Of a stretch of 64,000 bases of DNA, positions 1-64,000 are shown in pieces. The translations under genes were made by a program, and so were the position numbers. Below the pieces are notes generated by a model, which saw nothing but the letters and a program-made list of their open reading frames with translations, made no database searches and was not told where the DNA came from. Where the stretch lies: assembly GCF_018977255.1 (NCBI RefSeq), contig NW_024704746.1, positions 21,266,001 through 21,330,000 of the forward strand, in the 5' to 3' direction. This DNA is from Callorhinchus milii. Lineage: Eukaryota. Positions within the stretch are counted from its first letter, which is position 1; each line of letters begins with the position of its first letter.

Positions 1-163
1 CCCTCCTCCTGCTCCCCCTCCTGCCCCTGCCCCCCTCCCCCTGCTCCTGCCCCCCCTCCTCCCCCTGCCCCCCCTCCCCCTGCTCCCCCTCCCCCTGCTC
101 CCCCTCCCCCTGCTCCCCCTCCCCCTGCTCCCCCTCCTGCCCCCCGGGGGTGTGAGAGGCCAT
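1..163 (-). CDS. Candidate first coding exon of an unidentified gene running off the left edge (MASHTPGGQEGEQGEGEQGEGEQGEGEQGEGGQGEE...)
   Basis: Minus-strand ATG at 163-161 (gcactATGg) next to a CpG-rich stretch with ETS-type CCGGAA motifs; frame open to the window edge through a 15-bp G-rich repeat. No homology recognised. Confidence 0.3.
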   Translation of the reverse strand, partial: MASHTPGGQEGEQGEGEQGEGEQGEGEQGEGGQGEEGGQEQGEGGRGRRGSRRR

Positions 164-292
164 AGTGCCTCGTGCCCCGACAGTAGCTCCGGGCGCCGCA
201 GTGACCGTTTCCGGCTCCGGCTGTGGCGGGGGGCGGGCGGGGGGTTGCGCTTCCGGCTGTTCCCCCCTCTAACATGTCCCCGCGGCTCGGAA
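150..292. promoter_or_regulatory. CpG-rich promoter-like segment
   Basis: High CpG density, TTCCGG (ETS) motifs near 208 and 252, GGGCGG GC boxes near 231-241. Confidence 0.5.
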
Positions 293-305
293 ACCTGTTC
301 CTGTT

Positions 306-950
306 TCACACTCACACTACACTCACTGTACACACTGTACACACTCACACTACACACACTGTACACTCACACTACACTCACTGTACACACTCACACTACA
401 CTCACTGTACACACTCACTCACTGTACACACTCACTCACTGTACACACTCACACTACACACTCACACACACTGTACACTCACACACTACACACTCACACT
501 ACACACACACACTGTACACACTCACACTACACTCACGGTACACACTCACACTACACACACTGTACACTCACACACTACACACTCACACTACACACTCACA
601 CACACTGTACACACTCACACTACACTCACTGTACACTCACACACTGTACTCACACTACACACACACACTGTACACACACACACACTGTACACACTCACTA
701 CACTCACTGTACACACTCACACTGTACACACTCACACTATAGGTTTTCACACATTGTACACACTCACACTACACACACACTGTTCAGGTTCTCACACACA
801 CACTCACTGTACACACTCACACACACTACACACTCACACTGTACAGGCTCTCACACTGTACACACTCACACTACACACACACTGTTCAGGCTCACACTCA
901 CACACGCACACTCACTACATGGCTCTCACACACACACACACACACACTGT
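306..950. repeat. CA/CACT-rich degenerate minisatellite (units like ctcacactacacacactgtaca)
   Basis: Directly visible tandem array; explains the HT/LYT-rich ORFs. Confidence 0.95.
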
Positions 951-1019
951 GCTGGTGCACACAGCTGTATATTTCCAATTTTAGATTTAATTTTATTGCC
1001 ACTCGTTATTATTTTGCCT

Positions 1020-1086
1020 TTGGCAGCACCTTGGGACGTCCCCCCGATGTGAAAGGCGCTATAAAAATTTAATTTTGTTGTTGTTT
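1020..1086 (+). mobile_element. L2 LINE 3' tail fragment
   Basis: cagcaccttgggacgtcccccgatgtgaaaggcgct followed by (TTG)n; matches the L2 terminus at 34315-34380. Confidence 0.7.
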
Positions 1087-1569
1087 TATGTTATTGCGAC
1101 TCACGGTTCAGCTGAATAAATGCTGTGGCAGTTACCAATGCTTCATACCTTCATTATTTGACTTGAGATTATATAATAATCATAATATGTATTGCATTTG
1201 ACAGAGCGCCTTAACATGTCATTGAGACATCTTAAAAGCACTTCTCAGAATAACCTGCCCATGTGCCATAGTTTGGCCGCCACAGGTCCGTGCAATTGTT
1301 TGTACTGAACAGCTTGTTGCATCTTGTAACACCGATCTAAATGCTTCCACGCAATAATTACATCCAAAGCTTCTGGAAAACGCTCCCATGTTTTATTCAG
1401 AGGACAGATTTTCTGAATTCAGGCACTCTGAGATAATCCATTCAGATCGAAAAATATTTTGTGAATGTCAAATTGAAAGTAGGCAGGTACAATAACCCGG
1501 CCAATATAACACACCGTCACACGGCTGGAAATTAGCATCTGTCAAGGCTTCAGCAACAAACCAGTGATG

Positions 1570-1905
1570 ATGATAATAATAATATTCCTTGCATTTGATA
1601 TAACACGTCGTCGAGATGTCCCAAAGCGCTTCACAGAAAATACTATAAAATAGACGGAGTGTGTATTTGTGGGTGAAACGCGACAATCAGTTTGCGCACA
1701 GCAATGTTCCACAAACAGCCATGAAGTGAGTGACTAATTTTATTTGGGAGATTGTTGGCCTTTTTGAACACTGCCATGTAATCTTTATGGTCCATCTGAA
1801 CAGACAGGCAGGAACTCGGTTTAACATCTCATCTGAAGGATGACACCTCGAACATTGCATTGGAGTGTCATCTTAGTCCATGTGACTCCAAGTCCCAACT
1901 TGGGG
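1570..1905 (-). mobile_element. Diverged Deu-domain SINE
   Basis: Tail motif (ccttgcatttgatat...aagcgcttcacag) and body (tgcgcacagcaatgttccacaaacag) resemble the full copies. Confidence 0.7.
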
Positions 1906-2289
1906 CTTGAACTCAAACCTTCTGACTCAGTGGCAAGAATACTACCGCTGTGCCAAGCTGACACCTGACAGTGGAAATATAACTATTACAATGACTCCTG
2001 TAAATGCCGTATGCTCATTGTATCAATACATGCTTTTCACACAAGCTTTGTACAAACCACCTCCGGTGTACAGCCATGTGAATGCGGTACATTCTGAGCA
2101 CTGTGTTACTGATCTTGCTCTCTGTAATCACGCAACTTCAATTTCCATCCCAATTGAATTACCATAATCTTGGACAGAATATATTAATTATGGCTTTCTT
2201 CCCAATAGAAAAATAATAAAAATGACTTACTGGGTAGTGTTCCTTGATGCATGTCTACAGCTTGCCATGTTTACAGCTCCCTCCCTCCA

Positions 2290-2412
2290 ATGATAATAAT
2301 CCTTGCATTTTATATATAGCACGTTATCACGTCTTCGAGACGTCTCAAAACGCTTCCAGGATACACTGTAAAGTGAGTTGACTGTACATTTTGTGGGCAA
2401 AACACAGCAATA
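2290..2412 (-). mobile_element. SINE 3' fragment just downstream of the PARS2 stop
   Basis: taataatccttgcattt...cacgtcttcgagacgtctcaaaacgct tail motif. Confidence 0.75.
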
Positions 2413-2456
2413 GGACACCTTCGGGAGGCAAAGTAAACCGGGAACAATCACACACA

Positions 2457-3863
2457 CTATACAGTCTGCACGTCTCTCAAAATGTCCACAACTCCTTCTT
2501 GTGTGAGAAACAAAGTATCTCCGACATTCTGGCAGCAGACTTCAAAGACAGGTGGATCTTCCAAAATTCTCTTCCCAGCAATGATGACGTAAGGGTAACC
2601 GAGCCTCTTGGCGTCTTTCAACCTCTTGCCGACTGTCAGGTGACTTCGGTCATCCAAAATGACCTCTCCTCGAAGTTGAGGGGCAGCATCAACCAGCGTG
2701 TCGTACAGACTCTCTGAGAGTCCCTCCGTCACGTCCTCCTTGCTGCCTCTCTTAGGAGGAACGATACAGACCTGATAAGGTGCCAAGAGACTGGGCCAGC
2801 GGATGTCATCCTCAGTCGACAAAATCTCCACAGACGCTGCCAAGATGCGTGTGACCCCAAGGCCGAAGCAGCCCATTTCTGCCGTGACGGGCTTGTTCTC
2901 AGCGTTGTGATAGGAGGCTTTGAAAACGTGCGAGTACTTTGTCCCCAGGTAAAATGTGTGTCCGACTTCAATACCTTTGGTCTCTGTCAGCTTTCCTTTA
3001 CACTGTGGGCAGTCTGTTCCACCGCTTTCCATCTTCTCCACATTGGCAGCGAAACGGCAGGCCAAACACACTAAAATTCTGTCCTCCCCAATGTTTGCTG
3101 GTATCTGAAATTCATGCGACATCTTCCCACCAATGCTGCCAGTGTCTGCTTCCACCTTTACAAATCGCAATCCCAACCGATCAAATATACGGCTGTAGGA
3201 TTCACAGACAATATTGTAGGTCTCCTTTGCAGCTTCCTCCGAGACATCGAACGTATACATGTCCTTCATGTAGAACTCACGCCCACGGAGCAAACCAAAC
3301 CTTGGCTTCGGCTCATCACGGAACTTCCTTGTTATCTGGTAGAGCATGACTGGCAGCTGTTTGTATGACAGGCTACCGTATGAGGCTATGAGGTGTGTCA
3401 CAGCTTCTTCATGGGTAGGGCTCAAACAGTAATCCATGCCATGCCTGTCCTTTAGTCTGAACAGCTCTTTCCCCATGACCTGCCAACGCTCGCTGATCTT
3501 CCACAGTTCTGCAGTACTCAGGCTGGGCATGTTCACCTTCTGGCTCCCGATTGATTCCATTTCTTCATCGATCACCCGGATCAGTTTTTCCAAGGCTCGA
3601 ACCGTGTACGGTAAGTAATAAAAGCAGCCGGGATTGGCTGGGTGGATGAGGCCTGCCTGAATCATCAGCTGCTGGCTCTTGCAGGTGAGCTCGTTCGATC
3701 GGCCAACTCCAACCACTCTGTCCTCACGGAGGTTCATGGGCTGAAACAGGCGAGACAGCAGCAGGTGCTTGGACTTGCCGCGGTGATAATGGAACCTATT
3801 TACATTCCTGTAGCCACTAAACAGGCAATTTAATAACTGTCGTGAGTGACAATCGAAAAACAT
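2457..3863 (-). CDS. PARS2: Mitochondrial prolyl-tRNA synthetase, single coding exon, 468 aa
   Basis: Class II aaRS motifs (LSPTHEE, KFRDEPKPRFGLLRGREFYMKDMY, IEVGHTFYLG, MGCFGLGVTR), anticodon-binding C-terminus (WPSLLAPYQV...DDR...GYP), basic N-terminal presequence. Acceptor ttccag at 3894-3899 just upstream of the ATG; uninterrupted CDS as in human PARS2. Confidence 0.97.
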   Translation of the reverse strand: MFFDCHSRQLLNCLFSGYRNVNRFHYHRGKSKHLLLSRLFQPMNLREDRVVGVGRSNELTCKSQQLMIQAGLIHPANPGCFYYLPYTVRALEKLIRVIDEEMESIGSQKVNMPSLSTAELWKISERWQVMGKELFRLKDRHGMDYCLSPTHEEAVTHLIASYGSLSYKQLPVMLYQITRKFRDEPKPRFGLLRGREFYMKDMYTFDVSEEAAKETYNIVCESYSRIFDRLGLRFVKVEADTGSIGGKMSHEFQIPANIGEDRILVCLACRFAANVEKMESGGTDCPQCKGKLTETKGIEVGHTFYLGTKYSHVFKASYHNAENKPVTAEMGCFGLGVTRILAASVEILSTEDDIRWPSLLAPYQVCIVPPKRGSKEDVTEGLSESLYDTLVDAAPQLRGEVILDDRSHLTVGKRLKDAKRLGYPYVIIAGKRILEDPPVFEVCCQNVGDTLFLTQEGVVDILRDVQTV

Positions 3864-4487
3864 CTTTATTCCGAGTCCAACACACAGATTTCTCTGGAAA
3901 GTAAAAGACAGTTTAAGTCAAAGCTCACCCTGAAGTAACAAACGTTTTCAAATCCAGATGCGAAATACTTGGCCACCAGGCAGAAAGCATTCCACATACA
4001 CTCTCAATGTTTATTTGGTCGATTAGTCATTTCTGTTATGTATATCTTGTGTATAAAAGTGGGACAAATCAGCGTAAGGAACAAAACATTTTGTGCTTTC
4101 AGCACATCTCTGAATACTGTTCAGGGTCAAGCGGTTCGGCTCCGGCCAAAGTTTCAGCAGCTACTGAGCCGCGATAATAATAATAATAATCCTTGCATTT
4201 GATATAGCACCTTATGGCGTCTTCGAGACGTTTCAAAGGGCTTCACGGGAGGCCTTGTGCAAAGTGAATTGAATGTATAGCCTGTGGGTGATGCGGATAC
4301 CCACCACCTGGCCGTAAATTAAGGAAAATTCGCTAAGAGAGAGAAAAAAATATCTGTCGGCTTCCATGAAGGTTGGGGATCACTGGGACCTCACAATGAA
4401 AACCTGCACAGCTTTCCGACTGAGACGCGAGGAACTGAGGCCAGTAACCGAGAGCCAGACTGGCACTGCAGCTCTGCTCGTCCACCC

Positions 4488-4546
4488 GCCTGGGCCTGGG
4501 CCTGGGCCTGGGCCTGGGCCTGGGCCTGGGCCTGGGCCTGGGCCTG
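4488..4546. repeat. (GGCCTG)n hexanucleotide repeat, about 9-10 units
   Basis: Perfect visible array cctgggcctggg... Confidence 0.95.
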
Positions 4547-4549
4547 ACT

Positions 4550-5474
4550 GACCGCTCCCCTCCCCCTCCTGCCCCAAAGTCAGGATCCGCAGGGAATGAA
4601 TGAACCGAACGCCCCCCACACCCTCCCCCACAGCACTAATGCGCGTTGTGCATCAGGGTCAGAGCTCGAGGGGGGACCAGGTAGTTCCTGGTGCAGTTTT
4701 GTGCCCCCAACGCCCCGTCTCTTCTCTCTCCTCTGCCTCTCCCCTGTGCCCAGGGCCAGGCCCCCCCCACCCCTGTGCCCCCCCCACCCCCTGTGCCCAG
4801 GCCCCCCCTGTGCCCCCCCCACCCCCTGTGCCCCCCCACCCCGTGCCCAGGGCCAGGCCCCCCCCCCTGTGCCCCCCCACCCCCTGTGCCCCCCACCCCC
4901 TGTGCCCCCACACCCCCTGTGCCCAGGGCCAGGCCCCCCCCACCCCCTGTGCCCCCCCACCCCCTGTGCCCCCCACCCCCTGTGCCCCCCACCCCCTGTG
5001 CCACCCCCACCCCCTGTGCCCCCCACCCCCTGTGCCACCCCCCACCCCCTGTGCCCCCCCACCCCCTGTGCCACCCCCACCCCCTGTGCCCCCCCACCCC
5101 CTGTGCCCCCCCCACCCCCTGTGCCCCCCCACCCCCTGTGCCCCCCACCCCCTGTGCCACCCCCACCCCCTGTGCCCCCCCACCCCCTGTGCCCCCCCAC
5201 CCCCTGTGCCCCCCCACCCCCTGTGCCCCCCCACCCCCTGTGCCCCCCACCCCCTGTGCCACCCCCCACCCCCTGTGCCCAGGGCCAGGCCCACCCCCCC
5301 TGTGCCCCCCTCACCCCCTGTGCCCCTCTCACTCACTCTCTCTCTGCCCTCCCGCCTCTGTGTGTGTGGAGCGGACGGACCGCCCCTCAGGACAGAAAGA
5401 ACCAAATCGCTAAACTCGATACCACCCAAAGCCCCAGTGACAGTCTGTCCACTGAGAACCTCTGCAGTCTTCAG
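4550..5474. promoter_or_regulatory. Putative bidirectional promoter with non-coding first exons of PARS2 (minus, donor near 4553) and the phosphatase gene (plus, donor CAG|GTAAGG at 5474/5475)
   Basis: GC/CpG-rich; divergent splice donors either side of the array; both downstream coding exons start with acceptors and need a 5' exon. Confidence 0.55.
4741..5325. repeat. C-rich 16-18 bp minisatellite (cccctgtgcccccccac)n
   Basis: Directly visible; source of the Pro/Gly-rich ORFs. Confidence 0.95.
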
Positions 5475-5482
5475 GTAAGGAC

Positions 5483-5483
5483 T

Positions 5484-5522
<39 letters not shown>

Positions 5523-5600
5523 GTCCATCTCTCTCTCTGTGTTTCTCTCTCTTTCTCCCTCTCTCTCTCTCTTTAAACGATTCCCTCTCTCCCTCTCTTT
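5483..5600. repeat. (CT)n microsatellite
   Basis: Visible. Confidence 0.9.
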
Positions 5601-5929
5601 TCTGGTAATAGGGGGTTATTGTCACTAAAATAAACCTCTGTCCTCATCTTTTAGAGTTTAGATTGTCTGACTGGAAGCAATCGGAGCTTTTATACATGTA
5701 AATATATATATATATATAGATATCTGAACTGAATGTAATGTGTTTAAATACAGAGCAATAGTCGCTGCTGGAATCCCAAATGAGCTGAGAGCGAGAAGAG
5801 AGGAGAGAGAGAGAGAGAGAGTGAGAGAGAGAAACTATACATTGCCAAGGATGACAGCAAGTATTTCTGCTGAGGGAGCGTGGGAACCGCGGATTTATTT
5901 AAGAAAGAATAAGAATAACCATTGCATTT

Positions 5930-6250
5930 AATAATAATAATAATCCTCGCATTTGATATAACGCTTTTCACGTCGGGAGGACGTCCCAAAGCGCTTCACA
6001 GAACACACTGTAAAGTGAATTGACTGTATATTTGTGGGCGAACACGGCAGCCAATTGCACACAGCAATGTCCCACAAACAGTCGTAGATTGAAAATGACC
6101 AATTTATTATTGTTTTTGGTTTTGAAGGGATTATTATTAGGCTCTGTGTGGAGTAAGGAAACTTGCCCAAGGTTTGGCCCTCTGCCTGGAATTGAACTCA
6201 GGTCTCTCACTTGCAAAGCGAGTGCTCTAACCACTGAGCTACAGGACTCC
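5930..6250 (-). mobile_element. Full-length tRNA-derived Deu-domain SINE
   Basis: tRNA head with Pol III A box (TAGCTCAGTGG) and B box (GTTCAATTCC), Deu-like core (gggacattgctgtgtgcaattggctgcc), hairpin tail, (ATT)n. Confidence 0.92.
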
Positions 6251-6805
6251 ATTTGACAGAGGTAGAAGTTAGACACAGCGTATAAGCGGCTCCAAACTTC
6301 GGGGAGGTGGAGGGAACATCCACTTGGTTACTGGCAACTGATGGGTTTGTTTGGCAGAAGGTTTGGACAACGGTTGGACTCCGCACCTCCCACCCCCGTG
6401 AGAGCCTGTCAACTGGTTCAGCGTAAGATTTACATGTGTTTACCACCGGCGGAAAAAAACAAACGGCCTCTTGTGACTTTGCTGAGACCAATGGAAAAGC
6501 CTCCAATAATTTGCTGGGCTTAAGCTTCCTTTACAATAGTAGAACGTGGAATAGAGTCAAGAGACCCGGAATCGGATCTGTCACTGATTCTTTTTTTGAA
6601 AAGAAGACAAAGACAAAGAAACAGCAACTTTCAGACTAAGCCGCCACCCTGTCCTTTAAACCCCTCGACAGCCTTCGGAAGGGTTAATGTGATTGTTCCA
6701 TTTGGTTTCCCCCAAGGTCTGGACACTTGACACTTGAGCGTCGTTAACAACCAGAGCAAAACTCATCTCTGGAGAGAGAGAGAGAGAAATATATATATCA
6801 CAGAA

Positions 6806-9554
6806 ATGACTCGAGAACCCGAGGAAGATAGGATCATGGCAATTCAACCTCAAAATATCCCAAACCTCAGGCAACTGTGTTCGGGCTTTGCCAACATCTA
6901 CCGCTCAGCCAGCCCGGACCATGCCAGCGAGGAGGAGGTCAGAGTTTTGAAGGAGCTCTTGGGGATCCGATTGATCATCGACCTCCGCTCATCCGAGGAA
7001 CTCCAAGATTCGTCTCACGGGGGTCGGAAGCCGATCGATATTTCCTACGAAAGACTGAAGGTCACAGAGGAGGAAATGGAAGACACGAAGCGCAAGGGCA
7101 CCACAGGGAAACTGCTCTCAGGGGAGGCACAAGGCGTCCGCTGTGTCCTGAGCTTTGCCACCAAGAAATACAAGGCTCGACTCCTCACAACCATGTCCGC
7201 CTGCCAGAAAGTGCTGCTGATGTTCATGGCTCTGATCGATCGGGTTTTCCACACCTGGCTGTCTCAGAGATACCTGACCACCCGTGTCCTTAATCCCAGG
7301 GGGGTGAAGCAACAGTACACAGATCTGGTCGACACTTCCCAGACTGTCATCTTTACAAGTAAGTCGTTCCCGAAACTTGCAGGATCATTTTTATTTCCTA
7401 AAGACGTTGTTACACATGTGGGGTTTTATTTTTATTTTTTTTAAGAAAAGTGTGGGTTAAATATCCTCCTCTTTTCCTAGCTAAATAAATCCCTTTACTA
7501 CTTTGCCCGTTTCGCCAACAAAATATAGTCAACTCACTTTACAGTATATTCTGTAAAGCGCTTTGAGACGTCTTGAAGACGTGATGAAGCTATATCAAAT
7601 GCAAGGATTATTATCATTACATTAGTTAGACTAACCTCCTTCCTCACTACAACAACAACAAGATTCCATTTATAGAGATCCAGAGCCTTGGGGCTGAGAG
7701 GCTGAAGGCCACCGATGGTAGGGCGGTTGGGACGGGGGATGTGGAGCAGACCGGAGCCAGAGGAACGGAGGGTACGGGCAGGTAGGTAGGGGGATAATAG
7801 GTCGGAGAGAGCGAGGCCGTGAATGGCCTTGTAGGTGAGGATGAGGATCTTGAATTCGATCCTCTGGGGGATGGGGAGCCAGTGGAGGCGAGCGAGGGTG
7901 GGAGTGGTGTGGTCCCGAAGCCTGGTGCGGGACAGTACACGAGCTGCAGAGTTCTGAATGACAAAAATTCACTAGACCAATCCCTTCCCTTGTGCGGCAT
8001 GTTGTTGATTATTAAATCCTATTAAAGTCTGAAATCAACAGCCAACGACATACACACCGCTTCCTTTAAAATAATTCCACAGAAATGAATAAGAATCAAT
8101 AAGAAAAGCACTATACATTAGTGAATGGTTAACTGATCAAAGTCACTAAGCAGTTAAAAAATGATCTTGATATTGTTCACAGTCTTGAAGTTGTTGTCTG
8201 AGCCCAGAAATGTCCCTGCTCTGATACACTGCACGGCTGGGAAGGACAGGACTGGGGTCACTGCTGCTCTCATACAACTAGCCGTAGGTTGGCCAAAGAA
8301 AAACATCATAGAGGACTACACGGCCAGCACGGTAAGTAAACCGGATGTCATAAGGTACAAGATGTACTTTTGATTTTACGTCCAGTTAATAGCTCACCTC
8401 ATTGACTAGGTGTGAAAACCCCTCTAGAAAGGGCGGTTCTTGAGCTGCCTCTGGAACATTCAGGACTGCATACCCCTTTACCCCAGGTGGAGAGAAATTC
8501 CTGCAATGTATTTCAATGATACTCATCATTTCGCAGTCTTACCTGGAAAGAATGCTGGTATTACAGCTATCACCATGGATGATCAAACGCGCATTTTTTT
8601 GTTCTGCCATGTGTTGGAGTAGATTCAAATTTGCTTTTAACTAGCTGAGTGTTCATGTTGAAAATTGTTTTATATTGTTATTCACCAATGATAGAGGGGG
8701 AGGGGTTGAGAGCGGAGAGGAGAATTGTGAAATATGAATGTGACTCAGATCCAATGTTCTTTAATATTTTTTATGTAATGGTCTGTGGTATAAAGGCATC
8801 TTGTTATCTATTACTTTATACGATTGGTCATTATCATTGTTCTAGCTCTGTTATATCAGTGCTGTGTTGTTGGGCTTGTCACCAATACACCATGCTCAAA
8901 ATACAGTAACAGCACAAAACTCAACCACTTGGAGATCATTAAAGTGTTATTTTCCCCATCCCTAACTCAGGGATGATGATTGCATGACTTTGGTAGCTAA
9001 AAGTTGGGGTTGTCTCATTTGGCCCAACTCTGTACTTTTCTCTTCAGCAAGGTATAAAGCCGATATATGAAAAGCTTCACACACTTTACTGTAAAAAAAT
9101 GGGATTCACCGAAGATCTCCTACTAAGCTCCAAAGAATATATAAAAGCAGTACTGGAACACGTAGACAATACGTAAGTGATTAAAGTGGGCACCTACTTT
9201 GTACCGAGAACACCAAATCTTTAAGAAATGCACAAACAGAGCAGATAAACAATTAAATTAAGCAATTAAAATATATTAAAAGGAATTGTATTCCATAGAT
9301 GTGGTCTACCTAAAATTTTCTGAATGTCCATTGCATTGAATTTAAAAGCATTGAATTTAAAAAACATTTTAAATGTTAAATTTTAATATTGTGTTATAGT
9401 AGCATTGTCAGCAAAAATAGTACTGTTTTTATACAGATTAGTTTTGTTTTAACTTGTCAGATATGGATCCGTGAATGACTACCTAACAAGTTTTGGATTC
9501 GGTCCAGACGACCAGGAGAAACTGAAGAGAAATATATTGAGAAGTAAAATATAG
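6806..9554 (+). CDS. Microbial-type protein-tyrosine/lipid phosphatase (Y_phosphatase3 / MptpB / IphP-like), 306 aa; coding exons 6806-7358, 8183-8331, 9048-9172, 9461-9554
   Basis: Exons join in phases 1, 0, 2 at GT-AG sites (921 nt, no internal stop). Motifs IPNLRQL, IYRSA, LGIRLIIDLRS..E, P-loop HCTAGKDRTG, IIEDYTAS and C-terminal YGSVNDYLTSFGFGPDDQEKLKRNIL. Confidence 0.9.
7525..7620 (+). mobile_element. SINE 3' fragment
   Basis: aaagcgctttgagacgtcttgaagacgtg...atcaaatgcaaggattattat. Confidence 0.75.
7648..7960 (-). mobile_element. 5'-truncated, internally deleted L2 LINE
   Basis: Near-identical to 33795-34090 on the opposite strand, ending in (TTG)n. Confidence 0.88.
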
Positions 9555-9759
9555 CAGGATGCATACACAGACATTATTGTGTTTGTACATTGAGTTACAG
9601 TTAGCACTAGTAATATCACTAATAGAGCTGAGTCTGAAGCCAGGTTCCCAGTGTTTGATTATAGAAGTTGTAGTCTAATAATAATGAACATTAAACAAAT
9701 TTAGAATGGAGAAAGTACTGACAGTCATGGGATAGGACACATCTGGTTTTCTCTGTTTT

Positions 9760-10621
9760 TGAAAGAATAACAGGACAGCTCTGGAAAAGGGCAGAGGGTC
9801 ACCTCTTATCAGTAAATGACAACAAGCCACAGAGGTAACGGTCCAAGGTACCGGTCGACACAGGATCTCGACTTAGTAATAAGTTGCTAGATTCTGACAG
9901 GGACTGCCAAGCGACAAAAGGCAACCAGCAACAACAACAATATGATTGCATTTACAGAGCGCCTTTCACGTCGGGAGGACGTCCCAAGGCGTTGAAGAAT
10001 AGCAACAAATGAGCAAGTTGCTTAAACTAGAGGACCTTGGTACCATCCCGGGATACTGATAAGAAATAACAAGTCACTTGAAACGAATGTACTAATGATT
10101 CCACATAATAAAATAACAAGCACCAGATGCAGTCAAACTGATCAGTCTCCTATCTTAGACAGGAAAAAGGGAAGACCTCGTGAAGACTCAGTCATGCTGG
10201 CACCAAGCCACATGATTGATTAACCTGAGTACGTGACTGTATCAGAAGTGGGTAGAGGGGCCCTAGTTAGGCCGAGGCAGTTGGTCGACAAACTGCCGAA
10301 TAAGGTGAGGTAAAATACGAAGAGATTGGATATGTAAATACGGGATGTAATGGCAAGTCAGGCGACTGACTATAAGTAGCCGAAAAAGAGAAGTGGAAAG
10401 CAGTCCGGAACAGCGCTAACAGACGGTCATGGAAGATTGAAAGCCTGAATAACTGAAGCAACTAAGAAAGAACCCTGTTCCGGACTCGCAGTACTCGTTC
10501 TAGTGGCGTTGACGGTTGACTGCTGAAATAAGTGCATTTCAATGGTATTTTTGTTTGAATAAACTTGGCTTAACAGACTTTACCTAAAGCGAATGCTGGG
10601 TGACCTTTTTGATGTCTAACA
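9760..10621 (+). mobile_element. Possible solo LTR with a nested L2 tail (9928-9992)
   Basis: TG...CA ends, TATAA at 10371, AATAAA at 10558, CpG-richer than flanks; no clear target-site duplication. Confidence 0.3.
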
Positions 10622-11322
10622 CCGGTAAATGTCATCAGGAACTATACCTGTTCCTTATATTGTGATAGGAATTTTAAATAGAATATTTTGCTTGTTTCTT
10701 GTTGAAAGTAGGATGTGATTTTAGAATTAAGGTTTAATACTGAGAGCAGGTTTGAGATCTTTACACTGGATCTCAACAGTTCCTTCTGATGTGAATAGCG
10801 CTATATAAACGTAATTTTGATGTTGTTGCTATGTTTGACAAATTGTTTTATGTTGAATTTTTAATGGAGCAGAGGAAAATGAACTTTATCTCTTACCTGT
10901 GTGTTTGGCCTGGGGGAGTTTGAGATGATTAATCAAACCCTCCCCCCCAAAAAACAAGCAATAGTTGTAATCATCTATATGTATATATGTGTGTGTATAT
11001 ATTATATATGTGTGTGTATATATATTTTAATTCAATGTCCACAACTTCATACTTCATTCAGTGTAACACTGAATTACTGCAGTGAAAATAGGAGATCCTG
11101 AACGTGAGCTTTTTAGAAATACCAAATGAATTGAAGAAGCAGATTAGAATTTGGTTTCTGATGGTCAGGTCTCTCATTGGCTTTAAATCCGATATTGACA
11201 TGAAATGAAGAGGGGATGGGGGAGACAGAAGTAGAGCAAGTTAATATCACTGTAGACTGTCTTCACACAAATCTATATAGTGTGTCTTCATACAATTCAC
11301 TATAACAGAGTCTTCATGCTAA

Positions 11323-19708
<8,386 letters not shown>

Positions 19709-19769
19709 TTGGTTTTAATGCGGACACTCACACACACACACACACTCACACTCACACACAGCCTTGGGG

Positions 19770-20365
19770 TGGAGTGGTGTTGGTTGGTGTTGTGTTGGTT
19801 GGTGTTGTCTTGTGTTGGTGTTGTGTTGGTTGTGTTGGTGTTGCGTTGGTGTTGTGTTGGATGTGTTGGTGTCGTCTTGTGTTGGTGTTGTGTTGGTTGG
19901 TGTTGTCTTGTGTTGGTGTTGTGTTGTCTTGTGTTGGTGTTGTATTGTCTTGTGTTGGTGTTGTGTTGGTTGTGTTGGTGTTGTGTTGGTTGGTGTTGTG
20001 TTGGTGTTGTGTTGGTTGGTGTTGTGTTGGTTGGTGTTGTGTTGTGTTGTGTTGGTGTTGTGTTGGTTGTGTTGTGTTGGTGTTGTGTTGGTGTTGTGTT
20101 GGTGTTGTGTTGGTGTTGTGTTGTTGTGTTGTTGGTGTTGTGTTGGTGTTGTGTTGTGTTGGTTGTGTTGGTTGTTGTGTTGTGTTGGTGTTGGTTGTGT
20201 TGGTGTTGTGTTGGTTGTGTTGGTGTTGTGTTGGTTGTGTTGGTGTTGGTTGTGTTGGTTGGTGTTGTGTTGGTGTTGTGTTGGTTGTGTTGGTGTTGTG
20301 TTGGTTGTGTTGGTGTTGTGTTGGTTGGTGTTGTGTTGGTTGTGTTGGTGTTGGTTGTGTTGGTT
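19770..20365. repeat. (GTGTT/GGTT)n low-complexity array upstream of TTC22
   Basis: Visible; source of the V/C/W/L-rich ORFs. Confidence 0.95.
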
Positions 20366-22194
20366 CTAACCCCTGTCCCAGCCGATGTGTCCTACCTGTA
20401 ACCTCTGATCCACTAAGGTGGGAGGGGTTGAACAGGTAAAGGGTGTGACTGCTAACAGGGGTCAAAGTCTTATTTCCTATTTGGTGGCATTTACATTTTT
20501 TTATATGGACACACTACTCACTTGCCTGTATATACATATATATATATATGTGTGTGTGTGTATGTATCTATATATATATATACAGACACACACACCATGT
20601 TATTGTAACTCAACTCTCTTTGGAGGTTCCTTTCTAGTACCAGGTCCCATATACTATCTGGGAATCCAGGAGATTTTACCCCCAACACACTCTCTCTCTC
20701 TCTCTCTCTCTCAGTGCTATACGGTACTTGGAGATGTCTAAGCAAAGGTGTCTGACCACCTACAATTTTCCTTTGCTGCCTTCTTCCCCCACGAGAAACT
20801 AGCAACGGTTACACTACTCCACAGGCAATAATAATTATGTGGTAAGGCACTATATAATAACAATAATGGAATAATCCTGCATTCGATACAACGCCTCATC
20901 ACATCTTCGAGACATCTCAAAGCGCTTCACAGAATATTCTGTAAACTGACTGTATATTTTGTGGGCGAAACCCAGCAGCCAATATAATTAATATATCGAA
21001 TGCAACTATTATTACTATTATTATTACTCGTTAAACCCACATGTTGCTGGCAGCTTTCAGATTACTCGAGAATCAATTCCATGCATCCCACCTACACATG
21101 GAAATTCCAGAGAGGGATTGTTAGAATTTAGTTCAGCATTAATTGGAACGATAGCTGTGAATGCGGACTTGCATCTCCTTATGTGGGAAGCTGTGGACGG
21201 TCTCTGACAGCGGTGCCCCCAGCCTTTGGGAACGCTTTCACATTAGAGTGCTTCGGAATGTAGGTGTGACAGCTTGAGATCGCCCGGGAATGCTGTTTCG
21301 CCCTCTTTCGGCACGGTTGCCATTTCAACAATGTGCCAGATCGAGTCCTTCCAGTCTCGCAAGAAGTCTGGACCAGTTCAATCGGATGAACCAACAAGAC
21401 AAACAAGGAGACAAGTCTCTCCGACCAGCCCATCTTTACAGCTGTCATCTCGATTTACGCCAACAGTGTCAAAGCTTCACAGTTCAGATCCAAAGTAACT
21501 GACACCACACACACACAACAAAAACATGCACCTTCTGATACTCCAATGATACCCAAGAGAGAGACACACAGAGAGAGAGAGATGTATATCTCCTCCATCT
21601 GCTGCTTCAATAAAACATAAGAGAGAGTTAGATAGAACACACACACACACACACACTACTCAAATGTATGTGGAGAATAGCAGTTAGGAATAAATTACAC
21701 CCAGAAAACAAGCAGTTACACAACATATTGGGGTGGGGGGGGGGGGTGGGGGGGGGGTGAGATAAATTATTTACACAGGGAATGAGGAATGATGGGGTTT
21801 GCTTAGGAATTGTGAATGTCTGGGGAGTGAAGTAAGAAAAAAAAATCAGCAAAAGAGTTCAGATTACACTGTACTGCGTGTGCGGATTATATTGGATTTC
21901 ACTTGGGGGTCGAGTCTTGTGTTTGGATTCATTTTCCATCACCTGAATCGGATCGTCCGAACCACTGGTACATTTAAGACGTTGGTTATTATTTTATAAA
22001 TTGTCCGATTGCTATTACGTGCTCTGATAACACGCGTGTCCCGTTGCCAAGGAGCCCCCCCCCCCCCCCCCCCCCAGAGTGTGGTGGCTCAGATCACCGT
22101 GAAATGAAGCAGCAGCTCATTCGGACTGGATGGACATTGGGGCGAGGATCCTCCTGCCCTGGGCATCCCACAGGTGTTGACCATCCCATCCCAC

Positions 22195-25100
22195 ATGGCC
22201 AGCAAAAGTTTCACAGGTGCTCCCTTTGGCACTCAGAAATCCAGGTGAGATAAGAGCAGTGCGTGTGGACCAAACTGATGGAGTAGAGTGACTTATTGCT
22301 GATGGAGTAGTGCGACTTATTGCTGATGGAGTAGTGCGACTTATTGCTGATGGAGTAGTGCGACTTATTGCTGATGGAGTAGTGCGACTTATTGCTGATG
22401 GAGTAGTGCGACTTATTGCTGATGGAGTAGAGTGACTTATTGCTGATGGAGTAGAGTGACTTATTGCTGATGGAGTAGAGTGACTTATTGCTGATGGAGT
22501 AGAGTGACTTATTGCTGAAGGAGTAGTGCGACTTATTGCTGATGGAGTAGAGTGACTTATTGCTGATGGAGTAGTGCAACTTATTGCTGATGGAGTAGAG
22601 TGACTTATTGCTGATGGAGTAGTGTCATCACTAACCATCGCTGATTTCTCGTGGGGGAAGAAGTAGTGTAACCATTGCTAATTGGGGGGGAAGAACTCTC
22701 CTCTCAGTCTTCACTTATTTGTTCAATTAATTAAGATCCAGGATAGACTCGGGACAGTTTTTTTAAAAAAAAAACCCACACACACATTTTGTTCTTAAAT
22801 GAGGTGAGCAAACAACATGTGTTACTCGCTTCTGGGTCTTCTGTTGGTCTTTTTTGTTTGTTTTGTTTTGTTTTTTTTGTCGTCTCTGAAGAAATCCAAA
22901 CCCAGAAAGTAGATGGAAAGCCAAAACATTACAGTCGTTCTTCCCCCGAATTAAAATGTTTCTTTATTTCTTGGGAAAGTCACTTTTCTGCGCGTTTTCT
23001 TGAGAGAAGTAATGATTTAATTTAAAAAAAATAAACGGGAAAGTTACCGAATTAGGGTTTCAAAGACTTAATTACCTCTCAGGGATGGCAAAACAATTCG
23101 ATTTCTGACCTGTGGTAAAGGTTATAAAACATTATTGAAAATAACATCCTCCAGTTCTTCCTTTTAATGTAGACGTTTAAGTTTTAACAATTTAAATATC
23201 TTCATAAAGGAACCTCTATTTTACCATTGATATCCGCAATTTGCTGAAACCAATAGTTTCTGTATCGCTTTAGAGCTTTAATCATTGGTAATGTATCTGT
23301 GAAACAAATTACTCCATTTAGCAAGAAACATAAAAGTATCAGAACTCAGAAGCAAAAAGCTACTGAACAAGGTTGGACCATCATAATATAAATTCAAAAT
23401 GAAAATTCTTCTTCTTTCTTCATTCATATCCAGGTTGAATACTCACCCGTCAACAGGAAACCTCTCTTATGATGGGCTCTATTTTGCGACTATATTCTTG
23501 CAAATGACTTAAATCAGATGAATGCCATTTAATACTTTTGTTTGCCTTTGATCCTGCTCGATATACTCTGTTTGTATACCCTCCAGGGTTGGCTTCATTG
23601 GTAATGTATTACACATTGCACCATTTGAGCTTTGACCTAGTCACGAATAAATTGATATATCTACTCAGCCCAAACATCTCTTAGCACATCAGCGGTAATC
23701 AGAGTGAAGTGCAGTGATTATGCTTTTGTAGACAAATGCCAATTTTGCACACAGCAAAGTATCACCAGCAGACATTAACCAAATGACCAATTGACGTTTT
23801 TTGGTGAGAAATAAAAATGGTCTGAATGGGTTTGGGATATTGATTGAAGCAAACAGAAAGGGCTAAATGCCTTTTTTTCTTCCATTCTAGTTACGTTTCA
23901 TGACTTTGAAGTTGATTACAAGAGTATTTTTACTTCTGGTGTTCTTCCAGGTTTGATGTGAACATACTCTACCCAAATAGAAGGAAGCCAGGCACCTACA
24001 CAGAAGTGGTTTATGATAAAAAAGCTACCGGGGAATTGGTAAGTTAGACAACCGTTCCAGAAGAAGGGGCTGTCAAACAGTCCAAGACTTTAATCAGTAA
24101 ATAAAACCAGAGGCTCATCTCTAACTAATGGTGACTACATCTCAGGCCTGTTGGTGCGGAGATCCACATCAGGTTTGCATAATTTACCACAAGATTCTTG
24201 CTAAAGCATCAGTCCTAAAAAAAAGTCACCCTCCTACAACACAGTTCTAAGGAACTCAATGTTTTATATCCTTTTACAGATCCATTGCTAAGGACTGGTT
24301 CCCACACAAGTCCTGTCAATGAGACAGTTGGTCCATTATTAACAATGCCCTGGAGTCCTGTAATAACCTGGTTCAGGAACTACCAGTACTACCATGAAGG
24401 TTGACGTGATTCTAATGTACATCATATTGGAGCTAGCCACCACAGCTCCAAGGTAACGCCACTTACCGATCCCCTCCCCGATTCCAGGTCCTGCTTATTG
24501 CCAACCCCTGGTAACAGATCTGAGATTAAGAAATCATCTCATTGGCCAATATCTCATTCTAAATTACACCAACAACAAATATTTGTATTAGATAAGAATT
24601 GTATTCTGTTCCAGGAAAGAAAGTTAGCTCCTGGGTACTACAATGCAGACCAAGGCAGCTTCAGCCTTGAAGCAGTGGCTCGAAGAGCGTCTGGACCTGG
24701 CTGGGCAAGAGAACAGGAGATAGAGAAGTTTGCTCGCACTCCACAAATGTTTTATAAGGAAAAAAAGCAAAGACAGACATTTCTGGTAATTACTGTACAG
24801 ATTGTTTTATCTCCCCTCTATTACATTTAAAAACAAATTACAGTAGGTACTAGGCGATGGGTGAGGTGTACATAGTGTGATCTTCTCTTTGCATTTTGAA
24901 CATGGCAATTAACAACAACAACGACGGCAATTAAGCTTGATCCATGGTTCATTTTCATTGTTTGAAATTAACCAGCCTTCCTGCTTTTGAAGTAATATAC
25001 AACTGATTTTTCAAAAACAGTTACAGCAGTATAAAGACATTGCCTCTATATTTATAGAACATAAACATATAATAATCTTTGCATTTGATGTAGCGCCTTA

Positions 25101-28100
25101 GGTTGCTGAACCATTTTTTGTACCTCAGGAAATGAGCCGGGGCCCTGGAAGATACACCATACCTTATTTTCTGGACTTACTGGAAAAGAAAAATCCTGGA
25201 ATGAGAGGCGTTTGTGACACCAGAGAGGAGCGATTTAAGGAGGTTGATGTAAGGATTTAGTTTTTTGCCTTTTCAAATAATTTCTATTGTTTTTTTTGCA
25301 TTAAATATCAGTGAAACACACATGTAATATACCTGGAAATTAGATTTTTAAAGGAAGAACCAATTCTACAATTGCTGTATTTCTATTAGTTTATGACCCA
25401 CTATGAGTTTAGTCGACATGTCTAGTCCCAGACTGGCTTTAGAAAGCTTCGCAGAATCTGGGGTGTGGACTTTGAAATATTTGGTAATATGTACAGGAGC
25501 ATTAGGTTGACCAGATTTTTTTGTTTTAACAAATATTAAGCAAAAGATGTGAAGTTATTTTAGCTTTGCTGATTTTCAGAATTACACCCCAGGTCCTGGG
25601 ACATATGGAAAGGGAGGAATCCCAAGTGCGCTGTTGGAGGAGAAAGAAAAGGTTTCTCCTGGAAAACTGGGATTGATGGATTCAAAGGGTTTAAAATCCC
25701 GAGCTCCCATGATACATGTAAGTACGTCAACGTTGTTGTATTTCCTAAGGAAACATAAAGTGAGGAGATAGAGCAGTTTCCCCTGAAGGCGGAAAGAGAA
25801 TTATTTTTCCTCACTTGCACCAATATTGAACGATTTAAGTGGATTGAGAAATCTGGAATCAGGATTGGCATTTAATTTAAAAATGTTCTTAGTCATCATG
25901 GGTGTCGCTATGGCATGAAGAAAGCCAATGACAGGTGAGGAAAGCACAGCAAAAAATTATGCATCATCAGCTTTCTATTACATTGTACTGAGGCTACAGG
26001 TCAAGCGAGATGTTATAATGCATCTCAATTTTAATATATTCTTTTCTAGGGTTGTGATTTGGGGCCGGGCACCTATACCATTGAAAACAGCATAGATAAA
26101 TTACTGACTCGGGTCGTCAGTAAACGTGGCCCCTTCGATCTCTTCACAGGTTCAAGGAACAGTCGTATCATCACTGGGCATCGTGCAACGGTACGTAGAT
26201 GTCACAGTAAAGTTGCTGTATATATTTATTGCTACTTTAGGTTGATGGAGATGGTCGGTGGATGCCTGTGAAAGCCTGTGGAACGTACTGGGGTCAGAAC
26301 AGTTTTTCTTTTTTTTTCCTCTCAATCCAATCTAGGAATTGTGAAGTCCGCTCTCCTTGATGGCTAACAGGGAGAAATGAGTTTAAGCATTCTCAATGAA
26401 CTTCCTGATTAGATACCCACCCACAGCCGTCTATAATTTTATATTGCTGTACTTCACATTCAACAGAGACCAAAAGACGACGTTGGGAAATCACTATGTT
26501 AGGATTAGTGCAGCAGATTGTGTTCTTATGAGGTTAGGGTTAAGAAATACCGCAGAGGAAAAAAAGAAAATTTAAGAACACTAATAATTCTTAAATTTTG
26601 ATGCAGCACCTTTATTCGTTCGAGGGAGAAAATGCATTACTTGCCCATGTCCATTTTGCTACAATTATACCAAAAACAGGGTTTGCACCAAAATAGCTAT
26701 TCTACCTTAAACTTTAGTAAACTGGGCCTAAAATTGATAAGCGCTCAGTGTGTAATCTTGTGGTAAATTATGCAAACCTTATGTGGATCCCTGCACCAAC
26801 AAGCCTGAGATGCAGTCCTTAATTACCATGCGTGAGGGATGCTATATAGGGGCAAGTTGTTGGTGTTATTGTTGTAAAGTATCATGTACATTATTATTCA
26901 ACTCCACATTACCAACCTTTACTTTCTCTATGAAGCTGGATGCTTCTTTACACTTCCAATTACCATCAAAGGAATTCCCCCCAAATTTTCTGCAGTGAAA
27001 ATGTCCGCAAAAAAAAATCTTCCATTCTTAACTTTTCAGCCTTAATGATCTTGCGGTTTCCCATGTTCATAAACACAGACATATGGAGATATAGGAGGGT
27101 CATAGAAGTGAATTTCAAGGCTAGATTAGAAGAATTATGCAATTAATTGCTTGAAAATAACCTGGGTAAAGATGTGTTTTGTATTTTAGAGACCCATGAA
27201 CCTGAGTCCTGGAATGTACAAGATCAAGTCATTCACAAGTGACTTTTTATGCCAGGAAAAGAGGAGACATGGGAAGTTTGGGATGCAGGCACAATACCCC
27301 TTTCCCCCCACAGATCGCATATATTACAGCACCTTGAGCCAATGGCAAAGGCCGAAGGTCAGTCATTCAATCATTTCTATTTTTTTTAATTAAAATTATA
27401 TTTTCCTTGGGTTCTACTCTGCGGACGATGTAATGATCTTGTTCTTGTGTCTGAACAGAGCTACCCTGGATACTACTCCACAAAGCTACTTTCTAAACCA
27501 GAAAACCGAAAACCACCACCATTTTTAACCTCCACAACGAGAGGCAGCTACAAATCTGCTAAACTCTACAATTTCAACCCTGTGAGTGACCACTTCATAA
27601 CTTTTTTTAAACATTGAACTGAGTTACACGAAAAGAGATGGTTCATAAGATTATCCTCCCCCACCAAAAAAACTTGGCAATTATGTTCTGCCCAGCACCT
27701 CCTCCATGGGATGGCTGAAATCAGTGAGTTTCCATAGAAGTCTCTATGATCCAATCTCTTATTATTCTGGTATACAACCCTTCTTTACCCATGTACAGAA
27801 AGATACCAGCTGTTCTGCTCTGCTGAAGGGATTGCAGAGAAGTTCCACCAGATAGTTCACTAACGTTGTCTGAAGTCCGGAAAAACTATTTTCAAAGTTA
27901 AGACTCAATTCAACAATTTGCCAGATTCTGTATGCTCCACTGCTGTACTTGTGATCCTCTACAATGCTCTCATTGATTCAATAATAATAATAATAATAAT
28001 CCTTGCATTTGATATAGCGCTTTTCACATCGGGAGGATGTCCCAAAGCGCTTCACAGAACACACTGTAAAGTGAATTTAAAGTCAATGTGCTAATAAGCC

Positions 28101-28796
28101 ACCTGTTTATTTTCTCATTACAGAACAACGTAGGTGTGGGCCGCTATGACACTGCAAAGTATGACAAAACCAGACCAGTAAACTCCTTCAGATCATGTTT
28201 TCTCTCTAAAACCCAGCGTTACTTGTCTAATTTTACAAGGGACAAAATCCTACAGTAAGTGCGCACACATCCCTTGCCACAGTGAGAAAAACTGAGCGAT
28301 CATTTTCAGGTTGAATCGCAGAAGGGGAAAATTGGAATAGCTACATTTTTTGCTTTTTCTTCCTCACATGTTGACAGTGAGGTATATTAACCTTTTTTGT
28401 TGAAGAAAAAGTTTTACATTTCAAAACTACCTGTTATCATCCTGTTTGGATGGTGTTCTTGTTTCTTCAGTGTGACTTGGAAAGTTTTTCCTTTGTGAGC
28501 AGCTGTACATCCTCTTTGGTCTCTTGCCCATTCTGCCTGTGTGATTAGTTTTAGTTAATTTTGTCAATAACATGGATAAAATATCCGATAGTATAGCTGA
28601 GATCGAGTCCCTGCATGAAGGAATTGAAGGATGTACCTCTTGTGCAACAACTGTTGATAATTTAACTTGTTAAGACACCTAACCTATTATTAATTCTACC
28701 TGCTTAACTTCCAACTTTCATTATTATCATAGAGAGCGCCTGAAATCAACAAAGCCTCATCCAGTTCCAAGAGGGAGTTCGATCACCTTGCTTTGA
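22195..28796 (+). CDS. LEXM: Lymphocyte expansion molecule / ciliary microtubule-associated protein 2 (C1orf177), 397 aa; exons 22195-22244, 23951-24038, 24615-24785, 25129-25248, 25580-25717, 26050-26190, 27190-27357, 27459-27581, 28124-28254, 28733-28796
   Basis: MASKSFTGAPFGTQKSRFDV..YPN, repeated (G/A/S)PGxY STPGR/SHIPPO-like motifs, KRGPFDLFTGSR, PTDRIYYSTLSQ, VGVGRY, FLSKTQRYLS..RDKILQERL. Ten exons join in frame (1194 nt); synteny. Confidence 0.9.
22275..22624. repeat. 24-bp tandem repeat (ctgatggagtagWgYgacttattg), about 14.5 copies, LEXM intron 1
   Basis: Head-to-tail copies with two main variants and no spacers. Confidence 0.97.
27980..28077 (-). mobile_element. SINE 3' fragment
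   Basis: (AAT)n followed by ccttgcatttgatatagcgcttttcac...aagcgcttcacag. Confidence 0.8.
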
Positions 28797-31700
28797 AAGG
28801 AAGTTGAAGTCTGTACATCTTTTTGAATAAGTGAATAGATACCATCATTCATCAAGAGTCTGTACGGGTGTTCTCACATGTTTGGGAGCAAAACTAACAT
28901 TCTGCAGCTTATTTTGCCCCAATTTGACACTCTTGCAAATCACCCATTGCTCAATCGGTGCCTCCCACAAGTTAAACCATCCAATTTGGATAAATGTACC
29001 TAAATATCTGCATAAGACTTTTTGGATTCAAATTAACAGACATGGATACGTAGAAGGCACATCTCCGCATTATAAGGGAAGGCAGTATGTGGAAATAGTA
29101 AACAAATGTTAAATAAAATGCAAAAGATAAACCAACTTCAGCAGTTAAACTTTATTTAAAAACACCATAAATAAACCCAGATTAAACAGGTTTTTTTTTA
29201 ATGAATTTACAATACATTGACAAAGGGGGATTATCAGAATTACTAGCACTCTCAAACCTTCAACAGCAGATTATAAGGCCGGAATTCAACAAAAGGCTTA
29301 GAGCTCCCACCTCTCCCAAAACAAGCAGACAAAATACTGGAATCAGTTTATTACCGACTTTTGTGGTTGTTATCAACAGATGGACAGTACACAGAAAATT
29401 CAACACATCATTACTGAGATTGCAAATCCAATTTAGCTAAATGAACCGAACCTCCATAGTATATTTGTTTGCTCAGGAACCATTTACTCAAATTTAAACA
29501 AAAAAAATGCAAGAACAGAAATTATAAACTTGATACAAGAACCAAAATTAAGAAAAGGTTGATTACTTCCTCTGACCTTGTCAGGTTCTGCTGTATCATT
29601 GGTTTGAGAGGCTGTACCTTCATGTAACCCTGCACCAAAACAGCACCCGTTGCCTCCTCTCCCTCCAATAAGCAGGTATTTGGTCTAATACTTCAATTGC
29701 ACAGAATTCACATTTCAAATAAGTATTGTGGAAGTCCAAGGGTACCAGAGACATTTGATAATAATCCTTGCATTTGATTAACGCATTTAATGCCAGGAGA
29801 ATGTCTGAAAGTACTTCACTAGATTATATAAAGTGTAGTGACTATATGTAGGTGAACTCAGCAGCCAATTGGCACACAAGGAATGTCCCACAAACAGCCC
29901 CAAAAATCTACAGGAATATCTAACAAATTGATGGAAAGTTTATTTCTGTTCATCTGAACAGAAACGGTTTCAAATTCAGCATGTTGGATTTTTTATTCCC
30001 ACTCACACATACGTTGAACTCCTTCCAAAACAATTAGAACAGAGGAGTCTTTCATCAAATCGTTACAATAGGTTCAATTAAGACATAGATAAGTTTGAAG
30101 CAAATGATTTTGGCATGCCTTTTAGTACAGTGGCGACAGTGCTACACCAATATAAGAATAGTGATGGTGTAAGGAAGATCAAATTAGTGACACTGGGCTG
30201 CAAAAATGTCTTCTCTCTCTCAGACCTCCTATCTCACTACTAAACCAACACAATTCTCATTGAATCCTACAAAGCAGTGGCATAAAACACAACTAATCGA
30301 ATACTTGATCACATAGGTATCAGACATTGAAAAGGTTCCACTCTTTTTATGGAAAGTGCAGATGAGGAATAAGTCAAATTTTCTGTAAAAAAGTTGGTCT
30401 ATCTTGCTTGAAGTTCAAAGGCTAAGGCTAGAAGCCAACAAATAACTGAGTGAGTTAAACTTGTATGGCAAGCTGAAACTGGGCTCTTTGGGCATCACAA
30501 TTCCACACTCATATCCACACTAACGTACAGCATTTACAGGCAGCTTGATAAATTTCATTTACCTTTTACAAAATGTCGAGTTTTTGTCAACTCAATTTGA
30601 AATTTAGGCTTTAAACAATAATACTAAAGCAACAAACAGAAAACTTTCAAAACTCTCTCAGCAGGCACTGTAATGAGCTTGAACCTTCGCCCAGAAATTT
30701 TGAAACATTTGAATAGACTTCATTTAACTTTAAACAAAAGAGTACTGAGAGGAAGTGCAGTATTAAATTGGCAAATATGCATATTACACACTGTACCAAT
30801 GGAGCCAAGAATCAACACAATCCAATGCATAGTGGTCATCAAATCCAGTAGAAATTGATCTTACTTTTTTTAATCAATTTACACTGAATTGAAGGAATGC
30901 CAAGGGATCGCAATACAGTAAGTGTCCAAAATGAACAGCAGTTACAAAGCTGTATTTTAACAGAGGTTTTGGAGGAAATACACCATAACCAAGGCTTGAT
31001 GAGCTTATGAACATCAGTAGAACTTCAAGACTGAAGCACTACTTTGCACTGCTGTGGATGAGGTCTATTGATTCTCAGGTGGCAGGTGGCTAGGGCTAGA
31101 GAGGGGAAGGGGATCAGCTCCCAATCCACCTTTGCTCCAGTCTGGGCTAATTGGATGTTGTGGCGGAGAGGGGTGCTGCTCTTAGTGGTATGTAACGGGA
31201 GGTGAAGCAAAGCGAGTGTAGCAGTCAATGAGTTGAGTGAACAGGAATTGGATCCAGTGCCAACTCACTCTCACACACACATGCTCTGCAGTCTTCAGCA
31301 AAGCATGGTCAGGATGTACAAGGAGAACCTTGCTCAGCACAAACCCCCAATCCACTGAATGTTTTCACAGCTACCTATTACACACACACACGCACTATAA
31401 TACATAATAAATACACATGTGAATACTGTTATACACATACAGTGAATGCAACAGAAAGGCAATAAGCAGAGATATATTTTTGACCTGAAAGCATACATTA
31501 CCACAGAACAAGTACCTTACTGCGTAAAGAATAAAATCCATTCTAAGTTTTAATTACTTATTTCCCAGCAATACTCTCCACAGTCGTTTCGACTGTAGTG
31601 TTCAATCTCAAGGGCATTTACTTCAAAACATTTGGCACTTGATATTTAAATGCTAACAGAACTTTCCATATCATTCACTTCACACAGTGGATCCAGTAAG

Positions 31701-32563
31701 TTAAAACTTGGACTTGCCATGATATTATTCATTAGATTGTAACCGATTCAAGCCATTTAACCGCATGAAGAAATTCTAATTTTGTAATTGTAGTTTTTGT
31801 CTATATTTCACACAGTGCCTTTCATCATGCCTATGGCTGTTTGCACAATTAACTGACTAGATTTTTACTAAACCCTTCAACACACAAAATTACAGATGCA
31901 CTTACACCCACCATTTTGAATAACATATATCTTTTTAAAATAAACTAACAGCTGTGAGTGACAGAATGTGCTGAGCTGCTACAAGTCTTCTAGTTTCAAA
32001 TGAATGACAAGAAGCACAACTGATTACACATGAAGTGGGGAAAAAAAAGCCATAATTCTAGAACTAAAAAGATGGTCAACTGTGCCCAGGTAGCTCAGTG
32101 GATAACACTGCAGGATTTTTTATGTATTAAGTTATTTAACTCCCCAAGACAGTGTTTGTCATATTCCATTTTAGCTTCAGTGTATCCAGACTAGCAAGAT
32201 TTCCAAATCTGTATCACAATAGTGGGCTAAAATGGAATGTCCCCTCTTTTCCCTCCCGATACAAACAAAGCATGTCAAGGCATCCACATTAAGATCATCA
32301 CTTAAGATACAAAGTACAGGATACAAGATGCCTTTTCATGCCTGCAGAATCAAAATTTAGCATGAGGCACCTCCTTCAAGAGAAGCAGGCTTGGATGAGA
32401 ATCAGAAGAAATAGTTTCTTTGGAGAAATAAAAAGCTTTGAAATGAACTTAAAAGTGCGCTATGAATGGAACGCACAAAAATGTATCCTACGTATTAGGA
32501 AATAAATTAGATTGGAACTAAAGCTTCACCCGGTTCCTTCTCCTGCTAATCTCCCAGTGTCTT

Positions 32564-41061
<8,498 letters not shown>

Positions 41062-41149
41062 CCTCCCTCCCTCTCACACACACACACACACACAGGCCGG
41101 ACCGCCCTCACCCAAACCGCCGCTGGACGGGCCCTGTGGACCCCCCCGA

Positions 41150-41565
41150 AGCCTCGTCGACCGTTGGACCAAATTGGCCGCTCGCGCTCCGCTCACGTGA
41201 CGTCACGCGCCGCCCACCCCCCCCTCGTCCCGGGGCTCTCCTCCCTTTATTAACACCGAGACACGCTAGTCCCGCCCACACCGTCCCGCCCCTCTTTCAT
41301 TGGCTCTCCGGGCGCCGGGGGTGGGGAGGGCGGGGAGAACGGGGACGGGCAGCGCCGCTGATTGGCTGCCGGGCGACACCCGTCAACGTGAGCCCACATC
41401 GTGCGCTGCCCGGCCCGGCCAATGGGAAGCGCCGGGAGGATCAGACCACCGCGGGGCGCAGCCCGCCCCCCCGATGGCGGTCGCCATGGAGACGGGAGTT
41501 TGACGAGCAGGTCGGGCGTGTGTGGGCCCCGCCCCCTCCGTCTCGTGCACCCGCCGCGGGATAAA
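41150..41565 (-). promoter_or_regulatory. DHCR24 CpG-island promoter
   Basis: Overlapping E-box/CRE ctCACGTGACGTCAcg at 41192-41207; CCAAT/ATTGG boxes at about 41174, 41298, 41361 and 41419; several GC boxes. Confidence 0.75.
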
Positions 41566-43239
41566 TAGATACAGTGTGTTACCTCTATACTAACAAAGTG
41601 GAGAGGTCGGTCCGTCTGTCCGTCCTCCCGTCCGTCCTCCCGTCCGTCCGTCAATAACGCAATCACCGATTGACGTAAAGACGTGATTTATACCTCATCG
41701 GAAAGGTCTTGCATGGGGGAGTGTCGTGGGCATATTTCTCCCACCACCCCACCGGGGAATCTATTATCGTCGATGAGCTATATTAAACAAAAATGCTTTA
41801 ATTAAGGTCCCCCCCCCCGGCCCCCGAAAAGATACTGTTACTGGCTGTCTCAATAACGCCTGTCAAATTAATGGAAAAAGATAAAGATACTAATTGAGAG
41901 GTTCCTCTTTAATTATAGGAAGTCCTACTATTATAGCTATCCTCGCTATCTGTTTTGGTCATATATTTTTCATAATGATACACTTCTGAGTGGCGGAGAA
42001 ATCTAACTTAACCTATAATACTCCATTTTCGTACCACTGTGGAATGCCATTTCTCCTAATCTGCAGTGACATCTAAGTAAGATGTCATCACTCTGGAGAG
42101 ATTGCATTTGTTCTTCTTCTGACCTGTATCACTGTTCATGCATTTTGGATTTGATAACAAATGCAAGGATTATTATCATGTATCCTCATCTGCAAAATTG
42201 CGGTAAATCCGGTGAGATACCTCAGCAATCTGATATGTTTTATTAATTGAATATATTTCCTCAAGTAGTAATTCTTTTACATATAATCACTGCTTAAAAA
42301 TTCTATTTGACAGAATGCTGATTGACATTCAGCAACAAAATAGCATGCAGTAACATGGGATTAATATCCCGTGATTCACAATATCCTTATTGTTTTGGGT
42401 TAAATGGTCTCTTTATATTTATTTATCTATTTATCTATTTATCTATTTATCTATTTATGGTGTTGTTTCATCAAGAGGCCTATTTTTCAACACCTTTACC
42501 TATTTTGAACCTGAACTATGCAAACTAAGTCCATGGGGGAAAAGTTATCAGTTTTCCGTATCCATCATCGTTTTTCAATTTTGAGTTCATTCTGGACTCT
42601 CTCCCTGTACTGTGCTTTGTGGGTTCCTAATAACGCTGACAATTTTCTGTAGTGGTGCATTGCAGAACCCTCCACTAATGTTGCAAAGGCTGCTCTTAAA
42701 ACAAACACTCATTTTAAAACTATTGTGTTATCGTTGCCCTCCTGATTTGGTTTGGTTTTGAGAATATCCCTAAATGGAAAGATCAATTGTGTAATGTGGG
42801 GCTTTATGACAAAACCATTGGATTCTGAAATTGAGTCCCAATACAAACGTCTTACATTGGATTTAAAGAGTCATTTAATCACTTAACTTAAACGCAAAGG
42901 AATTTCCATTGTAGGTGTTCACAGTCATATTCAATAAACAGAATTAAAGAGTATTTTGGGATCTTTTGCCACACAGTGGATTACTCCAATAACTTATTTT
43001 GTTTTACTGCGGTTCCTGTATTCTTTATCAGAAATAAAAGTGATTAAAACATTTTGGAGTGTCAAATTAAATTGGATGTATCTGTAATATTAAAGAGTAG
43101 CTGGGTAGTCCTATGAATAACAACAATGTCCTAAGAACCACACAATATTAATAATAATCCTTGCATTTGATATAGCTCCTTATCACGTCTTCTAGACGTC
43201 TCAATTCACATTATTCTCTGAATGGAACTGTAACATTTT

Positions 43240-43552
43240 AACAACAACAAAATTACATTTGTCAAGCGCCTTTCACGTCGGAAGGACATCCCAAAGCGCT
43301 GAACAGTCAGGGTTCAGGATCCAAGCGAGGGGGGAGCGGGGCAGGGTTCAGATGAGGGCAGAGAGGTAGGAGGGCGGCTGAAGGCACCGTTGAAAAGGAG
43401 GATCTTAAGTTGTGCCTCGAAGGAGGCAAGGAAGGGAGCAAGGCAAAGGGTTTGTGGGATGGAGTTCCAAAGAGTGGGGTCAAAGTGGCTGAAAGTCCGG
43501 CCGCCGATGGTAGGGCGGGTCGGGTGGGAGACATGGAGCAGGCTGGAGCCTG
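43240..43552 (-). mobile_element. L2 LINE 3' fragment (diverged subfamily)
   Basis: LLHVSHPTRPTIGGRTFS...LWNSIP coding remnant, hairpin and (TTG)n. Confidence 0.85.
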
Positions 43553-45290
43553 CTTTAACACAGAAATGCCACTGTCCCACTTGAAGGGTGTAAACTGTCT
43601 TGTGCAGGTAAGCAATTAAAGGAATTTGTTTCGCAGATGAAGAAAACAGACAGAAGGAGTTGCCTCGTTTCAACTGTGATGCCATTCAGTACAATTTGCA
43701 ATATTTTATGCATTTGAAAACAAATGAGAAACAGGTTCGGCAAATCCTTTTTTTTTCATAAAGGCGGAGCTCTGTAAAAAAAAAGAAGCACGTACCCAAA
43801 GTGGAAAGGAAAACACGAATTGTCACAGAATTTGACTTCTGTGGGTAATTTTCACCCTGAAAGTTCATGAGCAAGCACCAGTTTGGACGGATTTACAGCT
43901 TCGAATAATTTATCTAATTTCCTGATCTTTTGTAATAGGTTTGTTGCTATTATTGTTTTCACCACAGTCCCTTAGAAGTTGTCTCATTGGCAAAGCTAAT
44001 CAGTCTCCTTACAACCTTATCAGATAGCTTGGGTATTTGTGGTGAAGCTCAAGTTAATAGCAAGTACCTCGTGCATTCGATAATTTGCATAAATTAGAGT
44101 TGGAAACATGAGTGAGCGATTGTGGTTGGGGATGGACTCGCATTTGAATACTGAGATTGCCTATTAATTTGTGGATAAACAATACGTACTTTAAGCTTTT
44201 TGAGGGGGCGGTCATCGTACACCTGTCAGACAGAGATAGGAGTTAGCTAGAGTCCTGACCTGCTTCTGCAGTTTGAATATTATATCAGTTGTTTCTGGGC
44301 CATGTGTAAGTTTTTCGTCTCTAGCTGCATTCACCATTTAATCTCAGATATTCTTCAAGACTGAGCTTACCTCTGGAGTGCTCGAGAATTCAAACCTAGG
44401 TAAGTACTCACTGTACACACACGCATTTCTTCCCTATGCTTCGTATGTGACACACAGAAACCTCCCTGGCCTGGCTAAGAAAGAAAGCTCTCACGCTTTG
44501 ACATTGGCTGCGAGGACGCCTGTATAACAGTAATAATCCTTCCGTTTGATCATAGCTCCTTATCATGTTGTTGAGACAGCTCAAAGCGCTTCCTTTTGGG
44601 GAGAGAGAAATTGATGATGCTCTATCCAGATAGTTCCGAGTCCGTGATTTAAAAAAATTGAAATCAGGTTAAGCCATCTTATCAGGCCCAGGATCGGGCA
44701 GAATACATATTGAATTGTGCAGGTTTACAAACATCAACAGATTTCTGGAGATTGTACTGGATCCAGGTGGAGCACGAGTCAGCTGCAAATGTCAAGGGAG
44801 CAGTTTTTTCTGGTTATTTATCAGTTATACTTTAGAGTGGAAGCACATTCCCTCCCATATGTGACAAACCGTCTTTGTTTGAGATTGTTTCTGTTGTTTT
44901 CACCACACACGAGGATGGCCTCGATGGTCTTCCTCACACAAAGGTTATGAATAGCCAATGTACTGCTGTTTCAGTATTGCTCTGAAGCCAACTACTTGAG
45001 GTGCACAAGACCACAGATTTCTATTAGAAACTCCCTTCCAAGGCATTAATTAGATCAGAACCGAGCTTGGCAGAGAATGGGAGAGTCAATCTGTGCTGCA
45101 CCTCTCCACAGCACAATGTATTAGTGCATTCTGCTCACGCACCCATTCAATATATTCAATGTGGACAGGATTCTTATAAATAATAATAATAATAATAATT
45201 CTATTTGATGTAGCCCCTCATCACGTAGTTGAGACATCTCAAACACCTCACAGGCTATAATATAACGTGGACTGGCTGTGTATTATGCAG

Positions 45291-45586
45291 AAGTCCTGTA
45301 GCTCAGTGATTAGAGCATGTGCCTTGCAAGTGATTCCCGGCAGAGGGCGAAACCTTGGGCAAGTTTCCTTACTCCACACGCCTGATAATAATCCCTCCAA
45401 AATAAAACAATAATAGATTGGTCATTTTCAATCCACGACTGTCTGTGGGACGCTGCTGTGCGCAATTGGCTGCCGCGTTTTGCCCACAAATATACGGTCA
45501 ATTCACTTCACAGTCTATTCTGTGAAGCGCTTTGAGACGTCGAGAAGACGTGAAAAGCGCTACATGAAATGCAACGATTATTATAA
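45291..45586 (+). mobile_element. tRNA-Deu SINE with a partly deleted head
   Basis: agtcctgtagctcagtgattagagc... Deu-like core, gagacgtcgagaagacgtg tail. Confidence 0.88.
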
Positions 45587-46018
45587 TATTGAATGTTGAG
45601 TCACAGAATATAGAAATGTTCAATATGGAATGAGGCAGCTCAGCCCATGGAGTCTGTATCGGGCTTCACATCACATCACCCTTATCAATAACCGAGAGGT
45701 GAGAGCACATTGAGTGCCTGTCCCTGTGATTGAATACCAGCTTTCATATTCCCTTCATTTGAGTCTTGTGTTTACATGGAAAAGAAATTAGTTACATGTT
45801 TTGAAAGCAACAAGAGTGCATCTTTACCCCAATAATACACAAACATGCCTCGTGACTGGCCTGGGAATGTCACGTTCCTGCATTGCTCTGGATTATTTCT
45901 TTCACTCTTTATTCCTGTCTCTTTTCTTCCACTCGTCTCCCTTTATTTTACCCTTTATTCATATATTTTCTTCGTTTCCATTTCTTTTCCTTTCTTTGTC
46001 CTTATCGTGTGAACTTGT

Positions 46019-46348
46019 TGAGTCCTGCAGCTCAGTGGTTAGAGCACTCGCTTTGCAAGCGAGACACCTGGGTTCAATTCCAGGCAGAGGGCGAAACCTT
46101 GGGCAAGTTTCCTTACTCCACACAGAGCCTAATAATAATCCCTCCAAAACCAAAAACAATAATAAATTGGTCATTTTCAATCTACGACTGTTGTGGGACA
46201 TTGCTGTGCGCAATTGGCTGCCGCGTTCACCCACAAATATACAGTCAATTCACTTTACAGTGTGTTGTGTGAAGCGCTTTGGGACGTCCTCCCGACGTGA
46301 AAAGCGCTATATCAAATGCAAGGATTATTATTATTATTATTATTATTA
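46019..46348 (+). mobile_element. Full-length tRNA-Deu SINE
   Basis: Head, core, hairpin and (ATT)n nearly identical to 18317-18636. Confidence 0.93.
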
Positions 46349-46638
46349 ATCTGTCATTTCGCTATAAGAATCCAACGTGACGCGGATACTCTCAAATTAA
46401 TACCAATGACTTCATAGCCATTAAACTTTCAAATGGAATATAAGTGCAATTAGCTTTTAAATTTTTTTTGGATCGGATCTTCATATACTGTACCAGGTTT
46501 ATTAATGATTAACTTCTGTTTGTTTGCAGCAATGCCCACAGGCCAGAGAGCATGACTCACACAGATAACGGGTATTAACCCCCTGTATGCCAGATCTCTG
46601 GTGGACCAGTTTGACTCTCAACCTTGGAAACTGCACCA

Positions 46639-47802
46639 ATGGCGTATGACCACATGAGCAATAGATTTATTATTGGAGGAGTTGTGCTTTTGGTGTCTGG
46701 CTCTGTTTGTTTTGCCTGGTGGAGCGACGATCAGCTGCAGCCCACTAAAGTTCCAGCAACCTCACCAAACCCAGAAATGGTGGCTGCTCCCCAGAGAGCC
46801 TCTTCAAATCCATTACTGAAGTCAATCAGCATTTTATTCTGTTTGATTGGAGCAGTTCTGCTCTTTTTTGGCCTCTTGCGGACTATGAAAGTAAATAGGC
46901 AAATGTCCAGAGGTTACAGAGACTGGAATAGAATAAGATTGTACTCCAACGCCCTGGAATGGAGAGCAAAATACAGGCCCAGGTAGGACAGACCCCATTA
47001 TTGTGAAGTTCTAGAAGAGAAATTCAATGAAGTTCATGAACTGAAATATAACCACCCTTTTCTTTGTTCCTATCAGCAAATAAATGTTTGGACATAGGGG
47101 TCATTTTAGCGAAACATTCAATATTTATTGTATTGAATGTGAATGTGTGTGTAAACAACATTGTCAACAACGTCCATCAAACTGCAACTTGGCATTTGCA
47201 CTTTGTGGCTGTTTAGCAAGATACCAGTTTTCACTGACAGTCCTTCTGTGATTGAAGGGAATCCACCAGTATTTGTTGGTACTGTCTGCGTCTTCCCTCT
47301 TATTGTCCCATTCTCTTGATGAGGCGACCATATATTTATCTGCATGATCCAAAGTGCTTGATGCTGATATTGGATACAAATGTATTATATTTCACACCAA
47401 TTGATCTCATTAATGAGCACAAATGACAACCAAATTAATCATTTTAAAAGATTATCATTTAAAAAATGTATTTGTTTTTCTCGATTTTTCAGTGGACCAG
47501 ATAATCTTCGAGTTCCTTCATACATCGAGGCTCTCAACAGTAGGCCAGAGGTGATGGTTGTATCCAGTAATCCTCAGAGATCACAACAGTCCAAAGACCC
47601 AGAACTCCCTCCGTCGTATGAAACATTAATGGGAATCACCAGGGTTCGGCTCAGCCCCTGTAGACGCTGCATGCCTGACGGTGATTTATCACAGACAGCG
47701 GTGGCTCAGATTGTTCTTCAGCAAGAAGAGCGGCCAAGCTCCCTAACATATACCACGCCACCTCCGAGCTATGAGAATCTCCATGCACAGACAGAGCAAT
47801 AA
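46639..47802 (+). CDS. TMEM61: Transmembrane protein 61, 217 aa; exons 46639-46982, 47493-47802 (probable non-coding exon with donor near 44399)
   Basis: Two TM helices (GGVVLLVSGSVCFAWWSD; NPLLKSISILFCLIGAVLLFFGLL), tail with VPSYIEA, LPPSYE, PPPSYE; phase-2 junction; position between DHCR24 and BSND. Confidence 0.88.
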
Positions 47803-50333
47803 CCGTCTGCAAGAACCGGGAAGTGGAGGACAATCGATACCCTTTGTCACCTCATCCCTTTATTCTTTACGTTTTGCCCATAAAATACACAGTCACTACA
47901 CTTTACAGTATATTACAGGTGGAGGCTGTTATATCAACCCTACTCTCTCTCGTCTTCGCCCTCCTCTTTGTCCATCCTCTCCTAATAGAATACATCATAA
48001 CTTCCATTTCCATGCACTTTGCAGACTTTCAGTTTCATTCACAGTTCTAAAGATAGAGTTAAGGGAGACAATATCATTCTGGGGATGTTCACAACCCCAG
48101 GGATTTCACTCCCGGATTGCTTTGTAGGATCTGGACATGTATAGGAAAAGGTATTTTGGAAGAAATAATTATTCATTTTGTGAAAGTTCTTTACAATTGT
48201 GAAGAGCTTTGATTTTTAAACAAAAATATTATGCTCATAATTAGGGATTCAGCTACAGATGGAAATAGATGATATACTCTTCGCTGTAACTATTATTAAC
48301 ATCTTTCGGAAACGCTAAAATTGGAGTTATACTCCTTCCTGGCCACTAAAGGATGATCTGTCCTCCCTCTGTTACAGTCCCTGATCTTAACAGCTGTTTT
48401 AATGTGAATTAATTTAAGACCCAGCAAATAAGCACCTTCAAAACTGGTGCACAAATCACCTTTGACTCTGAATATACGTTGTTTCTTAATTTTTCAACAT
48501 GTTCTTTAACAACAACAACTTGCATCTGTATAGCCCCCCTCAAGCAGGGTAGTATCCCATGTTCTGTACTAACAAAGCTGCAAATGATGTAAATTGCTTT
48601 ACAATAAACACATAACCAGATATACTGTACCTGACAACTTCTTGGAAAGAACATTCTGCAACATGAGAGGACAGTCACTGAGAGTGAGACCATGCAATAT
48701 ACTATGTATATGTAGCACAGGATAAAATACATATACACAAACAGAATAAATAAATATGGAATTGATATCAATATTTTCAATGTCCGTTTCCATTTTTTTA
48801 CGAATGATTTAAAATGAGCTCTGTTGCTAATTATCATAGAGGTTGTACAATAAAAATGTTTGTGTGCATATGTTGTGTAAGTACATACCAGGGGTGGTCA
48901 AGCTCTCAATCATTCTGCTCCCACTCTCTTGAATTCCATCCCGGAATCCCTCTGCCTCTCTCCTTCCTCACTGTCGATAAAACAAACTTAATACCGTAAC
49001 TCTTGAATCGCGCTTTGATTGCTTCTCCCCTTTCCCTCAACTCCCCCACACCTTAACCTCCCAGCCAGCTGTGTTAACCACCTTGAGATGTCCTTCCGAC
49101 ATGAAAAATTCTATAATATAAATTGTCTTTTTTTGTACATCTACTCCTGTTAAGATTGGCACAACTCACTGACTTGAAACATATAATGTTACAGGATAGA
49201 AACAGACCACTTGGCCCATCAAGGCTGCTCACTCCTTCACATCCCAATAACATCTCGTAGAGATTGTAAACCTAAAACACAGTATGTCAATTACGTTACA
49301 GCGAGAATTTGTTTTTCGGAAAGAGCGCTTCATCAAAACAGAAGTGTCTCACTGAAATTGTTTCGAAGAGTAGAAAAATTGTGATGTATAACTATATCCT
49401 GGCTGTGCATAACAGCAGATAGAGTGGGGTTTGAATCTGAGCCACCTCTTGTCATTGTGTGTACATTATGTGACTCGATCAGAGACACCCGACATCAAAT
49501 CAGTTACTTTAATGTGGAAAAATACAGGTGCCTTAACTTATCTGAATATATGATTGCTTTGTGTTGCTGACTAGTCACGGTTCAAAACAATAATATTGAG
49601 ACACAATTATACACGATGTTCAGGTTCAGACACTTAGATTGGACTCACTTCTCACAACACATCATCATGTCAGTGAAAAAGACAGTGAAAAAAAACGAGA
49701 AAAACTTATGATTTTACATTAAAATGGTTCAGCAAACATAGGCATCCATATTAAAAGGAATCAGTGGTTAAATATTTAAAATGCAAAATACTAACCAGAG
49801 GCTTAAATTCCTGTAAACTTAATTACTTGCTCTGTGCAAAATTCTACTGTTTCCAGAAAAAAAAATCAAAAGAAAATTATAGCGGGTAAAATTCACCTGA
49901 AATTAAAATCTAGGCTGTATGTGATGTGCACAAACTGTGGAATGCATTAAGATGATTGATGCTGCTATGCATTTCTTACTTGAGTGCGAGTTTGAGGAGA
50001 GAGTTATTGAATAAATTTCCACTTGCTGGATGCCTGCTTGTGAAGGTTATGGCTACAGTAAAGGCAGTAAAACTGCGATGGTGCGTGGTTTTATAGAGGT
50101 GTTTGCAGTGATTATATTCATTGAGTCTGACTGGATGGAACTTGAGTGGGATTGGGCAGTACTGGAGTGCAGAAGGATTGGCGGAAACAAAACCATCAAC
50201 ATTACATCACAAACGTTCATTGCACCAGGACGAACGTAGCAAACTAAAAAAGGAATAAAGTACAACTGTGCTTGTGAAAGTAGACTTTCTATTGGAGTGT
50301 TATCCTGAAGACTTGCCAAGCTCTCAGCTGGTG

Positions 50334-53280
50334 ATGGCGGAGGATAAATCATTTCGCTACGGACTGATCGTTCTGGGATTCTTCCTGATAATGATTGGGA
50401 TGTTCATCATGAACGTGGACAAACCTGAGGTCTATGCCACCTTCTGTTCTGTTGGGGTTTTGATGGTCATCGTGGGGATAACCTGGAGCATTTGTCAATG
50501 TTACCCTAAGGTAAGGTATGGGGGATAAATGTGATGGAATATTCCTACAGTTACTGGTTTATCTGGTGATGTGATACCATTAGCACAAGGTTGCTTTATG
50601 TTTTTAAGAAGTGATTTTCTCTTCCTTGGTTACATACAAGAATCATCATGTGTCTACTCCAAGACCAGCAAACTTCACCACATTGCCATCATAAATATGG
50701 ATTGATTCTCTGTTTCCTTTGCAGATTACATTTGTCCCAGCTGTGGAGTCTGACATGGAATATCTGTTTTCTCAAAAGCGTCAGATTGCAACCTTCATGT
50801 CAGAGTGTGAGGTCCCCATCAAATCAAGGTAAGGGATTCTGAACATCAAGTTGCGAATAAATGTTACAAATTCTTACACAAATTACTGTGTGATTTCCTA
50901 ATCTTAGCTTTACTAAATCAAAGCTAAAGTGTGTGCCAGTGAGAACACTTGGAGTTTAGATAGGAGTACTGTATCACCATTTCATGGCTTGGTGGTAGAG
51001 GCTGCTTTTGTAGGACGTGGGACAAAATTATTTTTTTTTTAGTTGCAAATACAGGGTAACCAAAAAGTCGTGATATCATCACAGTGTCTAATAAGTCTTA
51101 AAGAATTTTTTTTTAGATAATAGGGTAGCTGAAAATTAAGACATTTTGATCACTCTGTATATGGAGGTATTTAATGTAATGTTTTAATGTTTCATTGTGG
51201 TATACTTTTGTTGAAGTGACGAAAATCCATACATAGTAAATCTCACACACGTCTGATCTGTAAAACTTGTACAATCGCCAAGTCGTACATCTGCCCAAGT
51301 CCTGCATAAGTCATATTAAATATGTGAAGTTTACTGACGATCCAAATAGACACCTGGAGATTGAGTCTTTGTTATAATACATGTTTTGCTTAAGTTTTCT
51401 CTCGCAGTTTAATTCATCAACTTAGGACTTGGATCAACTATGTAAGAGATTTGCATTGATCTCGACCTTGGAATCTTTCATTGAATGAGCTCTTTGACCC
51501 TCATTCTGGTGCAAGAAGAAGTTCATGCCTTGAGAGGATCGTTATATAATAATAATAATCCTTGCTTTCGATATGGTGGCTTATCACGTCTTCTAGACGT
51601 CTCAAAGCACTTCACAGAAATCACTGTAAAGTGAATTGACTGTATATTTTCTCAGCAGAAGGATTTTTGTTATGGAAGAATTTTAGGGCTTTACGTTCCA
51701 GTAGGGTTTGTAGAACTGTTCCAACTTGTGATTACCAGAGGGTGGGTGAAACAAAGACAGCAGATAGTGAAGCTGTATGGTTTACTCAGGAGGTCTAAAC
51801 ATGAGTCTCCAGAGAGTTCATGGCTCACATGCACCTGTCAGGCTTGTGGTACAGTACATTTCTAGTCAGTAAAACTTGCTTTCTCTTCCAGCGCACAGAC
51901 TCCATATATCTCCGTCGAAGCAGGTGGACAGCTTGTAAAAAATCTTCTGACATCCAGGCAGATCCAATATACAGTGACCCATGCTGTGGAGCCCCCTGAA
52001 GTGAGCAGTCCTCCCACTTCCCTTCAGTCAGAGCACAAGGACCGAGATAGCCAGGCTTCTCTGAAGGCAGAGGTTATGGTTCACAGGGACTCTGAGAGTG
52101 ATGGAGAGACGAGCTCTAGCCTTGGCTCCAATAACATAACCCCACCTGGCAGAAGGTGAGGACATTTATATTTAGGTCCTTATTCCCTTTGTTGAGGTCG
52201 CACACTGGGGAAACACCATTCAAACCTGGACTGCGAGACCAGGACATGCAAGAAAATGAAGTCAAACAGTTGCTGAATGCCTTCATCACTCAGATTGTGA
52301 GGTCTTCTTTCTATTTCACTGTTATCAACAGTGTTAGATGTGGCCTGGTCAGCCCAATTCAGTTGGTAGCTTCTCCCCTCTGAATCGGATGCTTGTGGGT
52401 CACATTAGGACTTTGAGATTATAGGTCAGGGTGATTATTTTTTTAATCCAAAAATGGTGAGTCTCTCCCTATATCCTGGCCAACAATTCCCCCCAATTTT
52501 TTTTTAAATGGGCATTCACTTCATGGCTGGTGGAGGAGGGGGCATTGTTGGTGCAAATTGACTGCCGAGTTTTAGAACCAGAGTTTTGGAGTCTGGAAAT
52601 GAGTATTTCCTAATGAGCCAAGATGGGCCGTGAGATCATTGATTCAGAGAGTCTTAACGCACAGTGTTAAGTTTCTACATGTGTCAAAAACCCAGGTGAC
52701 CATAAGATGAGAAATAATATCCTTAAGCGTTCTGAGACATCATCTGGCATGAAGGACACTATATAAATGTAAATTGTTGTTATTAAAAGGGAGGTGTCAC
52801 TGTCTCTATCTAATCCATGTTCCTTCTCATCATCTTCACTTTATGTCCTCTTGTAGTAAATCAGGATGCTGTAGCAAGGCTCCTCTTGCTGTCTTCCACG
52901 AAGACCTTGATCCTACAATCAGTCCGTCCTCCTCAAGCATCTCATCTCTTCCCAGATACGAATCACTGATTCCGTCAGCTTTGAGAAACAAAGATCAGGG
53001 CCCAGTGGGTAGGAACCTCCCTCAATACGAAGACATCACCGTTGTTGAAACAGTACCTTGCGAAACCCACTGTCTCTGCAACCAGTTGGTTGCCCCCATC
53101 TCTAAGAATGAGTTGAAATCCGATCAATCCACTTCCAGTGAACGTCAGAACGTCAGATCAAGAGGCCAGGTCGAAGATGATATGTATTATGGGTTATACG
53201 ATGAAGCACAAGATAATACTCTTAATATATCTGAGGAATCTGAAGTCGAAGAATATTGTTCTCAAGATATTTCTGTGTAG
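50334..53280 (+). CDS. BSND: Barttin (ClC-K beta subunit), 322 aa; exons 50334-50510, 50725-50828, 51892-52155, 52857-53280
   Basis: MAEDKSFRYGLIVLG...WSICQCYPK|ITFVPA matches the barttin N-terminus with a 177-nt first coding exon; later exons join in frame (969 nt); acidic C-terminus with DMYYGL; synteny. Confidence 0.92.
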
Positions 53281-55099
53281 AGTCTCGTTGTCAGTGTCTC
53301 ATCTAATAACTTAGTAATGTCGAGAGGCAGGCAGACGTAGGCAGAGGTTAATGATAATTCCTTGTAACTGGTGGATTTTAAAAGTGTGAATATATTTGCT
53401 CTTTAAATAATTAGATGATTTTAGAGTATTTGTATTTTCCAGCAAACCGATTGCTTTCAGATAGTTGAGGTGAGGTGGGGTAGCTTTGCAATTCTCTGAA
53501 GCATTTTCAAAAAACTAATACATTTCTATGTGATGACAAGGGTGCTCACAGCAATGATGGGTCTTACTTATAACCTAGGCATCAATCGAGCGCACAAAGC
53601 ATAGCCAGGCCTAATAATACCACAGACCCAAAGCAAAATGCACCACTTTTGCTCCTCCATTAGATTGGGATCTGTGACAGAGCCGGGATTTGTTTATGAA
53701 TTGTTGGAAATTTCCACACCCCAATGGGCACAATTGACTCTAACAGGAGAGGCCAAGCTCTTAATGTAACTCTGCATCAGGTAGTGCACAGCAAGGTCAA
53801 CTGAGTGCTGCACATTGCGTAGGCTGCTTAAGGCTCCTTTACAAGAACTCTGATTGGCTTTGTTCAGCTCGTTTTCATGCAGACTCTACAATCAATGGCC
53901 CGTGACTGAGTAGAACACTTGTCAGCCAAAGCAAATAGTGTATATGTTCCTTTGACACCCCACGGGGTGTGCATGCTTACAGGTTACTTATACAATGAAT
54001 GAGTTGAGGTTGAACAAAATACAGCGTCTATTGCAATGCTGGAATGTTTCTGTTGTATGATTTGGGTTACATGGAACTTTATAAAATGCGTTGGCTCTCA
54101 TTCCTGAGGGGTCTGTTTTTAATGGAGTGACGTTGAGCGAAAGATGGCTACTTCCTCAGACGACAAATTACGTTTGTTTGGCGCAAAGGGAGTTGGTGGG
54201 TGTGGGGGAAGGGGGAAAAATCCTCTCCCGTTGTGCTCATGCCATTGGGATGAAAAGATTGTATAGCAGCTCATTTTTTCATTACTTCATGAAAACGGCA
54301 AAGGGAATACCGACTAGAGGTAGCAACACATAAGGATCTGTATCAATTATATTTTCTGGTTCTAAATTTACAGTCGATCTGCCCTGCTCCAAATTTCACT
54401 TTTTCAAAATAAATATTTATTTGCAAACCTTTTTATTATTTGTCGACGCGAAGAATGTCAGTGTCAGGGAAAGGGCTATTTTGTTCTCTTCACTGTCCTC
54501 CTGTCAACTAGGAAATGAGTAGAGAATCTTCCAAACTCATTTAATTATGGACACTAATAGCCAGGAAAAAGGGAAGATTTTCATTCCAACGATTTGGTTT
54601 GAATTTGGGTTAAGCTCTCCGAGACACAATCCCGTGTGAGGGGTACTATACAAATGCATGTTTTTGTTGTTGAATTTGAATCCAGGTCTCGGAGGTGAAA
54701 GGACCGTTTTCTAATCTTATTTTTTTTTAAACCCACATAATCCCAAACAATGTCTCTTTAGCAAGAAAGTGAGTTGTATTCTAGCAGCACAGCTGCTCTG
54801 ATACCATAAACACGAAGGGAAAACAGACGTTTCATGTCAAAGCAATTGCATTGACATCAAATGAGCCAAGTAGCTTGGACCAGCCTTGTTGTTACACCAA
54901 CGATACAGCTGTGTGGTGGGGCTGACAACTGCATATTAGTTAACTTGAATGTCACGAACACTTAATTGCCACAAGCAAGAAACCTGTGTTGTGTTTTTCC
55001 TTATTTGAAGACAGGTGAAACATTGCTCGTATTAATAAAGCTATGTCCTCCAAGCATCATGCCCAGACTGCAAAGGTGAGTCGATGTCCTACTCTCGTA

Positions 55100-55485
55100 A
55101 GAATAAGATAAGAACAGGAGCAGTGAATTTGGCGCCTCCAGAAATATTTGTGTGAAAAACATTTTATTCCTTTCACTCTTAATTGGTTTTGCTCTAATTT
55201 TAGGTTGATGTCCTCTTGTTCTGGATTCAGAGGAAATGAGTTCCTGTCTCTCTACCTCAGCAAATTACTTTGCTATCATTTTAAACATCTTAATGAGATT
55301 TCCCCTGAACCTGCTCAGCTTAAGGGAATATCACAAAAGTTTGACCACCTCTCCTCACACTTTACCCATTCAGCCCAGGCATCATTCTGGTCAATCTGAG
55401 CTGCCCTCCAAGGTCAGTACATCTCTCCGGAGGTATCATAGCCCAAACTGAACCCAGAGGAGGTCTGACCAGAACTCTATACAAC
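55100..55485 (-). mobile_element. Old CR1-like fragment
   Basis: taagaataagataagaacaggagcag terminus and degenerate CR1-like 3' sequence. Confidence 0.5.
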
Positions 55486-56367
55486 TGAACGTTTCTGTCA
55501 ATGCTGCTTGCATGCAAGGAGGCAGGAGAGGGTTGAGTAGCGGAGATCTCGCTGACTTCTCCCTGCAGGAGGGCAGTTACCCTGGGCTTCACAGCGTTAA
55601 CTGATGTTAAACCATAACCGGAATGAGCTATTGGGTTCACCTTCATCTTACCACTGCTCGGCACAGCACGTTGAAGCATTGCGAATTGAGGGGGATATAA
55701 AGGGAAGCCCAGTGAATCTATATCATGTTTATTGTGGTTTCTCTACCGTTCTGTGCTGCTGTATATTTTCTTTACTGTTGCACTGCTCTCTTTTGCAGCA
55801 CTAGATTGTACCACCAGGTGGTACTGCTACTCCAGTCAGTCTTGCACATGTCGCACCTGTTTCAAATCACAAAGCTGCAAACATGTTGTGCACAGCAGAG
55901 CCACGCAAACACAGTGGAAAACTTAATAAAAATAACAGTGGAACAAATTAAGGCCTCTGGCATTGCCCAGCAGTGCTCTAGTGATACCAGGTTTCATATT
56001 AGACAAAATGTACCATTATCTGTAAACTATAAGCAACGTTATGAACTGCACTAAGGGTAACTATAATAAGGTTTACAAGGGTAAACTTGCAGGCAAACCT
56101 GCACAAGTCATTTCATAAGTATATGTGCAAAGTTATGTATAAGTCAGACTAACAAATAACAAATACAGTGAACAAGTGCACAGTCCTTGTCACCAACTTG
56201 CATTTAGTTGAACCTTATTGCCTGATGTCAAGATCTTGATTGTTTCAACGGAGAACACTGTAATGTACTGCACATGTGGCACTTTATCAATGGCTGATGA
56301 GTCAAGACTTTGTTTCCCGTGCTTGTTTCAAACAGAACACTGTGCATGCTTACTTCAAAGCAGCCGG

Positions 56368-56555
56368 TAATAATAATAATCCTCGCATTTGATATCGCGC
56401 TTTCACGTCGGGAGGACGTCCCAAAGCGCTTCACAGAACACACTGTAAAGTGAACTGACTGTATATTTGTGGGCGAACGCGGCAGCCAATCGCGCACAGC
56501 AATGTCCCACAAACAGTCGTAGATTGAAAATGACCAATTTATTATTGTTTTTGTT
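56368..56555 (-). mobile_element. SINE 3' half
   Basis: (AAT)n, hairpin and Deu-like core. Confidence 0.88.
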
Positions 56556-59173
56556 TTTTTGGCGGGTAAGTGCGGCAGCAGCATTACAAGTAAGGAGATG
56601 ATTTGCATAGGATTTAGGATTATTTGGACCAAGAAACCATTACAATTTAGCCGTTTATCCGACGTATAAACTACGACTAATTCAAAAAAATCTAAGCCGT
56701 TTTGGGTAGGAAACTGAGTGGGACTTTAGGAAATAATTAGACCACTGACTCACACTGCTAACCTTTACAGCAACATCCCATTTAAAGGACAACCCTCTAA
56801 GAAACTACAAGGAGAGAACTGAAATTACAATAAGGATTTCTCAGACATGCAACCCTTCAAAATAGAGAACACTTCGGAAGGCCAACAAGAGTCTTATATT
56901 GAACTTAACCTCCAACAGCAATAATCTCTATTTGTGGTTCTACTACAGTAGTTGAGGCTAGGCTTACATTTCGGCTGATGTCTCACAAGCACAGGAGATG
57001 TTTTTTTTTGGCCGGCACTTACTCTAAACATCTTGTGGGATACCATAAACCACTGCTCTATACTCAAACCCAGAAGGAAACCCAAGTAACATGGAGAAGC
57101 TCCAATTTAATATTCACTCTCCACTCTGCTCAGCTCTTGGTTTGAAAAGGGGAAGAAGCTGGGTTGAACCGCAGTATAATTGGTAGGCTGGAATTTGGAA
57201 GGAGCTGGTTGAGTCAGGAGAGCATGTCTATCAGGCAGTATACTTGATGGGGCCGGTCAGGGAGAGGGACATCAGACGAGGAGTGTAAGTGCCCCCAATG
57301 GTGACAAAAAAACAAGAGAGGAGAGAGCATCAGGAGTAAAGGAAAATGCAAATATGTGCAAAGGATGTAGGATGGACCAGAATGTACTATAAACATGCGG
57401 GCAAAAGTGACCAAAGCTATTGAAGGATACAGAGGGATTTTATACAATGGACAACATGCCAAAGTGGGCAACGGAAAAGGGGCCCAGTAACTGTGACTGG
57501 GGAAAGATGTCAGCAATAGCCAAAAGCAGCCGCCCCTATCTCTGAGCAGCTTGCGGCTTGTATAGTTTAGTTTTACTCCAGCTAGTGGATTCACTGATTA
57601 ACACATCAAGTGAACAAAGTGCACATCTTTAAAGATGTTTTAATCTAAACTTACAGAATTGGAGTTCCCTCCCCTACACTGCCATCTGGGCTTGTGGAGA
57701 AGGGTGTTTCCAGGAAACCAAGATTATCTCAACTTAACCATAAATCTGATTGGCTTCCACAAATCGAACGAGAAAGGAAAAAAAAGTTTGAGATACAGTG
57801 TAGGAACTATTAACCCAATGTGCTCTGGACCAAACATCGTAAACTTGAGCTGTATTTATAATTTCAATTATAACTTGACGAACACCATCGGTTACTTTTA
57901 AGATGCACAAACGTGAAAGTCACAAAAAGAGATGCGCCAACGGTATAATGTGTAAAAACGAGGGTACAGCCCATTCAGATTAGAACCACTCAGATTAAAA
58001 TCTCACACTGTCAAGAGTAGTCACAGGAATATCTCACTCTTAGTTTCAAAATCCTGACGCCAGTTGTTCTTAAGATATTTTAAAATAAATTCTACAATTT
58101 GAATTCAAGTTGCTTCTACGTTACCCCCATTGGGAAACCTACACCCTATTCAGAACATCTGATGTTGGCGTTTAATGCGTGTTTAAGGGTTGATTTTTAG
58201 ATGGGATTGTAAATTGAAATGCAACCATGGTGCACAGCTCACTATGCATCAGTGGGTCACCCTGTGCTGATGTCACTCAGCAACAACATCTTACCTTATC
58301 CTTAATCTCAGATAACCTATATCCTACCAGAATACGATTTCAAACGCTGATATTCTCGACGTCTTCTTCATTGGTAAAATCTTATGTTCTGAATGATTTG
58401 TTTGCTGCATAAAGCAGCTTGTAATATATCATATATTTTTAATGCAATTGCTTTCTTTTTTTAAACTTAATCTGGGTTTTAATGACCTGGGACACAAGTC
58501 ACTAAATGTACCGACCCATCGTTGTAAAGCTCTCTGATACATTATCCTATGCTACATCAATGCAAATTGTTGTTATTATCAATACTGCTCAATAAATAGT
58601 CACAAACAGTCATGAACACAGATTTATCTGGCGCACGCTGGGAGAAATTCTATTCTCTTTTCCAATAATGTTCGGTTGGGTAGGTTTAGAGTTTCAGAAG
58701 CGTCAAATGCTCCAGCGCAGCCAACTCGATGGTTGATTTGAATTTAAATTGAGCTAAGGCATTGCTCACTAACAACATTTAGGAACATTTCTTTTGTGTT
58801 TCAACAAATATCATTAGGCAGGCAAGCCTTTCCTCGCTATTCTCTTTTTTTCCCCCACGAATATAGGAGTAACATACCCTCTGTTTTTTTACACATGTAT
58901 AAAATATTATTTTAAATAATTGCATTGTTTGATCCATTATTTAACACAACTCTACAATCTTATACAGTAAACTGTGCAATCTTATGTGCAAAGCAATGTG
59001 TAAGTTGCATAGTTTAGCACATGTTTTCTTGAGTTCCTCTGGGCTGAGAGAGGTAGGTTGAACATTGATGGAAAGGGGCTGTCTTTCGCTTCACTTGGCT
59101 TGTAATTTGATCACTGTGGGCTTTCCAAAGGCAGGTGAAGTTTGATATGAATGGTTGATGCGATGTGAGAGCA

Positions 59174-59183
59174 GTGGCGTGAT
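59174..59183 (+). promoter_or_regulatory. Sterol regulatory element (SRE-1) of the PCSK9 promoter
   Basis: GTGGCGTGAT, the same decamer I recall for the human PCSK9 SRE, 120 bp upstream of the ATG; TATTTAA at about 59233. Confidence 0.8.
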
Positions 59184-59302
59184 CCTCAGACCAGGGACCA
59201 TCACATCAACAGCCCCCGCATCTGTCCCCAGGTATTTAACCCCCAACACAGAGCCTTGACGCCTGTCACTGAGACTCCAACTGAAACCCACAGGCTTGCA
59301 AT

Positions 59303-62300
59303 ATGCGTGGCTTTAAAGTTTGCCCAAACTTAGTGATTCTCCTCTGGTTTGTAACTCTGTCTGTTGCATTAGAGTTTGAGGAAGAAGAGGAATTCGAGGA
59401 GGAGATTCTGGAAACTTTTCCCATTTATGAAACGTTTGTAGAGTTTGAAGCTAAGACTCAGAACATGCCTGCACCCTTTCACCGATCCAACAAAGTAAGT
59501 GTGTTTTTTGTGAGTCTATTTCAGTGTTGACATTGCTTTGAAATAATGCAACGCAGAGAAGATAAAAAAAATTCCTCTGTAAATGAATTGCCTTTATCCA
59601 ACCAATGCCTCATTGCCTTAATGCTTTTCATCTCTATGAACTGCACCAATTCTTTCGTACGGTTTCCCTTTTAACACACTGCCTCTGTGCACTTGATTTA
59701 TTTAAACATTGGCTGTAAACTGTCTTTCTGTTCCCTGAAAATATTATTGTTTGCAACTGAATAACTTCAATAAAGCGCTGCAATTTTCTGACTGGCAAAA
59801 TTATCAAATATCTATTATTAATCTATTACTATTCTGATAGATTTTGAGGAATTGTAACAAAGAGAAAGAACCAATGCTATCCCACAGATAAAAGGTGCGG
59901 CTGAAGAATTTCTAACGACATATCATATAATGTACAACATTGCCATGAAGTATTTCAGTACATTGCAATTAGGATTAGATTAATCCAGGCCATCACATTA
60001 GTATGTAGATTTATTAAATCAGCCAAAGTTGCTGGAAATAGTGTCAAAGGCTCCATTGTGAAAATAGTATTGTTAGGGATATGTGCAATATTACAAAGTC
60101 AATACCAAGTGTGGGAACATTTCAGAGTAATACTGACAATAATCCTTGCATTTGATACAGCATTTTATCACATTGTTGAGACGCGTCTCGAAAAGCTTCA
60201 CAGAATATATTGTAAAAAGTGAATTGACTGTGTATTTGATATGGTCGGGGTGACAGGGTGATGTAGTCTGATCTTGAAAATGATCGCAAAACGATATATA
60301 AAATAACGTTTAAGACATTTTTTTTAGCTTTTGTGTTAACTCCACTGAGGACGTAATGAACGTTCTGACTTATTTTGTGGTTTAACAGAGGATCTAGAAT
60401 TTGTTTTCAACCCCATGACTATGGATTTGCTTTTATTCCTGGGGTGGGGTGGAAGGAATTAAGAGGAGTGCAGGATTCAGCAGAACTTCTTTCTTATACT
60501 GCACTCAGAGATAGCAAGAAAGATATTGCTGATTGCATGAAGGTAGCTCCGAACTGAAATCAAAACAGTAGCATATTTTATATGTATATATCGGTATATT
60601 AAAATATTTAATATATGATATTAAATCCTGGCGTACCATTGGAAGAGATTGGCACTTTACAGACATCTTTGAGGTGTCTCAATGACATGATAAGGGACTA
60701 TATCAAATCCAAAGATTATTATTACTCTCTGTGGTTCTTAATGAACAGCATTTGTTCTCACTGCGTGAAAAGAATCGGATTGATCAGCTGATCATTTTGT
60801 TCTGATTTATGATGGACATTTACTTAACCTGATGACTGAACAATAGCCGTTTCTCACTTCCCTTCCAGGATGCCTGGAGACTGCCAGGACAGTACATCGT
60901 GATGCTGAAGGAGAATACTCACAATTCCCAGACACAACGCACCATCAACAGGCTCCGGACAAAAGCTGCCAAACATGGCTACATGACTGAGCTGGTTCAT
61001 GTTTTCCGGCACATTTTCCAGGGTTTTGTCATCAAGATGAGCAGTGATGTGTTGGACATGGTAATGTCAGAGATGATCTTGTGTTATGCAAAAGGAGATC
61101 GAGAGCATGTGCTTAATATGAGCAATCAGATATAATAATGTAATAAATGTAAGAGTAGGAGCATAATTGCTATACGGAGAGCACTGTGTTAAATGTAGTC
61201 CATTATATAGTTTATAGACTGAATGGGGTAAAATCACTAATGACCATCATTAGTATACAGCAGAATCTGACAATAAATGGTGGATGAAATGTTTCAGAAT
61301 TCACTTAGTTTCACACCTCAGTGGAATAAATAAATACTAGCGAGTCCCATCTGAAGATCATTATATTTCACAAACTAGGGAAGGCCCTGTTCAGTGTGGT
61401 TTGTATGAATATTTTGCTCATCTAACACACAACGTTTTGTGACCTATCTTTTCTCAAAGGCTCTGAGATTGCCTCACATTGAATATATCGAAGAGGATTC
61501 CTTGGTGTTTGCACAAAGTATCCCCTGGAACCTCCATCGCATTGTCCCAGCTGAGGAGAAGCGAGAACAGTACACTCCTCTAAGTGCGTACCTTTAAATC
61601 CTTGTCAGAAACTCATTAAATAACTCCCAAGCCAGTTTAGTGGTTTGGTTTGGCGGAGAATTGCTAATTTGAGCTCTTTACAGAAAGGGGAGTGACATTG
61701 TCACCAGATTTATCTTTTGCCGTAAATCGTGTATGAAATCAAAGCTGTGTTGCAAAGTGCTTATATTAGGTTGTATTGAGCATAGATCCAACATAACAAT
61801 AATGGGGAATTGATGGTAAAAACACTGTAGAAATTATTGTCGCAGTTTACCTTGACCCCAGTCACAGGAGAACAAATTGCTACACCAGTGTGATATTTAC
61901 ATTTCTTTCCATGGATTCGCTCATAAACTTTTTTACTGAGGAATTATGGTTAGTTTGGTGATGTGGACTTGTGTTTATAGGCTTTATTTTGCTAGCCGGG
62001 TGTCTGACATACGTTGGAATGCTTCACCGTGCGTAAGAGGATCCAAACCGTACAGAATCCAATGCTTTCCACCAACTCATGGAAATTCCAGAGATAGATT
62101 GTTGGAATGGAACACGCACTCTCTCTCTCTCTCTCTCTCGGACACCTCCAGATTACCTTCGTCTCGGCTAAATTGCAATTCAAGTCCTAGAGATGAAGAT
62201 GTTTTAGACTCAGATATCTGGTTAATTTCCTCTTTTGCTAGATAATGGTGACCTGGTGGAGGTTTACTTACTTGATACCAGCATTCAGAGCAACCACCGA

Positions 62301-64000
62301 GAAATTGAAGGCAAGGTTCTGGTCACAGAATTTGAGAGCGTTCCAGAAGAGGATGGCACTCGATTCTACCGCCAGGTAAGAGAGCGTTACTTGAAATAAA
62401 GAGAAAGGGCTGAGAAAGCTTCTGCTGGATGGGCATTGTGAATGTGCCAAGAAATAGATATTTGGTTATCAAAGTATCATTAAGATTTGTTCCAAGTAAC
62501 ACCAGGACATTGTCAAGTGCGAAAATTGAGAAAGAGGTGAAGGGTTTAAAAGGAGGACACAAGAGAAAAACATTCACCATTATAGGGTGTATTTGCAAGA
62601 TAAATCAACACAGTATCTTTAGGATTCTAGCTTATTAAGCGATATCAAAGTGTTGTGTTGCCTGTCCTGTCTACTGATTGTTAGCTTCCTCTGAATCACT
62701 GGGTCTGTATTCAGAGAAATTACAATTTATGGTTAGGACTCGCCTCACAGCTTTCAAACCCCATTTCACAGACTCACAACCTGTTTCGTCACTGTAATCT
62801 GACAATGCCCCAACCAAGCTCACACTCCAGGGATGCAGAGTTACTACCCAGTGCTGACAGCAGAAATAAGGGACTCTATTCTCTTTCACCTTTGAATCAC
62901 CACAACTTCTGGGTTTCACATTTCACCTGAAAGACTGCATCTTTGACGATACAAGGGCAAATCTGAAAATATAGCACCAGTTGTGTACTTTGGAGAACTG
63001 TTGTGGTTGTTGCTGTTGAGAGAGGGCAGAAAGCTCATACAGAACAATACAGTAATAGGACGTGCGTTCGTCTCTAGCAGACCTTGAAATGAGATTGCTC
63101 AAGTGTTTTTCATTTAGGATATGGAGGAGGGGAGAAACACAGGAAACCTTCGCTCCCACTGGCTGGATTCCAACTGAACTCCCACAGTTAAAAGTAGCAT
63201 TGGAACAAAGTGTACCACCTACCTGTAGTTCTTATTGATGATCGTTTCTAACATGCAAATGTTTCTGTTCTCCTCCCCAGACTAGTAAATGTGATAGCCA
63301 CGGGACGCACACTGCAGGGGTGGTGAGCGGTCGGGATTCTGGAGTTGCAAAAGGAGCAAACGTCCGTAGTGTAAGAATCCTCAATTGTCAAGGCAAAGGG
63401 GTAACGAGTGGAGCTCTGGCTGGTGAGTGATGTTCACAGGTTACAGCAGGTTTGCCGACACTCGTTAAACTGTTCTCACACCCATCCTGCTCACAGCAGA
63501 ATTCGGAATTAGGATAGAAGGATACTGTCCTGATACATCAGATACAATTTGTGCTGAGGGGTGTTTGCTGGGGTAAACAGTGATGGCAGCACTCTACCCA
63601 GCAAAGGAGCGTTGTGTTTGGAGTCGAGGTACAGATTAGCCATGAGTTTATAGAATGGCGGAACAGGCTCGAGGGGCTGAATGGCCTAACCCCTGTTTTT
63701 ATGTGTGCGGTTCCCCCTTCCTCAAAAGGACTGATCCTCAGATTCCTTTACACTGTAGGTTGTAGAAATTGAATAGTAGCGATTGTTTTGTCCAAACTGG
63801 AAAACTAAAGGATTCTGCACTTTTAACAATATCAAATACTTGTCTTTTTTTTTTTAATAATGATATCGACACGTTCCTCTATTCCTCAGGCTTAGAGTTC
63901 ATCAGAAACACTGTGATTGTCCAGCCCTACCGTCCTATGATTGTATTGCTGCCCTTCGCTGGGGGATTCAGTCGCACACTGAACTCTGCAGCTAGAATGC
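59303..64000 (+). CDS. PCSK9: Proprotein convertase subtilisin/kexin 9, partial; exons 59303-59494, 60869-61060, 61460-61583, 62242-62375, 63281-63422, 63890->64000
   Basis: Signal peptide and acidic prosegment, [15 protein letters not shown], autocleavage site VFAQ|SIPWNL, catalytic Asp (VYLLDTSI) and His (CDSHGTH), [20 protein letters not shown]; exons join in frame. Confidence 0.97.
63590..63702 (+). mobile_element. CR1-type 3' end fragment
   Basis: gaatggcggaacaggctcgaggggctgaatggccta...cctgtt resembles the CR1 3' terminus. Confidence 0.6.

Follow-up and report, generated by a model that had tools for sequence, protein, structure and literature searches.

A phosphatase gene between two conserved neighbors in Callorhinchus milii

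The DNA analyzed here, a stretch of 64,000 nt from Callorhinchus milii that we call the window, carries a phosphatase gene with four coding exons between a prolyl-tRNA synthetase gene and a TPR gene (Table 1). We take these neighbors to be PARS2 and TTC22. Beyond the TPR gene lie exons with Pfam matches to FAD_binding_4 (DHCR24-like), TMEM61, Barttin, and Inhibitor_I9 (PCSK9-like); the first and last of these presumably belong to DHCR24 and PCSK9 by name, and we assume that the gene order around the phosphatase agrees with the human one.

Table 1. Features of the phosphatase locus and its neighbors (positions in the 64,000-nt window)
Feature	Position	Strand	Remarks	Evidence
Prolyl-tRNA synthetase CDS	2457..3863	-	single exon; head-to-head with phosphatase gene	Pfam match of ORF
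5' leader	6226..6805	+	transcribed, joined to exon 1; start approximate	contigs
Coding exon 1	6806..7358	+	aa 1-184; phase-1 donor; NLRQL, YRSA, IIDLR..E, helical insert	PF13350 E 1.2e-9; contigs
Segment with ~40-aa insert	7139..7333	+	aa 112-176; common to animals, holozoans, early fungi
Coding exon 2 (active-site exon)	8183..8331	+	aa 185-234	PF13350 E 1e-16; contigs
P-loop HCTAGKDRTG	8227..8256	+	aa 200-209; H200, C201, K205, D206, R207
Coding exon 3	9048..9172	+	aa 235-276; phase-2 donor	contigs
Coding exon 4 and stop codon	9461..9554	+	YGSV..YL motif	contigs
3' UTR	9555..9700	+		ends of spliced contigs 9681-9755
Last exon of TPR gene	11323..11844	-	tail-to-tail with phosphatase gene	Pfam match
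Further TPR exon	18545-19714	-		Pfam match

The joined exons span 921 nt, encoding 306 aa and a TAG stop, and the three introns are GT-AG with phases 1, 0, and 2. The exon ends and frame bear out the original prediction, which had joined four GT-AG exons in phase into a 306-aa ORF; the motifs it quoted (NLRQL, YRSA, IIDLRS..E, HCTAGKDRTG, DYTAS, and YGSV..YL) are all found in the protein. NCBI lists an identical protein of 306 aa for Callorhinchus milii as the uncharacterized LOC103182731. The proposed junctions (7358/8183, 8331/9048, and 9172/9461) are spliced, with a single contig crossing all three in three of the four sequencing runs examined (two studies; 14 runs listed) and the fourth run having the last junction only; none of the listed runs is recorded as RNA and those examined are only presumed to be, but their phosphatase contigs are free of introns. 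The leader is covered by an unspliced contig from one run (6226-7358) and by a contig from a second (6239-6761), and a candidate poly(A) signal of the gene, ATTAAA, starts at 9690. One PF13350 locus was found in the C. milii genome (two matches among eight candidates, both at the phosphatase gene). Contamination is not the explanation, since the gene lies on a chromosome-scale contig between the synthetase and TPR genes: this is a real, spliced, single-copy gene of a cartilaginous fish.

Family assignment and predicted fold

The protein matches PF13350 at 157 bits against a cut-off of 22.2 (E 9.8e-46), over profile positions 28-239 of 240, and PF03162 at 44 bits (E 2e-11), above the cut-off of that family. 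It contains only PTP-fold Pfam domains, with no PH, C2, GRAM, or FYVE module, and matches no NCBIfam family. Neither the WPD nor the KNRY motif of classical PTPs is in the sequence, PF00102 has no match at E<=0.01 in the whole protein, and comparison with human PTPs and PTEN gives E values of at least 0.16. An AlphaFold2 model built from a 100-row alignment (pLDDT 94.6) is closest to MptpB (2oz5; Z 22.3, rmsd 3.1 over 228 residues) and to a C. difficile PTP (8dhj; Z 20.1), followed by Siw14 and PFA-DSP1, which are inositol-pyrophosphate phosphatases (Z 13-14, best 13.9); the best human structure is laforin at Z 11.2. Profile and model thus agree with the earlier call of an MptpB-like PF13350 protein, and the better match to a vertebrate DUSP or PTP that had been named as one result that would overturn it did not appear.

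The atypical lipid phosphatases (ALP) are defined in PMC3091653 by the P-loop HCxxGKDR[TA]G, and the sequence features by which that paper delimits the family are all found in the fish protein. With MptpB, Lmo1800, Lmo1935, and Leishmania LM1 it shares this P-loop, including its Lys and Asp, a single domain without WPD loop or lipid-binding modules, and the predicted fold with the extra helices of the MptpB type. It differs in being encoded by a vertebrate gene with introns, in its ~40-aa helical insert within aa 112-176, and in belonging to an animal, holozoan, and early-fungal subfamily. Siw14 and the plant PFA-DSP (PF03162, OCA family) have the CX5R fold as well, but PF13350 is by far the stronger match; their core of ~165 aa lacks the ALP C-terminal helices, and the P-loop of the plant enzyme is more basic (PMC3091653). 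Myotubularin and PTEN also use CX5R chemistry, and the general acid of myotubularin is likewise a P-loop Asp (PMC3091653); however, neither has a significant match to the fish protein (PTEN E about 1; MTMR2 Foldseek E 0.24), and they carry the PH-GRAM, C2, or FYVE domains that it lacks.

Relatives in invertebrates, holozoans, and early fungi

Our main similarity search was an exhaustive phmmer run over 1.84 billion representatives, in which a shark cluster (300 bits) is followed by full-length matches at 156-124 bits. There are 13 non-shark matches at E<=1e-30, and the 11 looked up comprise nine named invertebrate animals, one Pigoraptor, and one entry without organism. Looking up 30 of the best 150 matches gave 13 invertebrate, 3 unicellular holozoan (Pigoraptor, Creolimax, and one labeled "Clim", which we take to be Corallochytrium), and 4 early-diverging fungal clusters, and 10 without organism. 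The invertebrate clusters (Owenia, Octopus, two Branchiostoma, Pecten, Pinctada, Gigantopelta, Haliotis, Tubulanus, Ptychodera, Strongylocentrotus, Macrostomum, and Amphimedon) include annelid, mollusc, amphioxus, acorn worm, sea urchin, flatworm, and sponge, and relatives are present in seven invertebrate phyla. A profile of the chondrichthyan proteins run over a 382-protein set likewise places named animals on top (201-175 bits), with the best labeled bacterium at 107.

Word-indexed searches returned eight chondrichthyan proteins, the other seven being 43-52% identical to that of C. milii, and then microbes. They missed the invertebrate orthologs, so that taken alone they falsely suggest a shark-then-microbe gap with the look of horizontal transfer. 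The residue before the catalytic Cys is Asn or Cys, not His, in 11 of the 13 named invertebrate proteins, which explains both why these searches missed them and why a scan for HCxxGKDR found no animal family. The ESM Atlas matches are fungal, algal, and bacterial clusters only, from a set of clusters with at least 50 members that is uninformative on animals. None of 267 pattern matches in viral contigs was confirmed; among prokaryotes 6 of 373 were, in the C-terminal half only and at 31-48% identity.

No bony vertebrate or cyclostome is among the named matches (predicted proteomes; 30 of the best 150 looked up), and the original statement that no mammalian member is known holds for these matches too. 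On this distribution bony vertebrates likely lost the gene, so that its absence seems to extend beyond mammals to bony vertebrates as a whole and probably to some sharks. Among the entries listed in supplement 5 of PMC8455134, the sole PF13350 orthogroup is OG0014375, which comprises four proteins from 3 of the 37 chordate taxa and does not occur in the file of that study that assigns human genes; the four proteins fit two from amphioxus, one from white shark, and one from elephant shark.

Within cartilaginous fishes, no named match comes from carpet sharks, ground sharks, or stingrays (one 49-member cluster being taken as a whole), which suggests further losses inside sharks. By our assignment, the named matches belong to Holocephali, Hexanchiformes, Pristiophoriformes, Heterodontiformes, Lamniformes, and skates. 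In Branchiostoma belcheri, one copy is predicted inside a 1074-aa protein; the tags Bbelb_017780 and Bbelb_017800 suggest tandem paralogs.

Probable vertical descent of the gene

Trees were inferred with a quick PMSF analysis of 50 rows and with LG+F+G4 on 36 and 42 rows, the two smaller sets omitting most rows that lack an organism name. Chondrichthyans, other animals, holozoans, and early fungi are split from bacteria and short-type Dikarya with support of 99/99 in one tree and 98 (SH-aLRT) in a second. The insert follows the same division: the segment aa 112-176 has 55-74 residues in 25/25 long-type rows, whereas its length is 18-28 in each of the 11 rows from bacteria and short-type Dikarya. 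An HMM of the insert built without shark sequences matches the C. milii protein at E 5.6e-8, and none of the nine bacterial and Dikarya rows listed scores better than E 12. Intron positions appear to be common as well, in a comparison drawn from truncated protein records rather than genomic DNA. Seven records of the sea urchin cluster end at ICL|GK, one of the abalone cluster reads ICA|GN, and an amphioxus isoform diverges at IYS|V; all these breaks are at the codon of intron 1 and are what read-through of a phase-1 intron would give. For intron 3, the divergence of two amphioxus records sets in at its codon.

Because animals rank first, the trees group them with chondrichthyans, and the insert and apparently the intron positions are common to both, we hold with considerable confidence that the gene descended vertically, with or without hidden paralogy. 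The original prediction had left open whether the gene was ancestral and lost in mammals or horizontally acquired and intronized; these data support the former and disfavor the latter, and with it the most sensational reading falls away. Its label "microbial-type" suits the letters of the P-loop only, the nearest relatives being invertebrate animals.

If the chondrichthyan stem had received the gene from a microbe and introns were gained later, or if exon 2 alone had been replaced by a bacterial one, this would account for the P-loop HCTAGKDR, which is the bacterial consensus, for the long stem branch, and for a tree position without firm support. Exon 2 has a mean identity of 58% (up to 62%) to seven short-type proteins, themselves chosen by similarity to the exon 2 stretch, against 45% to animals. 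In AU tests on 36 rows, trees uniting chondrichthyans with all bacteria (p 0.18), Actinobacteria (p 0.15), or short Dikarya (p 0.13) were kept, as was their placement outside the other long-type rows (p 0.76). We nevertheless consider a transfer very unlikely: the best matches are animals, the insert is missing from the sampled bacteria, the introns are apparently common, and few prokaryotic and no viral pattern matches were confirmed. The AU test rules against the best-scoring bacterial-like clade as sister group (p 0.005), and the 36-row tests likewise reject the Sorangium/Bacillota group, Chloroflexota, early fungi, and unicellular holozoans as partners. We set aside a bacterial chimera at exon 2, which favors the bacterial tree by only 6 lnL, 4.6 of these in the P-loop; the site test of this exon (10 vs 12 sites) gives no exon-wide signal or block of supporting sites. 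A chytrid protein with the long insert also has HCTAG, so the P-loop can converge. Vertical descent could also have involved an early-animal duplicate of His type that was kept in cartilaginous fishes and flatworms, other bilaterians being mostly of Asn type. Chondrichthyans and the long-branched Macrostomum both keep the His and stand side by side outside a 97/83 bilaterian clade, and amphioxus has at least two divergent copies; yet the chordate (p 0.23), bilaterian (p 0.58), and all-animal (p 0.68) trees are kept by the AU test, Asn to His takes one base change, and the long-branch pair may be an artifact, which makes such hidden paralogy an unlikely addition to simple descent.

Predicted chemistry, substrate, and membrane docking

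The C, G, K, D, and R of the P-loop are invariant in 100/100 aligned proteins, and the C. milii copy is intact. By analogy with the members described in PMC3091653, Cys201 would attack a phosphate held by Arg207 through a phospho-cysteine mechanism, Asp206 in the P-loop would act as general acid, a role assigned to it since there is no WPD loop, and Lys205 would help to bind the inositol head. The same analogy predicts PI3P, PI4P, PI5P, perhaps PI(3,5)P2, and pTyr as substrates; PIP3 would be excluded because P-loop position 2 is the non-basic Thr202. Lmo1800, Lmo1935, and LM1, whose P-loops equal that of the fish protein, act on PI monophosphates and pTyr (PMC3091653), and lipid phosphatase activity of the fish protein is predicted from such characterized members. 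In the model, the exon 3 helix 238-251 is, by its position, the putative counterpart of the lid.

The N-terminus of the protein is hydrophilic by eye, and the insert forms three helices in the model (120-128, 132-148, and 152-177). Mean hydropathy over residues 126-144 is +1.7, a moment of 0.42-0.46 marks residues 130-153 as amphipathic, and basic residues make up the flanks. Since the protein has no PH, C2, or FYVE domain, we propose from this anatomy that the helix aa 130-148 and its basic flanks may dock the enzyme on an internal membrane; a peripheral dock is preferred to a transmembrane span because the model folds the insert into the globular domain. The insert could instead line a lipid pocket. 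The hydrophobic helix is kept in invertebrates; in the four elasmobranchs measured it is shortened and its hydrophobicity is gone.

With the origin unchanged, the enzyme might in vivo act not on a membrane lipid but on pTyr in a phosphoprotein or on an inositol phosphate in solution. Characterized members are equally or more active on pTyr peptides, Lmo1935 preferring peptides 7-fold in spite of its equal P-loop (PMC3091653); an ALP-related enzyme is reported to have phytase activity (PMC6409689); the next structural neighbors of the model act on inositol pyrophosphates; and maximum hydropathy in sharks and rays is 0.03-0.80 against 1.77. The P-loop, however, has none of the additional basic residues that go with polyphosphate substrates (PMC3091653), and animals from sponge to amphioxus have conserved the hydrophobic insert, so that we regard a non-lipid substrate as rather improbable, if a serious alternative. 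That the gene is vestigial, with selection relaxed and its function mostly gone, is highly improbable. Its patchy presence and the altered lamniform copies described below would fit, but in the C. milii copy no invariant residue is missing, the frame is open, and splicing is precise, and CxxGKDR is intact in 8/8 chondrichthyan proteins at the ortholog identities given above. We lean toward the joint reading of a spliced, single-copy phosphatase of MptpB fold, likely vertical in origin and likely lost in bony vertebrates, whose predicted role is the dephosphorylation of mono-phosphoinositides on a membrane surface.

Apparent erosion within sharks

Both lamniform copies (Cetorhinus and Carcharodon) read IISLC for IIDLR, with D59 changed to S and R61 to C at positions where D and R are present in 96 and 95 of 100 aligned rows. 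Their P-loops are HCMCGKDR and HCVGGKDR, and their lid region is shorter. Such changes may reflect decay; alternatively, they may have placed a new cysteine close to the active site, for which a PTEN-like redox pair would be a parallel. The best reading of the sequences is that the gene has been kept patchily in cartilaginous fishes and is apparently eroding in lamniform sharks; sharks would offer a graded series of gene erosion.

An overlooked animal subfamily

The protein itself is already known, being in databases with its Pfam label. PMC3091653 reports no animal homologs of the ALP family, apart from one C. elegans motif match in its Table 1, and proposes the family as a source of pathogen-selective drug targets; PMC8027504 still describes the family as limited to microbes. 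The human part of the no-animal-homolog claim of PMC3091653 holds, but the family appears native to animals, which leaves the animal phosphatase inventory without a branch. We found no description of an animal PF13350 or ALP member in the literature (subscription journals were outside the scope), and the gene apparently adds a vertebrate member, so far without a description, to a known family of enzymes, together with an overlooked animal subfamily.

It is common for a gene family to persist in cartilaginous fishes after its loss from bony vertebrates (208 families in PMC8455134); 17 C. milii Pfam domains are missing in bony vertebrates (PMC3964593), and the methyltransferase JX052984 is a precedent for such relics (PMC3466250). 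The phosphatase has a similar pattern and is not named in the searched text of these three papers, although the PF13350 domain may already be among the 17 of PMC3964593 (Table IX.2).

We advance more tentatively, at somewhat less than even chances, the view that the subfamily is an ancestral animal class of phosphoinositide phosphatase, the eukaryotic counterpart of MptpB, in which a membrane-docking helical hairpin replaces PH, C2, or FYVE domains. It would extend from sponge to amphioxus, overlooked because the motif is NCxxGKDR in the majority of bilaterian copies, and among vertebrates would survive in cartilaginous fishes only, vanishing there lineage by lineage: the hairpin in sharks and rays, the DxR in lamniforms, and perhaps the whole gene in other orders. 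A host-side function can be looked for in tractable models, namely sea urchin, amphioxus, Macrostomum, and skate.

Other features of the window

Between the head-to-head synthetase and phosphatase genes, tandem repeats with a GC content of 75-78% fill 4490-5480, and donor-like sites lie near 4552 on the minus strand and near 5474/5475 on the plus strand; from its sequence this block might be a promoter for both genes with first exons that are non-coding. A LINE-like 3' fragment has copies at 7534-8010, in intron 1 of the phosphatase gene, at 16863-17270, and at 33120-34357, the longest of which has a broken reverse-transcriptase-like frame by eye and no Pfam match. From the TPR gene to the DHCR24-like gene (21000-33000), no clear long coding ORF was seen, long ORFs only being considered; human LEXM/CIMAP2 presumably sits in the matching interval. 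Downstream of the Barttin exons, a plus-strand ORF of 175 aa at 52753-53280 has two LPxY motifs and no Pfam match, and is probably the barttin tail.
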